In this document: one piece after another, positions 1 to 64,000 of the stretch | How the letters are laid out: every line of letters starts with the position of its first letter | How positions within the stretch are numbered: the stretch's first letter is position 1 | Assembly: GCA_963675665.1 (NCBI GenBank) | Contig: OY776510.1 | Span: 427,815-491,814, forward strand | Length of the DNA: 64,000 nt | Direction: 5' to 3' | Source of the DNA: Spirochaetia bacterium | Lineage (GTDB): Bacteria > Spirochaetota > Spirochaetia > UBA9216 | The notes under the pieces: model-generated | What the model was told of the DNA's origin: nothing | Databases searched by the model: none | Seen by the model: only the letters and a program-made list of their open reading frames with translations | Made by a program: the position numbers and the translations under genes

Positions 1-25
1 TCGGCTTGCCCAATTTTGTTATCTG
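1..25. other. Short upstream flank of radA. No feature assignable.
   Basis: Too short to interpret. Confidence 0.1.
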
Positions 26-40
26 TTGCAGAATCATTTT

Positions 41-1384
41 ATGGCTAAAGAAAAAATCTTCTTTGAATGCAGCTCATGCGGTCATACCGAACCCAAATGG
101 CTTGGTAAATGTCCCGGCTGCGGCACATGGAACAGCTTTATAGAGATAAAACCGGCCAAAAGCGCTCTAACCGGTTCAAAATCCGCCAAATCAGCTAAAA
201 GTGGTACCGGCCCGGGGCACATCAACCGCCCCGTTAAACTGGGCAGCATAACCTCCGGCAGCGGTTCAAGATTTGCTGCCGGACAGTCGGAAATTGACCG
301 CGTGCTCGGCGGCGGTGTTATGAGGGGCGCATCCGTGCTTGTCGGAGGAGAACCCGGAATAGGGAAATCAACGCTGATGCTGCAGCTTTGCAGCACAATC
401 AAAGCGGAAGGCCCGGTCCTCTACATCTCCGGCGAAGAATCTGCGGCCCAGCTTAAAATGCGCGCCGATAGGCTCGGCATTAAACGCGAAATCGATGTGC
501 TCTGCGAAACCGAACTTACATCAATATTGAAACAGATTGATTATCTTAAACCGGTCCTGATTATTACCGATTCCGTACAAACCCTGTACAATACAGAACT
601 GGGTATGGTTTCAGGTACCGTAAACCAGATTAAATTCTGTTCTTCGGAACTTATCGACCGGGCCAAACTATACAATTGCCCGCTCTTTCTGGTAGCCCAT
701 GTCACAAAGGAAGGAAATATAGCCGGGCCCAAGGTTCTTGAACACATGGTAGACACCGTACTTTACTTCGAACACGGAGCTTCCGACGTAAGACTGCTAC
801 GGGCAAACAAGAACAGGTTCGGTTCAATCGATGAAATAGGCCTCTTCAGAATGACGGAAAAGGGCCTGAGCCAGGTTGACGAACCGGCGTCGCTGTTTCT
901 TGTAAAACGAAAGGGAGAACAACCTGCAGGCACCTGCACTGCGGCCGTTTATGAAGGATCACGCGTATTGATGATGGAGATTCAGGCGCTAACCGTTCCT
1001 GCAAAAGGCGGCTTGTCGCGGGTATTCAGCGAAAAAATCGATCAGCGGCGGGTATCCAGGGTTGCGGCTGTTCTGGAAAAAAACCTGTCTCTCCGCTTCA
1101 GCGATCAGGACATATACGTTAATGTCGCCGGAGGAATCAGGATTGACGAGGTCGGAACCGATCTGCCGCTGGCGCTTGCGCTTTATTCGGCGCGAACAGG
1201 TCTCAAGGTGCCGGCAGGGACAGCCTGCTCCGGAGAGATCAGCCTGGCCGGTGAAATTATGCCTGTGGCCCATCTTGACCGTCGCGCAAAAACATCGGCC
1301 GATATGGGTTTTAAAAATTTCGTCAGCCCTGAAAACACTTCAGTACTGAAAGACAGCATAAAGATAATCTTCAGCCGGCAATAA
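41..1384 (+). CDS. radA: DNA repair protein RadA (Sms)
   Basis: N-terminal C4 zinc ribbon (CSSCGHTEPKWLGKCPGCGTWNS). RecA-like Walker A GEPGIGKST. KNRFG motif. C-terminal Lon-protease-like domain. Start moved to MAKEK (track ORF starts at 26). Confidence 0.9.
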   Translation: MAKEKIFFECSSCGHTEPKWLGKCPGCGTWNSFIEIKPAKSALTGSKSAKSAKSGTGPGHINRPVKLGSITSGSGSRFAAGQSEIDRVLGGGVMRGASVLVGGEPGIGKSTLMLQLCSTIKAEGPVLYISGEESAAQLKMRADRLGIKREIDVLCETELTSILKQIDYLKPVLIITDSVQTLYNTELGMVSGTVNQIKFCSSELIDRAKLYNCPLFLVAHVTKEGNIAGPKVLEHMVDTVLYFEHGASDVRLLRANKNRFGSIDEIGLFRMTEKGLSQVDEPASLFLVKRKGEQPAGTCTAAVYEGSRVLMMEIQALTVPAKGGLSRVFSEKIDQRRVSRVAAVLEKNLSLRFSDQDIYVNVAGGIRIDEVGTDLPLALALYSARTGLKVPAGTACSGEISLAGEIMPVAHLDRRAKTSADMGFKNFVSPENTSVLKDSIKIIFSRQ

Positions 1385-2564
1385 GGGCGGTAAGATACGG
1401 AAGCGCCACAAAGGTTCCGATACTGCTGCCTATGCTTGAAAAAAGAAAAACCAACAGGACTTTCGTCAGCCTGTTCCGGTAAAACCCGCGAAAACTTGTT
1501 ATATCGGTATTAAGGTTTTCCAGGTCTTCCACCCGGGGTTTTCTCACCCAGGACTGAATCAGGCCGGTGACAATTCCGACGCCTATAGTCGGGTTCATTG
1601 ACGTAAACGGTGCCGCTGCAAATGATATTATAACGGTAAGCGGATGGGCCAGCGCAATAATAGCGCCGATTGCGGCAAGGGTTCCATTTGCAAGAATCCA
1701 TACTAGCAGCATTTCAACACCTTCTCGTGCTCCATTACGGATAAAACCCGAGGCAATCAGAGCAACAACTGCTACAGTAATTAACCACGGAAGCTTTCCT
1801 ACCCATTTGCTGCCCTTTGGAACCACGGATACATCTTCAAGGTTGGCGGTTTTCTCTTCTTTATCAAGAGCTTCCAGCCACATTACTATTCCGTTCATAT
1901 GCCCCGCCCCTACTACGGCAACTACCTTATCTTCTTTCTCCAGAAAAATATTTGTTGCAAGGTACTGATCACGTTCGTCTATAAATACTTCCTTAACCGC
2001 CGGAAGGTAATCGGCAAGTTCGTCCATCATTGTCTGCAGGGCTGATTTCTGCTTCAGGCTTTCAAGCTCTTCCTCGGAAAGCTTTTCATTTGTAAAGGCA
2101 GATCCTATCAGGGCCCCAAGCATTTTCATCTTCTGAAAAAAGCCCGATTTTGACCAGGCGCGCCGAAGCGTAGTCTGGATATCGCGGTCGGAATAAGAAT
2201 AAGGAATACCAAGTTCGTCACACACATCGGCAGCAATCATCATCTCCTGCCCCTGGGTGGTACCTACATCCATACCCAGGCGCCTCTGATAGGCCGACAA
2301 CACCAGGCTTGCAATCATCAGAAACGCCTGGCCGTTTTTCAGAACTTGTCCTATATTCAGTTTGCTCCAGTCCTGCCCCTCGCGCATCTGCTTAAAACGG
2401 CCGGCATCGATTTCAATACAGACCCTGCCGGGCTGTTCTGTACGTATAATGCTTTCAACCTGGTCTACACTCTCTTTGGAAATATGTGCCGTTCCAACCA
2501 GAATAATCTCACGGCCGTTCAATTTTATTCGGCGTACCGTATCGTTTTCCGTTTTCTCATTCAT
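1371..2564 (-). CDS. TraB/GumN family protein (pheromone-shutdown-like), with C-terminal membrane segment
   Basis: GTAHISKESV and GAGHM motifs typical of the TraB family. Hydrophobic C-terminus. Start placed at MNEKTEND (ATG at 2562-2564). Confidence 0.7.
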   Translation of the reverse strand: MNEKTENDTVRRIKLNGREIILVGTAHISKESVDQVESIIRTEQPGRVCIEIDAGRFKQMREGQDWSKLNIGQVLKNGQAFLMIASLVLSAYQRRLGMDVGTTQGQEMMIAADVCDELGIPYSYSDRDIQTTLRRAWSKSGFFQKMKMLGALIGSAFTNEKLSEEELESLKQKSALQTMMDELADYLPAVKEVFIDERDQYLATNIFLEKEDKVVAVVGAGHMNGIVMWLEALDKEEKTANLEDVSVVPKGSKWVGKLPWLITVAVVALIASGFIRNGAREGVEMLLVWILANGTLAAIGAIIALAHPLTVIISFAAAPFTSMNPTIGVGIVTGLIQSWVRKPRVEDLENLNTDITSFRGFYRNRLTKVLLVFLFSSIGSSIGTFVALPYLTALIAG

Positions 2565-3963
2565 AATGATTCTCCAACTCGTAATCAGCCATCCTGCTCT
2601 CATAATAACCGAGATTACCGGCATCCCGTACCGTCACCAGGTAGGAATAAGCAGCTGTTTCCATTCCATTTTCGTGATAAAGCTCTGCTATATAAAAAAG
2701 AAGTCTTTTTTGGAGATTTTTATCTTCCTCTTCCTGAATCTTCCTCAGAGCATATGCATCATAGCCGCTTTCCCTGAAAGAACGGATAATATGATAATAT
2801 ATGTTTCCGGACGGGATTTTATCCATCGCCGCGGCGTAATATTCCTGGGTTTCTTTCCATTCAGCCTTCTGTTTCATCATGGCCAGGGCCGCAGTAACAA
2901 GATATCCGTATTCCTGCGGTTCATATTCAAAGGCTGATTCAAATGAAGCTTTGCAGCCTTCCCAGTTGCCAAGCATAAACTGTACTGTTCCGAGCGCCGA
3001 ATAGGCAAAATAATAATCCGGCTTCTGGTCAATTACCAGTTTGTAATCTTCAGCCGCAAGTTCATATTCATCCATTTCATCATAAATCCCGGCCCTGAAC
3101 ACGTAGGGATAGAAAACAGCCGGGTTTATTTCTATCGCCCGGTTAAAATCCTCAAGGGCGCCGCTGCGATCTCCCAGATCGCGGATTCGCAAGCGTCCCC
3201 TGTCCAGATAATGCCAGAAGTAATCGGGTTCAAGCCTGATAGCTTCGCTCATATCGCTTTCTGCTCCCTGAAAGTCGCCGATAGCCGCCCTTGCGCTGCT
3301 GCGGTCCAGGTATGTAAAAGGGTTTTCCGGATCAAGTTCAACAGCCCTGTTCAGATGCCCTTCAGCTTCCTGATATTTTTCTTCTCTAATCAGCGCGCTG
3401 CCTAAACCGGTAAGCGCAATAATGTTGTCCGGGTCAGATTCCAGCGCCCGCTTAAACATTTCAGAGGACTTTTTTAACTCTGATTCGGAAAGATAAATGC
3501 TGCCGAGAACCGACAAGGCCTGAGAATGCCCGGGGTCAACGGCTATTGCCTTTTCAAGCATTTCGAATTCGGCTTCTTCGTCTCCTGCCAGCCCTTCCAC
3601 CAGGGCAAGATTAAAATAAGCGTCCGCATTCATCGGTTCCCGTTCAATCAGCGCACGAAGCTCGTCCCCGGCCTTTTTATAATCACCGGAAGCCATAAGC
3701 AGTCCGGCATAGGCTATTACGGTTTCCGAACTGTCGTTTTTTACTTTCGCAAACTCTTTGACTGCCGAGTCCGTATCGCCCGAGTTTATCATTTTCTCAA
3801 TATTTTCATATGTTTCAGCTTCTTTTTGGGGTCTTTTAACGGTTGAAGCCGGTTTTTCCGGCGATGCAGTTTCTGGGCTTTTCTCCACAGTTGTGCATGA
3901 GGAAATCATACTGAATAGCAGGATTAAAACTGCCGGGACTGCTGCTGCGGTTTTAAGCTTCAT
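2557..3963 (-). CDS. TPR-repeat lipoprotein
   Basis: Signal peptide with lipobox (LLFSMISSC) when started at MKLKTAAAV (3963). Many 34-aa TPR-like repeats. Overlaps the TraB start by 8 nt. Confidence 0.7.
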   Translation of the reverse strand: MKLKTAAAVPAVLILLFSMISSCTTVEKSPETASPEKPASTVKRPQKEAETYENIEKMINSGDTDSAVKEFAKVKNDSSETVIAYAGLLMASGDYKKAGDELRALIEREPMNADAYFNLALVEGLAGDEEAEFEMLEKAIAVDPGHSQALSVLGSIYLSESELKKSSEMFKRALESDPDNIIALTGLGSALIREEKYQEAEGHLNRAVELDPENPFTYLDRSSARAAIGDFQGAESDMSEAIRLEPDYFWHYLDRGRLRIRDLGDRSGALEDFNRAIEINPAVFYPYVFRAGIYDEMDEYELAAEDYKLVIDQKPDYYFAYSALGTVQFMLGNWEGCKASFESAFEYEPQEYGYLVTAALAMMKQKAEWKETQEYYAAAMDKIPSGNIYYHIIRSFRESGYDAYALRKIQEEEDKNLQKRLLFYIAELYHENGMETAAYSYLVTVRDAGNLGYYESRMADYELENHYE

Positions 3964-4006
3964 ACTACCCCCTGAAACTATAAATATATATGAATTCGAA
4001 CTATTG

Positions 4007-5185
4007 TTAAAGCCTTGGCGCTGCCTGAGGCCTGACCGTCCCAACATCTGTTTTAAGCAGATACGCAAGCACCAACGTACCCAGTAAAAGCGGAACCGTA
4101 AAAACATAAAGGGCCTGCCGGTAACCGAAAGCATCAATCACCATGCCGAACAAAGCCGGACTCAGGGCTGACGTTACCGTAATAACGCCCATCAGGATCC
4201 CGAAGATTTCTCCCTTGCCGAAACCCGAGCTCAGCCTTGAGATAAGCAGGTTCTGATTAATGACACATCCTGAGCTGAAAGCGCCGAAAAGAGTTATTAC
4301 AATAATATAAACCCAGATGGGAAGGGTCCCGGACAGAATAAGCATTGTAACACCTGTGAATATTGTTCCGATCATGATAATTGCATAAGAATTATATTTT
4401 TCAGACAGTTTTCCGGCAATTATCGAACCGGTTATTCCCCCGCCGAAGAAAAAAGCAGTTGCATATGATGCAGATCCTTCTTCCATACCGAAGAAATGAA
4501 CAAAAATGGTCGGCAGAAAACTCAGCAGTGCAGAAACAGCAACAATACGAAGTATTACGGTAATCAGAAAAATCACAAGCCTTTTCAGATCGCGCGGTTC
4601 TTTCTGCGGGATTGATTCAGAAGACTGTCCCTGCCGCTTTTTTTGTCCCGGAGCGTTTCCAATTGTATCGGTTAACAGGTATACCGTACCCATTATAACC
4701 GCAGGCACAGCAGTTACCATAAGAACACCCCGGATCCCGATGCGACTGATAAGATAACCGTTTATCAAAAACATCAGCAGAATGGCTGATGTGCCGCAAC
4801 ATTCGTAGTACCCCATAATACTGCTTTTATTATCGGTGTAGGTTTCATCTATAACTGCATACATCACCGGATGAAACGTACTCATCCCTATGGCCGTGAT
4901 CGAAATTAAAAGAATAAACACAGACAGATTGGGGGCAAAACCCGACGCTATTAATCCTGCGGCGGCCAGATAAAAACCGTAGCTTAGAATTTTTTTTCTT
5001 GTTATCCTGTCGGATATTTTTCCCAAAGTAATCGATCCGACAGCTGTAAAAAGAAGATAAACCGTAAGGATGCCTCCGGCTTCCGAATAATTTAGCTGAT
5101 ACCGTGTAAGCAGTGAAGGCAGTACAAGCGGCAGAATAAACCAGAACAGGTCATTGGCACTATGCCCGAGAAGTTTCAATTTCAT
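4007..5185 (-). CDS. MFS transporter
   Basis: About 12 predicted TM helices. Basic loop motif GKISDRITRKK typical of MFS loop 2-3. Confidence 0.75.
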   Translation of the reverse strand: MKLKLLGHSANDLFWFILPLVLPSLLTRYQLNYSEAGGILTVYLLFTAVGSITLGKISDRITRKKILSYGFYLAAAGLIASGFAPNLSVFILLISITAIGMSTFHPVMYAVIDETYTDNKSSIMGYYECCGTSAILLMFLINGYLISRIGIRGVLMVTAVPAVIMGTVYLLTDTIGNAPGQKKRQGQSSESIPQKEPRDLKRLVIFLITVILRIVAVSALLSFLPTIFVHFFGMEEGSASYATAFFFGGGITGSIIAGKLSEKYNSYAIIMIGTIFTGVTMLILSGTLPIWVYIIVITLFGAFSSGCVINQNLLISRLSSGFGKGEIFGILMGVITVTSALSPALFGMVIDAFGYRQALYVFTVPLLLGTLVLAYLLKTDVGTVRPQAAPRL

Positions 5186-5202
5186 TGTTCTGTTATATTC
5201 TT

Positions 5203-6696
5203 TTAAAGAATGAGCATCAAGACTGCAAAGCTGAGAAAAAGCAGGCCGGTAAGAATTTTGATTATCCCCAGGTTGGTTTGAAATATTCCGGTAATCTTTT
5301 TGGATGTAATCCCCAGATATACGACAATGAAGACTACAGCCAGAGGAATAATAAATGCAAGATTATACAATGCAAGGTAAAAATAACCCGAAGCAGCTTT
5401 ATCAGTCTGAATAATATAAGTAATAGTCGGAAAGTAGATCTGCCCTGTACAACCCAGTTCAAATATCGATATCAGAAAGCCCATAACAATTGAACTTCCG
5501 GCAAGAGCCGCTGATTTCGTATAGGACCTTATAGAATCATGCATCCGCCGTTTTACAGAATCCGGAAGCTGTAAAATTATATCTTTTGTCTTTCCAGAGC
5601 GAATTTTCCCGTAATCATAAAAACTCAACCCCGCAAAGACAACAAGAACAGCAAAAAGAACCCACCTTATTATCCGGCTTACCAGCTCAAACGAATCGGC
5701 AATTCTTATAATTTTGAAAAATCCCAGCCCTATCAGATAATAGGTTATAAATACCGTTACCGTAAAAAACAGTCCGATAATCAGTGTCTCGCGCCGGCTT
5801 CTTCCGGCAACACTCAGCGCGCTTAATAAAAATATCAAGGTCGTAAAAGCACAGGGGTTTACTCCGTCCAGCAATCCGGCGGCAAGAACCGCAGCCAGAG
5901 ACATGCTTATTCCATCAGATTTATTTCCCTTGCTTTCATTTTCTCCGGACGCGCCTGTATCCCGGCCGGAGTCGCCGGCCAGCAGCGCGGTATAACCTGC
6001 CATGACGGCTTCTTCACCCTGATAAATATCCTCTGTCGTAACAAAAACCGGGATCTCTTTTAACGATGTTCCGCGGTCGGCAAACAGCTGCTGCAGTTCT
6101 TCATAATACTCAGCTTCTGTTATATCCCGCTTGTCAATATTAATTTCGGCATCACGGAGAAACCGGTTGCAGCTCTTGCAGCCCGGGGTATAGTAATAAC
6201 GGGGAATCTCTGTTGTCCCTTCCCCGGACATAATACCCGCGGAAGATTCCGGTTCAGCCGGCATTGTCGAATCATCCGCTGCATCTGCAGATACCGACGA
6301 AACATCCACACTGCCTGTAACTACAAAAAAGCCCTTGGGCATTGCATCTGAATTGGTCTGAATTATAAGCAGTTTTTCGAAGTCGCCGGAATCGTCATGG
6401 CTGTCAAAAACAATTGTAAATTCCGCCGATTCTCCGGCGGATATATCAAGGCTTTCAGGATAAGTTGTCATACAGCTGCAGGTACTGATTAAATCAACTG
6501 TAACATTTTCCGTAGTGTTGTTGGTAATTTTAACCGGCTGTTCAACAACATCCCCGTACTCAATCGAGCCTGTATTCCAGTCGGTTATGCTGAATTCGAG
6601 ATTGCCGCCGTCATCCTGGGCTGCAGCCGAAAATAAAACCAGAAAGGAAAAAGCAAGAGTTATAAATAATCTGTTCAGTCTGTTAATTTTTTCCAT
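5203..6696 (-). CDS. Periplasmic DUF1573-like domain + CxxC module fused to CcdA/DsbD-type thiol-disulfide transmembrane domain
   Basis: Signal peptide. Beta-sandwich-like N-domain with CSCM. YYYTPGCKSCNRF (CxxC). C-terminal TM core with conserved Cys in TM1 (VNPCAFTTL) and TM4 (ELGCTGQ), as in CcdA/DsbD-beta. Confidence 0.6.
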   Translation of the reverse strand: MEKINRLNRLFITLAFSFLVLFSAAAQDDGGNLEFSITDWNTGSIEYGDVVEQPVKITNNTTENVTVDLISTCSCMTTYPESLDISAGESAEFTIVFDSHDDSGDFEKLLIIQTNSDAMPKGFFVVTGSVDVSSVSADAADDSTMPAEPESSAGIMSGEGTTEIPRYYYTPGCKSCNRFLRDAEINIDKRDITEAEYYEELQQLFADRGTSLKEIPVFVTTEDIYQGEEAVMAGYTALLAGDSGRDTGASGENESKGNKSDGISMSLAAVLAAGLLDGVNPCAFTTLIFLLSALSVAGRSRRETLIIGLFFTVTVFITYYLIGLGFFKIIRIADSFELVSRIIRWVLFAVLVVFAGLSFYDYGKIRSGKTKDIILQLPDSVKRRMHDSIRSYTKSAALAGSSIVMGFLISIFELGCTGQIYFPTITYIIQTDKAASGYFYLALYNLAFIIPLAVVFIVVYLGITSKKITGIFQTNLGIIKILTGLLFLSFAVLMLIL

Positions 6697-7594
6697 TCTT
6701 CAGGTTATTGATTAATTCCTTTTTATAATCTTCAAACGCCTGAAGAATAATCGGATCTTCAGGGTCCTTTTCATATGTAAAGTAGCGCATACTGTTTGAA
6801 ACAGATTTCAGCTTTTTTAATCTGAACGACAGTTCGAGCCTTCCGACCCTGTTGCCTTCCTCACCGGGAGAAGCAATCACCCGCTGTCCGTCGATATTCT
6901 CATAAAGTATCTGATCATGCGCCGACAGGATCGCGTCCCATCCGGTTTGATCAGCAAATATTTCCTTTGAAGCATCAAGATTCCCATGATAAACCAGCAG
7001 CTTGTAATGCGCGCCGCCGTCGACCAGAGCCTTGTATGCCTGCACAGCCGAATCGACCGGTGAAAAAACACTGACCCTTGATTTGACGTCCTCCGGATAA
7101 AAGAAAAACACACCTGGATCTATTACTGCTGCAATTCCGATTTTAATTCCTTTCCTCTCAATGATTAAAGGCTTTTGATTGACCGGTTTACCGTCTATTT
7201 TTACGTTGTCCGCTATAAACGCAATCTCCCCTGATATGGATTTAAAAAAATCGACGCCTGATCCCAGCTCCTGATCGCCGAGAGCCGCCGCATCATAACC
7301 AAGCCCGGAATACAATTCCACAAGCTTGGCGCTTAGAAGCTTGTCTGTGCGGGCATCGTTAAAATCACCGAGATCTATTATCACTGACGATTCCGGATCA
7401 AGTCCGCGTATATATGCTGCAGTAGTGGACAGCCCGGCTTTTGGCACTCCCTTACACTCACAGCCTATAAGGTTTCCATTGAGTGATGCTGTATAGTAAA
7501 TGGAAACATCCGTATCGGCAAATATGCCTGCTGATGATAAAACGGTTAAAGTCAGAACGGCAAGCAGCAGTCTGAAAGCAACCGGTTTAGCCAT
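6683..7594 (-). CDS. Secreted calcineurin-like / 5'-nucleotidase-like phosphoesterase, possibly degenerate
   Basis: Signal peptide. DLGDFND and VYHGNLD resemble metallophosphatase motifs II/III, but a canonical GNH[DE] motif is not evident. Overlaps neighbours at both ends. Confidence 0.4.
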   Translation of the reverse strand: MAKPVAFRLLLAVLTLTVLSSAGIFADTDVSIYYTASLNGNLIGCECKGVPKAGLSTTAAYIRGLDPESSVIIDLGDFNDARTDKLLSAKLVELYSGLGYDAAALGDQELGSGVDFFKSISGEIAFIADNVKIDGKPVNQKPLIIERKGIKIGIAAVIDPGVFFFYPEDVKSRVSVFSPVDSAVQAYKALVDGGAHYKLLVYHGNLDASKEIFADQTGWDAILSAHDQILYENIDGQRVIASPGEEGNRVGRLELSFRLKKLKSVSNSMRYFTYEKDPEDPIILQAFEDYKKELINNLKNGKN

Positions 7595-8096
7595 TAAATG
7601 CTCCTGAAAGAATTTGCCTTATGTTATCGATATCTTCTTCATGGTACCCGACTGTTTTAAAGGCTATTTTACCGTCAGGATTAACCAGAAACATTGTCGG
7701 AAGCGCTTCAACGCCGAATGCTCCGGAGGCTTTCTGATATTTATCTATCAGGATCTGCACCGGTGTGGGTCTGTCTGCAAAAAACGGAACTACCACATCA
7801 AGCCCTTCATTGTCGGTGGCCATAAGAAAAACGTCGAAATCCCTGTCTGCAAATTCGTTGTAAAGCTCTTCGACATGAGGAAGTTCTTCATTACAGTTCT
7901 CACACCAGGTTGCATAAAAATCTATCAGCAGCCACCCGGTTCCATAGGTTTTCTTTGAAAAAACATAGTTTTTCCCGATATCCGTAAGTACAAACGCCGG
8001 AGCATCATCTCCTTCTTCTACAGCAAAGACCTGTACCGAAAAAATCATACTCATCAGCAGTACAATCAGAATTATTGCAGCAATTTTATTTTTCAC
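7587..8096 (-). CDS. TlpA/ResA-like periplasmic thiol-disulfide oxidoreductase (redoxin)
   Basis: Signal/anchor peptide and thioredoxin-fold active site WCENC. Confidence 0.7.
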   Translation of the reverse strand: MKNKIAAIILIVLLMSMIFSVQVFAVEEGDDAPAFVLTDIGKNYVFSKKTYGTGWLLIDFYATWCENCNEELPHVEELYNEFADRDFDVFLMATDNEGLDVVVPFFADRPTPVQILIDKYQKASGAFGVEALPTMFLVNPDGKIAFKTVGYHEEDIDNIRQILSGAFNG

Positions 8097-8151
8097 AGCC
8101 CACCTTCCTGAAAATTGATATTATAAAGGATAACACCTTTGGAGTGCGGAA

Positions 8152-8619
8152 TCAATCCGCTTTGCATATTATCAGTTCCCAAACAATGGAATCTTCTGTT
8201 TCAAGGTGCATATGAAAACCAAACCGTTTATGTAGACGTATTGAAGCCTCATTATTCCTGAAGCTTCGGCTTAAAAGTCTGTATAGCTTCCTTCTGCGGC
8301 AATCCTTAATCAGATCATCCATCATTAACGTTCCCAGGCCCTGTTTCTGTTTTGAAGGCAGAACCGCTATATCATAAATATGCGCTGTTTCAGTAATACG
8401 GGCATCACGCGGCCAAAGGGAATAACGGTAGAAACCTGCTATAACATCTCCGTCAAAAAGGTATTTAACACGGTCTTTATCGGTATTGTGACTATCAATC
8501 ATATCCGCAATCTTTTCAGAATCTGTTTTCTCACCGAATTCCCGCGGCCATTCAGCATTAATTAAATCAATTATTTCCGAGTAGTCCGGCAATCCTTCAA
8601 TTTCTTTAAACATCATCAT
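8152..8619 (-). CDS. GNAT family N-acetyltransferase
   Basis: GNAT motif A (QKQGLGTLMMDDLIKDCRRRK). Size 155 aa. Confidence 0.7.
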   Translation of the reverse strand: MMMFKEIEGLPDYSEIIDLINAEWPREFGEKTDSEKIADMIDSHNTDKDRVKYLFDGDVIAGFYRYSLWPRDARITETAHIYDIAVLPSKQKQGLGTLMMDDLIKDCRRRKLYRLLSRSFRNNEASIRLHKRFGFHMHLETEDSIVWELIICKAD

Positions 8620-8639
8620 TTATAATGCCCCCGATCATT

Positions 8640-9503
8640 TCATATAAGCAGCCTTGTTGAGTCTTCCGGACTGTCAAGCGGTATTCTGATTACAGATAGC
8701 TCATCACCGTCATGCGCTCCGTTAATACATACGGTCCGGCCTATTTTCTGCATCCAGCTTCCGCTCAATCCTGCAGATTCATGCACATGCCCGTGTAAAG
8801 TCAGAAGCGGCTGACGCTCCTCAATAAAACGGTAAATTGCAATACTTCCAAGATGCTCATCGACCGGGACATGATCTACAACTGCGGCCCCTACATCGCC
8901 CAGATCCAGATCCGTACTGTAGGGCGGTGCGTGAAACAGAAACACTGCCTTATCAAGCTGTTCATCAGCAGTCAAATCATCAATATCATCTTTTATTGTA
9001 GTCCACTTCTGTTCATGCTCGCTGGCCGGAAAAGATCGCCGGCCTTCTTCGGGACTGATGCATCCGACATCGATATATCTGGAAACATCATACCGTTCCC
9101 AGTCTTTCAGCATAAAAGGCGTCGGCGGTACATAGTTATAACCGTAAAAGGAATAGCTTTCCGCCAGCACTTTACGCTGATGGATATATGTCCACAGTCC
9201 GTTTGCGCCGCCGGAAACCAGGGCTGATTCAAAATATTTCGGATCATCGTTTCCCATAATAATTAATGTTTCCGGATATTTTTTGCCGAGACGATTTTTT
9301 AAATCAGTAAAGTTTTTCACGAGGAATCCGTTTATAAAATCACTACCTCCGGGAACCGCAGAATCCGTCGCGGGCATAAAAGGCGAAAGGAGATCTCCTC
9401 CGACAAGAAGAATGTCCGGAGGGTTGCCGAGTAAATATTCAAACAGGGAAAGGTACCTTTCTTTTTTTCCGTGAAGATCCGTAACAAAAACAGCATCAGG
9501 CAT
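8640..9503 (-). CDS. Metallophosphoesterase (calcineurin-like)
   Basis: Motifs DLHG, GGDL, GNDD and GHVHE. Start overlaps the stop of the upstream gene by 8 nt. Confidence 0.7.
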   Translation of the reverse strand: MPDAVFVTDLHGKKERYLSLFEYLLGNPPDILLVGGDLLSPFMPATDSAVPGGSDFINGFLVKNFTDLKNRLGKKYPETLIIMGNDDPKYFESALVSGGANGLWTYIHQRKVLAESYSFYGYNYVPPTPFMLKDWERYDVSRYIDVGCISPEEGRRSFPASEHEQKWTTIKDDIDDLTADEQLDKAVFLFHAPPYSTDLDLGDVGAAVVDHVPVDEHLGSIAIYRFIEERQPLLTLHGHVHESAGLSGSWMQKIGRTVCINGAHDGDELSVIRIPLDSPEDSTRLLI

Positions 9504-12500
9504 TTTCAGATCCTAATTTAAGTTCTCTTGCGGCATCGGTAACTGCATTTATTTTTACCGCAATACTGGTTCGTTTTTCAATATCCGAATCTGTAAGATA
9601 ATGAACATCGAGTAATTCTTCAGTTTTATAACCGGTCCGCAGATAATTAATCCTGCCCAAAGCCCGGCTCCAGCCGTCAAGCCACAGGGCAAGCGCTTCC
9701 TTTTTCCCGGCGTCATCACCAATATGAATTATCAAATCAATATCGCTCATCGGTCCGGCGGTTGCATTCTTTGTGCTGCCGAAGAGATAAAAGGCCTTCA
9801 CCCCGAAGAACCCGGCATCCAGCGATTCCGCAATAGTTTCCGCCATTGAATAGCGCCAGCTCCAGTAATCTTCATGTGTTTCGTTGTTATGGGAATATAT
9901 ATCAATTTGTTTACCGGAAGAAGAGGGATCGGAAAAAATGGCGATCGCCTCATTAATCTCCTCGTTCATAAGAACCTTCAAGACCTTTCCTTCTGTTTCT
10001 TTTCTGATATCGGTTACGAAAATAACACGGGAGAGCTCCGAAAAGTCCGGAAGTATCTCAGTAAGTATATTCTTTGAACGCGTTAAAAATGCATCTTTCA
10101 TCAATATTCCGGGATCGTCGGGATACAAAGGAAGATATTTTATTTCGGCCTCAACAAGATCCTGAAAAAAATGAGTTCCGAAAGAGACTTCGGGAAGATA
10201 ATCCCCTTTTTTCCTGGCAATCTCAATCAGCATGGCGGTATTATTAATATCCGAGTAATTAACCCTTACTCCCAGTTTAATATCTCCGCGGCTTCCCCAA
10301 CGCCCCGGCCCCATAAGAATAAAACGGCGTTTCGGAAGAATTGAATTCAGCCTGCCGACAGCGGCCCCCACGCGTTCCAGCTGTTCAAACGACGGTAAAT
10401 CATTGTAGGCCTCAGGATCTATATAAACAATATAGTCGATATTATCAACAAGCCCGTTTGCAATATGCTTCTTCGCTGTAAAAAGAACCTGGTTCTCGTT
10501 TATATCCTTGGGAATGGGCTGAGGAAGGCTTTCCCGAACCCCGGCCTGGGGCCTGCACTGGAGAAGAAAAAGCCGGCCGCCGCTGAAAGCGAATTCTATA
10601 TCAACAATTGTATTTAAACGTTCTTTCAGTTCATCTATTATGGATTTTATTTTTTCAATAAGACCTGTATTTCGAATCAGCGGATCAAGAGTAAACACAA
10701 GATCATCATTCGCCGTATCAAGCTGAAATTTATTCCTGTTCTTGAAAATATCATCTTCAAATACAGAAAACAGAAGATCCATATCGGGATATGTAACCGG
10801 GTTGTTTCTCAGAAAATCTCTGACATTAACGGTTTCGAATATATTCGTACGCAGATTTATCACATCCATCATTCTGGGTGAATACCTTACAGCTTCGGAC
10901 GGCAAAGGATTTACCTTCATCCCCGGATTTCCCGGGCAGATTAATACGGGATAATCATCGCTTAACCTGTCGACAGCCCGGGTTCCGAGACCGGGAACTA
11001 TCCTGAGCAGACCGTCTTCCTTTGAAATCCTCGGGGACCAGCGATATTCATTACGGCCGAATCCTACGCCTGCAAAAGAAGGGAAAAAAAAGTCTCCCGC
11101 CTGTTCTCCGACAACCTCCTGAATAATAACAGCCATCTCCTCATGAAATTCAAGAAGACCATGCGCTTTTCGGTATTCAAGCGGATCCGGGCCGAAAGTT
11201 GAAGCATATATTTCTGCTATAGCATCCAGTACAGCCGTAAGACGCTCCTCTCTGGATCCCTGATTGGCAAGAAAAAGACTTTTATATTTACCCGAAAAAG
11301 CAGTTCCGTAACGGTCTTCCAGCAGGCTGGAACTTCTTACAATAACGGGTTTGTTTCCGAAGTCTTCCATAGCCATTGACAGTCCGTTGACAAAATCGAT
11401 TGGAAAATTCGAGTTCTTGAAAACCTGTATCAGATTCGGATAATCCGCCCTGATTTCTTCTATATCCTTGTATTTCTGTTCAAGAGATTCTTCAAGGTTA
11501 TTATAATAAATAAATTTATGCATATAATCCGAAGATATATACCAGGTTTTCGGAATACTTACATCTATGCCCGCCTTTTTCAGAAACTGCCCGGCAATAA
11601 ACAGACCGGCGCTTTTGCCTCCAAGTTTTCCATGACTGTTATTAGGGTATATTGCGTGCTGCAGTACTGAATAAAAATCATTTACATCAAGGTAATCTTT
11701 TGCTGATCTTATAAATTCCATCTGTTCAGTAAATACACGCTGTATAAAGAGCGCATTAATATTTGTTCTCGAATAACTGGAAATCTCAAAATGAGACTGG
11801 TTCAAATGATGAAATCTTGAAATGGCCGCGGCAATTCCCGATAACGGAGTATTGAAATTCTCCAGCGCACTGACAAGAAAGCCTGTTTTATCTTCTTTGA
11901 TCCATTTATTCAGATATATTTTTATTTCGTCCTCAGACAAATTCTGGGATGCAATCTTGAAAATATGCTGATTAAATTTATCGTACAGTTCAAAGTTAAT
12001 TTTTAGAGACGGGATATTCACATCCTGAAGAACAGTAATATTTTCGCATTGTTTCTGAAGGCCCATACATCCGAGAACGCTCTGAGCTTCCCGGACGCCC
12101 AGCAGACACAGCCGGTTCAGCATACGTCTGGATATTTTCCTGAAAAGAATACTGTCCATTTTTTCCACCAGTTCAAGAATAACCATCCAGTCCGGCTTTT
12201 TGTTGGCATCGATATCCTGCCTGGCTTTCTCCCACTGTTCAAGCGAAAACTGAAGATCCTGCTGAAAGAGAAAATTTTCAATTCTTTCGGCTATGGTATT
12301 AAGCAATTGCTGTTCTTCAGGAAGAAACGGACTTGACAACCGTGTTGAACCGTCGCTGAAGTGAACTTCTATGATACCGACCGGCTCGCCGCGAAGTATT
12401 AATTCCGCACTTTGGAACCATTTTGATGTCGAGAACCCGTCCGTCGTATAACTTTTATTTCTATAAACGATCCTTACTGAGCAGAACGCCGGAAACTGCC

Positions 12501-12660
12501 ACCCGGAAGGAATAATATCTATAAGCCTGGGGAACACATCCTCTATACTGAGCTGTTCCTTGTTGACAACTTCCTTGACTCTGTAAAGACATTGGAGCTC
12601 TTTTGCTCTTTCATTTAGATTCTGAATCAACGTATTCTCATCGAATGAATTACCGTTCAT
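9496..12660 (-). CDS. Multidomain protein: N-terminal sensor-like domain + PEP-synthase/PPDK-type ATP-grasp (PPDK_N) + conserved GRWGS domain + C-terminal Pol-beta-type nucleotidyltransferase
   Basis: PPDK_N motifs: GGKSAGL, VIVRSSSLLEDRYGTAFSGKYKS, VIIQEVV, IEFAFSGGRLFLLQCRP. GPGRWGSRGD...GTHFF is shared with the downstream paralog. NTase motif GS...DIDLIIH. No phosphohistidine swivel motif seen. Confidence 0.6.
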   Translation of the reverse strand: MNGNSFDENTLIQNLNERAKELQCLYRVKEVVNKEQLSIEDVFPRLIDIIPSGWQFPAFCSVRIVYRNKSYTTDGFSTSKWFQSAELILRGEPVGIIEVHFSDGSTRLSSPFLPEEQQLLNTIAERIENFLFQQDLQFSLEQWEKARQDIDANKKPDWMVILELVEKMDSILFRKISRRMLNRLCLLGVREAQSVLGCMGLQKQCENITVLQDVNIPSLKINFELYDKFNQHIFKIASQNLSEDEIKIYLNKWIKEDKTGFLVSALENFNTPLSGIAAAISRFHHLNQSHFEISSYSRTNINALFIQRVFTEQMEFIRSAKDYLDVNDFYSVLQHAIYPNNSHGKLGGKSAGLFIAGQFLKKAGIDVSIPKTWYISSDYMHKFIYYNNLEESLEQKYKDIEEIRADYPNLIQVFKNSNFPIDFVNGLSMAMEDFGNKPVIVRSSSLLEDRYGTAFSGKYKSLFLANQGSREERLTAVLDAIAEIYASTFGPDPLEYRKAHGLLEFHEEMAVIIQEVVGEQAGDFFFPSFAGVGFGRNEYRWSPRISKEDGLLRIVPGLGTRAVDRLSDDYPVLICPGNPGMKVNPLPSEAVRYSPRMMDVINLRTNIFETVNVRDFLRNNPVTYPDMDLLFSVFEDDIFKNRNKFQLDTANDDLVFTLDPLIRNTGLIEKIKSIIDELKERLNTIVDIEFAFSGGRLFLLQCRPQAGVRESLPQPIPKDINENQVLFTAKKHIANGLVDNIDYIVYIDPEAYNDLPSFEQLERVGAAVGRLNSILPKRRFILMGPGRWGSRGDIKLGVRVNYSDINNTAMLIEIARKKGDYLPEVSFGTHFFQDLVEAEIKYLPLYPDDPGILMKDAFLTRSKNILTEILPDFSELSRVIFVTDIRKETEGKVLKVLMNEEINEAIAIFSDPSSSGKQIDIYSHNNETHEDYWSWRYSMAETIAESLDAGFFGVKAFYLFGSTKNATAGPMSDIDLIIHIGDDAGKKEALALWLDGWSRALGRINYLRTGYKTEELLDVHYLTDSDIEKRTSIAVKINAVTDAARELKLGSENA

Positions 12661-14390
12661 AGTATAATAATTCCTTTCCGGGTATTTCCGTCTGCTATTA
12701 TTTTAATACTTTTTTCAAATTTTATGTGCTTAAAAAACTTGCCTTCAAAAACAGTCTGTTGAGACTCCAGATAATTATAGTCTATAAAGCTGTCATTGTC
12801 CCGGCTGCAGGAATCTATCGAGAAATACACTGTGTCAGTATTCAGAATATTATGAAAAAAATGCGAACCCTGACTGAGTTCCGGATTCATCTCCGGCAGC
12901 GTGGATTCGATGATTACGGAAGCCCCGGAAATCTGGGACCAGCTGACCGGAATTCCTAATGCCGGGTCCGAAGATCCCCAGCGGCCGAACCCGGACAAAA
13001 TATATCTCTTGCCCTCAACAACCAGTTTCCGGTTGATTCTCTCAATTTCCAGCGGCATCTCGGCTGTTTTCAATGCGGAAAATCTTTGCGGATTTATATA
13101 GACAAAATCTTCAACATTTTCAATATATACGTTCCCCAGGGCATTATCGGTATAGGCAACCAGTTTACTCCTGTCGAAAGAAGATATATCAGGGACAATA
13201 CAGGTATTAAGTCTTTTCATGGGCCTTATTTGAAGAAAGGCGAAATCAGCCGTAGGTTTTTGAGGAAAATCAATATTGACGGCAAATTCGATTTCTATTT
13301 CGGAACCTGTTTTTTCCCTGCATTTATCAAGAATATCCGTAACAAGTCTGTTTAAATTTATTATTTCGCCTTTAAGAATAGGTGAAAAATCAATTAGCTT
13401 GAAACCGGAGTCAAGAAAACCCATTTCCAGCCTGTCGGAGGACCTTGAATATGTCGAGCAGAGGCTGCTAATAATTTTACTTTCTTCAAGGCTTTTTACA
13501 GGCTGCAGCGACAAAAACTCTTTTTCATCAAGAGGCGACTCCTTATCCGGCGGTTTTAAATCAATTGCCCAGAAATCAGTCTGCCCGGCATCAAGAAGGT
13601 TTTTCAACGATGCGGGAGGCGGTGAAGCAGGTTTTTCAGGACTGTATATCCATTTTCGTCCGCCGTCAACAATTGTCTTTCCAAGTCCGGCCGCAAGTTC
13701 CACAATACCGCTTTCCGGCTTGCATCCGCTGAAAGGATAATAATTATATGAACGGCCGACGCCTGAAAATGCCGGATAAAAATATCTTCCGTATGATTTA
13801 CCGTGAACCCTCTGGATAATGACCGCCATCCTTTCCATATCAATATCAATACCGGCTGATTTAAAACTGTCCCGGGAGGCTTCGAACCAGACTGATGAAT
13901 ACACAAACTTTACAGCATTAATAAGCTGCAGAAACCTGACATCAGGGTCAGGATGATTATTGGGAATCATTTTTGTTGCAAACAATCCGGCAAAAGGCCT
14001 GTTTAAAGAATCTTCGGTCAGACTGGAGGAACGTATTGCAAGAGGGCCTTTCCTGCCGTTTGAAATCTTTCTTACCTCTCCGATCAAAAACGGCGGAAAA
14101 GAAGCTTTGTTAAATAAAAGTGAAATCTGTTCATCTGTCTTGTTGTTTATGAGTTCAGATCTTAATTTATTTTCATTAATAAAAAGAGTAAATACATCAG
14201 AAAGAATGACTGTCATTTCGGGAACCCCGACAGAGATTCCGTGCCTGCCAACATCAGAAAAATATTCGTCTATCAGCGATTGTATCCTGATAAGGCCGGA
14301 ACCTTTTCCTCCCGGAGCTCCGCTTCCAATAAATGATATTTTATTGTTCATAAAGATAAAAACGCCGGATACCGGCACGGTATCCGGCAA
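12657..14390 (-). CDS. PEP-synthase/PPDK-type ATP-grasp (PPDK_N) domain protein, paralog of 9496..12660
   Basis: PPDK_N motifs: GGKGSGL, LAIRSSSLTEDSLNRPFAGLF, VIIQRV, IEFAVN...FAFLQIRP. Followed by GFGRWGS...GSHFF. 4-nt ATGA overlap with the downstream gene. Confidence 0.6.
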   Translation of the reverse strand: MPDTVPVSGVFIFMNNKISFIGSGAPGGKGSGLIRIQSLIDEYFSDVGRHGISVGVPEMTVILSDVFTLFINENKLRSELINNKTDEQISLLFNKASFPPFLIGEVRKISNGRKGPLAIRSSSLTEDSLNRPFAGLFATKMIPNNHPDPDVRFLQLINAVKFVYSSVWFEASRDSFKSAGIDIDMERMAVIIQRVHGKSYGRYFYPAFSGVGRSYNYYPFSGCKPESGIVELAAGLGKTIVDGGRKWIYSPEKPASPPPASLKNLLDAGQTDFWAIDLKPPDKESPLDEKEFLSLQPVKSLEESKIISSLCSTYSRSSDRLEMGFLDSGFKLIDFSPILKGEIINLNRLVTDILDKCREKTGSEIEIEFAVNIDFPQKPTADFAFLQIRPMKRLNTCIVPDISSFDRSKLVAYTDNALGNVYIENVEDFVYINPQRFSALKTAEMPLEIERINRKLVVEGKRYILSGFGRWGSSDPALGIPVSWSQISGASVIIESTLPEMNPELSQGSHFFHNILNTDTVYFSIDSCSRDNDSFIDYNYLESQQTVFEGKFFKHIKFEKSIKIIADGNTRKGIIIL

Positions 14391-14395
14391 TATTA

Positions 14396-15691
14396 TTAAG
14401 TCCAGCCACGCTGTTTACAGGCGTCGGCCACACGATTAACAGAAATTATGTATGCAGCATCTCTCATGTAAAGATTATTCTTTCCGGCAAGTTCCGAAAC
14501 AGACATAAACGCTGAAGTCATCTTTAGATCAAGTTTACTTATCACCTCATCTTTTTCCCAGTAATAATTCATATTATTCTGTACCTGCTCAAAATAGCTG
14601 CATGTTACTCCCCCGGCATTTGCGAGAAAATCCGGAATTATAAATATTCCGCGCTCTTTTAAAATTTCATCTGCTTCAGGGGTCGTCGGACCGTTGGCCG
14701 CTTCGGCAATTATCTTTACACCTTTGCCTATTTTTCCAACAGTCTCTTTGGTTATCTGATTTTCAAGTGCCGCAGGAATAATAATATCAACATCCTGCTC
14801 AATCCAGACATCCCCCGGAAGCACCTCATATCCCAGTGAAATTGCCTTTTCACGGTCTATACCTCCGAACCGGTCGGCTATTCCCCGAAGCTCTTCAAGG
14901 TTTATCCCGTCTTTCTTCCTGAATGAAAATGATTTCGACTCCTTTTGATCCCAGCAGGATACGCAAACAACAGTTCCGCCAAGCTGTTCATACAACTGTA
15001 TTGCATACTGGGCAACATTGCCAAACCCCTGAATACTGGCGATTGTTTTTTCAGGCGACATATTAAGTTCCTTCAAGGCCTCTCGCAGGGTAAATATCAC
15101 CCCGAAACCGGTTGCTTCAGTTCTTCCAAGGGACCCGCCGAGACCGACCGGTTTACCGGTAATTACACCGGGATATTTTGCTCCGGTTATGGCTTCGTAC
15201 TCATCCAGCATCCAGATCATATGTTGGCCGTTAGTCATTACATCCGGCGCCGGAACATCGCGAACCGGCCCAAGCGCACCCGCAAGCTGTCTAATCCAGC
15301 CCCTGCAGATTCTTTCCTGTTCTCCTGCGCTAAGATGATGCGGATCACATATTACTCCGCCTTTGCTTCCGCCCAAAGGAATATCCACTACGCTGCATTT
15401 CCAGGTCATCCACATGGATAAAGCTCTGACGGTGTCAATTGTTTCAAGCGGATGAAATCTGATTCCGCCTTTCCCCGGACCAAGCGCATCATTATGCTGA
15501 CACCTGAATCCGTTGAAAACCTTAACACTCCCGTCATCCATTCTCACGGGGATATTTACATGATATTCCCGCATGGGAACCCTTAAAAGATCTCTTGTGC
15601 CCTGATCAAGCATAAGATATTCGGCAATATTGTCGAACTGCTGTTGTGCCATTTTAAACGCATTATAAGACTGGTCTTTCATTCTCTGCAC
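14396..15691 (-). CDS. gdhA: NAD(P)-specific glutamate dehydrogenase
   Basis: Glu/Leu/Phe/Val dehydrogenase signature (GGSKGG, catalytic-Lys region). Rossmann GFGNVAQ. Confidence 0.9.
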   Translation of the reverse strand: MQRMKDQSYNAFKMAQQQFDNIAEYLMLDQGTRDLLRVPMREYHVNIPVRMDDGSVKVFNGFRCQHNDALGPGKGGIRFHPLETIDTVRALSMWMTWKCSVVDIPLGGSKGGVICDPHHLSAGEQERICRGWIRQLAGALGPVRDVPAPDVMTNGQHMIWMLDEYEAITGAKYPGVITGKPVGLGGSLGRTEATGFGVIFTLREALKELNMSPEKTIASIQGFGNVAQYAIQLYEQLGGTVVCVSCWDQKESKSFSFRKKDGINLEELRGIADRFGGIDREKAISLGYEVLPGDVWIEQDVDIIIPAALENQITKETVGKIGKGVKIIAEAANGPTTPEADEILKERGIFIIPDFLANAGGVTCSYFEQVQNNMNYYWEKDEVISKLDLKMTSAFMSVSELAGKNNLYMRDAAYIISVNRVADACKQRGWT

Positions 15692-15892
15692 CTCTGTATC
15701 AATGAAAATATAAATAGAGTTTGCGCCAACATTACACAGCTGTCAATACGATTTCGGCTTTACCAGAGCCTTAACAGAACGCTATCATCATTAAATTTAG
15801 AGCAAAACACGATATCCGTACGCAGAGAATATATAGATTATTAAATTTATTTGATAATGATTCAGAAGAAAGGTATTATATACTATTTTCTA

Positions 15893-16606
15893 TTAATCTG
15901 CCGAACCGCAGATATACTCCGCATACTTATTTGGAACAAGAAGTGCTTTGCCGCCGTCAATTGTAACCCTGATCCCCTCGGTTTCAACTGCGTCAACCAT
16001 CATTCTGCGCCCCGGTCTGAGTTCATTTTCATAACAGAACTGGAGCAGACCTTCCTCGGCTTCCCCTTCTTCAGTTATCCTGACAAGCCGGACATTGCTG
16101 CTTTCAACTGCCTGACTGAGACGTGGCGCCGCAAGGATTTCATTTTCCAGGGGTGAACCGGGAAAAGGATTGCCGTGAGGACAGGTTTCCGGTCTGCCCA
16201 GTTTATCATGGAGAAAATATGCGAAATCATCAGATATTGCAGCCTGCAGCCTGGAAGCTTCCTCATCCGATTTAACCCAGTGATAATCAAGCATTTTTAT
16301 AAGAAGATGTTCAATCAGATAGTGTCTTTTCAGAAGCCTTGAGGCTGTTATTCTGCCTGAAGCCGTCAGATTTATCGAGCCGTATAGATCCTGCTCAATA
16401 AGGCTGTATCTTTTCAAACGATTCATGGCCTGTGTTACGGCGGGTTTCGATACTCCCAGACGAGCCGCTATTACCGAGTTTTTTACAATACCGTAATCCC
16501 GGTTTGTGATAAATATTTCAATCAAGTACTCCGCCGCCGCCGGGAATTTCTTTGTTAATTCTTCCAAATCATAAACCTGATCTTTTCCCATAAGCTCAGA
16601 ATACAC
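15893..16606 (-). CDS. DtxR/MntR-family metal-dependent transcriptional regulator with C-terminal FeoA-like domain
   Basis: wHTH (SVIAARLGVSKPAVTQAMNRL). Dimerisation/metal-site region with HGNPFPG. C-terminal SH3-like FeoA domain. Track ORF runs to 16639 using an ATG that lies inside the IS inverted repeat. A GTG at about 16606 with an AAGGGG RBS, or an ATG near 16591, is a more likely native start. Confidence 0.7.
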   Translation of the reverse strand: MYSELMGKDQVYDLEELTKKFPAAAEYLIEIFITNRDYGIVKNSVIAARLGVSKPAVTQAMNRLKRYSLIEQDLYGSINLTASGRITASRLLKRHYLIEHLLIKMLDYHWVKSDEEASRLQAAISDDFAYFLHDKLGRPETCPHGNPFPGSPLENEILAAPRLSQAVESSNVRLVRITEEGEAEEGLLQFCYENELRPGRRMMVDAVETEGIRVTIDGGKALLVPNKYAEYICGSAD

Positions 16607-16636
16607 TATTTTGCCCCTTATAAAAAGAAATTCTAA

Positions 16637-17911
16637 CATAGCTGTCCAAAATAAGGACTATTAATAGCCTGAATCCCTGGTTATAATGAATTGAGCGGGC
16701 AAGCTTAAATCATTACAACGGAAGGAAAACAGGCAATGAGTTATAAGAATAGCATTTTAAATCAGATACTTCAAATCATTCCGAGACATGAATTTGAAAG
16801 ATCTGTCAGAAAGTATAAAGGAGATTTTGCTTCAAAAGGATTCTCCTGTTGGGAACAATTTGTTTCAATGCTGTTTGCCCAATTTACAGGACAGACCGGA
16901 CTTAGAGGCATAGAAACAGCATTGGATTCGATTAAAAACATGCTTTATCATTTGGGGGTAAAAAAGCTTAAACGCTCAACACTTTCCTATGCAAATAACA
17001 ACAGACCCTCAGAAATTTATGAAAATGTATTCAATAACCTGCTGACAAAGATCCTTAAAATGAAAAGGTCTCATAAGCATAGATTTAAAAATCCGCTGTA
17101 CAGTGTTGATGCGACAACCATCGATTTATGCCTGTCAGTATTTCCATGGGCGAAGTTTAGAAAGAATAAAGGCGGAATCAAACTTAATGTAAAACTTGAT
17201 CACAGCGGATATATTCCGGACTTTGTATCTGTTACAACAGCTCAAACCCATGAGCTTAATTCACTCAAGAAAATGAAATTCAATAAAGGTGATGTAGTTG
17301 CATTCGATCGGGCCTATACAGATTTCAAATTATTTGCAAGTTATTGTATTGCAGGCATTTATTTTATTACTCGTATGAAAAAGAATGCAGATTATAAAGT
17401 TGTTCAAAGAAATAATGTTTCAAAATATGAAAATATTTCATCAGATCAAATAATTGAAATGCGAGGATACTACACCAGCAAGAAGTGACCACTCCAATTA
17501 CGGCGAATTAGAATAAAAGATCCGGAAACAGGAAAATATATTGTAATTCTTACAAATCAGCTTGATTGGGCACCTACAACAGTTGCTGCTGTCTATAAGG
17601 ACAGATGGCAGATAGAAATATTCTTCAAAACAATCAAACAGAACCTGAAAATAAAGAAGTTTTTTGGAACGACGAAAAATGCAGTAATGACTCAGATCTG
17701 GATAGCATTGATAACTCATCTGATGCTGCAATATCTGAAGATGTTATCTTCCGGTGGATGGACTCATTATTCGCTTATGAAATTGCTTCCATCAATCCTG
17801 ACGACCAGAAAAGATCTCTGGAATATTCTGAATAAACTACCGCCGCCCGGCAGAAATGAGCCAGGCTTAAAACTTCAAATGGAGCTGTTATGATTGTTTT
17901 GGACAGCTATG
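16637..17911 (+). mobile_element. IS4-family insertion sequence (1275 bp) with perfect 15-bp terminal inverted repeats and 9-bp target site duplication
   Basis: Left end CATAGCTGTCCAAAA (16637-16651) is the exact reverse complement of the right end TTTTGGACAGCTATG (17897-17911). Flanking direct repeat AAATTCTAA at 16628-16636 and 17912-17920. Encodes a DDE transposase. Confidence 0.85.
16736..17893 (+). pseudogene. IS4-family DDE transposase (DUF4372-like N-terminus + DDE_Tnp_1), interrupted by one in-frame TGA at 17486-17488
   Basis: The 250-aa ORF 16736..17488 continues in the same frame after a single TGA (…TSKK*PLQLRRIRIKDPETGKY…WQIEIFFKTIKQ…) to a stop at 17891-17893. The uninterrupted frame would give about 385 aa. 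Confidence 0.6.
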
Positions 17912-17918
17912 AAATTCT

Positions 17919-17956
17919 AAAAAAAAAGTCCTGCACCGTTAATACCTGTGCAGGAC
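17919..17956 (-). terminator. Rho-independent terminator of feoB
   Basis: On the minus strand: 9-bp perfect stem GTCCTGCAC(17928-17936)/GTGCAGGAC(17948-17956), 11-nt loop, followed by a 9-nt U tract, beginning 18 nt after the feoB stop. The IS target duplication overlaps the U tract. Confidence 0.75.
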
Positions 17957-17973
17957 TTTATTATGTAAAATCC

Positions 17974-20283
17974 TTATTGAAGGGAAAGACTTTTTGATTT
18001 TCTGCCCATTGCCCTGAAACTAAAATATATGGCAAGTGCAAGGATTACGGGAACTACTATCCAGACTACCTGACCTCCCTGAAAAATCTGATAGAACAGG
18101 GTAGCAACAATCCAGGCGAGAAGGGTCAGGTAAGTAACGAGAAGTGTTCCGTAGGCCCTGCCTGTTTCCTGAACGGCTACACCCAGGGCGGCAACGCATG
18201 GAAAGTAGATCAGAATAAAGAGAAGATAAGCATAGGCGCTTACGGGCGTAAAGTTGTTCCTCAGCCCGGTAAAGACGCTGTCTCCGGTTTCAAGCTCTTC
18301 GCCTGTCACCTCTTCATCTCCGTTAATAATTCCGGCGCCGAAGGGATCGGACAGACCGCCGAAGATGCCGGCAAGGTTTTCTCCGAGGGTTATAAAAGCT
18401 TCGCCGAGAACCGGGCCGAGCCCCCATCCGGAATCATCATCGCTTTCGGCAGCATCTTCCGTAACAGCTTCCTGCGCATACAGAGAATTCAACGTTCCGA
18501 CCACAGCTTCTTTGGCAAAAAGGCCGGTAAACAGACTTACGGTGGCAGGCCAATTCTCCTTTTCAATTCCCATGGGGGTAAAAATCGGAGTAATAGCTTT
18601 TCCTACAACAGATAAAACCGATTCTTCCGAATCTTCATTTCCGAAGGAACCGTCCGTTCCAAGCGAGTTGAAAAACGCCAGAACCAGCACGACAAGAATG
18701 ATCACCTTTCCCGCCCTGAAAAGGTAAACTTTAAGTCTCCGCCAGGCGCTTTTTGTTATCTGCCCCAAACGCGGTCGGTGATATTCGGGCAACTCCATGA
18801 CAAAAGGAGAGTATTCACCCTTCAGGATACTGCTTTTAAGTAATAGTCCCGTAAGAATTGCCAGCACAATCCCCGCTGCGTAAATCGAGAATACAACGGC
18901 TCCGGAACGTGTTCCAAAAAAAGCGGCTGTGAACAGCGCATAAACAGGCAGACGGGCACCGCAGGACATAAACGGGGACATAAAGATGGTCATGAATCTG
19001 TCCCGCCTCGATTCCAGAGTCCTGGTCGCCATAATAGCCGGAACAGTACAGCCGAAACCGACAAGCATGGGAACAAACGCCTTGCCCGGTAGACCGATTG
19101 CCCTCATTGCACGGTCCATAACAAAAGCAGCTCTGGACATGTACCCGGAATCTTCAAGAATAGCCAGCATAAAAAACATTACAAAAATAATGGGAACAAA
19201 AGTCGAAACGGTCTGAATACCTCCGCCAATACCGCCTGCGATTATCGAAGTAAGCCATTCCGGACTTCCGATATTCGACAGCAGAGTTCCGAGACCGTCG
19301 ACAAAGATTCCGCCGAAAACAATATCAAACCAGTCTATAAATGCGCCGCCGATGCTCATTGTTACCCAGAAAACAAGGTACATAACACCTATAAAAATTG
19401 GAATGCCCCAGATCCTGTGCATAAGAAGTTTATCCGCTCCGCTGGAAGTTTCCGCTTTTTCTTCAGGATGCTTAACACAAGAATCACAAACCCCGGTAAT
19501 CCATGAATAACGATCTTCGGCAACACTCATATCAACGCTTGTTTTCATTGAGGCTTCCAGCTTTTCAATTTGGGCATCTACTTCAATACGTTTGATACTC
19601 CCCTCTGCAAGCGAAGTTATATATTCATCTTCCTCGAGAAGGTTAACAGCAAGAAATTTTGAATTGATTTTTAATTCTTTGGCAAGCGCCCCCAGCCTTA
19701 AGGCAAGAGTCCCTACCGCCGCTTCGATTTCCGGAGAGTATTCAACTGGATAAACCGAAACCGACGGCAATTTTTCAAGCACACTGATTAATTCATTCCT
19801 GAAATTATCCAGGCTATCCTTTCTTACTGCAGAAAGCGGAATTACCGGGCAGCCGAGCTTCAGGGAAAGTTTTTCAACATCTATGCCGAGGCCTTCCTTT
19901 TCTGCCGCATCCATCATATTAAGTGCTATAACAACCGGAAGTCCGGCTTCCAGAATCGTTCCGGTCAGATAAAGATTACGTTCAAGATTTGCCGCATCAA
20001 TAATACTGACAACACAATCAACATTACCGCTGATGAGAAAATCACGTGCGACGCGCTCATCTTCAGACTCTGCAGAAAGACTGTATATACCGGGAAGATC
20101 AACTACTCTGTAATCCGACTTTTTCGTTTTTAACAGGCCCTGTTTGCGCTCAACAGTTACGCCGGGCCAGTTGCCGACTTTTGCGGTGGAACCGGTAAGT
20201 CCGTTAAAAATTGTAGTCTTTCCGCAATTCGGATTACCCGCGAGCGCTACCGTTATTGTTTTTGTTTCTGTTGCAGTATTCAT
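17974..20283 (-). CDS. feoB: Ferrous iron transporter FeoB
   Basis: N-terminal G-domain (GNPNCGKTTIFNGLTG, DLPG). Gate motifs and large polytopic membrane domain. 769 aa. Confidence 0.9.
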   Translation of the reverse strand: MNTATETKTITVALAGNPNCGKTTIFNGLTGSTAKVGNWPGVTVERKQGLLKTKKSDYRVVDLPGIYSLSAESEDERVARDFLISGNVDCVVSIIDAANLERNLYLTGTILEAGLPVVIALNMMDAAEKEGLGIDVEKLSLKLGCPVIPLSAVRKDSLDNFRNELISVLEKLPSVSVYPVEYSPEIEAAVGTLALRLGALAKELKINSKFLAVNLLEEDEYITSLAEGSIKRIEVDAQIEKLEASMKTSVDMSVAEDRYSWITGVCDSCVKHPEEKAETSSGADKLLMHRIWGIPIFIGVMYLVFWVTMSIGGAFIDWFDIVFGGIFVDGLGTLLSNIGSPEWLTSIIAGGIGGGIQTVSTFVPIIFVMFFMLAILEDSGYMSRAAFVMDRAMRAIGLPGKAFVPMLVGFGCTVPAIMATRTLESRRDRFMTIFMSPFMSCGARLPVYALFTAAFFGTRSGAVVFSIYAAGIVLAILTGLLLKSSILKGEYSPFVMELPEYHRPRLGQITKSAWRRLKVYLFRAGKVIILVVLVLAFFNSLGTDGSFGNEDSEESVLSVVGKAITPIFTPMGIEKENWPATVSLFTGLFAKEAVVGTLNSLYAQEAVTEDAAESDDDSGWGLGPVLGEAFITLGENLAGIFGGLSDPFGAGIINGDEEVTGEELETGDSVFTGLRNNFTPVSAYAYLLFILIYFPCVAALGVAVQETGRAYGTLLVTYLTLLAWIVATLFYQIFQGGQVVWIVVPVILALAIYFSFRAMGRKSKSLSLQ

Positions 20284-20522
20284 TTGCAGGCCTCCAGCTC
20301 AAGAACCTCGGCTTCAGCCTTGCGGAGGCTGAGGTTATAGCCCCTGACCGATATTTCAACCGGATCGCCCAGCGGCGCTGTTTTCTTCATTACTATTTCA
20401 GTGCCCTGAGTAAGGCCGAAAGACAAAAGTTTTCTGCGGTAGTCTTTCCTGCCTTCCCGGTAGCCCGTTATGACCGCCTTTTCTTCAGGTTTCATAGCCG
20501 ACAATTTAAGCAGCTCTTTCAT
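20280..20522 (-). CDS. feoA: FeoA family protein
   Basis: 80 aa SH3-like FeoA. Overlaps feoB start by 4 nt and the upstream feoA by 1 nt. Confidence 0.8.
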   Translation of the reverse strand: MKELLKLSAMKPEEKAVITGYREGRKDYRRKLLSFGLTQGTEIVMKKTAPLGDPVEISVRGYNLSLRKAEAEVLELEACK

Positions 20523-20779
20523 TATTTCTCTCCCTCTAATATTATTCCGGTCAGCATTTCACGGCCCAGCATTACCTTTCTGCGGTTTATTTCGATAACG
20601 CACGGACCATGTTTGTATCCGTTTATCAATCTCATCTCTGCACCGGGCCTTAACCCAAGACCAAGCATCTTTGCCCTGAACCCTCGTCCCGGCCCGAGTT
20701 CCGCGATACAGGCTTTCTGTCCTTCTTTCAAATCTGCTGCAGTTGAAAAATGGTACCCGCGACATCTTTTTTGTCTCAT
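20522..20779 (-). CDS. feoA: FeoA family protein (second copy)
   Basis: FeoA-like sequence (ADLKEGQKACIAEL…GAEMRLI). Start moved to an internal ATG (MRQKR) with an AAGGGGA RBS. Track ORF begins with GTG at 20824. Confidence 0.7.
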   Translation of the reverse strand: MRQKRCRGYHFSTAADLKEGQKACIAELGPGRGFRAKMLGLGLRPGAEMRLINGYKHGPCVIEINRRKVMLGREMLTGIILEGEK

Positions 20780-20827
20780 AAGGATCCCCTTGCAAACTTT
20801 ATTAGTCTTAGCTAATGCTATCACAAA

Positions 20828-20853
20828 CCATAGTTAATGTCAATTAACCATGG
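20828..20853. promoter_or_regulatory. 26-bp near-perfect palindrome upstream of feoA: candidate metalloregulator (DtxR/Fur-type) operator
   Basis: CCATAGTTAATGTCAATTAACCATGG is palindromic with one mismatch (inner core GTTAAT-GTCA-ATTAAC). About 50 bp upstream of the feoA start, in the divergent promoter region. Confidence 0.4.
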
Positions 20854-20971
20854 TCGAGTCGGGCAAAATCAGAAAGAAATATCGCTTTTGCGCCGTAATC
20901 ATAAGAAAAAACCTTGATCTATAACATAACACACGTTATATTATAGGTGTTATAAAACGGTTGTAATATAT

Positions 20972-21418
20972 TTGGAGTTGGCAATGCTTTCAAAAAAAAC
21001 GGGACTTATCCTGGTTTTTATTCTTCTTGTTTCATCAGGATACAGACTCAACGCCCAGCTGAACGCCGGCGGAACAGTTTACTGTAAAAGCGGCAGGGAC
21101 GGAACCCTTCTGATAATGCTTGTAGACGAGGAAACATTCAGCAGGCCCATGACGGGCCTGGCCGTAAAAGAGATCAGGGTTTCTTCGGGCGCCGCATTGA
21201 TAGATTTTGAATTCGATAATGTCCCGCCGGGCATCTACGGTATAAGATGCTTTGTAGACACCGACGGCAATGAAAAACTCAACAGGGGGCTGTTTGGGCC
21301 CTCCGAACCCTGGGGGATGAGCTGGAATGAAACCGCCCATCCCGGATGGCCCGAATTCAGCATGATTTCATTCAAACTCGAAAAGAATCTGTCGGGCCTG
21401 AAGATAACCGTTGAATGA
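20972..21418 (+). CDS. Secreted DUF2141-like protein
   Basis: Signal peptide and size/composition similar to the DUF2141 family. Function unknown. Confidence 0.4.
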   Translation: MELAMLSKKTGLILVFILLVSSGYRLNAQLNAGGTVYCKSGRDGTLLIMLVDEETFSRPMTGLAVKEIRVSSGAALIDFEFDNVPPGIYGIRCFVDTDGNEKLNRGLFGPSEPWGMSWNETAHPGWPEFSMISFKLEKNLSGLKITVE

Positions 21419-21440
21419 TATAAATAAAAATGGAGGGAAT

Positions 21441-22055
21441 ATGCCGCCGAAAGGTAAATACAATTCGGAAATAATTATTGAAGCAGCATTTGAACTTGTG
21501 AGGGAAGAGGGCTTTGAACAGCTGTCCGCAAGAAATATTGCAAAGAGGCTCGGATGCTCAACCCAGCCAATATACAGTTTTTTTAATTCGATTGAAGAAC
21601 TGGAAGAAGTCCTGATGAAACGGGTAAAGCGCTACTCACAGGATCTTATCCTGGAATATGAAGACAGCGAGAGCAACTTTCTCGCTACCGGCCTGGGTTA
21701 TTTCCTGTTCGCCCGAAACGAACCGGAACTTTTCAAGGGACTTTTTGTAAAGGGCGGGTGGAGATGGAATTTCACCGCAGATGATCCTTTTTCGGCTCCT
21801 ATTCTAATAAAAATGAAGAAGGATAAGTTTTTGGAAAAACTCAAGGAGGAAAAGCTTCTTGATCTTTTCAGGGATATGTTCATATACACTCACGGACTGG
21901 CTACCCAGGATTACCTGAGCGACACTCCCGTGAGTCTCGAAGAGGCCAGGGAACTTCTTCAAAGGTTGGGGGGAGTGCTAATCGTCAGCGCCACGATCTC
22001 CGGAAAATTTGAAATAGAGAAACTCATGAGGAGGTTTCACGGATGGAACGATTAA
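21441..22055 (+). CDS. TetR/AcrR family transcriptional regulator
   Basis: N-terminal HTH (LSARNIAKRLGCSTQPIYSFFNS). Start at MPPKG with a GGAGGG RBS. Confidence 0.75.
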   Translation: MPPKGKYNSEIIIEAAFELVREEGFEQLSARNIAKRLGCSTQPIYSFFNSIEELEEVLMKRVKRYSQDLILEYEDSESNFLATGLGYFLFARNEPELFKGLFVKGGWRWNFTADDPFSAPILIKMKKDKFLEKLKEEKLLDLFRDMFIYTHGLATQDYLSDTPVSLEEARELLQRLGGVLIVSATISGKFEIEKLMRRFHGWND

Positions 22056-23446
22056 AAATAATCATATTAAACGGTTCTCCCAAGGGAGAAACAAGCGTCT
22101 CGGTTCAGTATATGCGTTACCTTGAGTTACGCTTCCCTCAACATAATTATGAATTTATTAACGCGGCACAGAACTGCACAAAATACGAAAAGAACCGGGC
22201 AGCTTTTGAAACTGTTATGGATAAAATCGATAATTCCGACCTGGTCCTTTGGGCTTTTCCGCTGTATTACATGCTTGTCTGCTCACAGTACAAACGCTTT
22301 ATCGAACTTGTTTTCGAACGGGAAAAAACCGGCACATTCAAAGGCAAATATACTGCCGCATTAAGCACCTCGATACATTTTTTCGATCATACGGCAATAA
22401 ACTACATTCAGGCTGTCTGCGATGACCTCGGAATGAACTTCCTTGAAGGAATTACTGCAAAAATGGACGACCTCCGTAATGAAGATTTTCGAACAGGTTT
22501 CGACAAACTATTTTCCGGTTGGGCGCAATCGGTAAGAACCGGACGACCGGTATCCAGGGGTTTTGCCCCGGTTACAAATGAAACATTCAGCTTCGTCCCG
22601 GAAAACACAAACTCAATTGTTCAGCAACCCGGCCCGCAGAAGGTTTGCATAGTAGGAGATCTTGAACACAAAGACAGCAACGTCCGGAAAATGGCTGCCC
22701 TGGCTGCCGGCATTAAACCCGGAGCGGAAACAATAGATCTCGGCAGTCTGAAATTCGGGCCCTGCGCCGGGTGCCTTAAGTGCGGATTCGACAACATCTG
22801 CGCCTATGAAGGCAAAGATAATCTAATCAACCTTCACCGAAATACGATTCTTAAGGCTGATATAATCATTTTTACCGGGGCTATACACGACCGTTACCTT
22901 TCATCTGTATGGCAGCGATATCTTGAAAGAACATTTAACTACACTCATCAGCCGAGACTTGTCGGAAAACAGATAGGGTTTATTATAAGCGGCCCGCTTG
23001 CACAGAACCACAATATCAGGGAAATCCTGCAGGGATATGCCGAAACCATGGGCGGAAACCTGCTTGGGTTTGTAACAGATGAGCCTGCCGACAACAGCCT
23101 TGTATCCCGAAGTATTGAACATCTTATGCATCAGGCTCACGATTGGAATAAAGCAGGCGTCAGAAAACCAAAAAGCTTTTTGGGCATCGGCGGCATGAAG
23201 ATTTTCCGTGATGACATATACAGTCACCTGCGGTTCGTTTTTCAGGCCGACCATGAATTTTACAAACAGCAAGGACTTTATGATTTTCCGCAAAAAAGGT
23301 TTATAATGGCAATGGCAATATCAGCCGGCATGTTGCTTACAAAAATACCGCCGTTGAGGAAAAAGATCAGGCAGCAACTGAGGCAGGGGATGATAAATCC
23401 CTATAAAAAGCTGTTCAGCAAAATATTACCGGCAGGAGTGAAATGA
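22043..23446 (+). CDS. Flavodoxin-like fold NAD(P)H-dependent FMN reductase family protein (tandem/extended, with Cys cluster)
   Basis: N-terminus IIILNGSPKGETS is typical of NADPH-dependent FMN reductase/flavodoxin_2. A second flavodoxin-like half carries CAGCLKCGFDNIC. Confidence 0.5.
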   Translation: MERLKIIILNGSPKGETSVSVQYMRYLELRFPQHNYEFINAAQNCTKYEKNRAAFETVMDKIDNSDLVLWAFPLYYMLVCSQYKRFIELVFEREKTGTFKGKYTAALSTSIHFFDHTAINYIQAVCDDLGMNFLEGITAKMDDLRNEDFRTGFDKLFSGWAQSVRTGRPVSRGFAPVTNETFSFVPENTNSIVQQPGPQKVCIVGDLEHKDSNVRKMAALAAGIKPGAETIDLGSLKFGPCAGCLKCGFDNICAYEGKDNLINLHRNTILKADIIIFTGAIHDRYLSSVWQRYLERTFNYTHQPRLVGKQIGFIISGPLAQNHNIREILQGYAETMGGNLLGFVTDEPADNSLVSRSIEHLMHQAHDWNKAGVRKPKSFLGIGGMKIFRDDIYSHLRFVFQADHEFYKQQGLYDFPQKRFIMAMAISAGMLLTKIPPLRKKIRQQLRQGMINPYKKLFSKILPAGVK

Positions 23447-23931
23447 TGTATTATACACAATTCAAAACTCAATTCTGCGAAATAATTCTTGCAGGAAATG
23501 ATGAAGGTCTGAAGTTTCTGCAAATGAATACAAACGACGGAAAAGGCCTTTTCAGGGTTTCGCCGGACTGGGTGCGAAAAGATGCCTTTTTCTCCGGCAT
23601 TGTTACACAGATTAATGAATATTTTACCGGCTCCAGACAGACTTTTGACGTGCGGCTTGCACCAGACGGCACAGATTTTCAGAAAAGCGTGTGGAAGCAA
23701 TTGCAGGGAATTCCCTACGGTGAAACCCGAACCTACGGCGAGATTGCCGCTGCAGCAGGAAACCCGTCCGCCGTGCGCGCAGTAGGCGGTGCAAGCAGCC
23801 GCAACCCGGTACCGCTGATAATACCCTGCCACCGGGTAATTGGTGCGGGGGGAAAACTTACGGGATTCGTGTACGGCCTCAAGCTAAAAAAACAGCTCCT
23901 GGAGTTTGAAAAAGCAAATCTGTCAAAATAA
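23443..23931 (+). CDS. ogt: Methylated-DNA--protein-cysteine methyltransferase
   Basis: Active-site motif IPCHRVIGAGGKLTGF. Confidence 0.85.
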   Translation: MMYYTQFKTQFCEIILAGNDEGLKFLQMNTNDGKGLFRVSPDWVRKDAFFSGIVTQINEYFTGSRQTFDVRLAPDGTDFQKSVWKQLQGIPYGETRTYGEIAAAAGNPSAVRAVGGASSRNPVPLIIPCHRVIGAGGKLTGFVYGLKLKKQLLEFEKANLSK

Positions 23932-24023
23932 CAGGTATTTCAGAGCTTACGGGAAAAAGATCAATTCACCCCTTTGAGAACCGCCGGTCCCTATGTTATT
24001 CTTCCGTATCAGGAGAAAATATT

Positions 24024-24545
24024 ATGAAAAAAGGATATATTCAGGTATATACGGGCGACGGCAAAGGGAAAACCACTGCGTCAATAGGTCTCGCGGTCAG
24101 GGCGCTCGGCGCCGGAATGAAGGTATATTTCGGCCAATTTTTGAAAAACCACCCTTACAGCGAGGTAAAAGGCCTTGCAAGCTTTCCAGGCAACAATTTA
24201 AAGCAGGAGCAATTCGGTACAAAGCGCAGCATCAGCGATCCGATGACTGAGGCTGATTATGAAGCGGCCCTTACAGGAATTGAAACTATTGAAAAAGAAA
24301 TGCTTGAGGGCGGTTACGACCTTATGATCCTTGATGAGTTCAATCTTGTAGCCGGCTATAATATCGTAGCTGAAGAACGCCTGAAAGAATTTATAAGTAA
24401 AAAACCCGACACTACCGAACTTGTGTTTACCGGCCGATCAGCTCCTGAATGGCTTAAAGAACGTGCTGATCTTGTAACTGAAATGAAAATGATAAAACAC
24501 TATTATGAAAAAGGCATTCCGGCAAGAAAAGGAATTGAACTTTAA
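24024..24545 (+). CDS. cobO: Cob(I)yrinic acid a,c-diamide / cob(I)alamin adenosyltransferase
   Basis: P-loop YTGDGKGKTTA and the CobA/CobO/BtuR family length (173 aa). Confidence 0.85.
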   Translation: MKKGYIQVYTGDGKGKTTASIGLAVRALGAGMKVYFGQFLKNHPYSEVKGLASFPGNNLKQEQFGTKRSISDPMTEADYEAALTGIETIEKEMLEGGYDLMILDEFNLVAGYNIVAEERLKEFISKKPDTTELVFTGRSAPEWLKERADLVTEMKMIKHYYEKGIPARKGIEL

Positions 24546-24570
24546 CCGGCAACACCAGAAAGGAGACACT

Positions 24571-25050
24571 ATGTCATCAGAATTTTACAGTTTTACTTTG
24601 GAACTTGGCAACGGAGAAAAAAAATCCATGAGCGAGTATTCCGGTAAGGTGGTTCTCATTGTAAACACGGCAAGTGAATGCATTCTCACTCCTCAGTATG
24701 AAGGTTTTCAGAAGCTTTATAAAAAATACAAGGATGCCGGTCTTGAAATACTTGCTTTCCCATGTGATCAGTTTGCCCATCAGGAACCCGGAACAGATGA
24801 AGAAATTCTTCAATTCTGCAAAGTTAATTACGGCGTCAGTTTTCCGGTTTCCAGAAAAATAAATGTAAACGGCAAAAACACCGATCCGCTTTATAAATAT
24901 CTTAAAAAAGAAGTGAAAACAAGGTTCGGAACTTCAATAAAATGGAACTTTACAAAATTCCTGGTTGATCGCACTGGAAAACCTGTAAAAAGGTTTAAAC
25001 CGGAAACACTTCCCGAAGAGCTCGAAACAGAGATAGAAGCCTTATTGTAA
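24571..25050 (+). CDS. Glutathione peroxidase
   Basis: NTASECILTPQYEGFQKLYKKY and AFPCDQF motifs. Start at MSSEF with an AGGAGA RBS. Track ORF starts earlier and overlaps cobO. Confidence 0.85.
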   Translation: MSSEFYSFTLELGNGEKKSMSEYSGKVVLIVNTASECILTPQYEGFQKLYKKYKDAGLEILAFPCDQFAHQEPGTDEEILQFCKVNYGVSFPVSRKINVNGKNTDPLYKYLKKEVKTRFGTSIKWNFTKFLVDRTGKPVKRFKPETLPEELETEIEALL

Positions 25051-25109
25051 CAATACAGGATAATAAATTGCCGTTTATATTGACAAAAAGATAAAACCAC
25101 GCTATCTTT

Positions 25110-25125
25110 ATACAAGCTTGTATAT
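25110..25125. promoter_or_regulatory. Perfect 16-bp palindrome TATACAAGCTTGTATA in padR promoter (candidate PadR operator)
   Basis: Perfect palindrome 12 bp upstream of the padR ATG, overlapping a TTGACA(25081)…-10 region. The same motif recurs at 25697. Confidence 0.45.
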
Positions 25126-25136
25126 TAAAGGTTAAT

Positions 25137-25673
25137 ATGTCTGTAAAACTTGTCCTTCTCGGGATGCTGAAACATGAACCGATGCACGGGTACGAACTCA
25201 AAGCCAGGATTGAACAGGAAATGGGAGACTGGACTTCAATAGCATTCGGTTCCATTTATTTCGCGCTTAAAAAGCTTACTGAAGAAGGCTTTGTTGAACA
25301 GGCAGGCCATGAACAGCACGGAAACAGGCCTTCCAGGATAATATACAGGATCACAAAAAAGGGTGAAAATGAGTTTTATAATCTTCTTGTTAAAACATGG
25401 ACCGGACATGACAGGCAGTATTTTCCTTTGGACATCGGCCTGTATTTTCTAAATGAACTTGATACTGAAAAAAGACTGGAACTGGTTCGAAACCGGATAA
25501 TGGAAGCCGAATATGTGCTTAAAAACCTCAGGCTCCATCAGTCGACAGAAATGAAGAACCCGTATATTCCCCCAATTGCGAATTCAATCTTTACACACAG
25601 TCTGTATCATCTTGAAGCAGAACGTGACTGGCTACGGGAGGTTGAAATGAATCTGACGGAAGGAAATTATTAA
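25137..25673 (+). CDS. PadR family transcriptional regulator
   Basis: PadR wHTH (LLGMLKHEPMHGYELKARIEQ…FGSIYFALKKLTEEGFV). Confidence 0.8.
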   Translation: MSVKLVLLGMLKHEPMHGYELKARIEQEMGDWTSIAFGSIYFALKKLTEEGFVEQAGHEQHGNRPSRIIYRITKKGENEFYNLLVKTWTGHDRQYFPLDIGLYFLNELDTEKRLELVRNRIMEAEYVLKNLRLHQSTEMKNPYIPPIANSIFTHSLYHLEAERDWLREVEMNLTEGNY

Positions 25674-25696
25674 GTAATGTATTTTTTTAATCTTAT

Positions 25697-25712
25697 TATA
25701 CAAGTTTGTATA
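25697..25712. promoter_or_regulatory. Second copy of the palindrome (TATACAAGTTTGTATA) upstream of the methyltransferase gene
   Basis: 15/16 identical to the padR-promoter palindrome. Lies 36 bp upstream of the 25748 ATG. Confidence 0.45.
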
Positions 25713-25747
25713 TTTAATCTTGTATTCATAAAACCAGGAGGAATAAA

Positions 25748-26413
25748 ATGAACAGAACAAGAGTAATCGAAACAAACGAAGGGATTCAGGCTGAAGCGAC
25801 AGTCCGGGATTTCAACCTCTTTCAGCGCAGTTTCCGTGATCGCGGAATTCTGGAGACGGACGCAATCATACAAAGCGGAATAAACAGTGGAGTCGCCGTA
25901 GAGATAGGCCCCGGCCCGGGCTACCTCGGCCTTGAATGGCTAAAAAATACAGACGGAACAAAGCTCACCGGCGTAGAAATCAGCCGGGCCATGATCAGGC
26001 AGGCGGAAACCAACCGTAGCGAATACAGCCTTGACGAACGGGCAAGCTATATTGAAGGCAGCGCCCTTTCGGTTCCGCTTGAGAACAATTCAGCCGATCA
26101 CGTCTTCTCCAACGGCTCGCTGCACGAATGGGAAAACCCGTACCTGGTTCTTTCCGAAGCATACAGGGTTCTTAAACCAGGCGGAAGACTTTTTATTAGT
26201 GATCTGAAAAGAAACATCAACCCGATTATCGTAGCAGTGATGCTGTTAACCGTCAAAGGCAAGGTAATGAAAGCGGGCTTCCTGAGCTCTCTTCGGGCAG
26301 CCTACACGGCTGATGAGGTCCGCAGGCTTCTGGAATGGTCTGCTTTTAACAAGTATGACGTTCGGGAAAGCGTATTCGGGCTGGAACTGACCGCGGAGAA
26401 AAATATGGACTGA
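25748..26413 (+). CDS. Class I SAM-dependent methyltransferase
   Basis: Motif I VEIGPGPGYLG, post-I region and motif II/III (LKPGGRLFISD). Confidence 0.75.
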   Translation: MNRTRVIETNEGIQAEATVRDFNLFQRSFRDRGILETDAIIQSGINSGVAVEIGPGPGYLGLEWLKNTDGTKLTGVEISRAMIRQAETNRSEYSLDERASYIEGSALSVPLENNSADHVFSNGSLHEWENPYLVLSEAYRVLKPGGRLFISDLKRNINPIIVAVMLLTVKGKVMKAGFLSSLRAAYTADEVRRLLEWSAFNKYDVRESVFGLELTAEKNMD

Positions 26414-26454
26414 TTTATCTGTACCGGCATGCCGACATTATAGTACAATAAAGC

Positions 26455-26991
26455 ATGAGATTATTTTATGCCGTTAACTTTACTCCCGAAACTGCTGCTA
26501 TACTCAGAAAACTTCAGGTCAATCTTCGGGAACATGTGAGACACGGCCGGTGGGCGGAAATGGATAACCTCCACCTGACTCTTCATTTTGTCGGAGAAGC
26601 GGAACCTGACGAGTTGCCGATCTTCAGGAAGGCTCTTGAAACCGCCGCTAAAGCAGTAGACCCGTTTTCAATAAGGTTTACATCATACGGATCGTTCAGG
26701 CAGGGAAAGCAGGATCTTATTTACATTAAAACCAAAAATACGGCAGACTCCCTTGAAACAGTTTCGGATATTCTGAAAGAACAGCTTAAACGCGGAGACA
26801 TGAAATCTTTTACTCCACATATCACATTGGTCAGAAGGGCTGAGATGAATTACAGTACGCTCAAGCTGCTGAAAAAGCAGCGGTTTAATCTGCCGCCGTT
26901 CACTGTAAACTCCCTGGAACTTATGGAAAGCAGAAAAATCGACGGCAAACTGAAATATATACCGCTTCACTCGGTCAGTCTTAAAAACTGA
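26455..26991 (+). CDS. thpR: RNA 2',3'-cyclic phosphodiesterase (2H family, LigT/ThpR)
   Basis: Two H-x-T/S-x motifs (HLTLHF, HITLVR). Confidence 0.75.
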   Translation: MRLFYAVNFTPETAAILRKLQVNLREHVRHGRWAEMDNLHLTLHFVGEAEPDELPIFRKALETAAKAVDPFSIRFTSYGSFRQGKQDLIYIKTKNTADSLETVSDILKEQLKRGDMKSFTPHITLVRRAEMNYSTLKLLKKQRFNLPPFTVNSLELMESRKIDGKLKYIPLHSVSLKN

Positions 26992-27011
26992 TCTGTAAAG
27001 CTTCGACACCC

Positions 27012-27686
27012 CTATTCGACCGGCAAATTGTTTCTCATCCAGTCGCCTATTCCGTATCTCAGGTTATAAACCCTGCTGAAACCGGAATCTATCAGCATTT
27101 TTGAAGCTACCGTGCTGCGATTGCCTGAAGCGCAGTAAACCAGAATATCCTGCTCTTTATACTCTTCAAGCTTTGCCATATTCTCTGCAAAAACCTGGAC
27201 CGGAAGAAGACCGGCACCCGGGATATGTCCCGCTTTGTACTCATCAGGTGTGCGAACATCAAGAATAAGCGGGTTTACATTTTCAATCAGCTCGGCAGCC
27301 TCCGCAGCTTTAAGCTCGTGATAATTCGGATTTTCAAGCTCAAGCACATGCAAAATTCCCGACTTATTACCCAGAGTGAACTTGTAGTCTCCACTTTCTT
27401 TCATCTTTACATAAGGTTTATCAGTCTCAGGTTTCGGCATGGTTTCATCAATTTCAAGATCCTGAACCCTGAACTGATAACTGCCGCCGTCTTCAAAATT
27501 GAAAACCACATAGTCTCCGCGATAGATTGTATATTCCAGAGCATCCGGACCGGAATCAACCTCAAGAACCCGTAGTCCCCCCTCAATTGTTCCGGAGATA
27601 TCTGTCGTCCCGCCCTCGGAACCGCCGCTTGCCGCAATCGGAAAAACAACCAATAGTCCTAGTAATATCATACCCAACAGTTTCAT
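27012..27686 (-). CDS. Rhodanese-domain lipoprotein/secreted sulfurtransferase
   Basis: Signal peptide. C-terminal rhodanese domain with active-site loop YCASGNRS. Confidence 0.7.
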   Translation of the reverse strand: MKLLGMILLGLLVVFPIAASGGSEGGTTDISGTIEGGLRVLEVDSGPDALEYTIYRGDYVVFNFEDGGSYQFRVQDLEIDETMPKPETDKPYVKMKESGDYKFTLGNKSGILHVLELENPNYHELKAAEAAELIENVNPLILDVRTPDEYKAGHIPGAGLLPVQVFAENMAKLEEYKEQDILVYCASGNRSTVASKMLIDSGFSRVYNLRYGIGDWMRNNLPVE

Positions 27687-27823
27687 AACTTACCTCGTTT
27701 ATAGTTCTCTTATATAGTATATTAACTATATTTCACATCGTCCACTCTTTTTGTTTTTGTGACCATTCCAACAATCAAAATTGTATCTTTACAACAATAC
27801 ACAGCTCGGGTAAGATTCCTGAA

Positions 27824-28522
27824 ATGAGCAGAAAAAAAGCGTTTACAGCAGCACTAAAAGCTTCCTCGCCTGTTTTTTTCGGATACATATCAATCGGCTT
27901 TGCATACGGATTTCTGCTGGTCAAGTCCGGTTTTGAATGGTACTGGGCTCCGATTATGAGCCTCACTATTTTTGCCGGGGCTGCCCAGTTTATGGCAATA
28001 AACCTCATCAACCAGAATAAAAGCTTTATCGAAATGGGACTTGCCGTTTTTCTGCTCAATGCAAGGCACATGGTATACGGTTTTTCCGTACTTGAACGTT
28101 TCGCCCCGTTTAAAAAATTCAAAAAATATCTTATTTTCGGACTTACCGATGAAACATATGCCCTTTTAACAACAATAGACCCTCCTGAAGACTCTGATCC
28201 TGAATTCTTCGATTTCTGCGTAACAGCCCTTGATCAGTCGTACTGGACAATCGGGGGAATTCTCGGCGCGCTGCTCGGAACAGTTATAAGCTGGAACGCT
28301 CCGGGGCTTGATTTTGCCCTGACCGCTTTGTTTGTGGTTCTTCTTATTGAACAGATAAAAACCCTCAAAAGACCCGGACCGTTCATTCTGGGGTTTATTG
28401 CTCCCGTGCTTTTCTATGTTGCAGGGTTTACCGAGCAGGCTCTTTTCCTCGGAATAGTCATCAGCTCAATCGGCTGCTTTCTCATGAAAAAACCGAAACC
28501 ATGCGGAGTTGCTGATGATTAG
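27824..28522 (+). CDS. azlC: AzlC family branched-chain amino acid permease subunit
   Basis: AzlC-like polytopic membrane protein followed by an overlapping azlD-like gene. Confidence 0.75.
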   Translation: MSRKKAFTAALKASSPVFFGYISIGFAYGFLLVKSGFEWYWAPIMSLTIFAGAAQFMAINLINQNKSFIEMGLAVFLLNARHMVYGFSVLERFAPFKKFKKYLIFGLTDETYALLTTIDPPEDSDPEFFDFCVTALDQSYWTIGGILGALLGTVISWNAPGLDFALTALFVVLLIEQIKTLKRPGPFILGFIAPVLFYVAGFTEQALFLGIVISSIGCFLMKKPKPCGVADD

Positions 28523-28832
28523 AATACTTATCGCAGTTGCAGTTATGACACTGGCAACACAGCTTACCAGGTTTTTTCCGTTTCTGCTGTTTTCCAGACG
28601 TGAACCTCCCAAATGGCTTATTACAGGAGCCAAACTGATTCCCGGCGCGGTTATGACGGTGCTTGTGGTCTCATGCATGCCGCATAACTTCAACTTTACA
28701 TCGCCTGAAACATGGATCCCGTGGGCCGGAGTAGCTGTTGTAAGCATTCTGCACCTGCTGTTCAGACATCCGCTGGTAAGCATTTTCGGAGGCACCGGCG
28801 TTTATATGACCCTGCTTCACTTTTTCGGGTAA
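28509..28832 (+). CDS. azlD: AzlD family branched-chain amino acid transport protein
   Basis: 107-aa hydrophobic protein overlapping azlC by 14 nt. Canonical azlCD arrangement. Confidence 0.65.
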   Translation: MLMIRILIAVAVMTLATQLTRFFPFLLFSRREPPKWLITGAKLIPGAVMTVLVVSCMPHNFNFTSPETWIPWAGVAVVSILHLLFRHPLVSIFGGTGVYMTLLHFFG

Positions 28833-28873
28833 ACTTCATCTTAAAGTACTCTTGACAAAAAGCAAGTCTTTTA

Positions 28874-28899
28874 TTACCGTTGGTAATTACCATTGGTAA
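28874..28899. promoter_or_regulatory. Tandem pair of 13-bp palindromic half-operators TTACCGTTGGTAA / TTACCATTGGTAA (candidate TetR operator)
   Basis: Two adjacent copies of TTACC-N3-GGTAA between a TTGACA (28852) and the 28923 start codon. The downstream operon ends with a TetR gene. Confidence 0.4.
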
Positions 28900-28922
28900 T
28901 CTATAATTAAGAGGAAAAGTAA

Positions 28923-29681
28923 ATGAAGAAACTCAATATTGTATCTGGCATTCTTGCCGTAGCGGCTTCAGTTGCCGGGATTTTTTTTAATATCTACAAG
29001 GATATTCCATGGGCTGTATATCAGATGAAGGGACAGGATGTCGTTACCATAATAGCTTCTGCAGTACTGATTCTCAGCGTTTTACATTATGACAGGAAAT
29101 CACTGACGATAACCGCCGGCATCAATGCCTATCTGATCTATACCTATTTTTTATATGCGATTGCATCAAGGCTCAATCCTTTCTTTCATATTTATCTTGC
29201 TGTAGTTTTAACTTCGCTGGTGTCCCTGGTTACCGCAATAGACCGGCTAAGAGGTATATCCGGGGCTTCCGCAGGGAAAAGAGCAAAGGCTTTTTCAGTT
29301 ATCTATCTGAGCGTTATTGCTTCGGTGCTGACATTTCTTTGGAATGCAGACATATTTGCCACTCTTTCCGGCAGTCCGATTTTGAATACACCTGCCGGAG
29401 ACCCTCTGACAATAGTCTATGTTTTCGATCTGACATTTGTTATCCCGGCAATAATATATACCCTATACCTGTTAAAAACAGGTAAGAGCTTCGGCATCCC
29501 GCTGTGCTGTGTTGTTCTGGTTAAGTGCGTAACCATGGGCGCGGCTCTTCTCGGAATGACTATCGGGGTCTGTATCGGCGGATTTGAACTTGAAACTTTT
29601 CTTGCGGCATTCTGGTTTATCCTTGCCTTGACAGGCGCCGCCGCTCTGACAGTATTTTTGAAGGGGAGCAGAATTGGTTAA
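28923..29681 (+). CDS. Polytopic membrane protein of unknown function
   Basis: Six to seven hydrophobic helices. No recognisable catalytic motif. Overlaps the following TetR gene by 8 nt. Confidence 0.5.
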   Translation: MKKLNIVSGILAVAASVAGIFFNIYKDIPWAVYQMKGQDVVTIIASAVLILSVLHYDRKSLTITAGINAYLIYTYFLYAIASRLNPFFHIYLAVVLTSLVSLVTAIDRLRGISGASAGKRAKAFSVIYLSVIASVLTFLWNADIFATLSGSPILNTPAGDPLTIVYVFDLTFVIPAIIYTLYLLKTGKSFGIPLCCVVLVKCVTMGAALLGMTIGVCIGGFELETFLAAFWFILALTGAAALTVFLKGSRIG

Positions 29682-30198
29682 AAAAAGCAAAAAGAAAGAA
29701 ATTCTGGATGCCGCATTCCATCTTCTGAAAGAATCAGGAGATATATCTTCACTGAACCTGAGGAAAACGGCCAGACTGGCCGGTTGCGCTCATACGAATG
29801 TTTATAACTACTTCCCGAACCTTGAAGCATTAAAGTGGGCCATGCTCGAACAGGCCCTCCATATGCTTGAAAAATTCATATTCGATGTTTCAGAGAAACA
29901 AAACGATATTATAAAAGTGATATCACGCTACATTGATTTTGCGTTTCTGCATCCGGAGCTTTATAAGCTGATATGGATTACAAACCTGAGTTCTGAATTC
30001 GAACCTTCAGATACCGGTTCTTTGACGAGAATTCCGGATAGACTGCTTATGTACGCGGATCCCGTCAGGCTGGATACGGCTTATTCATTTGTGCACGGCA
30101 AACTGGTGAATATAATCTTCTCACGGACAAAAATGGAAAACCCCGAAACAACCAAAGCAAACATCCTCAAAATCTGTAAAGGGATTCTTGAGGAATAA
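29674..30198 (+). CDS. TetR/AcrR family transcriptional regulator
   Basis: HTH LRKTARLAGCAHTNVYNYFPN. Confidence 0.7.
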   Translation: MVKKSKKKEILDAAFHLLKESGDISSLNLRKTARLAGCAHTNVYNYFPNLEALKWAMLEQALHMLEKFIFDVSEKQNDIIKVISRYIDFAFLHPELYKLIWITNLSSEFEPSDTGSLTRIPDRLLMYADPVRLDTAYSFVHGKLVNIIFSRTKMENPETTKANILKICKGILEE

Positions 30199-30202
30199 CC
30201 AT

Positions 30203-30363
30203 TTTACGCTCCACGAGCACCTAAAATGTTGCTACGCTACGCTCCACATGCATTTGAAAGTGCTGCTCCACTACGCTCCGCAGACATTTGACATTGTTGT
30301 TTCAGTTCCTTCCACAGACATTGGAAAATGTTGCTACGCTACGCTCCACAGCATTTTTTGAAC
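30203..30363. repeat. Five degenerate tandem copies of a 30-36 nt unit (…CGCTCCACAGACATTTGAAAATGTTGCTA…), the last copy forming the 3' end of the ychJ-like gene
   Basis: Units begin at about 30205, 30241, 30275, 30313 and 30343. On the minus strand each ends with a TGTGGAGCGTAG-like segment, which is the KKCCGA-stop end of the gene. Confidence 0.6.
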
Positions 30364-30815
30364 TTTTTGCCGCTGCCGCAGGGACAAGGTTCGTTGCGGC
30401 CGATCTTCGGCGTTTCCCGCACTACGGTAGCCGACGGCGTATAACCGTCGCTGAAATACCAGAAACCGTTCTTTTTTACGAAACTGCTTATTTCATGATG
30501 ATCGTATTCTGTTCCATCCTGGCTGAATTTTGCAGTAAATTCTACCTCGCCTTCATCACCCGAACTTTCTGCGCGTTTTATCTCAAGCCCCAGCCAGTCC
30601 GATTCCGCCGCCCATTTTTCAGTAGCTTTGCGATCGAGCCTGTTGAGTCTTGCAGGATCATGCGTATCAACGATGAAATCTATTTCCTGCATAACATATG
30701 CGGTATACCGCGCGCGCATCAGCGCTTCGGGTCCGGAGGCGTTCTTTTTACCGCTGATATACGGTTCGCAGCAAGCTGTATATGATTTTCCGCTTCCGCA
30801 GGGACAATTACTCAT
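30339..30815 (-). CDS. YchJ-like SEC-C motif protein (UPF0225)
   Basis: N-terminal [13 protein letters not shown] and C-terminal [17 protein letters not shown] zinc-binding motifs. Confidence 0.75.
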
Positions 30816-30929
30816 TTTTCACTCCTGAAAATAATCTTAAATTATCGGTTTTATCCCTAAAATTCAAGCTTTCCCCTTAAAAACAGGAAGATTACACAAA
30901 TTCATAAACATTTTCTTGACTTATAACAC

Positions 30930-30970
30930 CTATAGTACTATAGTTATATTGTACTAATGGTTTAGTACAA
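30930..30970. promoter_or_regulatory. Two palindromes in the ytrA-like promoter: CTATAGTACTATAG (30930-30943) and TTGTACTAATGGTTTAGTACAA (30949-30970). Candidate GntR operator.
   Basis: Perfect 14-bp and 9-4-9 palindromes sharing a GTAC core, overlapping a TTGACT(30915)/-10 region about 30 bp upstream of the GTG start. Confidence 0.4.
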
Positions 30971-31001
30971 GTATACAACTCCATCATATGGGGGATGCAA
31001 T

Positions 31002-31457
31002 GTGACAGAAAATTCGTTAAAAACCCTGGTTTTCAGTCTTGATCCGAAGAGCGGTGTGCCTTTCTATAAACAGGTAATCCTGCAGATAGAAATGGCAATC
31101 GCCGACGGACGGTTGATAAACGGCGATCAGCTGCCTACGGTTCGAAGCCTGGCAGTTGATCTGAGTATAAATCCCAATACCGTTGCCCGAGCCTACAATG
31201 AACTCGAAATACGTGGAATCGTTAACACTCAGCAGGGAACGGGAACATTCATCAGCGGGAAAACCGTAGAGATCGATGATATCAAGCGCGAGAAGGTCCT
31301 CGCCGGCATAAGCCGTTCCTTTATCTCAAAAGCCGGATCTTACGGTTTCACTCTGAAAGAGATTATAGAATATCTTCAATCGCTGAACACTGCAGGAGGG
31401 GCTTCCGCCTCATCAGTGAATCATAAAGCGGGTGAAGATAAAGGAGGAAAAGAATGA
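31002..31457 (+). CDS. GntR family transcriptional regulator, YtrA subfamily (short C-terminal domain)
   Basis: wHTH PTVRSLAVDLSINPNTVARAYNELE and short (151 aa) YtrA-like architecture. GTG start. Overlaps the next gene by 4 nt. Confidence 0.75.
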   Translation: MTENSLKTLVFSLDPKSGVPFYKQVILQIEMAIADGRLINGDQLPTVRSLAVDLSINPNTVARAYNELEIRGIVNTQQGTGTFISGKTVEIDDIKREKVLAGISRSFISKAGSYGFTLKEIIEYLQSLNTAGGASASSVNHKAGEDKGGKE

Positions 31458-32548
31458 ATCTTTTTCAAACAAAACCAACAAGAATAAAAAACTTTCAAAC
31501 ACCGGTATTCCATAAAGATTTCAGCTACAGCGCAGTTTCACTTCTTGTGCTCGGTATTTTTGTAGCAGTCGGTGTATTTATCCAGATACAGATGTATCCT
31601 GACAGTACAACAGAACAGGTAGTGCAGCTTACTGCAGGCCTGTTTTTCGGCGGTGTACTTCTGGCGATGCTTCCGTTATGGCTGTTCAGCATTGTGATAA
31701 TAAGCGCCATATGGATTAACCTTCTTGCTTTTTTCAACCTGGACTTCTGGCCTCTGGCAACAGCCGGATCAATAGGGGTACTCATCTCGGCATCTGTAGA
31801 GCTGGTCTACCAATGGGATAAGGTAGTTATTCTGCGTATGGGAAAATTCAAAAAAGTACACGGCCCCGGAATATTCGTTCTTCTTCCCCTTCTTGATCGT
31901 ACCGCGGCATATATCGACACACGAATAAGGGCAACTGATTTCAGCGCCGAAAAAACACTTACTATCGATACGGTACCGGTACATGTAGACGCACTCTGCT
32001 TCTGGATGATCTGGGACGCTAAAAAAGCGGTGCTGGAAGTAGAAAACTACCTGGAAGCGGTAACACTGTCTGCACAGACTGCGCTTCGCGATTCCATAGG
32101 CAAACATGATCTGGCATCACTATTGTCAGAACGCGAAGAACTCGGACGGGAAATTCAGCAGGCCCTCGATTCAAAAACAAACCCGTGGGGAGTCTCAATC
32201 CTTTCGGTTGAAATTACCGATATAATCATCCCGAAAGAGCTGGAAGATTCGATGAGCAAACAGGCACAGGCCGAACGCGAACGGAGATCGCGAGTCATCC
32301 TCAGTACCGCGGAAGTGGAAATTGCGGAGAAATTCGAAATGGCTGCTGAAAAATACAGCAAAAACCCTACAGCTTTCCAGCTGAGAGCAATGAACATGGT
32401 ATACGAAGGCCTGAGACAAAATAATTCCATGATGCTTATGCCGTCTTCTGCCCTGGACAATATGAACCTCGGCGCTGTGATGGGAACGGCAGCCATGAAT
32501 GAAATAAACAAGCAGAAAAAAGATTCCAAGGAGAAACATGATGATTAA
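31454..32548 (+). CDS. SPFH/band-7 (stomatin/HflK-like) membrane protein with N-terminal polytopic anchor
   Basis: Three to four N-terminal TM helices followed by an SPFH domain (VVILRMGKFKKVHGPGIFVLLPLLD…). Confidence 0.75.
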   Translation: MNLFQTKPTRIKNFQTPVFHKDFSYSAVSLLVLGIFVAVGVFIQIQMYPDSTTEQVVQLTAGLFFGGVLLAMLPLWLFSIVIISAIWINLLAFFNLDFWPLATAGSIGVLISASVELVYQWDKVVILRMGKFKKVHGPGIFVLLPLLDRTAAYIDTRIRATDFSAEKTLTIDTVPVHVDALCFWMIWDAKKAVLEVENYLEAVTLSAQTALRDSIGKHDLASLLSEREELGREIQQALDSKTNPWGVSILSVEITDIIIPKELEDSMSKQAQAERERRSRVILSTAEVEIAEKFEMAAEKYSKNPTAFQLRAMNMVYEGLRQNNSMMLMPSSALDNMNLGAVMGTAAMNEINKQKKDSKEKHDD

Positions 32549-33218
32549 GATTGACAATGTAATAAAAAACTACCGGAACGGTGAAACCGAAGTTAAAGCT
32601 CTGAGAGGTGTTTCCCTTGAAATCGACAAGGGCGAATTCACCTCAATTGCAGGCCCTTCCGGCTCGGGAAAAACAACCCTTCTTAATCTTATAGGCTGCA
32701 TCGATGTTCTTGATCGCGGAGAAATCACAATTAAGAACGAGCCTGTTTCAAGCATGAACAAAAAGGAAAAAACAAATTTCAGACGCCTGAATCTCGGGTT
32801 CGTCTTCCAGACTTACAACCTTATTCCGGTGCTTTCGGCTTATGAAAATGTATCCTTTGTTTTGTCTTTACTCGATATCAGCGAAAATGAGGTACAGGAG
32901 CGCACAATGAACATTCTGAAGGAAGTCGGTCTTGAAGGCATGGAAAACCGAAAGCCGGCAAAACTTTCCGGAGGCCAGCAGCAGCGTGTGGCAATAGCAC
33001 GTGCGCTTATAAAGAACCCGGAGATTGTGCTGGCCGATGAACCGACGGCAAATCTTGATTCCGGTACTGGAGAAGAAATTCTGAAGTTGATGAAGGAGAT
33101 GAATGAGAAACACGGAACGACCTTCATCTTTTCAACTCACGATCCGATGGTTATGGATTATGCCCGGCGTGTTGTTATGCTTCATGACGGTCAGATACAC
33201 AGCGACAAGAGGAAATAA
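32538..33218 (+). CDS. ABC transporter ATP-binding protein (MacB/LolD/FtsE-like)
   Basis: Walker [10 protein letters not shown], signature LSGGQQQRV, Walker B LADEPT, H-loop. Confidence 0.85.
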
Positions 33219-33220
33219 TT

Positions 33221-34480
33221 ATGAAATTTATAATATCTCTGGCTTTTAAGAATTTGACCAGATATAAAAGACGTACATTAATTACCGCCGGCGCAATCGC
33301 TGTCGGAATAATGATGTTCATAATGATCGACTCTATGCTCAAGGGCGCCGAATATGAATCCGTAAGAAATCTGAAGTGGTATGAAACTTCATCCGTCAGG
33401 CTCTATAACGAGGAGTATTGGGAAAACCGGCATCAGTTGCCGCTTGATATTAATATTGCCGATGCGGATACGGTTGTTGCCGAACTCGAAAGCGCAGGAT
33501 ATACGTCAGCAGCAAGAACGGTTTTCTCGGGAGACCTGATCCTTAATGCTGATGATTTTGGCGAAGACGGAAACATGCCCGTTCAGGTTACTGCAATAGA
33601 CCCTGAAAAAGACTTTAAAGTCTTTCATTTTACCGACACGCTCATAGACGGCCGGTTCCTGAATACCGGAGAAGAGGCCGTTCTGCTTGGCTCCTGGATG
33701 GCTGAGGACATAGGCGCCGAAGTAGGATACTGGATAACGATAGTAACTCGCGGCAACGGCGGTTTTTATGAATCGATGGATCTCGAGGTTGTGGGCATAG
33801 TCAACTGTCCAAACCCGAACGTTAACCGCGGACTGGTAATGATGCCCTTAGATACCGCCGGAGATTATCTGGCAATGGAAGGAGCGGCAACCGAGATAAA
33901 CATCAGGCTGTCGGATAAAGCGGACGTTGAAGCTGAAACGGCAATAATACAGAAAATTGTAGATAAAGCCGGCTTTTCTGAGAAACTTACCGCTCTGGAC
34001 TGGAAGTACATGGCGGCTGATTACCTGGCAATCGCACAGGCGAAACGCGGCGGTACCGGCATGGTTCTTTTTCTTATCTTTATAATCGCCGCGGTAGGCA
34101 TTTCCAATACCATGCTGATGGCCATCTTTGAACGGATTCGTGAATTGGGAATGATGCGCTCACTTGGAATGCCCGACAAAAAAATCCGGGCCGCCTTTTT
34201 GGTAGAAGCCTCCGGCATAGGAATGATTGGATCTATAATCGGTGTTATCCTCGGAATTCTGGTTAATATCTATGTCGTCAATATAGGTTTTGATTTCGGT
34301 TTCATCATGCGGGATATGGACATAGGATACCGGATTCAATCCGTAATGCGCGGAGTCTGGAATTTCGATACGATGATAGGGGCATTTTTTGCCGGAACTG
34401 TCATATCAACACTTGTAGCGTTTTTTCCGACCGGTAAAGCACTGAAAATGGACATTCCGTCCTGCCTCAGGCACCAGTAA
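33221..34480 (+). CDS. ABC transporter permease, FtsX/MacB-type
   Basis: N-terminal TM, large periplasmic domain and C-terminal 3-TM FtsX core (RIRELGMMRSLG). Confidence 0.75.
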   Translation: MKFIISLAFKNLTRYKRRTLITAGAIAVGIMMFIMIDSMLKGAEYESVRNLKWYETSSVRLYNEEYWENRHQLPLDINIADADTVVAELESAGYTSAARTVFSGDLILNADDFGEDGNMPVQVTAIDPEKDFKVFHFTDTLIDGRFLNTGEEAVLLGSWMAEDIGAEVGYWITIVTRGNGGFYESMDLEVVGIVNCPNPNVNRGLVMMPLDTAGDYLAMEGAATEINIRLSDKADVEAETAIIQKIVDKAGFSEKLTALDWKYMAADYLAIAQAKRGGTGMVLFLIFIIAAVGISNTMLMAIFERIRELGMMRSLGMPDKKIRAAFLVEASGIGMIGSIIGVILGILVNIYVVNIGFDFGFIMRDMDIGYRIQSVMRGVWNFDTMIGAFFAGTVISTLVAFFPTGKALKMDIPSCLRHQ

Positions 34481-34534
34481 CGGAATACTGAAATTACTAC
34501 CCTGTAATTTTTGGTATTCACAGGAGGATATAAA

Positions 34535-35767
34535 ATGACTTTGAAAATAGCTAAAACAGCCTATAAAAACATTTCCAGAAACAAGCGCCGTTCTATTCTT
34601 TCCGGGGCTGCAATCAGTATTGCAGCAATGAGCATAGTAATGTTTTTCGCATTGATTGGCGGGATGTCGCAGGATATGGAAAACAACCTCGGTGCCTATT
34701 ATTCAGGAGATGTTAATATAAGGAACACTGACTATGAAAAATATGAGCGGTTTAATCCTGTTCATCTGACTGTAAATATCGACGAGACCGAAGCTGTGCT
34801 GAAACAGACAGAAGGGATTGACGAATGGGTATACCGAACAAATTTTCCCGCAAATATGTATATAAACGGCACCAATCACGGCGCCCTCGGCGTAGGAGTT
34901 GATTTCGCAAGGGAAGCCGGTTATATCGATCTTGGTTCTATCCTGAAAAAAGGAAAAATTCCTGAAACGGGAAAAAACGAGATGCTCATTGGAGCAGTTC
35001 TGGCAAACAACCTTCATCTTGATGTGGGCGACAAGGTAACTATTATTTCAATGACCGCCAGCCGCGGCTCAAACGCAATTACGCTTAAAATTGCGGGAAT
35101 CGCAGCTTTTCCGGTCGCCGCCCTTAATGCCGGATACTTCTGGATGCCGATTGACCGTGTGCAGCACTTTCTGCAGATACCCGGAGCCACACAGCAGATC
35201 CTCATAAAAACCGCCGACGGATATAAACGCAAAAACATAGCGAACGAGATTGACGAAGCGCTTATTGCCGCCGGAATACCGGCTGATGTTAACGAGATGG
35301 AGGATATGAGTATGATGTTTATATTCCTCCGACTTGCCGATATGGTTTACAACGTAATTGCCGTTTTCTTCTTTGTTCTGGGAAGCACAGTAATCATAAA
35401 TACCACAATGATGGTCATATTTGAAAGGATGCGGGAAATAGGCACACTGTCGGCGCTCGGCATGCACGGAAAGGAGCTGACGCGCCTCTTTCTTCTGGAA
35501 GGGACTTTTATAAGCGCGGCGGGCGCGGCAATAGGTGTTGTGGTCGGGGTAATTATCACCCTTTACCTGTCAAAAACCGGCATTGATTTTACCGACGCCA
35601 TGCAGGGAATTGAAATGGAAATATCTTCAGTACTGTATCCGGTTCTGAGTGTACCGAGGACCATTTTCGTATTTTTCTATTCGGTTATCATCTCAAGTCT
35701 TGCAACCCTGATACCCTCGAAAAAAGCGTCACGTATTGAACCGGTTGAAGCGCTCAGATACATATAA
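34535..35767 (+). CDS. ABC transporter permease, FtsX/MacB-type (second)
   Basis: Same architecture (RMREIGTLSALG). Start moved to MTLKIAKTAYKN with an AGGAGG RBS. Confidence 0.75.
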   Translation: MTLKIAKTAYKNISRNKRRSILSGAAISIAAMSIVMFFALIGGMSQDMENNLGAYYSGDVNIRNTDYEKYERFNPVHLTVNIDETEAVLKQTEGIDEWVYRTNFPANMYINGTNHGALGVGVDFAREAGYIDLGSILKKGKIPETGKNEMLIGAVLANNLHLDVGDKVTIISMTASRGSNAITLKIAGIAAFPVAALNAGYFWMPIDRVQHFLQIPGATQQILIKTADGYKRKNIANEIDEALIAAGIPADVNEMEDMSMMFIFLRLADMVYNVIAVFFFVLGSTVIINTTMMVIFERMREIGTLSALGMHGKELTRLFLLEGTFISAAGAAIGVVVGVIITLYLSKTGIDFTDAMQGIEMEISSVLYPVLSVPRTIFVFFYSVIISSLATLIPSKKASRIEPVEALRYI

Positions 35768-35915
35768 TACTGAAATGACATCCATGACATTTCAGTATAT
35801 TGAAGTATGAAATTAATAAGCTGAGAGACAGGCTTGTCATACTTCATCAATAAAATCTGCCATACCTGCGGCGCTGCTTCGCAGTCTATGGCAGGATCTT
35901 TTACAGGAGGAACAT

Positions 35916-36650
35916 ATGAAAATCAAACTTTTGGTATTTACAATAATTGTCCTGCTTCCCGCAACAGTTTTCGGAATCAGCGGCGATGAAATAGTAAGAC
36001 TGGCCGATGAAGCCCAGACATTTGAAACCGCCGAATCCTCAGGCGAAATGAGAATCACCGACCGTTTCGGAACAAAGATCACGACATTCAATTCGTGGGC
36101 AAGGGGAGAATCGGAATCGCTGATCGAATTTACCAGCCGTGCGGAACGCGGTCAGAAAGTTCTGCGCACCGAGGATGAGATTTATCTTTACTATCCCGAC
36201 GCCGAAGAACTTATCAGAATGCAGGGGGCCGCTCTCAGACAGGGCATGCTGGGCTCGGACATCTCCTACGAAGATATGACCGGGGGCAAAGATCGGGCAT
36301 CCAAATATGATATAGAAATCACAGGCGAAGAACGCGTACTTGGAAAAGATTGCTGGGTTCTTACGTTAACTGCCAATACCAGAACCGTCCCGTATCCGAA
36401 GGAAATAGTCTGGATAGACAAAGATAACTATATGGTCTTAAAGGGTGAATACTACACAAAATCCGGAAGACTTCTGAAAGAGATGGAAGTACTTGAAACA
36501 GACGTTCTCGGAGGAATCGAAGTTGCAGTTGAAACAAGGATCTCGGACAAGATGAAATCTGATTCTGAAACAATCATGATTTTAAATGAGCTTAAAACCG
36601 ACATAAAGCTTGATGATGAAATGTTTTCACTGGAGGAACTTTCATGGTAA
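35916..36650 (+). CDS. LolA-like outer-membrane lipoprotein-sorting fold protein (periplasmic)
   Basis: Signal peptide. Size and composition fit the LolA/DUF4367-like half-barrel family found beside MacB-type transporters. Confidence 0.5.
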   Translation: MKIKLLVFTIIVLLPATVFGISGDEIVRLADEAQTFETAESSGEMRITDRFGTKITTFNSWARGESESLIEFTSRAERGQKVLRTEDEIYLYYPDAEELIRMQGAALRQGMLGSDISYEDMTGGKDRASKYDIEITGEERVLGKDCWVLTLTANTRTVPYPKEIVWIDKDNYMVLKGEYYTKSGRLLKEMEVLETDVLGGIEVAVETRISDKMKSDSETIMILNELKTDIKLDDEMFSLEELSW

Positions 36651-45785: not shown

Positions 45786-46229
45786 TTAAATTACTGATTC
45801 AGATTCAACGGTATCCGGTGAAGATGAATATGCAAGCTCTTCATCAGTAATCTCATCAGCTTCTGTATCACCGCCGTTTTCGGTTCTGAAATCTTCCTTA
45901 CCGAATGTCGGCCTTTTCTCAATATACTCTGCTACGAGTTTTAACCTTGATCTCGGATTTCCTTCCCTGTCTTCCCAGCGGTCCTGTTTTAATCTTCCTA
46001 CTATACGGACTCCCTTGCCTTTGGAGAAATTGTTCTCACTGTAGGTTGCAAGCCTCGTCCATGCTTCAATATCCAGAAACGTCACTTCTTTCTGGTATTC
46101 ATCATCCTGTTTATAATAACGGTTTGATGCCACGGTAAAGTTACAAACCTTCGTACCTTTAGGCGTTTCACTTAGAATCGGATCTCTGACAAGATTTCCT
46201 TCAATTATTACTGAGTTAACAGAATTCAT
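45786..46229 (-). CDS. ssb: Single-stranded DNA-binding protein
   Basis: OB-fold N-domain (IIEGNLVRDPILSETPKGTKVCNFTVASN…RIVGRLKQDRWEDREG). Acidic C-terminal tail, but ending ESESVI rather than D-I-P-F. Confidence 0.85.
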   Translation of the reverse strand: MNSVNSVIIEGNLVRDPILSETPKGTKVCNFTVASNRYYKQDDEYQKEVTFLDIEAWTRLATYSENNFSKGKGVRIVGRLKQDRWEDREGNPRSRLKLVAEYIEKRPTFGKEDFRTENGGDTEADEITDEELAYSSSPDTVESESVI

Positions 46230-46481
46230 TTTAATACCTCTTTAGTTTTCTCTGTCCCGGAACTGTTTATATATAAGGAATAATCTTCTTTTTTCCTGAT
46301 GCTTTAATAAATCAGACACTTCATGTTGCAAATTTTGCACCGATAACCTGCTTGATCGTTGCCGTTTCATGGATTATGATGAGATAAACGCGTGCTTCCA
46401 CGTACACGTTTCTCTTGAAGTTTGCATCGCAGCGCTTTTCAAATTTCAATATGTTAACTCACCGTCCAGGGTGAGCCTCTA

Positions 46482-47588
46482 ATGAAGGAGAAAGAAATGG
46501 CAAAAGGATTTTCACTTGAAACGTACCCATGGGCATATCTTGCGCAATACGATAAAGAAACTGAATGGCGTGAGGAATACATCGAAAATCCGCATAAAAC
46601 CCCGAAGGAAGAAGCGGACCTTCCCGCCGATGAGTTTGCGGCACTGCTTCAGAAGAGAAATTCGTTTCCCGGGCTTCCGCTTGTTAATTATACAACACAA
46701 TACGGCATGGGCTGCTTTGAAGGCCTAAAGGCATATCCGCAAAAGGACGGCTCTCTAAAATTATTCCGACCGGATGAAAATGCCGCCAGGATGTTTAAAT
46801 CAATGAAGGGATTGATGATGCCTCCATTCCCGGAAAAAATGTTTCTTGAAGCATCAAAAACCGTAGTTAAAAAGAATATGGCCTGCGGCTTTGCGCCTGA
46901 ATATGATTCGGAGTGGGAAAAGGATAATTATATTACTGGACATGCAGTGTACCTGAGACCGTTTACGTATTCGGAACCGGCGATAGGCCTGGGCGTATCA
47001 AATCGTCCATGGGTAGTAATTGTTGCAACACCTGTCGGAGCATATTTCGCGCCGGGGAATTCCAAAGCCGTCGTCACAGATAAAGCCAGAGCAACTCCCA
47101 ACGGCACAGGCTGGATAAAATGCAATGCGAATTATGTTATTCCCATTCTTGCAAAGAAAGAAGCAGTAAACGCCGGATATATGGAAGCTATTTTTCTTGA
47201 TTCCGTTGAAAAAAAATATGTTGAAGAAGGTTCATCATGCAACATATTTTTCAAACTAAAAGACGGCACACTGATTACTCCGGAGCTCGGCGATACAATA
47301 CTGCCCGGAATAAACAGAAAGAGCGTAATAGAACTTGCCGGGGATATGGGAACAAAAGTCGAAGAAAGAAAAGTCCCCATTGCGGAGGTTATGGAAAAAG
47401 CTGACGAATGCTTTGTTACCGGAACAGCCGCAGGAGTTTCATATATCGAATCCATCACTTTAAAGGGAAAAACCCTAGTCCTCAACAAAGGTGTACAGGG
47501 AGAACTCACGACTGAACTTCAAAAAACGCTTAAAAAGATACAGTACGGAGCTATAGAAGACACAAAAGGATGGATGTTCGGACTTTAA
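46482..47588 (+). CDS. ilvE: Branched-chain amino acid aminotransferase (class IV, fold type IV PLP)
   Basis: Class IV aminotransferase motifs (YGMGCFEGLKAY, …GTAAGVS…). 368 aa, long-form BCAT. Confidence 0.8.
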   Translation: MKEKEMAKGFSLETYPWAYLAQYDKETEWREEYIENPHKTPKEEADLPADEFAALLQKRNSFPGLPLVNYTTQYGMGCFEGLKAYPQKDGSLKLFRPDENAARMFKSMKGLMMPPFPEKMFLEASKTVVKKNMACGFAPEYDSEWEKDNYITGHAVYLRPFTYSEPAIGLGVSNRPWVVIVATPVGAYFAPGNSKAVVTDKARATPNGTGWIKCNANYVIPILAKKEAVNAGYMEAIFLDSVEKKYVEEGSSCNIFFKLKDGTLITPELGDTILPGINRKSVIELAGDMGTKVEERKVPIAEVMEKADECFVTGTAAGVSYIESITLKGKTLVLNKGVQGELTTELQKTLKKIQYGAIEDTKGWMFGL

Positions 47589-47592
47589 GACT

Positions 47593-50500
47593 TTACAAAC
47601 TCAGCCTTGAAAGGTCCTTGGGAATATCCTGATATATCTGCAGCCGGTAATCTTCGACCGGATAAAATACCGCCCGTGAATTCAAATATGAAAGATTAAC
47701 CGTATCCGGCTCTACAAGCGAGTTCGGATCACGGGAAAGTTTATCGTAATATTCAACCGAATCGGTAAGAAGCACCATTGCTTCCGCATTTTTTTCCGGT
47801 TCACGGCTTCTCTCATACAGACGGTATTTGGTAACTCCCAGGTTATTGCTTACCTTCATCATATTCTCAAGCAGGGCCCGATGCTCCGGAATCTCATCAA
47901 TAAGCAGGTAATTAATTGACGAATATTCTTTACTGAGCAAATCAAGAAGATGTGTATAGTATCCCTCAGCAAGATAATAATCGTTTCGGTTGAACAGAGT
48001 ATTGGCTGTTGAGTACATCAAAGCCCTGTCTACGGAAAACCCGCCGGCTGTATCATAAAACTCGATCAAAGCCTCTCTATAATTCTTGTTATAATACTGT
48101 ATATAACCTTTTTTGTATTTCAATATCTCGGAAGAATATTCATTCAGTTCGGCTTTGGTATAATACTCAAGCGCCAGGTCATAATCTCCGCTGATATAAT
48201 ACGATAAATCTCCCAGGTTGGAAAAAATCATGCCGAATTCAGGTTTCGGCTGTATCTGCCTGTTGGCTATTGCTTCATCATACCGTTCGGCCGCTTTCTG
48301 ATAAAACTCTTCGGCATCCAGATAATTCTCCTGTTCATACAGGATCATCCCTTTACGGTTATACGAATCGATCAGTAAACCGTTTCGGGTGCGGGTCAGC
48401 GGGTCTGTATTTTCAAAAAGCCAGATTGCTGCATTAAGCGCTTTCTCTTCCTCTTCCGGAATGTTGATAATACCAAAATAACGGGCAAGTTCATAATGTA
48501 TTTCCGGAAGTTCCGCCTCTACAGAACGTGCTTTCATCAGGATCTCTCTTACATCCTCAAAACGGCCGCTGTCAATCAGATATCCTGCCAGTTCGGCATA
48601 AATGTCCGGCTCAATATCCGCTTTCGCATTCTGTTTAAAAGCATCATAAAGATTCATTGCTTCAGTATGGTTATCTGTTCTGATAAAATACCGCAACATT
48701 CTGAACAGAATCTCATCTCTGCCGCCGTACAGTTCAAGCAGCTTGGCATAATTAAATCTTGCCTCTTCATATCGTGATGGATCAATTTCCCTTGCCCATT
48801 CCATATAGGTATCACCGAGCATCAGACGGGCTTCATAATCATTAAGGTGATCAAAAAGTAAATCAGTTAAAAGCTTTTCAGCTTCCGGATACTTGCCTAG
48901 AATCTTAAATTCCAGTTCGGCATAATCCAGCACAGCCTCGCGTTCATCCGGGTACCAGCCGAGCAGCTGCTCGTATTTTTCTTCGGCAAGAAGATATTGT
49001 TTATTATCTTCAAATGATTCTGCATATCTGTAAAACCAGTTTTTCTTTTTCCATTCACTGAATGCACGTTCGAAATATGAGTTGGCCTGTTCGTTGTTTC
49101 CCTGCGGAATTTCTTCATAGCCTTTTTTATATAGCGATTCAGCGTGCAGAGGGGTATATACAAACCGATACCCTAAAAACAATAATAGCATCAGGGAAGC
49201 CGCTGCTATCAATGCTGTTCTGAACATCGGTATAAAGTTTTTTCTGAACATATAGCTGAAGGAACTCTTTTCTTTCTCGAATTCCTCAGCGGTGCGCTTT
49301 TCATACTGCGCCGGGATTTTTACCTTCTTTCCGGTTATTTTCGATACGACATTCCCAATTTCTCTTGCGCTGGAACCGGAAGTCATCGCCTCAATGAGTT
49401 TATCCAGATTTTCACCGGTAAGCCGCTTTTCTCCTATCAGCTCCTCAATTATGAGCTTGAGATTCCGAGGCATTTGACCAAGAGTCTTTTTAAGTTCTAT
49501 AAACTCATCATCGGGAATGGCGTAACTTTCATCGGAATACGCATCGTCAAAATCACCGCTTTCATCCGCAGAAGGAACATCAAGACTTTCAAGATGCCCC
49601 ATGTCTTCAGCAGGTTCTTCATCTACTCCGAATTCCTGCCCCAGATCTCCGAGACTGAACTCTGAAGCTTCAATATCATCGCCGTCTATCTCTCCTAGAC
49701 TGAAATCTTCAAGACTGAATTCATCCTCTCCGGAGTCATCGGAACTTTCCATATCGGAGCCGAAGTCGCCGACCTCGGATTCACCGAGTTCATCCATGTC
49801 GGTGTCGAAGCCGGCCGTGTCGAGCTCACCGGCATCAGGTTCGCCCAGGTCATCCATGTCGGCGTCGAATTCGCCGGTGTCGAAGTCAGCCGTGTCCAGC
49901 TCTCCGAGGTCATCCATGTCGGTGTCGAAACCGGCCGTGTCGAGTTCACCGGCATCAGGTTCGCTCAGATCATCCATGTCGGCTTCGAATTCGCCGGTAT
50001 CGAAGTCAGCCGTGTCCAGCTCTCCGAGGTCATCCATGTCTGTGTCGAAGCCGGTCGTGTCTATCTCACCGGCATCAGGTTCGCCCAGGTCATCCATATC
50101 GGCGTCGAATTCGCCGGTGTCGAAGTCAGCCGTGTCCAGCTCTCCGAGGTCATCCATGTCGGTGTCGAAGCCGGTCGTGTCGAGCTCACCGGCATCAGGT
50201 TCGCCCAGGTCATCCATGTCGGCTTCGAATTCGCCGGTATCGAAGTCGGCCGTGTCCAGCTCTCCGAGGTCATCCATGTCTGTGTCGAAACCGGCCGTGT
50301 CGAGTTCACCGGCATCAGGTTCGCCCAGGTCATCCATGTCGGCGTCGAATTCGCCGGTATCGAAGTCAGCCGTGTCGAGTTCATCAGCATCAGGTTCGCC
50401 CAGGTCATCCATGTCGACGTCAAAATCGCCGGTATCGAAGCCGGTCGTGTCTATCTCACCGGCATCAGGTTCGCCCAGGTCATCCATGTCGGCTTCGAAT

Positions 50501-50940
50501 TCGCCGGTATCGAAGCCGGTCGTGTCGAGTTCATCGGCATCAGTAATCTCTTCACCAGAACTTTCAAGATCAAACGAATCAAGATCCGCATCGAAACCTT
50601 CCGCTTCCAGGGCATCCATCTCTTCGAATTGATCCCCGGAAGAGGATTCTTCTGCAAGCTCTTCGTCGAGCCCCGAAAGTAATTCTTCAGGAAGATTATA
50701 ATCGCCCTCAAATTCATCCGGTTCAGCTTCTGAATCTGTCGGCTCCTCGGCAAAAAGGGATGATTCTTCCAGAACATCTGTATCATCCTCATCGAAAAGC
50801 GCACTCAAATCTCCGATCGATTCAGCTTCAGGCGGAGTAATATCCGGCATAACTTCACCGCGCTGTCTGCGTATCTCCTCTTCGTTGCCGAGACGAGTCA
50901 GATCTGTCTTAAAATCGTCTATTTCTTGAATCTGGGGCAT
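47593..50940 (-). CDS. Large membrane protein: N-terminal acidic repeat region, single TM helix, C-terminal TPR domain
   Basis: About 270 aa of near-identical 20/40-aa repeats (DMDDLGEPDAGELDTAGFDT / DMDDLGELDTADFDTGEFEA). TM helix IAAASLMLLLFLGYRFV. About 560 aa of TPR-like repeats. Confidence 0.7.
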   Translation of the reverse strand: MPQIQEIDDFKTDLTRLGNEEEIRRQRGEVMPDITPPEAESIGDLSALFDEDDTDVLEESSLFAEEPTDSEAEPDEFEGDYNLPEELLSGLDEELAEESSSGDQFEEMDALEAEGFDADLDSFDLESSGEEITDADELDTTGFDTGEFEADMDDLGEPDAGEIDTTGFDTGDFDVDMDDLGEPDADELDTADFDTGEFDADMDDLGEPDAGELDTAGFDTDMDDLGELDTADFDTGEFEADMDDLGEPDAGELDTTGFDTDMDDLGELDTADFDTGEFDADMDDLGEPDAGEIDTTGFDTDMDDLGELDTADFDTGEFEADMDDLSEPDAGELDTAGFDTDMDDLGELDTADFDTGEFDADMDDLGEPDAGELDTAGFDTDMDELGESEVGDFGSDMESSDDSGEDEFSLEDFSLGEIDGDDIEASEFSLGDLGQEFGVDEEPAEDMGHLESLDVPSADESGDFDDAYSDESYAIPDDEFIELKKTLGQMPRNLKLIIEELIGEKRLTGENLDKLIEAMTSGSSAREIGNVVSKITGKKVKIPAQYEKRTAEEFEKEKSSFSYMFRKNFIPMFRTALIAAASLMLLLFLGYRFVYTPLHAESLYKKGYEEIPQGNNEQANSYFERAFSEWKKKNWFYRYAESFEDNKQYLLAEEKYEQLLGWYPDEREAVLDYAELEFKILGKYPEAEKLLTDLLFDHLNDYEARLMLGDTYMEWAREIDPSRYEEARFNYAKLLELYGGRDEILFRMLRYFIRTDNHTEAMNLYDAFKQNAKADIEPDIYAELAGYLIDSGRFEDVREILMKARSVEAELPEIHYELARYFGIINIPEEEEKALNAAIWLFENTDPLTRTRNGLLIDSYNRKGMILYEQENYLDAEEFYQKAAERYDEAIANRQIQPKPEFGMIFSNLGDLSYYISGDYDLALEYYTKAELNEYSSEILKYKKGYIQYYNKNYREALIEFYDTAGGFSVDRALMYSTANTLFNRNDYYLAEGYYTHLLDLLSKEYSSINYLLIDEIPEHRALLENMMKVSNNLGVTKYRLYERSREPEKNAEAMVLLTDSVEYYDKLSRDPNSLVEPDTVNLSYLNSRAVFYPVEDYRLQIYQDIPKDLSRLSL
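49780..50560. repeat. Tandem DNA repeat, 120-bp period (two related 60-bp sub-units), about 6.5 copies, >90% identical
   Basis: The sequence catccatgtcgg(c/t)gtcgaa…ggttcgcccaggt recurs every 60/120 bp. Encodes the acidic repeats of the 1115-aa protein. Confidence 0.85.
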
Positions 50941-51038
50941 ACTTGATTTTCGGTACTTTTTATTCGATGAGTTAGAGGATTTTAATTCAAATCAGGGTTC
51001 ATCCAATATCTTTAACTAAATCAGAAATCTGTCAAGCA

Positions 51039-51782
51039 ATGAGCGCACAAAACCGAAATTATAATAGAACCATGTATAACATACGTAAAAAAACACAGTC
51101 AATATTATTTTTTCTCCTGCTGCTTCCTGTAACCGCGTTGTTTGCTGATCCTGTAACTGTTCAGCTACATTTTGCCATAACAGAAGCTGTAGTCGCTTCG
51201 CCGCCTGAAGTTATTGATGATCATCTTGTACTTTCATATAAAGGCAGCAGACATTACCGATTTGTCGGAGCTGCTTTCAAACATGAAGATTTCAAGATTA
51301 TCCATCCTTTCTATGTTAATACAAACGGAGTTTATGTTCTTACCTATCCGCTGGAAGAAGGTATAAGCGAACTGGAATACCGGCTTGTTGTTGACGGTTT
51401 ATGGATGACCGATCCGAATAATCAGAATACGATAACAGATTTAAGCGGACTTTCACTTTCAAGCTACATGATCCCGGAAAAAGAAGGGCCTCCGGAATCG
51501 CCTAAACATACAGATAAATCTGTGACCTTTCGTTACCTCGGGGCCCGCGGTCAGAAAGTATTTGTATACGGAGATTTCAACAACTGGGATCCTTATATGT
51601 ACAGGCTTGCGGAAGAACCGGGTACAGGTTTATACAGTTGCAAACTGCGTTTAAGTCCGGGGACTTACAAATATAAATATATTGTAGACGGAACAGCCAT
51701 GCCGGATCCACTTAATGAAGAAAAATCTCTTGACACCTTCGGAGAGACTGCCTCTGTTTTTACTGTACCGTTTGAATTCTAA
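51039..51782 (+). CDS. Secreted protein with two CBM48/AMPK-beta glycogen-binding-like (E-set) domains
   Basis: Signal peptide. Two copies of the pattern V.F.Y.G…V.V.GDFNNW…Y.Y..DG. Confidence 0.5.
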   Translation: MSAQNRNYNRTMYNIRKKTQSILFFLLLLPVTALFADPVTVQLHFAITEAVVASPPEVIDDHLVLSYKGSRHYRFVGAAFKHEDFKIIHPFYVNTNGVYVLTYPLEEGISELEYRLVVDGLWMTDPNNQNTITDLSGLSLSSYMIPEKEGPPESPKHTDKSVTFRYLGARGQKVFVYGDFNNWDPYMYRLAEEPGTGLYSCKLRLSPGTYKYKYIVDGTAMPDPLNEEKSLDTFGETASVFTVPFEF

Positions 51783-52695
51783 GCAGAATACTGTCTTCTC
51801 TTCGGCAACTGTCCGCTATATCGGCAAGTGCAAGCCCTTTTCCGGTCTTGAAAAGGGCTGTTGATTCTCCTTCCCAGAATAAATCAAGATAGCAGCCTAC
51901 AGCACAAACAGTCATTCCGAAATTTACTTCAGTATTGAGCATTCGCATGGGCAGCGCCCGCAGAAAACTCCGTTTCTGGTCCGGGTCGTAAACTTCACCG
52001 TTAGCTTTAATATCTACCCAGAGAAAGGCTCCTGAATTTTTTTTCTCCCAGTCGGTTGAATATGCATCACGGCAGATCGTCAGGGCAATGTCCTGAGCTT
52101 TTACCTGAAAAAACCCGGCATCATCAAGACTTCCCGGGCTTAATCCGATAACACCGGTCTCAAAATCAGTAAGAAAGACTTTGTCTTGGTAATAAACAAG
52201 AGTTCCGTCAGCTCCGAATACATGCGCTCGGTTACGAAGGCCTCCGTTATCATCTTCAATGAAACAACTTCCTGAAATTATTGCAACTTCGTATTTTTTG
52301 GACAGATTCGACCATCCGGAAAGCCATCGTCCGACAGCTGCTTCATCTCTGAAAATATCAGAGAGATCATTATACTCCGAATGTCTATTGAGAATATCAA
52401 CCAGGGCCTGCTGAAAGCCGTTATGACGATTTATTATTCCGTTATATTCTATAAGTTGAAAGAAAACACCGATATACTCAGGAAAAATAACGAGGTCAGG
52501 TTGCATTTCTTCCGAACACAGATCACTAATAATCCTGTCGGTAATATCAAAAAAGGTTTCTTCACTTTTATAATTTTCCGGGCATATTTCAAACTGTACT
52601 CCGACAGCTGTGAATATATCGTCGGCATCAGATAAACCGTATATTAAGCTCAAAGGCAACAGAAGAAGCGTAATAAATATTATCCGGAATTGCAT
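51760..52695 (-). CDS. Secreted carbon-nitrogen hydrolase (nitrilase superfamily) family protein
   Basis: Signal peptide. CN-hydrolase-like core (VIFPEY…, …ICRD…). Catalytic triad assignment tentative. Confidence 0.5.
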   Translation of the reverse strand: MQFRIIFITLLLLPLSLIYGLSDADDIFTAVGVQFEICPENYKSEETFFDITDRIISDLCSEEMQPDLVIFPEYIGVFFQLIEYNGIINRHNGFQQALVDILNRHSEYNDLSDIFRDEAAVGRWLSGWSNLSKKYEVAIISGSCFIEDDNGGLRNRAHVFGADGTLVYYQDKVFLTDFETGVIGLSPGSLDDAGFFQVKAQDIALTICRDAYSTDWEKKNSGAFLWVDIKANGEVYDPDQKRSFLRALPMRMLNTEVNFGMTVCAVGCYLDLFWEGESTALFKTGKGLALADIADSCRREDSILLRIQTVQ

Positions 52696-52891
52696 GTGAG
52701 GATATTACTATAAATTTCAGTATTTTAAAAGGATTTTTGTCCGTTCGTATTTTGTTCCTTCGGTGCCGCCAACCTCTTTTATCAATCTTGCTTTTCCCTT
52801 CCCTTTACGGTATTTTAGATCATAATTCTTAACGGAGATTTTTTTGTTCAAACTGAATCTGGTCATTCGCCGGAAGAACGAAGACATAATG

Positions 52892-53398
52892 ATATTTTCG
52901 CCCTCTCCGCTGTTCAGGGTTCTGTTTCTGATAGTAGCTGCCGTAATGATAAGCGGAATGGTTATTTCTGTTATTGATGATAATAAAGGAAGCTTCATAC
53001 TGCCGTGTATAATCGCTGCAATATGTATTATCGCCGCATTTTACGAAGAATCCTGGACCTTCGATAAAAAGGACTGCGTTATCACAAGAAAAACAGGGCT
53101 TCTGTTTTTCCATAAAATGAAAAAAATCCCTTTTAAGGAAATTGATGCGTTGGAACTTACTGTTTTGATCCGCGGAGGACGTATCGTAAACCCGGAGGCG
53201 CCGGATTCGGATACCGATGAGTTGAAACCTGACAGTCCCAGGAAAAAAACTAATAAAAAGTACTACCAGATACTGCAGTTAAACCTGAAATCGGGAGAAA
53301 ACATTATAATGGAAACATTCGAAGGCTATAATACTGACAACATCATAAAAAAAGCCTGGATACTTTCTGATTTCTGCGGCTTCCGGTTCGTAAAATAA
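52892..53398 (+). CDS. Small membrane protein, unknown function
   Basis: Two N-terminal TM helices, then a charged C-terminal region. Start taken at MIFSP. Confidence 0.35.
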   Translation: MFSPSPLFRVLFLIVAAVMISGMVISVIDDNKGSFILPCIIAAICIIAAFYEESWTFDKKDCVITRKTGLLFFHKMKKIPFKEIDALELTVLIRGGRIVNPEAPDSDTDELKPDSPRKKTNKKYYQILQLNLKSGENIIMETFEGYNTDNIIKKAWILSDFCGFRFVK

Positions 53399-53459
53399 AA
53401 CGCCGGAGGTCAAACAACAGCGTTGCAGAACTCCGGCGGTGTTAATCAAATATTTAAAA

Positions 53460-54527
53460 TCAACTAATCTCTTTCCATCTGTGACAGGCAACGAATCTGT
53501 TCGGACCAGCCTGCTCCAGTTCGGGAATCTTCTGTTTGCAAATCTCTTTCGCATATGAACAGCGCGGATGAAAACGACAGCCGGACGGCGGGGCTATCGG
53601 GTTAGGTACATCCCCTGAAAGGACAATCCGGGAGTCCTTTGCGCCCGGTTCCGGAATAGGAATTGCTGAAAGAAGCGCTTTGGTATACGGATGCAGAGCG
53701 TCCTTGAAAAGCTCATCCGTATCGCTTAGTTCCATTATCTTTCCAAGGTACATTACCGCAATCCTGTTGCTTATATATTTTACAACAAGCAGATGATGTG
53801 TAACAAAAAGATACGTCAGAGAAAACTCTTCCTGAAGATTCATCAGTAGATTCAGGATCTGCGACTGTACCGATACATCAAGAGCTGATGTAGGTTCATC
53901 CATCAGAATAAAATCCGGGTTTGTCGCAAGCGCCCTGGCCACGGCAATACGCTGCCTCTGACCGCCGGAAAACTCATGCGGGTACCGCATCATATGTTCT
54001 TTAGCCATACCTACGGTATTCAGGAGGGTCAGGACTCTCTCCTCGATCTCCCTCGCATTATAAATGCCCTGAACGGAAAGCGGCTCCGCTACAATCTTTC
54101 TAACAAGCATCCTCGGGTTAAGCGAGTTGGATGGATCCTGAAATACAATCTGAATTTTCCTTCGCAGTTTAATAAGATCATTTGAATGCATTTTCGTCAA
54201 ATCAGCTTTCTTCAGGAGTCGCGAAGCCTCATCCAATTGCTTTGGATCCGCGGACTCAAGCATCTTCTCGATTTTTTCTATCTCTGAAGAAGGCTGATCA
54301 TAATATATTCTTCCTGCAGTTGAATCATGAAGTCTGAGTATTGTCTTTCCGATTGTTGTTTTACCACAGCCGGATTCGCCTACAAGCCCAAGGCACTCAC
54401 CCCTTTTAATGGCAAGATTGACATCATCAACCGCTTTGACATCTGCAATATGACGTTTGAAGACCCCGCCTTTTACAGGGTAGTATTTCTTAAGTCTGCG
54501 AATATCTATAATGTTCTCGTTCATCAT
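53460..54527 (-). CDS. oppF: Oligopeptide ABC transporter ATP-binding protein OppF-like
   Basis: Walker A GESGCGKTT, signature FSGGQRQR, Walker B. C-terminal oligopeptide/dipeptide Cys-rich tail (CRFHPRC). ATGATGA overlap with oppD. Confidence 0.85.
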   Translation of the reverse strand: MMNENIIDIRRLKKYYPVKGGVFKRHIADVKAVDDVNLAIKRGECLGLVGESGCGKTTIGKTILRLHDSTAGRIYYDQPSSEIEKIEKMLESADPKQLDEASRLLKKADLTKMHSNDLIKLRRKIQIVFQDPSNSLNPRMLVRKIVAEPLSVQGIYNAREIEERVLTLLNTVGMAKEHMMRYPHEFSGGQRQRIAVARALATNPDFILMDEPTSALDVSVQSQILNLLMNLQEEFSLTYLFVTHHLLVVKYISNRIAVMYLGKIMELSDTDELFKDALHPYTKALLSAIPIPEPGAKDSRIVLSGDVPNPIAPPSGCRFHPRCSYAKEICKQKIPELEQAGPNRFVACHRWKEIS

Positions 54528-55810
54528 TCTGCTTCCTTCGCTGTATAAAGATGACAAGCCACGGTATGCCCTTCACTGTATTCAATGACTTCGGGTTTTA
54601 TCTGTTTACAGATATCCATAGCCTGCTCACATCTCGGGTGAAACCGGCATCCGGACGGAGGATGTACCAGATTAGGAACAATACCGGGTATAGTCGCCAG
54701 GGCCTCTTCCTGCTGAACTTTTGGAACTGATTTAAGAAGGGCTTTGGTGTACGGGTGCAACGGTTCATTGAAAAGAGTGGCGACCTTTGCCGTCTCACAT
54801 GTGTCGCCGGCGTACATTACAGTTACCCTGTCGCAGACCTCAGCCACGACGCCGAGATCATGGGTAATAAACAGTACTGATGAAATCTGAGTCTCTTTAA
54901 GCTTGTTGATAAGCTCAATTATCTGAGCTTGAATTGTTACGTCAAGATTGCTCGTCGGTTCATCCGCAATAAGCATCTTCGGATGACAGGCCAGCGCTAT
55001 TGCTATAACGATACGCTGCTGCATTCCGCCGGAAAGTTCATGGGGATAGGAACCGGCAATATTCTCAGGATTCGGAATTCCGAGGGCTTCAAGAAGTTCT
55101 ACAACCATTCTGTGAACTATCCGATCAACAGGCCTGTAATACCTGCGCAAAACAGGAACATGTTTTACAAACTGTACAAGACCATCGGATTTTCGGATCT
55201 TCTCCCTTTTTTTCTCAAGGGCATGTCTCTTTTTTATGTCTACTTTGTTATCAAGTTCTCCGATACCTACAATTTTAGCCTCAATCCGTTCCGCCCTGGT
55301 ATCATACCTTTTTCTGGCTTTCTGCTCGCGTTTCAGAAGACGGATCTGAAAGCCTTTCCACCCGCCGGGTGATCCGTCCTGTCCGCCCAGACTTTCAATG
55401 GCTTCCTGAAGAATTTCTTTCATACGATGCAGTCTGAAACTTTCACCCACCTGGTATTCAATTGAGAGGACCGGGTTAAGAGAAGTGCTTGCTTCCTGAA
55501 ATATCATGGATACTTCATTGCCCCGGATTCCCTCCATGTAGGATTCGCTCCGTTTTACTATATCTACAGCCTTTTGCCGGTCTTCTTCATTCAGAAAAAG
55601 AAGAATACGGCCGTCTTCTATCCTTCCCGGAGACTGAACAATCCTCATCAGTGATCTTACAGTTACGCTTTTCCCACAACCGGATTCACCGACAAGACCG
55701 TAGGTCTCTCCGTGTTTTACTTCTATGCTTACCCCGTTAAGGGCCTTTACAACACCTTCATAGGTGTAGAAATTAGTATATAATTTATCGGTTTGTGCTA
55801 TCTTTTCCAC
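54524..55810 (-). CDS. oppD: Oligopeptide ABC transporter ATP-binding protein OppD-like with about 100-aa basic insertion
   Basis: Walker A GESGCGKSVT, signature LSGGMQQR, Walker B, CRFHPRC tail. A charged insertion (…KREQKARKRYDTRAERIEAK…KKRHALEKKREKIRK…) lies between the Q-loop and the signature. Confidence 0.85.
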   Translation of the reverse strand: MEKIAQTDKLYTNFYTYEGVVKALNGVSIEVKHGETYGLVGESGCGKSVTVRSLMRIVQSPGRIEDGRILLFLNEEDRQKAVDIVKRSESYMEGIRGNEVSMIFQEASTSLNPVLSIEYQVGESFRLHRMKEILQEAIESLGGQDGSPGGWKGFQIRLLKREQKARKRYDTRAERIEAKIVGIGELDNKVDIKKRHALEKKREKIRKSDGLVQFVKHVPVLRRYYRPVDRIVHRMVVELLEALGIPNPENIAGSYPHELSGGMQQRIVIAIALACHPKMLIADEPTSNLDVTIQAQIIELINKLKETQISSVLFITHDLGVVAEVCDRVTVMYAGDTCETAKVATLFNEPLHPYTKALLKSVPKVQQEEALATIPGIVPNLVHPPSGCRFHPRCEQAMDICKQIKPEVIEYSEGHTVACHLYTAKEAE

Positions 55811-56760
55811 TATTTTCTCCGCATCTTCGGATCAAAAACGTCACGCGCCGCATCTCCGATAAGGTTCCAGCCGAGAACGAACATTGCTATAACAAAACCC
55901 GGCGTAAATACAACATACCAGTAGGCCAGCCGGTTATCCGGAGGGCCTACAATCCAGTCGCGGCACATTGAAACCATCTGGCCCCAGTCTGCATACCCGC
56001 TTTCGGCTCCCAGTCCGAGAAAGGAAAGTGCGGCCGCGGAAAGGACCGTTACACCTATACTCATTGAAGCAATAATAAGAACTGAATAGACTGCATTCGG
56101 AAGGATGTGAGTAGCAATTATCCTGAAACTCTTTGCTCCGCTCGCCTTTGCCGCAAGGATATAATCCTTGTCCCTGATTATCATGATTTCACTTCTGATA
56201 ATTCTGGTGTATTGCGGCCACCCGAGAATGATCATTACAATCATAATCGACTGCAACCCGCGTCCGATAGCAACAACCATTGCCATCGCAACAACCAGGA
56301 ACGGCAGAGAATAGAACATATCGGTAATACGCATTATCACTTCATCAACCCATCCGCCGAAGTAACCGGCAAGCGAACCCAGAATAACACCTACTATCAG
56401 GTTGGCAATGACAATAACAAAACTGAGCTTGAATACACTCCTTGTTCCCCAGACAATTCCGTACAGGATATCATACTGCTGTTCCATAGTTCCAAGCGGG
56501 TGCTCGGCGTTCGGAGGCGACGGGGCCGTCTGCCAGCCGTCATGGGGAATCTGGTATGGATCATGCGGATTCTCGGGCGGCGCCAGTACCGGCGCAAATA
56601 TAGCGACCAATACAAAAATTACAACAATCGTTGTACCGATTATCGTAAGCGGGTTTTTAAAAAACCTTTTAAACGAAAACAGAAATTCCTTGACCCGGGG
56701 ATGAGAGAAGAAGCCTTTGTCTTTTTTTTGTTTCATATCTACAGCATCTGTCATGATCAA
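55810..56760 (-). CDS. oppC: Oligopeptide ABC transporter permease OppC-like
   Basis: BPD_transp_1 permease with EAA-like loop. 1-nt overlap with oppD. Confidence 0.85.
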   Translation of the reverse strand: MIMTDAVDMKQKKDKGFFSHPRVKEFLFSFKRFFKNPLTIIGTTIVVIFVLVAIFAPVLAPPENPHDPYQIPHDGWQTAPSPPNAEHPLGTMEQQYDILYGIVWGTRSVFKLSFVIVIANLIVGVILGSLAGYFGGWVDEVIMRITDMFYSLPFLVVAMAMVVAIGRGLQSIMIVMIILGWPQYTRIIRSEIMIIRDKDYILAAKASGAKSFRIIATHILPNAVYSVLIIASMSIGVTVLSAAALSFLGLGAESGYADWGQMVSMCRDWIVGPPDNRLAYWYVVFTPGFVIAMFVLGWNLIGDAARDVFDPKMRRK

Positions 56761-56765
56761 TCTCC

Positions 56766-57800
56766 TCAGGTTAGCCTTATTCTCGGGTCGATATAGGCAT
56801 ATAGAATATCTATAATAAGATTAACCGTCGCAAAAACCAGGCCGAGAAAGAGTACGTTGAACATTATTGCCGGTACATCCAGCTGAGTAGCGGCACGGGC
56901 CATCCAGAGACCTATTCCTTTACGGTTGAATATAGTTTCTGTTATTACCATTCCGGCCATGGACGTCGCGAACATCTGACCCGAGATGGTTACAACCGGG
57001 ATAAGGGCGTTCCTGCGCGCGTGCGTTCTGTGAATAGTTTTTTTGTCGGCGCCCTTTGCAAGGGCTGTTCGTATGTAATCCTGCCCAAGCGCTTCAAGCA
57101 TGCTTGAACGCATGAGTCTGAGAATCAGCGCGGATTGCAGTATGACAAGATTAAATGTCGGGAGGATCAGATGATAAAAGCCGTCCCAGACTATATCCCA
57201 TCTGCCGTTAAGAATACCGTCGATTACTATCAATCCTGTTATACGATTCCATTCGGGGCTTGAAATAACATCCTTCCCCGCATCGGATATCTGTCCGGGT
57301 GGAAATATTCCGAGCAGACCGTAAAAAAGCATAAGCAGCATAAGACCGAGCCAGAACGTGGGCAGGGAATAGCCGATTACGGCAAAGACCCTCGTAAAAT
57401 GATCTATAGGCTTGTCCTTATGGACCGCGCCGATTGTCCCAAGCCATATTCCGACGATTATTATCAACGGCGTCGACAGCAGAACAAGCTCCAAAGTAAT
57501 TGGAAAATACTGTTTGAAACCGTCGATAACGTCGTTCTTTGCCGTCTCGGAATAACCGAAATCACCGTGAGCGATATTGTTTATCCAACGCACATATTGC
57601 ACCGGAGCCGGATCATTCATCCCGTATTTATTAATGAGCGTCTCCATTTGTGCCGGCGTTACTTTTTCACTTTTAACATAGATTGCAACCCTCTGCCCGG
57701 GCGGAATGATCATCATGATTATAAAAACCATAAGGGACACGCCGAATAGAACGAGGATCATAAGAAGAAGCCTACGAATTATGTAGTTTAGAAGATTCAC
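56766..57800 (-). CDS. oppB: Oligopeptide ABC transporter permease OppB-like
   Basis: Start set at GTG (VNLLNYIIRRLL…) with a GGAG RBS 7 nt upstream. The track ORF extends 35 codons further. Confidence 0.8.
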   Translation of the reverse strand: MNLLNYIIRRLLLMILVLFGVSLMVFIIMMIIPPGQRVAIYVKSEKVTPAQMETLINKYGMNDPAPVQYVRWINNIAHGDFGYSETAKNDVIDGFKQYFPITLELVLLSTPLIIIVGIWLGTIGAVHKDKPIDHFTRVFAVIGYSLPTFWLGLMLLMLFYGLLGIFPPGQISDAGKDVISSPEWNRITGLIVIDGILNGRWDIVWDGFYHLILPTFNLVILQSALILRLMRSSMLEALGQDYIRTALAKGADKKTIHRTHARRNALIPVVTISGQMFATSMAGMVITETIFNRKGIGLWMARAATQLDVPAIMFNVLFLGLVFATVNLIIDILYAYIDPRIRLT

Positions 57801-57966
57801 TGAATTTATCTCCGTATAAATTGTAATTAGATTGATTCTTTTAATTCTGCACGAAAAAGAAATTATCTCATACAGAAGTAAAAGAAGGGGTTCCAGCCGA
57901 TACAATTAAAAGAACGGCTGGAACCCCATATATTTCTATTTTTATATAAATGTCAAGACTCGAGTC

Positions 57967-59778
57967 CTATTCCTTTGTCAGGAACGGAAGCGCATCATAC
58001 GTATCTGATTGCATAGGATTGAAATAGTAACCCTTTACCCAGTCCTTCATATAGCGTCGTCTTAACATCTGCGTATTCATTATGCCCGGAGCATCTTCTA
58101 TCCAGATTTCCTGCAGCCTGTAGTAAGCAGCCTTTCTAACCTCGGGATCCAGTGATGCGGCGGCTTTTTCAATCAGTTTGTCTGCTTCAGGATTCGAGTA
58201 GCTGCACTGGTGTGCATAGTGGCCTTCGCTGTGCATGTAGGGGTTCACATAGTTGTCCGGATCCGGATAGTCGGGAGCCCAGCCGATGAAGAACATCGGC
58301 ATATTGGATGTTCTAACCATATTTACGTATTCGGCCCATTCTACACCGCGGACAGTAATTTTGAACTTGGGATTAAGTTTCATTACATTTTCAGCAAGAA
58401 GCTTTGCTCCGAACTGACGGTCGTCATTACCGTTATTGTAAAGAAGATCCATCTTGAAACCGACTTCCCAGAGTTTTCCGTCAAAGGCTTTTTTAAAGTA
58501 TTCTGTAGCCAGTTCAGGACTTGCTGCGGGTCGCTTTAAATCTGCTTTTTTATAAGCCAGGCCTGTTGCTACAGGAGTAACAGGATCCATTGCATAGCCG
58601 TTAAGGATATCATTAAGAAAAACACCTTCGTCCCATGCTGCTACAAAGGCCTTTCGTACATTATCGTCAGCAAAGAAATTCGGAGGAACACCTTCACCGT
58701 CGAGTTTGCCGGAGAAAATCAGGGGGTTGTCTACCGCTGCTATATCCTCATTAAAACCGAACCCGGAAACATCCAGAGAGGGAAGATCTTTATAGACGGT
58801 TATCCCGGCACTTTCAACTTCTTTATCCATATCCGGAAAATATGTGGCGTCAACCTGAACAATATCGGCATCACCCTGGATAAGCATGAGCTTTCTGGTC
58901 GACCATTCGTCTACAACCTTGTAGATACCCTTTTTAATTGCCGGTTTCGGTCCCCAGTAATCTTCATTCCTTGTTACTACAAGTTCAACACCCTTGTCCC
59001 ATCTGTCGAGTTTGTAAGGACCTGTTCCGCTTGCAATATCATAAAGGGGTTCTTTCCCTGCTTCGGGGTTATTGGCAGCTGCCATGCCGGCTTCAGTTCC
59101 ATCCCAGTCGCCGTTCTCAATACTAAATTGCTTGTCTACAATACCGGCCCATTTGCCGCCGAGTACTCCAAAGAAATACGGCACAGGATAAAGAAGGTTA
59201 AAAACAACATAATCACCGTCGACCTCAACAGCCTTGTCGATATCGGCAAAATCTACAACGATATTGCCGTCGCCATCCCTTGAGCCATAGAGTTCAGGAA
59301 TAAACAGCTGATACCAGATCCAGTTGGGGCCGGCATCCGGATCAAGGACCATATTTCTTTCGAAGGAATATTCAACGTCTTCCGGAGTCAAGGGATTACC
59401 GCTGTGGAACTTGATTCCTTTCTTTATCTTAAATCTGTAAGTTTTACCGTCATTGATTATTCCGCCGTTTTCAACAGTCGGTAATTCTTCTGCTAAAAGC
59501 GGCACAAATTCGCTTGTAGATTCGCCCTTGAATCCGACCAGAGTGTCATATAACTGCGACATATTAGTCCAGGAAGCATTATCATAGGCCTTACAAGGGT
59601 CAAGACTGTCGATAGTTCCGTAGGTTGCAAAAACAAGCGTGTCGGGATTTTTTATTTCCGCTGCCGCGGGAGCGGCTTCAGCTTCTTTCGCTTCAGCAGC
59701 TTTTTCTTCTTTTGCGCAGCCGGCGAATACGGTAAAAATCAGCGCGACCGCTACAAGCAGTAAGATTGCTTTTTTCAT
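57967..59778 (-). CDS. oppA: ABC transporter substrate-binding lipoprotein, family 5 (OppA/DppA-like)
   Basis: Lipobox LIFTVFAGC. SBP_bac_5 fold and length (603 aa). Confidence 0.85.
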   Translation of the reverse strand: MKKAILLLVAVALIFTVFAGCAKEEKAAEAKEAEAAPAAAEIKNPDTLVFATYGTIDSLDPCKAYDNASWTNMSQLYDTLVGFKGESTSEFVPLLAEELPTVENGGIINDGKTYRFKIKKGIKFHSGNPLTPEDVEYSFERNMVLDPDAGPNWIWYQLFIPELYGSRDGDGNIVVDFADIDKAVEVDGDYVVFNLLYPVPYFFGVLGGKWAGIVDKQFSIENGDWDGTEAGMAAANNPEAGKEPLYDIASGTGPYKLDRWDKGVELVVTRNEDYWGPKPAIKKGIYKVVDEWSTRKLMLIQGDADIVQVDATYFPDMDKEVESAGITVYKDLPSLDVSGFGFNEDIAAVDNPLIFSGKLDGEGVPPNFFADDNVRKAFVAAWDEGVFLNDILNGYAMDPVTPVATGLAYKKADLKRPAASPELATEYFKKAFDGKLWEVGFKMDLLYNNGNDDRQFGAKLLAENVMKLNPKFKITVRGVEWAEYVNMVRTSNMPMFFIGWAPDYPDPDNYVNPYMHSEGHYAHQCSYSNPEADKLIEKAAASLDPEVRKAAYYRLQEIWIEDAPGIMNTQMLRRRYMKDWVKGYYFNPMQSDTYDALPFLTKE

Positions 59779-59884
59779 GAAGTTCTCCTTTTAAAAGATT
59801 AAATATTTTACAATCTGTCAGTATATAGTATGTGAGCAACTTTGCCAACGATTATTTCCCGGTAGAGAGATTTACGCCGTTTTT

Positions 59885-61579
59885 TTATATTGATTCATCA
59901 ATTAATGCCCTGCAGGTTCTTCCGGCCATCTCCAGCGGAACCCTCCAAGACCGGCCTGTTCTGCGCTCATAAAACTCGGCATTGCCGTCCTGGAGCCCTT
60001 TTGTCGAAACGACAATCCGGTAAGGGATGCCAAGCAGATCATAGTCCTTGAATTTTACGCCTACAGATTCATGACGGTCGTCAAACAATACCTTTGAGCC
60101 GAGCTCCGCAGCCAGAGATTCTACGACATTCTTGACTCTGAACGATTTGCCTATTCCCATCAGGAAAAAACTGTAAGGAGCAATTCCCGGAGGCCAGATA
60201 ATTCCACGCTCATCATGATTGGACTCGACGATTGCAGTCATAAGCCTGCCGAGACCGATTCCGTATGAACCCATATGGGGATAAACTGTCTCGCCGTTCT
60301 CTTCGGCAAACGACAAACCTATCGATTTTGAGTAAAAATCGCCGAGCTTAAAGATATTGCCTACCTCGATAGCTTTTACCTCTTCAAGCTTTGTTCTGCA
60401 TCGCAGGCACTCATTATCCGCATGGATCCTTGCTATATCGCCTACAATACTGCTTTCGAAATCCCTTCCGAAATTCGCGTTCAGAATATGTACTTCCGGC
60501 TTGTCGGACCCGACAATAAGATTATCTGTTTCGGAGACGGAATCATCTACAACCAGCTTATATCCTGTTATCTCGTTTGACGGGAACAAAAACCCCGGGA
60601 CAAGCCCCTCAGCCCGGACTTCTTCCGGCGTTGCCGGGCCAATCACCGGTTCTTCCAGCAAACGCGACAGTTTTTCAAGACTTACCTCGTAATCACCCCT
60701 GCACACCACAAGAACCCAGCCTTTAAGGGTTTTATAAAGTGTTGTTACGGCTATCTTGTCAGCTGAAACTCCGAGATATTCCATCAGTTTTTCTTTTGTA
60801 TTGCAGCCCGGGGTTTCAATTTCTTCGGCCGGAAGAGGCATGGCAGCTTTTACATCCTTATGGCCTACAGCCACATCGATATTGGCAATATATCCGCAGG
60901 AAGGACATTTTATAATCCTGTTATCCCCCCAGTTGCACGGCATCAGGAATTCATAAGCCCTGTCCCCGCTCAGAGATCCTACAGCTGATTCCGCAGTGAT
61001 TATTCCGATTCCGCAACGTTCGAAAATGCTTCTGTATGCCTTGAAAACCCTGGGGAAAAAGTTGTTAAGATCAGTGTATGAACGATGGAAGGAATAGGCG
61101 TCCTTCATGGTAAACTCTTTTGCCCTGAAAAGTCCGCATCTTATTTTTTCCTCGTCCCTGAATTTTGTTTTAAACTGATAGAGGAATCTCGGGAAATCCC
61201 GGTAACTGTTAATTGATACCCTGGCAAGCTGTGTAATAGGTTCAAGATGGCTGGTCGACAAAACCAGATTGTGTCCCGACCGATCCTGAAACCCGATAAG
61301 TTCCTTTCCTATAAGCTGATCCCGGCCTGTTTTTTTCAGAAGGTTTCTGGGCACGACAAGAGGCAGATCCATTTCCTGGCCGCCCAGCGCGTCCATTTCA
61401 TCCCTGATTATCTCTTTCAGATTGTCCATAACACGCATGCCCATAGGCATAATTGAGAACAGTCCGGGACCCAGGCTGCGGACAAACCCGCCCCGAAGCA
61501 AAAGTGAATAACTTATCGATTTAGCTGTCCTGGGGTTGTGTCTTAAAGTATTATTACCGAATACCTGGGAATATTTCAT
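59885..61579 (-). CDS. proS: Proline--tRNA ligase (bacterial type with INS editing domain)
   Basis: Class II aaRS motifs 1-3 (…FRDE…, GYIAN…, GSYGIGLGRL). Central editing-domain insertion. C-terminal anticodon-binding domain. Confidence 0.9.
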   Translation of the reverse strand: MKYSQVFGNNTLRHNPRTAKSISYSLLLRGGFVRSLGPGLFSIMPMGMRVMDNLKEIIRDEMDALGGQEMDLPLVVPRNLLKKTGRDQLIGKELIGFQDRSGHNLVLSTSHLEPITQLARVSINSYRDFPRFLYQFKTKFRDEEKIRCGLFRAKEFTMKDAYSFHRSYTDLNNFFPRVFKAYRSIFERCGIGIITAESAVGSLSGDRAYEFLMPCNWGDNRIIKCPSCGYIANIDVAVGHKDVKAAMPLPAEEIETPGCNTKEKLMEYLGVSADKIAVTTLYKTLKGWVLVVCRGDYEVSLEKLSRLLEEPVIGPATPEEVRAEGLVPGFLFPSNEITGYKLVVDDSVSETDNLIVGSDKPEVHILNANFGRDFESSIVGDIARIHADNECLRCRTKLEEVKAIEVGNIFKLGDFYSKSIGLSFAEENGETVYPHMGSYGIGLGRLMTAIVESNHDERGIIWPPGIAPYSFFLMGIGKSFRVKNVVESLAAELGSKVLFDDRHESVGVKFKDYDLLGIPYRIVVSTKGLQDGNAEFYERRTGRSWRVPLEMAGRTCRALIDESI

Positions 61580-61753
61580 AAATCATTGATATTTTAATAC
61601 AATTTCCGGTTTTTTACATTAAAATAATATTTCTATGTGAAATAAAGTCCGCACGAAAAGCCTAATTGCTCTTTTAGTGGTCATTTAACCGCTCTAAACC
61701 TTGACATTTAAAGCAATTATCAGGATCCTATGGGTAACAACCATATGGAATAG

Positions 61754-63070
<1,317 letters not shown>

Positions 63071-63132
63071 TAACGTCTGATTCTGCTCGCCAACACACGG
63101 GCTCCCGGGATAATCCGGGGGCAATATATATA

Positions 63133-63165
63133 AGCCCGCACCGAACCTCGGTTTGCGGGCTTTTT
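63133..63165 (+). terminator. Rho-independent terminator after eno
   Basis: AGCCCGCA…TGCGGGCT stem followed by TTTTT. Confidence 0.7.
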
Positions 63166-63205
63166 AAGGTTGACTCAAAATACATGGGCGGCTAACATCG
63201 TAACA

Positions 63206-63826
63206 ATGAAAACACTATATTTTATCCGCCATGCTGAAAGCGAAGCAAACAAAAAAAGAATACTCGGCAGCAGGTTGCCTTCTCCGCTTACTGACGCCGG
63301 CAAACGTGATTCTGAAAGAATTGCTGCGGAACTGAAACAACTTGCCGACATCGACTGTATTGTTTCATCGCCTCTTAAAAGGGCCGTTCAGACGGCCGAA
63401 TCGTTCAGCGCCGTATTCAACCTTGATATCCGGCTGGACGACAGGATCACCGAGCATGAACTCGGGATATTCTCGGGCATGAGTTATGACGAGGTAAAAA
63501 CGCACCCCGATTACGAAAACGACACGCTTAAACGGTGGAACTGGCAGCCTGAAGGCGGCGAATCATATTCCATGATTGCAGACAGGGTTGTTGATTTTCT
63601 AAACGGTATAAATAACTATAAGGATGCCGAAAACATACTGGTTGTTACACATGCAGTGTCGCTGAGAATGATACTGGCGGCTCTTAAGAACACTCTGCCG
63701 GATTATCCGAAAGACTTTCCGAACAACGGGGAAATCCTTAAAGTCAGATTCTCCGGCCTCGGGAAGGTTTACGAAACCGAATCGATATTTCTCGGCAACA
63801 GCAGGGATTTCAACCACAATCCTTAA
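63206..63826 (+). CDS. Histidine phosphatase family protein (phosphoglycerate mutase-like)
   Basis: RHAES catalytic motif (LYFIRHAESEAN) and downstream H in VVTHAVS. Start moved to MKTLYF (the track ORF starts at a TTG inside the eno terminator). Confidence 0.75.
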   Translation: MKTLYFIRHAESEANKKRILGSRLPSPLTDAGKRDSERIAAELKQLADIDCIVSSPLKRAVQTAESFSAVFNLDIRLDDRITEHELGIFSGMSYDEVKTHPDYENDTLKRWNWQPEGGESYSMIADRVVDFLNGINNYKDAENILVVTHAVSLRMILAALKNTLPDYPKDFPNNGEILKVRFSGLGKVYETESIFLGNSRDFNHNP

Positions 63827-63916
63827 ATCAAATATACTATAATAAAACATTCCGCCCGAAACCGGTTTCCTGTTTTAATTTGACAATCCAATCGGCAAGT
63901 GGTAGATTTTTTTCAA

Positions 63917-64000
63917 TGATGAACCATCTGCTTTTCTGGGGTTATATTATTGCGGGAACCCTCGGGGTTTCCGTGATCATTATTTCCGCTTTTCTTTCCG
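63917..64000 (+). CDS. 5' fragment of a membrane protein gene (runs off window)
   Basis: ATG followed by a hydrophobic helix (MMNHLLFWGYIIAGTLGVSVIIISAFLS). Only 28 codons visible. Confidence 0.2.

Follow-up and report, generated by a model that had tools for sequence, protein, structure and literature searches.

Organization of the locus

The window analysed here, a 64,000-nucleotide stretch of DNA from a Spirochaetia bacterium, carries on its minus strand a module with the conserved order glutamate dehydrogenase (GDH), B, A and metallophosphoesterase (MPE) (Table 1). Two paralogous reading frames of 1054 and, from a TTG codon, 577 aa had been described from the letters alone (hereafter the sequence-only reading), and both were borne out. 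The downstream ATG is the most likely start of B, as indicated by a terminator-like hairpin over the TTG side and by close homologues of 561-568 aa. The ATGA overlap between B and A was confirmed (CTATGAACGG), and the two genes are translationally coupled at this locus. B-A fusion proteins of ~1620-1650 aa occur in many genomes, and the two proteins form a functional pair of subunits. MPE begins within A, with an overlap of 8 nt that covers the A stop codon. The hairpin that separates GDH from B consists of 12 bp (8 G-C pairs) with a 3-nt loop, followed by a T-tract, and 19 of 56 other loci have a similar hairpin and T-tract in the gap that separates GDH from its neighbour.

Table 1. Positions of genes, domains and signals in the window
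Feature	Position	Strand	Remarks
MPE	8640..9503	-	Pfam Metallophos E 8e-10
Paralogue A	9496..12660	-	1054 aa, ATG start; sensor, helical region, ATP-grasp, carrier-like domain, NTase
A minimal Pol-beta nucleotidyltransferase (NTase), residues 932-1054	9499..9867	-	GS…DxD at 9736-9780
A carrier-like domain, residues 725-910	9931..10488	-	GRWGS 10291-10305; GTHFF 10165-10179, His830
A PPDK_N ATP-grasp	10495..11628	-	GGK 11614-11622, RSSS 11326-11337, IEFA 10588-10599, LQCRP 10549-10563
A long helical region, residues 136-340	11641-12255	-	AF2 secondary structure
A N-terminal helix and GAF-like beta-sheet domain, residues 1-135	12256..12660	-	AF2 secondary structure, Foldseek
Paralogue B	12657..14351	-	564 aa from ATG 14351; 577 aa with TTG at 14390
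B swivel-like domain	12660..13178	-	GRWGS 12972-12986; GSHFF 12855-12869, His510 (577-aa numbering)
B PPDK_N ATP-grasp	13203..14312	-	GGK 14304-14312, RSSS 14022-14033, IEFA 13281-13292, LQIRP 13221-13235
Terminator-like hairpin and T-tract	14353..14389	-	between GDH stop codon and B ATG
GDH	14396..15691	-	hexameric ~430-aa type; likely start ATG 15682
GDH His115 codon	15338..15340	-	motif GGV-I-CDP-H-HLS; candidate recognition or acceptor residue

MPE can be classed as calcineurin-like by its DxH, GD, GNH(D/E)-type, H and GHxH motifs. The corresponding residues (D9xH11, G36D37, G84N85D86D87, H191 and G238H239xH241) do not vary, or hardly vary, among 29 orthologues, and the best PDB sequence match is 2yvt (E 5e-4).

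Domain architecture of A and B

The PPDK-type ATP-grasp domain that had been read into both proteins was recovered by Pfam, in which PPDK_N matches residues 345-722 of A (E 4.9e-53) and residues 27-396 of B in 577-aa numbering (E 8.3e-27). The signatures listed for it are present, but the spellings VIRSSS, SFAG and GSHFF do not hold for A, which has IVRSSSLLED…AFSG and GTHFF. K349, R442, S443, S444, E448, D449, E689, Q701 and R703 of A are invariant, the B motifs reach at least 90% conservation in the B family, and a catalytically intact ATP-grasp of the PPDK type is predicted in each subunit. Foldseek matches to this domain of A include the rifampin phosphotransferase (RPH) 5hv3 (E 1.2e-13), the PEP synthase 2ols and HpeI (9goj). 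Pfam matched neither PEP_mobile nor PEP-utilizers_C in A or B; the reported lack of a PEP/pyruvate TIM barrel agrees with this result, and no such barrel or other small-molecule substrate domain was found in A/B by Pfam or in the AF2 model of A.

By BLASTP, A and B can be aligned over a stretch that starts at the GGK loop and takes in the GRWGS…HFF domain (E 1e-36, 25% identity over 531 columns); since the alignment spans GRWGS…HFF, the shared C-terminal domain is real, far beyond chance. It comprises ~190 residues, always follows PPDK_N directly across the family and is a putative phosphoryl carrier of the swivelling beta/beta/alpha type. L, GRWG, G, E and S-x-G-x-H-F-F are invariant in 108 A-type and B-type sequences, the first motif taking the form GRWG(S/T), and B ends ~55 residues past the HFF motif. 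The structure model of the carrier-like domain is confident. The sequence-only reading could assign the domain to no known family, and Pfam (E<=10) and PDB sequences likewise gave nothing meaningful. Sequence homology to PEP_mobile was not detectable (domain-only hhalign probability 0.4%), a Foldseek search with the domain gave no significant match, and the GGxxTH motif is absent from it. Profile alignments with PpsA fell into three different registers, in one of which GRWGS, and not the His, aligns with GGRTCH.

The additional parts of A were examined in an AF2 model (pLDDT 82.9, pTM 0.69). Its N-terminus, previously suspected to be a sensor, matches no Pfam family and appears GAF-like and sensor-like in the model: Foldseek retrieved GAF domains (6oei/3K2N, bacteriophytochromes, 6oaq) with probabilities of 0.94-1.0, though with E values of only 0.07-0.2. 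Cys24 and Cys60 are near-invariant in this domain. At the other end, the model places the NTase after the carrier-like domain, to which a disordered linker (916-929) joins it. Residues 953-1028 match NTP_transf_2 (28.2 bits, cut-off 21), the motif FGSTKNATAGPMSDIDLIIH lies at 959-978, and G961, S962, D973, D975 and D1018 are invariant in 104 homologues, in line with the intact GS…DxD centre described earlier. With Foldseek matches to the MNT antitoxins 8xeh/8xeo/7bxo/7ae9, to 2rff and to ANT(9)/AadA and ANT(4'), the C-terminus is predicted, by motif and fold, to be an intact minimal nucleotidyltransferase of the MNT type.

Breadth of the family

The architecture proved not to be rare: at least 590 species genomes contain it, and 2224 clusters at 50% identity make up the domain family. 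The module was found in more than a dozen bacterial phyla, among them Acidobacteriota, Ignavibacteria/Bacteroidota, Cloacimonadota, Calditrichota, Planctomycetota, Spirochaetota and Zixibacteria; the family has spread vertically, with 46-53% identity. A and B constitute separate families of thousands of members each, and their duplication is ancient. Full-length sizes of ~1055-1075 aa for A and ~565-600 aa for B are kept in thousands of sequences and are therefore not the result of truncation.

None of the well-characterised families against which a profile check had been proposed fits the pair: NCBIfam whole-protein models scored 12-60 bits against cut-offs of 456-1700, over the first ~180 ATP-grasp residues only. 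A and B fit no curated family and are best placed, as a branch that has no name, in the dikinase superfamily of PEP synthase, PPDK and rifampin phosphotransferase. PPDK_N is the sole strong Pfam match, and public labels name dikinases, as would be expected of an ordinary PEP synthase, PPDK or rifampin phosphotransferase with missed domains, or of a split gene or pseudogene. Such an identity is extremely improbable in view of the NCBIfam scores and of the missing PEP-utilizers_C and PEP_mobile. Together with the conserved full-length architecture, these results effectively refute an ordinary or truncated dikinase.

Many family members carry receiver domains at the N-terminus. In a paralogous branch, receivers replace the GAF domain, and the genes lie beside a second GDH class (GDH2); the link between GDH2 and this receiver-domain B-type paralogue is an association independent of the first. 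In a 992-aa paralogue (locus L001) REC2 retains the acidic pocket, Asp, Ser and Lys, and a gene for a REC+GerE response regulator comes after that of a 1524-aa member. Receiver fusions, the kept REC2 pocket and the adjoining regulator would all suit a non-canonical sensor kinase, in which the ATP-grasp and carrier pass phosphate from His to a receiver Asp, the output is signalling or transcription and GDH is a regulated neighbour. This is improbable, as the odd-architecture contigs are few and short, the N-terminal receivers look like inputs, the output domain of A is an enzymatic NTase rather than a DNA-binding domain, and no response regulator or DNA-binding gene recurs near the A/B clade in 82 loci.

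Glutamate dehydrogenase as the conserved partner

GDH, which links carbon metabolism with that of nitrogen, was identified here by Pfam (ELFV_dehydrog_N, E 7e-53; ELFV_dehydrog, E 3e-69), by its catalytic GG-x-KGG loop and by its closest PDB entry, Thermococcus GDH 1euz (E 8e-123). Its score against NCBIfam GdhA_Arch (470 bits) lies under the equivalog cut-off of 750, and it is therefore treated as a GDH-family enzyme with an assumed substrate. The sequence-only reading overlooked this upstream gene and named MPE and a GNAT gene as partners; MPE directly follows A in 37 of 64 loci (~58%), but the GNAT gene is not conserved.

The linkage was counted in 64 informative loci centred on A, from many phyla, with GDH at least 60% identical. 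GDH adjoins the A module in 61 of them (58 upstream on the same strand, 3 divergent), three A genes have no neighbouring GDH, and B is present in 48. The GDH copies upstream of B/A are 65-75% identical to the GDH here. A reciprocal scan of 61 GDH-centred metagenome loci found B or A directly downstream in 46, and GDHs of the same clade with no B/A nearby in 14. Conserved gene linkage is equally expected from a shared metabolic pathway. De novo clustering of 82 loci revealed no recurrent neighbour besides GDH, B and MPE. The transfer reaction suggested by the sequence-only reading is still consistent with the data. The genomic context points to GDH as its object, and GDH is proposed as the conserved upstream partner and target of the module.

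Position 115 of GDH is His in 89 of 92 B/A-linked enzymes and in 6 of 14 members of their clade that have no such link (Fisher p 1.4e-6, for the best of 428 columns and uncorrected for phylogeny), and Lys in Thermococcus GDH and the GDH2 paralogues. A role of His115 as recognition or acceptor residue may be taken as a lead only. The sensor domains, the hairpins after GDH and the way in which His115 tracks B/A speak for a regulator and not for an enzyme of a pathway.

It is conceivable, although unlikely, that B and A are instead a small-molecule enzyme pair that phosphorylates and/or adenylylates a GDH-related metabolite, for instance a derivative of glutamate or 2-oxoglutarate, or a signalling nucleotide. 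In that case GDH would either be a partner in the pathway or respond allosterically to the product, which MPE would hydrolyse. Linkage to a metabolic enzyme is a classic pathway signature, the NTase has the aminoglycoside nucleotidyltransferases ANT(9), AadA and ANT(4') among its structural matches, and the characterised relatives PpsA, PPDK, RPH, HpeHI and PigC/RedH all use small molecules (PMC4844700 for RPH). This sits poorly with a B subunit made up of ATP-grasp and carrier-like domain only, with the lack of any counterpart of the TIM barrel or rifampin-binding domain in the pair, and with the 82 loci, in which no further biosynthetic or transport gene recurs. GAF-like and receiver inputs and terminators after GDH fit regulators better, and the same module has been recruited by two GDH classes.

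Relationship to characterised systems

RPH (e.g. 5hv1/5hv3/5fbs) comes closest in structure (Foldseek E 1e-13 to 1e-10) and likewise combines an N-terminal PPDK-type ATP-grasp with the lack of a PEP/pyruvate TIM barrel. In contrast to RPH, A/B have no rifampin-binding domain, with nothing between ATP-grasp and carrier-like domain in the AF2 model, and the latter lacks GGxxTH and detectable sequence homology. Scores against the RPH models RIF_Ptrans_rph NF041857 (35.5 bits, cut-off 999) and NF000283 (12 against 1700) are low, and the GAF-like and NTase domains, the heteromeric or duplicated organisation and the GDH context set the pair further apart. With PpsA and PPDK, A/B share PPDK_N with all nucleotide-binding motifs (for B against PpsA, hhalign probability 94-99% over the ATP-grasp) and the order of ATP-grasp and swivel-like domain, but they lack the PEP-utilizers_C barrel, PEP_mobile is undetectable by sequence and equivalog scores are far below cut-off. 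In phenylphosphate-synthase-type HpeHI, whose HpeI (9goj) is a top match, dikinase function is also divided over two adjacent genes, and a swivel His shuttles between sites (PMC12167813), as is proposed for A/B. There, however, one subunit holds the ATP-grasp and the other the swivel and substrate domains, whereas B and A each hold ATP-grasp and carrier-like domain and have no aromatic or other substrate-binding domain.

Enzyme I-Ntr (PtsP) has a GAF domain N-terminal to a swivel phosphohistidine domain, passes phosphate to a protein and is tied to nitrogen, glutamine at the GAF domain inhibiting its autophosphorylation (PMC4848567). It runs on PEP by means of a TIM barrel, in contrast to the ATP-grasp of A/B; profile similarity to E. 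coli PtsP is not significant (hhalign probability 0.3%), and no NPr/HPr-like gene occurs in the module in 82 loci.

In the GlnE/GlnD system of adenylyl- and uridylyl-transferases, which act on glutamine synthetase and PII, a Pol-beta-superfamily NTase exerts reversible covalent control over a central enzyme of nitrogen assimilation, and the same logic is proposed for A. The differences are that A/B have no GlnE or GlnD match at E<=0.1 (Pfam, NCBIfam), that the NTase of A is of the ~120-aa minimal MNT type, that the proposed target is GDH instead of glutamine synthetase and that removal is proposed to occur through a separate metallophosphoesterase. The closest fold and size to the C-terminus of A are found in MntA (HEPN-MNT), which AMPylates a protein partner; the A NTase, by contrast, scores 20.1 bits against MntA_antitoxin NF047752 (cut-off 60), has no HEPN partner and is fused to a 930-residue dikinase-like body.

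This nearness of fold to MNT antitoxins and weak PADLOC matches to candidate models (NTase to PDC-S09, MPE to PDC-S10) could indicate a toxin-antitoxin or anti-phage defence element around the NTase, which we consider most improbable. The PADLOC matches are domain-level (E 6e-5 to 1e-2) and B matches nothing; neither A nor B matches PHROGs, a HEPN partner is absent and no small neighbour gene recurs in 82 loci. The neighbourhood is that of a housekeeping GDH in 95% of loci and not a defence island, and the family is widespread by vertical descent.

A possible covalent switch for glutamate dehydrogenase

As B and A stand directly behind GDH across more than a dozen phyla, the pair is plausibly an on/off switch for GDH. 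A sensor-controlled covalent-modification switch, acting on GDH by phosphoryl and/or AMP transfer and reversed by the phosphoesterase, has in our judgement a little less than an even chance of being correct. A narrower version, a first protein-directed dikinase of the PPDK/PpsA type that combines a phosphohistidine carrier with an AMP-transferase, switches GDH on GAF or receiver input and is served by MPE as eraser, is more tentative.

In PPDK, PpsA and RPH the ATP-grasp cleaves ATP to AMP and loads the phosphoryl group on His. For the proposed GDH switch, we infer target, chemistry and phospho-His formation as follows. The ATP-grasp would split ATP to AMP, and the swivel-like domain would receive the phosphoryl group on its conserved His. 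The carrier would hand this group to a protein, most likely GDH, otherwise the partner subunit or the NTase; a protein acceptor is favoured because A/B contain no small-molecule acceptor domain. The transfer from Enzyme I to HPr is comparable to this step. A swivel His domain ferries phosphate between sites in HpeHI (PMC12167813) and in RPH (PMC4844700). The NTase of A would attach a nucleotidyl (AMP) group to that target protein too, in the manner of MNT and GlnE, and the Foldseek matches include, by their PDB entry titles, AMPylated HEPN-MNT structures. GAF or receiver inputs would set the direction by nitrogen, carbon, energy or redox status, for which the glutamine control of Enzyme I-Ntr autophosphorylation through its GAF domain offers a parallel (PMC4848567). 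Finally, the metallophosphoesterase would strip the modification, and the net result would be reversible covalent control of GDH with a logic like that of GlnE/GlnD control of glutamine synthetase.

A literature search found no publications on the B/A-GDH module. To our knowledge, the post-translational control of bacterial GDH is much less well understood than that of glutamine synthetase, and the characterised dikinases of the superfamily act on small molecules or glucans, never on proteins. If the proposal is correct, the superfamily would extend to protein targets, its swivel carrier domain would have diverged here past the reach of sequence methods, and GDH would be under a GlnE-like regulatory layer that has been overlooked so far. 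Carriers of the module comprise hundreds of species from many phyla, mostly uncultivated, and in sediments, soils, digesters and guts such a layer would be a widespread, unrecognised control of the catabolism of nitrogen compounds and amino acids. Even with a metabolite as target, the pair represents a large unannotated enzyme class of at least 2200 clusters at 50% identity that is mislabelled publicly; homologues are recorded as "pyruvate, phosphate dikinase", "pyruvate, water dikinase" or "PEP synthase".

Domain composition of A and B

Pfam searches placed a PPDK_N domain at residues 345-722 of A (E 4.9e-53) and at residues 27-396 of B (E 8.3e-27), and an NTP_transf_2 domain, above the gathering score, at residues 953-1028 of A; PEP_mobile and PEP-utilizers_C were detected by Pfam in neither protein. 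The two tandem paralogs can be aligned over 531 columns at 25% identity (E 1e-36), and the alignment reaches through a shared C-terminal domain with the motifs GRWGS and G(T/S)HFF. These results bear out the sequence-only reading, which had proposed a PPDK-type ATP-grasp domain without the phosphohistidine and PEP-binding domains in both proteins, a shared GRWGS…HFF domain and a C-terminal nucleotidyltransferase in A; its motif strings were essentially correct, with minor spelling differences in A. Also in keeping with that reading, neither protein could be placed in a well-characterised family. Matches to the NCBIfam equivalogs for PEP synthase, PPDK, RPH and PigC/RedH were confined to the first ~180 ATP-grasp residues and scored 12-60 bits against cut-offs of 456-1700, which leaves very little weight to the view that A and B are an ordinary PEP synthase, PPDK or RPH.

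Foldseek searches were made with the domains of a full-length AF2 model of A (pLDDT 82.9, pTM 0.69; domain limits in the table). The ATP-grasp domain matched RPH (E 1e-13), Neisseria meningitidis PEP synthase and HpeI, and the nucleotidyltransferase (NTase) matched MNT antitoxins, a Sulfolobus minimal NTase, ANT(9), AadA and ANT(4'). Matches of the N-terminal domain were to GAF domains, with high probability and weak E-values, and hhalign found no significant similarity between the A N-terminus and the GAF domain of PtsP. Both enzymatic centres of A look active, since the catalytic residues of the ATP-grasp and NTase domains are invariant in 104 homologues. Two near-invariant cysteines of the GAF-like domain, Cys24 (motif ERAKEL-x-CLY) and Cys60, are a potential redox- or metal-sensing site.

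Through their ATP-grasp domain, A and B are members of the dikinase superfamily. Unlike PpsA and PPDK, they have no TIM barrel and no PEP_mobile domain detectable by sequence; unlike RPH, they have no rifampin domain, and membership tests place them outside MntA and GlnE/GlnD.

Features of the locus and of related loci (window positions unless a protein or another locus is named)
Feature	Position	Strand	Remark
GDH	14396..15691	minus	glutamate dehydrogenase
GDH His115 codon	15338..15340
GDH insertions	14900..14960		residues ~240-285
Terminator-like hairpin	14353..14389	minus	12 bp, 8 G-C pairs, 3-nt loop, T-tract
B	12657..14390	minus	public gene call
A	9496..12660	minus
Cys24 and Cys60 of A	12481..12591		A residues 24-60
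MPE	8640..9503	minus	metallophosphoesterase
GNAT	8152..8619	minus
Redoxin, DsbD-like, MFS		minus	further downstream
303-aa ORF	6683..7594	minus
DtxR-like repressor	15893..16639
250-aa ORF	16736..17488	plus
feoB	17974..20283
A model, helix and beta-sheet domain	residues 1 to ~135		N-terminal
A model, long helical region	to residue ~340
A model, ATP-grasp	residues 345-705
A model, carrier-like domain	residues 725-910
A model, disordered linker	residues 916-929
A model, NTase	residues 932-1054
Second module, locus L001	11267..16524		~990-aa paralog
P0261 region, locus L097	62..5307		gene of a 1524-aa family member and the gene after it

The shared carrier-like domain

Searches with the GRWGS…HFF domain against Pfam at E<=10 (11 diverse members) and by profile against PDB sequences returned noise only. 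A separate AF2 model of A residues 711-915, computed from 108 A-type and B-type sequences, was confident (pLDDT 93.5, pTM 0.91) and gave no significant Foldseek match in the PDB. The list of structures compared with this model includes LD-carboxypeptidase, RraA, the apical domains of chaperonin and transferrin receptor, cyclase/kynurenine formamidase and aconitase/LeuD. Phosphohistidine domains themselves are also on it, and the scores were 5.5 for the PPDK carrier domain (2fm4, 108 of 128 residues aligned), 5.2 for Bacillus stearothermophilus pyruvate kinase (2e28), 5.0 for RPH (5hv1), 4.9 for maize PPDK (1vbg) and 4.8 for Enzyme I (5woy).

The residues L, G-R-W-G, G, E and S-x-G-x-H-F-F are invariant across A-type and B-type sequences, and 146 further representatives carry GRWG(S/T) and S-x-G-(S/T/A/M)-H-F-F at fixed spacing. 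In the AF2 model the histidine is located at a helix N-terminus after a Gly-containing loop, which is also the placement of the catalytic histidine in PPDK, PpsA and RPH. Profile-profile comparisons were made with Escherichia coli ppsA, ptsI and ptsP and with plasmid-borne ppsA and ppdK genes. Against E. coli PpsA and five other PpsA proteins the ATP-grasp domain was the only significant region; the carrier region fell into three mutually inconsistent registers, one of which paired GRWGS with GGRTCH and LGIPV with LGIPAVV. Because of these registers, and because a domain-only comparison with PEP_mobile domains was not significant, sequence homology to PEP_mobile is not claimed. In fold class and in position, the modelled domain corresponds to a phosphoryl-carrier domain; it may be homologous to such domains, and His830 of A and His510 of B are the candidate carrying residues.

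Genomic context and distribution

In the window, GDH, B, A, MPE and GNAT form a close-packed gene series, and the junction sequence contains the ATGA overlap of B stop and A start that had been read from it. The public gene call starts B at TTG 14390 (577 aa), which would bring a strong intrinsic-terminator-like hairpin into the coding region. B probably starts at ATG 14351, giving 564 aa, since the hairpin and T-tract fill 14363..14389 and close B homologues are 561-568 aa long; with this start the hairpin falls in the gap that separates the GDH stop codon from B. Among 56 other loci, 19 have a similar terminator-like site 3' of GDH.

Scanning a single genome for each species turned up an A homologue in at least 590 species, and 80 loci from many phyla were kept. 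Mapping the window proteins onto these loci revealed the recurrent gene order GDH-B-A-MPE. Upstream sequence was sufficient in 64 loci, which represent one species each but are phylogenetically non-independent. Among them, a GDH at least 60% identical to that of the window lies within 2.6 kb upstream on the same strand in 58, is divergent in three and is missing in three; B is present in 48 and MPE follows directly downstream in 37. The reverse test took metagenome contigs with members of the GDH clade as its starting point: of 61 informative loci, 46 had B or A immediately downstream of the GDH and 14 had neither. De novo clustering of all ORFs in the loci yielded no other recurrent family, the next best occurring in eight loci. 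Of the two partners proposed earlier, MPE is therefore retained and GNAT is not: the GNAT, redoxin, DsbD-like and MFS genes are conserved in no other locus and were rejected as parts of the module.

A second module, in locus L001, encodes a paralog in which two receiver-like domains precede the ATP-grasp and a GRWGT/GSHFF domain. The first receiver is degenerate and the second retains the acidic pocket, Asp, Ser and Lys. This B-type paralog adjoins a different GDH class (GDH2), 31-43% identical to the window GDH and with an E. coli GdhA-like loop, in L001, L049, L052, L053, L067, L068, L077 and L094, often together with MPE, and this pairing is independent of the first. Two GDH classes have thus recruited one ATP-grasp and carrier module. 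The receiver domains could also be read as part of a receiver-directed phosphorelay, which is judged quite improbable; the window has no copy of the receiver-domain paralog.

Thousands of homologues each of the A type (~1050-1075 aa) and the B type (~560-600 aa) occur, by the taxon labels of the MAG records, in Spirochaetes, Ignavibacteria, Cloacimonadota, Calditrichota, Planctomycetota, Bacteroidota, Zixibacteria, Aminicenantes, Acidobacteriota, Myxococcota and others, the closest named ones being from Spirochaetales MAGs. Their public names are "PEP/pyruvate-binding domain-containing protein", "nucleotidyltransferase domain-containing protein" and, wrongly, "pyruvate, phosphate dikinase". 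In many genomes B and A, in this order, are fused into a single protein of 1617-1655 aa, which means that the two act together. Used in an exhaustive HMM search (E<=1e-3), the C-terminal domain collected 2224 clusters at 50% identity, and PPDK_N immediately precedes it in all architectures that were checked. The family member P0261, on a single short contig, has ~970 unassigned N-terminal residues, and the next gene encodes a response regulator with REC and GerE domains (LuxR-type), a hint that a His-to-Asp relay is fed by some family members.

GDH sequence features and the module

Comparison of GDHs with and without downstream B/A gave one strongly discriminating column, position 115, after the catalytic-loop motif GGxKGGV-x-CDP. 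Histidine is found there in 89 of 92 linked GDHs versus 6 of 14 unlinked ones of the same clade (best of 428 columns; Fisher p 1.4e-6, a statistic that ignores phylogeny), and GDH2 partners and other GDH classes have Lys. This tracking is a lead and not proof. The module-linked clade also carries insertions, WDQxDxxxY and (D/E)KxKA…GYE, relative to Thermococcus GDH and GDH2. The conserved Tyr of WDQxDxxxY was rejected as a general AMPylation site because the GDH of the window has Phe at this position.

A possible regulatory role

The data establish which domains A and B contain, that their catalytic motifs are intact, that B and A can be fused and that they are linked to GDH and MPE. The module is favoured as a regulator rather than a pathway enzyme because input domains are present (GAF-like in A, receivers in the paralog), the hairpin after GDH would suit an abundant enzyme with regulators made at a low level behind it, and the MPE, whose superfamily includes protein phosphatases, retains all catalytic motifs. 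A pathway in which the dikinase and NTase act on a small molecule connected with GDH chemistry is rather unlikely, as a small-molecule substrate domain is absent and no further biosynthetic genes co-occur. A defence element receives very little weight, PADLOC and PHROGs searches for a defence or phage origin being negative.

A covalent switch on GDH operated by B and A is put forward tentatively, with doubt slightly outweighing confidence. ATP would be cleaved to AMP and the conserved histidine (or the GRWGS loop) of the carrier-like domain phosphorylated, by analogy with the ATP cleavage to AMP and histidine phosphorylation steps of RPH (PMC4844700) and HpeHI (PMC12167813). The phosphoryl group would then pass to a protein acceptor, most likely GDH, as from Enzyme I to HPr. 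The MNT-like NTase of A might nucleotidylylate the same target, the GAF-like or receiver domains would exert control, and MPE would undo the modification. Enzyme I-Ntr is controlled by glutamine through its GAF domain (PMC4848567). Functionally, the module would come closest to a combination of dikinase chemistry as in RPH, sensing as in Enzyme I-Ntr and enzyme modification as in GlnE. The full-text literature, in a search whose coverage was incomplete so that an earlier description is possible, gave no account of the A/B architecture or of a GDH-linked dikinase/NTase; there is a fair chance, though less than even, that the module is a categorically new regulatory system.

Other observations

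The MPE carries a family-specific invariant insert, YGYxYVPPTPFxLKDWERYDVSRYVDPGC, and has no close relative of solved structure: among PDB sequences, Aquifex aq_1956 matches best (E 5e-4). tRNA and Rfam scans of the 64-kb window gave no match. The 303-aa ORF between the redoxin gene and a DUF1573-DsbD_TM fusion has no Pfam match and a weak NCBIfam match to UshA-like/5'-nucleotidase (E 4.5e-14, far under the cut-off), and is not conserved with the module. The 250-aa ORF flanked by the DtxR-like repressor and feoB genes contains DUF4372 and a DDE_Tnp_1 transposase domain reduced to its first half, and looks like a truncated IS4-type transposase.

Follow-up and report, generated by a model that had tools for sequence, protein, structure and literature searches.

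The DNA analysed here, referred to as the window, is a stretch of 64,000 nucleotides from the genome of a Spirochaetia bacterium (contig OY776510.1). Among its features are a feoA-feoA-feoB operon (17974–20824, minus strand), the predicted intrinsic terminator downstream of feoB (17919–17959, minus strand), a complete IS4-family insertion sequence (IS) of 1,275 bp (16637–17911, plus strand) and a gene for a DtxR-family metal-dependent regulator of 232 amino acids (15893–16591, minus strand). The element was inserted into the 98 bp that separate the feoB stop codon from the regulator ATG, 16 nt beyond the GC pairs of the terminator stem and 46 nt before that ATG. The feoA-feoA-feoB order is the same in the homologous loci L001, L085 and L086. 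The first feoA ORF (20522–20824, minus strand) is 100 amino acids long from a GTG in the window, as against 85 in L001, and its true start is probably further downstream.

The predicted feoB terminator consists of a 12-bp stem (17948–17959 paired with 17925–17936), an 11-nt loop and a run of nine T's (17919–17927), three of which are paired. The fold has a free energy of -23.3 kcal/mol (z = -4.3), and the structure is the GC-rich hairpin followed by a U-run that is expected of an intrinsic terminator, its function being predicted. Its sequence is identical in L001 and was left unaltered by the insertion. The more distant L086, in which feoB also lies upstream of the regulator gene, possesses a comparable clean terminator, and L085 is without one. 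Judged from these sequences, read-through from feoAAB into the regulator gene was probably limited by the terminator before the element arrived. An Rfam scan of 15600–21100 gave no credible RNA family. On the plus strand, 17925–17967 presents the same hairpin followed by TTTATTAT, and transcripts that emerge from the right IS end may therefore be terminated here as well. Just inside that end, on the minus strand that any feoB read-through would enter, a short GC-rich hairpin (17837–17853) is followed by TTTATT; the scan gave no other terminator-like hit, and one is no more than is expected by chance.

The element is bounded by inverted ends and a target-site duplication. The left end, CATAGCTGTCCAAAA(TAA), lies at 16637–16654 (plus strand) and its terminal CAT reads as an ATG on the minus strand; the right end, (TTG)TTTTGGACAGCTATG, lies at 17894–17911 (minus strand) and repeats the left end in inverted orientation. 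Over 16637–16651 and 17897–17911 the two match at 15/15 bp (17/18 if extended), and a search of the 64-kb window found exact copies of the 15-mer at these two ends only. The 9-bp duplication AAATTCTAA is present at 16628–16636 and, adjoining the right IS end, at 17912–17920. A tenth base also matches beside it (G at 16627 and 17911), 17911 being the final base of the right end. The perfect 15-bp repeats and the 9-bp duplication had been proposed in a preliminary description of this DNA, and both were confirmed. The same description called the element intact-ended, which holds for its ends; it made no mention of the transposase gene being a nonsense pseudogene.

The closest homolog of the regulator (P0121, 97% identity) is specified by L001, on a 5.38-Mb contig where the genes follow one another as in the window, namely DUF2141, TetR, feoA, feoA, feoB, regulator and glutamate dehydrogenase. 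Its feoB-regulator spacer reads GGTGCAGGACTTTTTTTTTAGAATTTCTTTTTATAAGGGGCAAAATAGTG... and lacks the element, the duplicated 9-mer being present there as a single copy. This empty site, GGTGCAGGACTTTTTTTTTAGAATTTCTTTTTATAAGGGGC, is identical to the window minus the element and one copy of the duplication, and its reverse complement is the string that had been predicted for a relative without the IS. When the window is aligned with L001 by BLAST, the alignment is interrupted precisely at the duplication; identity is 96.5% towards feo and 94.6% towards the regulator. Without the element and one 9-mer the feoB terminator reads as it stands in L001, as had been claimed, and since the duplication reproduces the native bases, the 16 nt that follow the GC stem do not differ from those of the empty site. 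The suggestion that the event was recent stands insofar as the insertion took place after the L001 lineage had split off; it is recent only in this relative sense, two codons having already changed in comparison with intact copies in the same genome.

Nucleotide identity between the window and L001 falls abruptly from 94.6–96.5% (15901–23899; L001 1–6706) to 75% (9817–15900; L001 6794–12723). The drop is located at the 3' end of the regulator gene, the last residues of its product being YICGSAD* in the window and YICCSELEII* in L001. The gene order is kept across it; recombination may have left a boundary here, or the region may be mosaic.

Related elements were sought in a set of genomes from which the source genome was absent, and the closest were 76–85% identical. 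The Spirochaetia genome OY759746.1 carries at least 14 copies (76% amino-acid identity), and one further copy is present in Spirochaeta sp. UBA9216 (85% amino-acid and 84% nucleotide identity). Full copies are exactly 1,275 bp long with ends CATAG[C/G]TGTCCAAAA (L002–L022), and perfect AT-rich 9-bp duplications flank eight of the 12 clean ones. Since the related copies share length, ends and 9-bp duplications, the original assignment of ends and duplication is right. Their targets are assorted AT-rich 9-mers, five of eight being in long open stretches and probably inside genes. Targeting of terminators by the IS was considered and set aside as unlikely on these grounds. The insertion had been placed "precisely at the U-tract" of feoB; it does lie just past the terminator, and the sense of targeting has to be given up, the nine-T run being kept whole on the feoB side. 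A cut-and-paste DDE element of the IS4 family (IS4Sa-like) transposed into the AT-rich 9-mer AAATTCTAA, and the result is a cleanly delimited insertion of an unnamed family member at a tolerated intergenic site. The type is widespread in Spirochaetia with a common length of 1,275 bp, common ends and a 9-bp duplication.

Nine of the related copies in OY759746.1 (L002–L013, L016, L018) are clustered at 2.05–2.19 Mb. The expected left end is missing from L006 and L010, and the right end is degenerate in L009 and L010 (TTTTAGTCACCTATG). Several copies in this genome are without matching duplications, a sign that copies may have recombined with one another.

The transposase gene is a single frame of 385 codons (16736–17893, plus strand) interrupted by a nonsense codon, with no frameshift. 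Its 5' part of 250 codons plus a premature TGA (16736–17488) specifies the DUF4372 domain and the catalytic residues D125 and D191. The 3' part (17489–17893) continues in the same frame beyond the stop and specifies E294 and the signature Y287-x2-R290-x3-E294-x6-K301 (YKDRWQIEIFFKTIK, residues 287–301; 17594–17638). The full frame matches NCBIfam model NF033592 (IS4 family) with 273 bits against a cut-off of 115, and its Pfam domains are DUF4372 and DDE_Tnp_1 (PF01609, 81 bits), bearing out the earlier placement in the IS4 family. D125, D191 and E294 are invariant across 115 transposase homologs. A sequence search against solved structures revealed no relative.

Codon 251 of the window copy is TGA (17486–17488). 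Cysteine is found at this position in 113 of the 115 homologs, the related elements have TGC or TGT as their codon 251, and Cys251 is likewise present in P0001 and P0002, two intact transposases (385 amino acids, 99% identical to that of the window) from a 5,150,563-bp contig that also specifies the 250-residue product and is evidently the source genome. As the sequence reads, the window copy is shown to carry a TGY-to-TGA nonsense change and is a pseudogene-bearing IS. Its 250-residue product retains D125 and D191 and has lost the catalytic Glu294 together with the YREK signature; on account of this truncation the copy would be unable to transpose on its own. Given its perfect ends, it could still be mobilised in trans by P0001 and P0002.

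The regulator possesses Fe_dep_repress (PF01325, 28.9 bits) and Fe_dep_repr_C (PF02742, 65.9 bits) domains, both above their Pfam cut-offs, and scores below the cut-offs of the NCBIfam MntR and DtxR equivalog models. The N-termini of 29 homologs align with the ATG at 16591–16589 (MGKDQ...), and this supports the start near 16591 that had been assumed. Immediately upstream lies a conserved block, ATAGTGTATTCT (16598–16609, minus strand), in which the proposed -10 box, TATTCT, spans -12 to -7 when counted from the A of the ATG. The arrangement AAATAGTGTATTCT-N6-ATG is identical in L001, L082, L083 and L086 and is one or two bases off in L085 and L087; outside it the upstream DNA has diverged. 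In L082 and L083 genes other than feoB lie upstream of the regulator, yet the block is kept. The regulators that carry it in L082, L083 and L085–L087 show 71–77% protein identity to that of the window. Over a wider sample of 34 homologous loci a TANNNT motif ends six bases before the ATG in 14, as against about one at most other offsets. A Shine-Dalgarno-like sequence precedes the regulator gene in 3 of the 34, and the ATAGTGTATTCT-N6-ATG block contains none.

The block looks like the -10 box of a leaderless regulator mRNA made from the gene's own promoter, a reading that would rest on its position, its conservation and the absent ribosome-binding site. Since the 12 nt are more conserved than a -10 box requires, they may also, or instead, be a site to which a regulator binds. 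The corresponding -35 region, TTTTTA, is weak (3/6 matches). The insertion may therefore have displaced upstream AT-rich sequence or a factor site that the promoter needs. In the window AAGGGG occurs seven bases before an in-frame GTG (16606–16604), the codon that the gene caller took as the start in L001, so that a leadered regulator mRNA is possible in this lineage. As the start of the regulator itself this GTG was rejected, being inside the DNA block that is conserved in orthologs starting at the ATG. The idea of the block as an operator shared with feo was likewise discarded, ATAGTGTATTCT occurring only once in the window. In this clade of DtxR-like regulators the genes seem to lack leaders and to share a strongly conserved 12-nt block ahead of the ATG, which offers a small lead on their expression.

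The terminal CAT of the element supplies a further ATG (16639–16637) in frame with the regulator gene. It opens an ORF of 248 codons, 16 more than from 16591–16589, as the preliminary description had noticed and the ORF list confirmed; the added segment (16592–16639, minus strand) is a spurious N-terminal extension. The public gene call P0241 of the same genome (248 amino acids; 15893–16639, minus strand) is exactly this IS-extended ORF, and for L001 the gene caller took the GTG within the conserved block and arrived at 240 amino acids. Each of the two is probably too long. The homologs and the conserved DNA argue for 232 amino acids as the best-supported length, and the ATG supplied by the IS would be an annotation artefact with no role as a real start. 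For annotation, the copy should be marked as a pseudogene-bearing IS and the regulator call shortened from 248 to 232 amino acids. The significance of the locus lies mainly in this correction; the insertion as such points to no new biology.

Relative to the regulator start, the IS ends at -46 and the duplication spans -45 to -37. As this 9-mer matches the native bases, the DNA from -45 to +1 is as it was before the insertion, and the conserved block lies wholly downstream of the IS end. A promoter of its own would serve the regulator gene, with TATTCT as a -10 box that ends six bases ahead of the ATG and a leaderless mRNA as the product. On the other side the feoB terminator keeps its stem and all nine T's, and the insertion would be near-neutral for both neighbors, the losses being the T-rich DNA upstream of -45 and any feoAAB read-through. 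The control signals of both neighbors were probably left intact. We regard it as very probable that this is an ordinary defective IS4-family insertion, non-autonomous and near-neutral, next to a regulator gene with a leaderless promoter of its own.

The preliminary description placed the element in the promoter region of the regulator gene and proposed that it possibly rewires expression. This is doubtful, the block being present with and without feoB upstream and lying downstream of the IS end. An unaffected promoter in that position had been named there as the observation that would speak against the proposal, and the conserved block suggests exactly such a promoter. The separation of the regulator from feoAAB read-through, also noted there, would be a loss of transcription that the terminator had probably limited already.

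An effect on regulator expression, through interrupted read-through, removal of upstream promoter DNA or an outward or hybrid promoter at the IS end, is unlikely but is the strongest of the alternatives. Only 46 nt separate the IS end from the ATG, and the expected -35 position directly adjoins that end. The native -35 is weak, the T-run that was replaced could have been an upstream A/T-rich element, and the inverted end holds an outward-facing TGGACA that matches TTGACA at 5/6 positions. Against this, the native -45 to +1 DNA and the regulator ORF are intact, the promoter-like block is conserved independently of linkage to feoB, and a strong predicted terminator already separated feoB from the regulator gene, as it does in L086. 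The nearest good -10-like hexamer (TATAAG) is 20 nt from TGGACA, and the promoter scan indicated no outward promoter at this IS end. A hybrid promoter using TGGACA was rejected on the grounds that this spacing is too long and that the scan did not report it.

The more specific proposition that the insertion measurably alters the regulator level or metal response, by way of the lost T-rich DNA, the lost read-through or transcription from the IS, or that IS transcripts yield a regulator longer by 16 residues, appears improbable. Were it true, the change in the regulator would lead to altered iron or manganese homeostasis.

We consider it very improbable that the TGA at codon 251 arose by error in sequencing or assembly, or is decoded by read-through, leaving the window copy active and autonomous. 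In favor of this, it is a one-base change within an otherwise open frame of 385 codons that is 99% identical to the intact copies. However, the public gene call P0041 of the same genome (250 amino acids) ends at the same TGA, and a second private change (I78L), bringing the total to two codons that differ from the intact same-genome copies, indicates that the window copy has diverged. In addition, the long ORFs nearby read correctly with TGA as a stop, and no recoding signal is expected.

It is barely credible that the true regulator promoter is TTAACG (17942–17937) with TAGAAT (17919–17914), a pair listed by the scan (9/12 matches, 17-nt spacer) that overlaps the terminator and has its -10 in the duplicated 9-mer, and as hard to credit that the insertion split this -35 from the regulator-side -10 and created an extended -10 (TGnTAGAAT) at the junction CTATG+TTAGAAT, the TG-T-TAGAAT of which is indeed seen in the window; the scan listed 12 sigma-70-like sites against 6.6 in shuffled sequences, so that a single site carries little weight, and the pair was dropped because it is not conserved in L085, L086, L082 and L083, unlike the ATG-proximal block.

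Within the IS4 family, subgroup IS4Sa is characterized by a size of 1,150–1,750 bp, ends of the form CA------T and a duplication of 8–10 bp (De Palmenaer et al. 2008, PMC2266710, Table 1). With 1,275 bp, ends CATAGCTGT (CA------T) and 9 bp, the element falls within all three ranges and by these features fits an IS4Sa-like assignment. It also shares with the subgroup a DDE transposase specified by one frame, as seen in the 385-residue P0001 and P0002, with the complete Y-(2)-R-(3)-E-(6)-K signature of the family (PMC2266710). The window copy differs in carrying a premature stop. The duplication of 9 bp, found in the window copy and in eight related copies, agrees with the roughly 8–13 bp of the IS4 family as against 4–6 bp in IS701, ISH3 and IS1634. 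Other subgroups have a T at position 15 (ISH8) or AA at positions 11–12 (IS231) of their ends (PMC2266710), neither of which is seen in CATAGCTGT.

Among annotated plasmids the nearest named relative is the ISAbe18 type of Acinetobacter plasmids ("IS4-like element ISAbe18 family transposase"). It aligns over residues 1–385 and has the same length and architecture, but its amino-acid identity to the window transposase is only 36%. Closer relatives, with 76–86% identity, are unnamed transposases in Spirochaetia metagenome-assembled genomes.

The creation of hybrid or outward promoters for neighboring genes is classical for insertions of IS1, IS2, IS5 and IS10. The present insertion resembles these in that its end is less than 50 bp from a gene start and in that the inverted end holds an outward -35-like hexamer. 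It differs in the spacing of that hexamer from the -10-like sequence, which at 20 nt is wrong for a promoter, and in that the neighboring gene appears to keep a complete core promoter.

Follow-up and report, generated by a model that had tools for sequence, protein, structure and literature searches.

The 1115-aa protein encoded on the minus strand at 47593..50940 of the window, the 64,000-nt stretch of a Spirochaetia genome analysed here, is, judging from its sequence, almost certainly orthologous to FlcA (BB0326 in Borrelia), the periplasmic flagellar collar protein of spirochaetes. As a whole, we consider it likely that this FlcA couples a periplasmic TPR domain, which would scaffold the stators, to a cytoplasmic acidic tail that would serve as a spacer or brush. 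The gene opens with an ATG and matches both NF047371 (FlcA_CTERM) and NF047372 (FlcA_NTERM), which are NCBIfam equivalog-domain models with curated cutoffs. The first gave 662.2 bits, where 300 are required, over aa 480-1110 (model positions 2-646 of 646), and the second 51.1 bits, where 28 are required, over aa 1-38. The FlcA identity is drawn from these scores, both far over their cutoffs, and from the 193 homologues found, which are all from Spirochaetales/Spirochaetia and several of which bear the name FlcA. The named homologues and loci belong without exception to Spirochaetales, Spirochaetia, Marispirochaeta, Sediminispirochaeta or Treponema, a spirochaetal host range in keeping with periplasmic flagella, and the protein has the expected single transmembrane (TM) helix between an N-terminal region and a large TPR domain. 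By using the juxtamembrane and TM region, which contains no TPR, as the sole query, 382 cluster representatives were obtained. The start codon is supported by the alignment of MPQIQEIDDFK... to positions 1-38 of the N-terminal model and by the family-wide MPxLxDIExFK start. The FlcA family is already known and the assignment is routine; its value is chiefly one of annotation, since most public homologues are still called "TPR protein" or "hypothetical". The function of FlcA in this organism is transferred from Borrelia.

An initial annotation of this DNA had placed a disordered acidic repeat and a TPR scaffold on opposite sides of a single TM helix, and this layout was borne out. The Kyte-Doolittle profile (19-residue mean) has only one peak in the whole protein, 2.06 at aa 576, with no value above 0.6 elsewhere. 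The TM helix, with its N-terminus inside, is assigned to aa 566-590 (49171..49245, minus strand) and belongs to a long modelled helix at aa 561-610. It is followed by the TPR solenoid, aa 591-1115 (47596..49170, minus strand), which has Pfam TPR matches and an all-helical model with pLDDT >90; the TPR domain proposed after the helix is therefore present, with a length of about 525 aa and not 560. The helix had also been thought to follow the repeats directly. Instead, about 170 aa intervene, including a conserved juxtamembrane domain at aa 474-558 (49267..49521, minus strand) made of four short helices and a basic stretch, KITGKKVKIP..YEKR, for which a structural search returned no informative match.

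Regarding topology, no signal peptide and no lipobox were found in the 1115-aa protein, and within 30 aa of the TM helix there are eight K+R residues on the N side versus three on the C side. From these features and the single helix we infer that the N-terminal 565 aa are cytoplasmic. The positive-inside signal of this helix is modest. A lipoprotein reading was considered and ruled out, the lipobox being absent. The TPR solenoid, for its part, would be periplasmic by homology to Borrelia FlcA, whose TPR domain, together with its TM helix, has been fitted into the periplasmic collar density (PMC11750108), and a single TM helix with a periplasmic TPR domain implies a cytoplasmic tail. On the other hand, according to a 2026 preprint, aa 2-328 of Borrelia FlcA are pulled down by FlcE, a periplasmic lipoprotein; this conflicts with a cytoplasmic N-region unless the pull-down reflects an in-vitro electrostatic effect.

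[quoted passage not shown] The location of FlcA at the collar periphery, the binding of MotB and FliL and the need for it in stator assembly and motility have been described in Borrelia only (PMC11750108, PMC8609358). The Borrelia protein, for which published constructs span aa 2-328 (N) and aa 360-931 (C), is built in the same way: a single TM helix separates its N-terminal region from a C-terminal TPR domain about 550 aa long. By this analogy the TPR domain in the window is expected to make up the peripheral blades of the collar and to bind MotB and FliL. The two proteins differ in length, 931 aa versus 1115 aa, the pre-TM region here reaching about 565 aa with an array of 262 aa. Sequence searches of solved structures recovered designed or generic TPRs only. 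The top PDB fold match to the TPR model was the C-terminal TPR domain of LIC11990 from Leptospira interrogans (8ebf; Foldseek E = 1.5e-10), likewise a large spirochaete TPR solenoid, with a TM-score of 0.50 on the target; the resemblance is one of fold only, at 13% identity and with no sequence link by phmmer or the family profile. PflB of Campylobacter is another periplasmic TPR protein that is anchored in the membrane and, at the periphery of the motor, holds stators at a wide radius. Such PflB-type stator scaffolds are compared here as working alike, not as homologues, and we know of no polyacidic cytoplasmic tail among them.

The tail at aa 39-479 (49504..50826, minus strand), inferred above to be cytoplasmic, is polyacidic. 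Its 441 residues include 183 D/E and not a single K/R, for a net charge of about -183, which agrees with the extreme negative charge noted at first. The disorder predicted at the same time is likewise upheld, as AlphaFold2 pLDDT stays <50 over aa 39-473 with the flanking domains modelled confidently. Ahead of the tail lies the conserved FlcA N-terminal motif matched by NF047372, aa 1-38 (50827..50940, minus strand), a predicted helical hairpin (helices at aa 4-17 and 20-27; pLDDT about 80) that is conserved in nearly every full-length homologue.

Within the tail, the near-perfect in-frame acidic array for which the ORF had been singled out was located at aa 134-395 (262 aa; 49756..50541, minus strand), with a GC content of 0.60 versus 0.446 for the window. 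The array begins with a partial lead-in unit (aa 134-150), continues with two full units of 25 aa, or 75 nt, of the ancestral type (aa 151-200; 50341..50490, minus strand) and with 4.5 copies of a 40-aa (120-nt) A+B super-repeat (aa 201-380; 49801..50340, minus strand), and ends in one degenerate unit (aa 381-395). The super-repeat stretch, delimited with Tandem Repeats Finder and from the anatomy at the protein level, consists of nine alternating 20-aa units, A being DMDDLGEPDAGELDTAGFDT and B being DMDDLGELDTADFDTGEFEA. Each of these corresponds to the 25-aa unit less 15 nt, the 15 nt being different in A and in B. Tandem Repeats Finder reported a period of 120 nt with 4.9 copies, 93% matches and a score of 1053 at 49784-50376, and a period of 75 nt with 3.5 copies at 50285-50543. 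The four complete 120-nt copies differ from one another at 5-11 of 120 nt. The repeat self-similarity score is 128, whereas composition-preserving shuffles never exceeded 5, so the repetitiveness goes far beyond chance. The initial count of 13 alternating 20-aa units was near the mark, the array having 12 DM[DE][DE]L units plus the lead-in; the 6.5 super-repeat copies claimed were too many, the figure being 4.5-4.9.

It had been predicted that the repeats vary between strains, and support came from a sister genome with about 97% nucleotide identity. This genome was reached solely via the neighbouring gene; a search of genome and metagenome contigs with the FlcA C-terminal domain gave best matches of 76-79% identity. 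The flanks of the array are 99% identical between the two, and the array itself is reorganised: the units run F25 F25 (A B)x4 A in the window and A B F25 F25 A B F25 A B F25 in the sister. Length and charge are kept, with arrays of 247 versus 254 aa, 105 versus 102 D+E, no K+R in either, and similar total unit counts (11 versus 12), in proteins of 1115 and 1122 aa. The array is thus very probably strain-variable and tolerated as a bulk polyanion. A collapsed or expanded assembly had been named as what might explain the repeats away, and it is made unlikely by the two array versions lying on independent contigs of >5 Mb each, in frame, with similar length and with non-identical copies.

The chance that the array is such an artefact, or that the protein is a periplasmic or antigenic repeat protein like Arp or TP0470, is close to nil in our estimation. 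Spirochaetal acidic-repeat proteins had been one of the comparisons drawn initially. Arp (TP0433) and TP0470 of T. pallidum have in-frame repeats of 60 nt (arp) and 24 nt (tp0470) in strain-variable number (PMC9531955), the 60-nt length recurs in the units seen here, and TP0470, too, combines TPRs with a charged repeat that varies (PMC9531955). A signal peptide and a periplasmic location are predicted for both; Arp carries a SPOR domain at its C-terminus, and TP0470 has its TPR at the N-terminus and an EAEEARRK repeat at the C-terminus (PMC9531955). The window FlcA has neither the signal peptide nor the N-terminal TPR nor the C-terminal EAEEARRK helix, no SPOR domain was matched in it by Pfam, its domains come in the opposite order to those of TP0470, and its repeat is purely acidic and disordered where EAEEARRK is a mixed-charge helix. 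TP0470 was also considered as the FlcA of T. pallidum and dropped, given its signal peptide and the placing of TPR and EAEEARRK repeat at its N- and C-terminus, respectively (PMC9531955).

[quoted passage not shown] HubP of Vibrio and FimV of Pseudomonas are single-pass proteins with a long, acidic, repeat-rich cytoplasmic region and are tied to the placement of flagella and chemotaxis systems (PMC12918733), and a landmark of this type would recruit cytoplasmic clients through its acidic repeats. The window protein shares with them, as a resemblance only, one TM helix and an extensive acidic region that is probably cytoplasmic. HubP and FimV, however, have a LysM domain on the periplasmic side and, at the C-terminus, a FimV/TPR part in the cytoplasm, whereas here an N-terminal acidic tract faces a TPR solenoid across the membrane; no LysM was found with Pfam at E<=1 and no FimV domain with NCBIfam or Pfam, and both FlcA models match strongly. 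Membership of the HubP/FimV family is therefore rejected, and we regard a HubP/FimV-type role as highly improbable.

Looking across the family, a long, disordered, K/R-poor polyacidic stretch ahead of the TM helix was found in about 230 homologues. Their common layout is an MPxxxxIxxF start, a pre-TM region, one TM helix and about 550 aa, and a Treponema FlcA is laid out like the window protein. The pre-TM region spans 350-890 aa with 20-43% D/E and a net charge of -50 to -271, a composition comparison that leaves out the N-region (aa 2-328) of Borrelia FlcA. In the 29 relatives where the acidic tract could be delimited, it measures 237-377 aa, with 26-54% D/E (median 45%) and a median K/R of 0. 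Between its conserved islands the sequence is not alignable among relatives, about 20 of 97 homologues hold internal repeats of their own and of a different kind, and in four clusters of near-identical FlcA variants (about 98-99.9%) all indels fall within the tract. Apart from the sister genome, none of the roughly 250 further homologues fetched has the repeat unit of the window, not even relatives at 70-81% identity; the array is lineage-specific. A degenerate DNA pattern for DMDDLGEPDAGE gave 0 matches in metagenome contigs. A repeat-only protein search gave no match and is uninformative, because it also missed the window protein and its sister (P0336 and P0337), both present in that collection.

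Such drift could suggest that the array, and perhaps the entire tract, is mere filler, a tolerant linker gathering slippage products with neither charge nor length under selection. Unalignable sequence, a pre-TM length ranging from 350 to 890 aa and indels among near-identical variants would all be expected of it, but an unconstrained tract would hardly remain free of K/R over 441 aa in both the window and the sister, with nearly none in relatives; moreover, array length and charge were kept despite reorganisation, and the tract is present in essentially all full-length homologues, as far as Treponema. Neutral filler is for these reasons unlikely. Selection on bulk properties is instead suggested by the K/R-free 441 aa, by similar tracts in 29 relatives and by the unalignable sequence between islands, and a specific role of the acidic tract as spacer, brush or tether may tentatively be proposed from these patterns of composition and conservation, at somewhat less than even chances.

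Two short motifs stand out from the drifting sequence. The segment YNLPEEL at aa 81-87 (50680..50700, minus strand) is a copy of a recurrent aromatic-x-hydrophobic-Pro-acidic motif present in 69 of 203 homologues versus 1 of 203 shuffled sequences, and in the closest homologues it takes the form DDFxLPEGLTEGL. The double motif EFSLEDFS ... EFSLGDLG(QEFGV) at aa 407-434 (49639..49722, minus strand) forms a conserved alignment island, and motifs of the EFSLEDFS type occur in 133 of 203 homologues versus 2 of 203 shuffled sequences. In the array, Phe is regularly spaced, with gaps of 5, 15 and 20 in acidic surroundings.

These regularities raise the possibility that the units themselves are functional, the DMDDLGE..FDT unit binding a basic cytoplasmic partner or divalent cations and the unit number (11 versus 12) tuning avidity or cation buffering; it is the "cation sink" or "electrostatic tether" idea of the initial annotation. 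The regular Phe in an acidic context, the retention of the array in the sister, though reorganised, and the family-wide excess of acidic-aromatic motifs over shuffled expectation speak in its favour. Unit order and type nevertheless differ between window and sister, and a conserved partner cannot depend on a repeat-unit sequence that is missing from roughly 250 other homologues, including those at 70-81% identity. In addition, neither the PROSITE PS00018 expression nor a DxDxDG expression matched anywhere in the protein, no Pfam EF-hand was found, and the unit has no Pfam domain. Calcium loops (EF-hand or DxDxDG) within DMDDLGEPDAGE were accordingly dropped as a candidate. Functional units thus appear quite improbable, a little more so than neutral filler.

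In the preferred model, in which FlcA carries a spacer tail, the periplasmic TPR domain would scaffold the stators, with the single TM helix as the anchor. The cytoplasmic parts would be the N-terminal hairpin, the polyanionic tract of about 440 aa, the acidic-aromatic short motifs and the juxtamembrane helical domain. The disordered tract may act as a flexible spacer or brush under selection for length and charge, its exact sequence being free to drift, and may tether the hairpin and the short motifs close to the cytoplasmic face of the motor. Inside this tract, the DMDDLGEPDAGELDT... array would be a young in-frame expansion that arose via unequal recombination or replication slippage. Every unit is a whole multiple of 3 nt long, so that changes in the array would lengthen or shorten the tract but would not turn the gene on or off.

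The genomic surroundings give context beyond FlcA itself. Divergent from flcA lies a gene at 51039..51782 (plus strand) for a protein with Pfam matches to CBM48/AMPK1_CBM, whose N-terminal hydrophobic segment resembles, by eye, a signal peptide, and the divergent pairing of the two genes is conserved out to Treponema. As a point against the preferred model, no flagellar genes were found with Pfam/NCBIfam among the scanned neighbouring or larger ORFs of the window, a promoter and terminator scan around flcA gave nothing above background, and no sigma-28-like site was seen by eye near the gene.

A bolder version of the spacer proposal, which we hold to be doubtful, takes the K/R-free tail as a selected and so far undescribed module of the motor, a ring of brushes or tethers that would present the hairpin and motifs to a cytoplasmic partner, with the putatively secreted CBM48-like neighbour as a possible further collar component, so far unrecognised. 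About 16 polyanionic brushes or tethers, with roughly -180 charges each, would then lie under the stator ring, and rapid repeat turnover would hold the length of the tract constant.

As a practical outcome, the array can serve as a natural marker of length polymorphism in this uncultured lineage. As far as it could be searched, published work on FlcA concerns the periplasmic TPR half, and no discussion of the N-terminal half was found. That half is disordered, very acidic and nearly devoid of basic residues, and about 230 homologues have one of the same kind. [quoted passage not shown]

The open reading frame at 47593-50940 (minus strand) runs from an ATG through 1115 aa, and its product is identified from its sequence as FlcA, the periplasmic flagellar collar protein, since it shows all the defining features of that family that sequence can test. 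In Pfam the protein matched TPR families only, all in its C-terminal half. The NCBIfam models FlcA_CTERM (NF047371) and FlcA_NTERM (NF047372) scored 662 bits at aa 480-1110 and 51 bits at aa 1-38, against cutoffs of 300 and 28, respectively. By using the C-terminal 636 aa as query, 193 homologues were retrieved, spirochaetal without exception, most of them unnamed or called 'TPR protein' and some FlcA. The TPR-free, FlcA-specific part (aa 415-600) returned 382 cluster representatives (E<=1e-3) among 1.84 billion proteins. Negatives of the homologue search are not exhaustive, because it missed both the window's own FlcA and that of a sister genome, though both are in the public collection. [quoted passage not shown] The transmembrane (TM) helix and the C-terminal TPR domain, which is periplasmic, fit into 16 S-shaped densities; MotB and FliL are binding partners of the protein, and without it the stators are missing and motility is lost (PMC11750108, PMC8609358, PMC7693769).

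An AlphaFold2 model of the protein, built with an 85-sequence alignment, consists of an N-terminal helical hairpin (aa 4-27, pLDDT ~80), a structureless stretch (aa 39-473, pLDDT <50), a four-helix juxtamembrane domain (aa 477-536, pLDDT 82-87, and >90 in a sub-model), a long helix holding the TM segment (aa 561-610) and an all-helical TPR solenoid (aa 616-1092, pLDDT >90). The protein has one hydrophobic segment, neither a signal peptide nor a lipobox, and within 30 aa of the TM helix eight basic residues on the N-terminal side versus three on the C-terminal side. Given the periplasmic location of the TPR domain in Borrelia, a cytoplasmic location is predicted for the N-terminal 565 aa. A preprint reports that the periplasmic lipoprotein FlcE pulls down Borrelia FlcA aa 2-328 (bioRxiv preprint 10.64898/2026.05.29.728556), which conflicts topologically, since the single TM helix parts this region from the periplasmic TPR domain; either the pull-down reflects an in-vitro effect or the predicted cytoplasmic topology may need revision. 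Among solved structures, the model of aa 591-1115 best matched the C-terminal TPR domain of Leptospira interrogans LIC11990 (8ebf; E = 1.5e-10, 13% identity). The match is at fold level only, with no detectable sequence-level link, and LIC11990 may be the Leptospira counterpart of FlcA. The initial annotation had likened the protein to polar landmark hubs of the HubP/FimV type; the likeness amounts to a cytoplasmic acidic repeat region and nothing further, and that reading falls on the lack of the LysM and FimV domains that would define such a hub. The alternative of a protein like Arp (TP0433) or TP0470, the tandem-repeat proteins of Treponema pallidum, was rejected, their architecture being unrelated.

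The acidic tract (aa 39-479) holds 183 D/E and no K/R, and within it lies the tandem array (aa 134-395). The array opens with a partial lead-in unit (aa 134-150), followed by two 25-aa units (aa 151-200), nine 20-aa units alternating between A, DMDDLGEPDAGELDTAGFDT, and B, DMDDLGELDTADFDTGEFEA (aa 201-380; 4.5 super-repeats of 40 aa), and a degenerate unit (aa 381-395). Tandem Repeats Finder reported a 120-nt period at 49784-50376 (4.9 copies, 93% matches, score 1053) and a 75-nt period at 50285-50543 (3.5 copies), and A and B each correspond to the 75-nt unit minus 15 nt, a different 15 nt in each. The four complete 120-nt copies differ pairwise at 5-11 positions, with roughly half of the differences synonymous; the self-similarity score of the array is 128 (<=5 in shuffles), and its GC content is 0.60 versus 0.446 for the window. 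The initial description of array and architecture was thus correct save for two details: the super-repeats number 4.5-4.9 instead of 6.5, and the TM helix does not directly follow the array, as ~170 aa, including a conserved domain, intervene. On the plus strand, antisense to the array, 49601-50632 reads as a Ser/Pro-rich ORF of 343 aa, and several shorter minus-strand ORFs overlap the array in other frames (e.g., 50061-50423 and 50451-50804). None of them is a gene; they read the array in mirror image or in a shifted frame and could mislead an automatic gene caller.

Searches with FlcA itself gave closest relatives of just 76-81% identity. Through a neighbouring gene, a sister locus (L014) was reached, which matches the window at 97.2% identity over 16 kb and carries a reorganised array, bearing out the earlier expectation that the array is strain-variable. 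The sister FlcA (1122 aa) differs from that of the window at 4 positions in the first 133 aa and at 7 in the 735 aa after the array (17/2208 nt). The window order is two 25-aa units, (A B)x4 and A, whereas the sister order is A B, two 25-aa units, A B, one 25-aa unit, A B and one 25-aa unit, each ending in a degenerate unit and with differing lead-ins; the arrays span 247 versus 254 aa, with 105 versus 102 D+E and no K+R in either. An assembly artefact is argued against by the placement of the two versions on contigs of 5.15 and 5.38 Mb, respectively, in the public collection, and by the non-identity of the copies. In other species, four clusters of near-identical FlcA variants (~98-99.9%) independently support strain variation: all their length differences are in-frame indels inside the acidic tract, for example of a 5-aa EEPV[SV] unit that yields proteins of 926, 931 and 936 aa.

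Layout was surveyed in ~100 close and ~130 more distant representatives. Nearly all full-length homologues among them begin with MPxLxDIExFK and have a pre-TM region of 350-890 aa (20-43% D/E, net charge -50 to -271), followed by a single TM helix and ~550 aa; a FlcA from Treponema is laid out likewise. Across these proteins the acidic tail is a family trait, whereas the array of the window is not. Four conserved islands stand out, and the sequence between them is unalignable: aa 1-50; a weaker motif, [FYW]x[LIMVF]P[DE] (YNLPEEL at aa 81 in the window), in 69 of 203 homologues versus one in shuffled sequences; a double EFSLxD motif (aa 407-434), in 133 of 203 versus two; and the juxtamembrane domain (aa 474-565). 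In the 29 relatives with a delimitable variable tract, it spans 237-377 aa, with 26-54% D/E (median 45%) and a K/R count whose median is zero, and the window tract is the longest in this comparison. Of the twelve closest homologues listed, with C-terminal domains 70-81% identical, none has the DMDDL unit, and several carry repeats of another kind. In a set of 337 retrieved proteins, the FlcA of the window and one sister were the only two with more than one copy of the unit. Internal repeats exceed twice the shuffle maximum in about 20 of 97 homologues, by far the strongest being that of the window (128, next 57).

Divergent from flcA, 98 bp apart, lies the gene of a 247-aa CBM48/AMPK1_CBM-like protein (51039-51782, plus strand), whose N-terminal hydrophobic segment, judged by eye, resembles a signal peptide. 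The pairing recurs at L001, L003, L004, L005, L008, L011, L012, L014 and L015/L016, loci of other genomes, next to FlcA genes of 41-81% identity, and on a Treponema sp. contig where the neighbour was confirmed as FlcA (694 bits); the CBM48-like protein could work together with FlcA or be a part of the collar that has so far been overlooked. A convergent ilvE-type branched-chain aminotransferase gene (46482-47588, plus strand) ends 4 bp from the flcA stop codon, an arrangement kept where FlcA is just 38-46% identical (L006, L007, L011-L013), which is unusually deep microsynteny for a functionally unrelated pair. An IS110-family transposase gene (44249-45361, minus strand), flanked by the genes of SSB and of a small secreted protein, is absent at the corresponding position in the relatives L001, L003, L005 and L008; the L014 alignment ends at 45784, with different genes left of SSB, which marks a rearrangement breakpoint. 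At L013, a 263-aa ORF (4235-5026) directly upstream of the gene of a distant FlcA homologue (5001-7490; P0120, 829 aa) overlaps its start by 26 nt and may be the N-terminal acidic region, split by a frameshift or sequencing error. Elsewhere in the window are the genes of another multi-TPR protein (526 aa) and, close by, of a DUF1573/Ig-like protein (2557-4137 and 5203-6696, both minus strand).

[quoted passage not shown] In the tail, bulk properties rather than sequence are the likelier target of selection, because it is disordered and strongly negative, excludes basic residues and roughly keeps its length while its sequence is unconserved; the rival readings are that each unit serves as a specific site for binding or for cations, or that the tract is neutral filler. 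The tail also bears a few conserved short motifs and the conserved N-terminal hairpin, and given both sets of features it is proposed to be a polyanionic spacer or brush that would tether these elements at the cytoplasmic face of the motor. By simple arithmetic, each tail would have a contour length of ~160 nm, and 16 copies per motor, as in Borrelia, would give roughly -2900 charges per motor. The array itself is a recent product of recombination or slippage and can change tract length only, as all units are multiples of 3 nt. In the limited literature searched, which is not proof of absence, no discussion of a disordered FlcA tail in spirochetes was found. The acidic tail appears as a family-wide but functionally unexplored part of FlcA, within which the array is an unusually large, young and strain-variable expansion.
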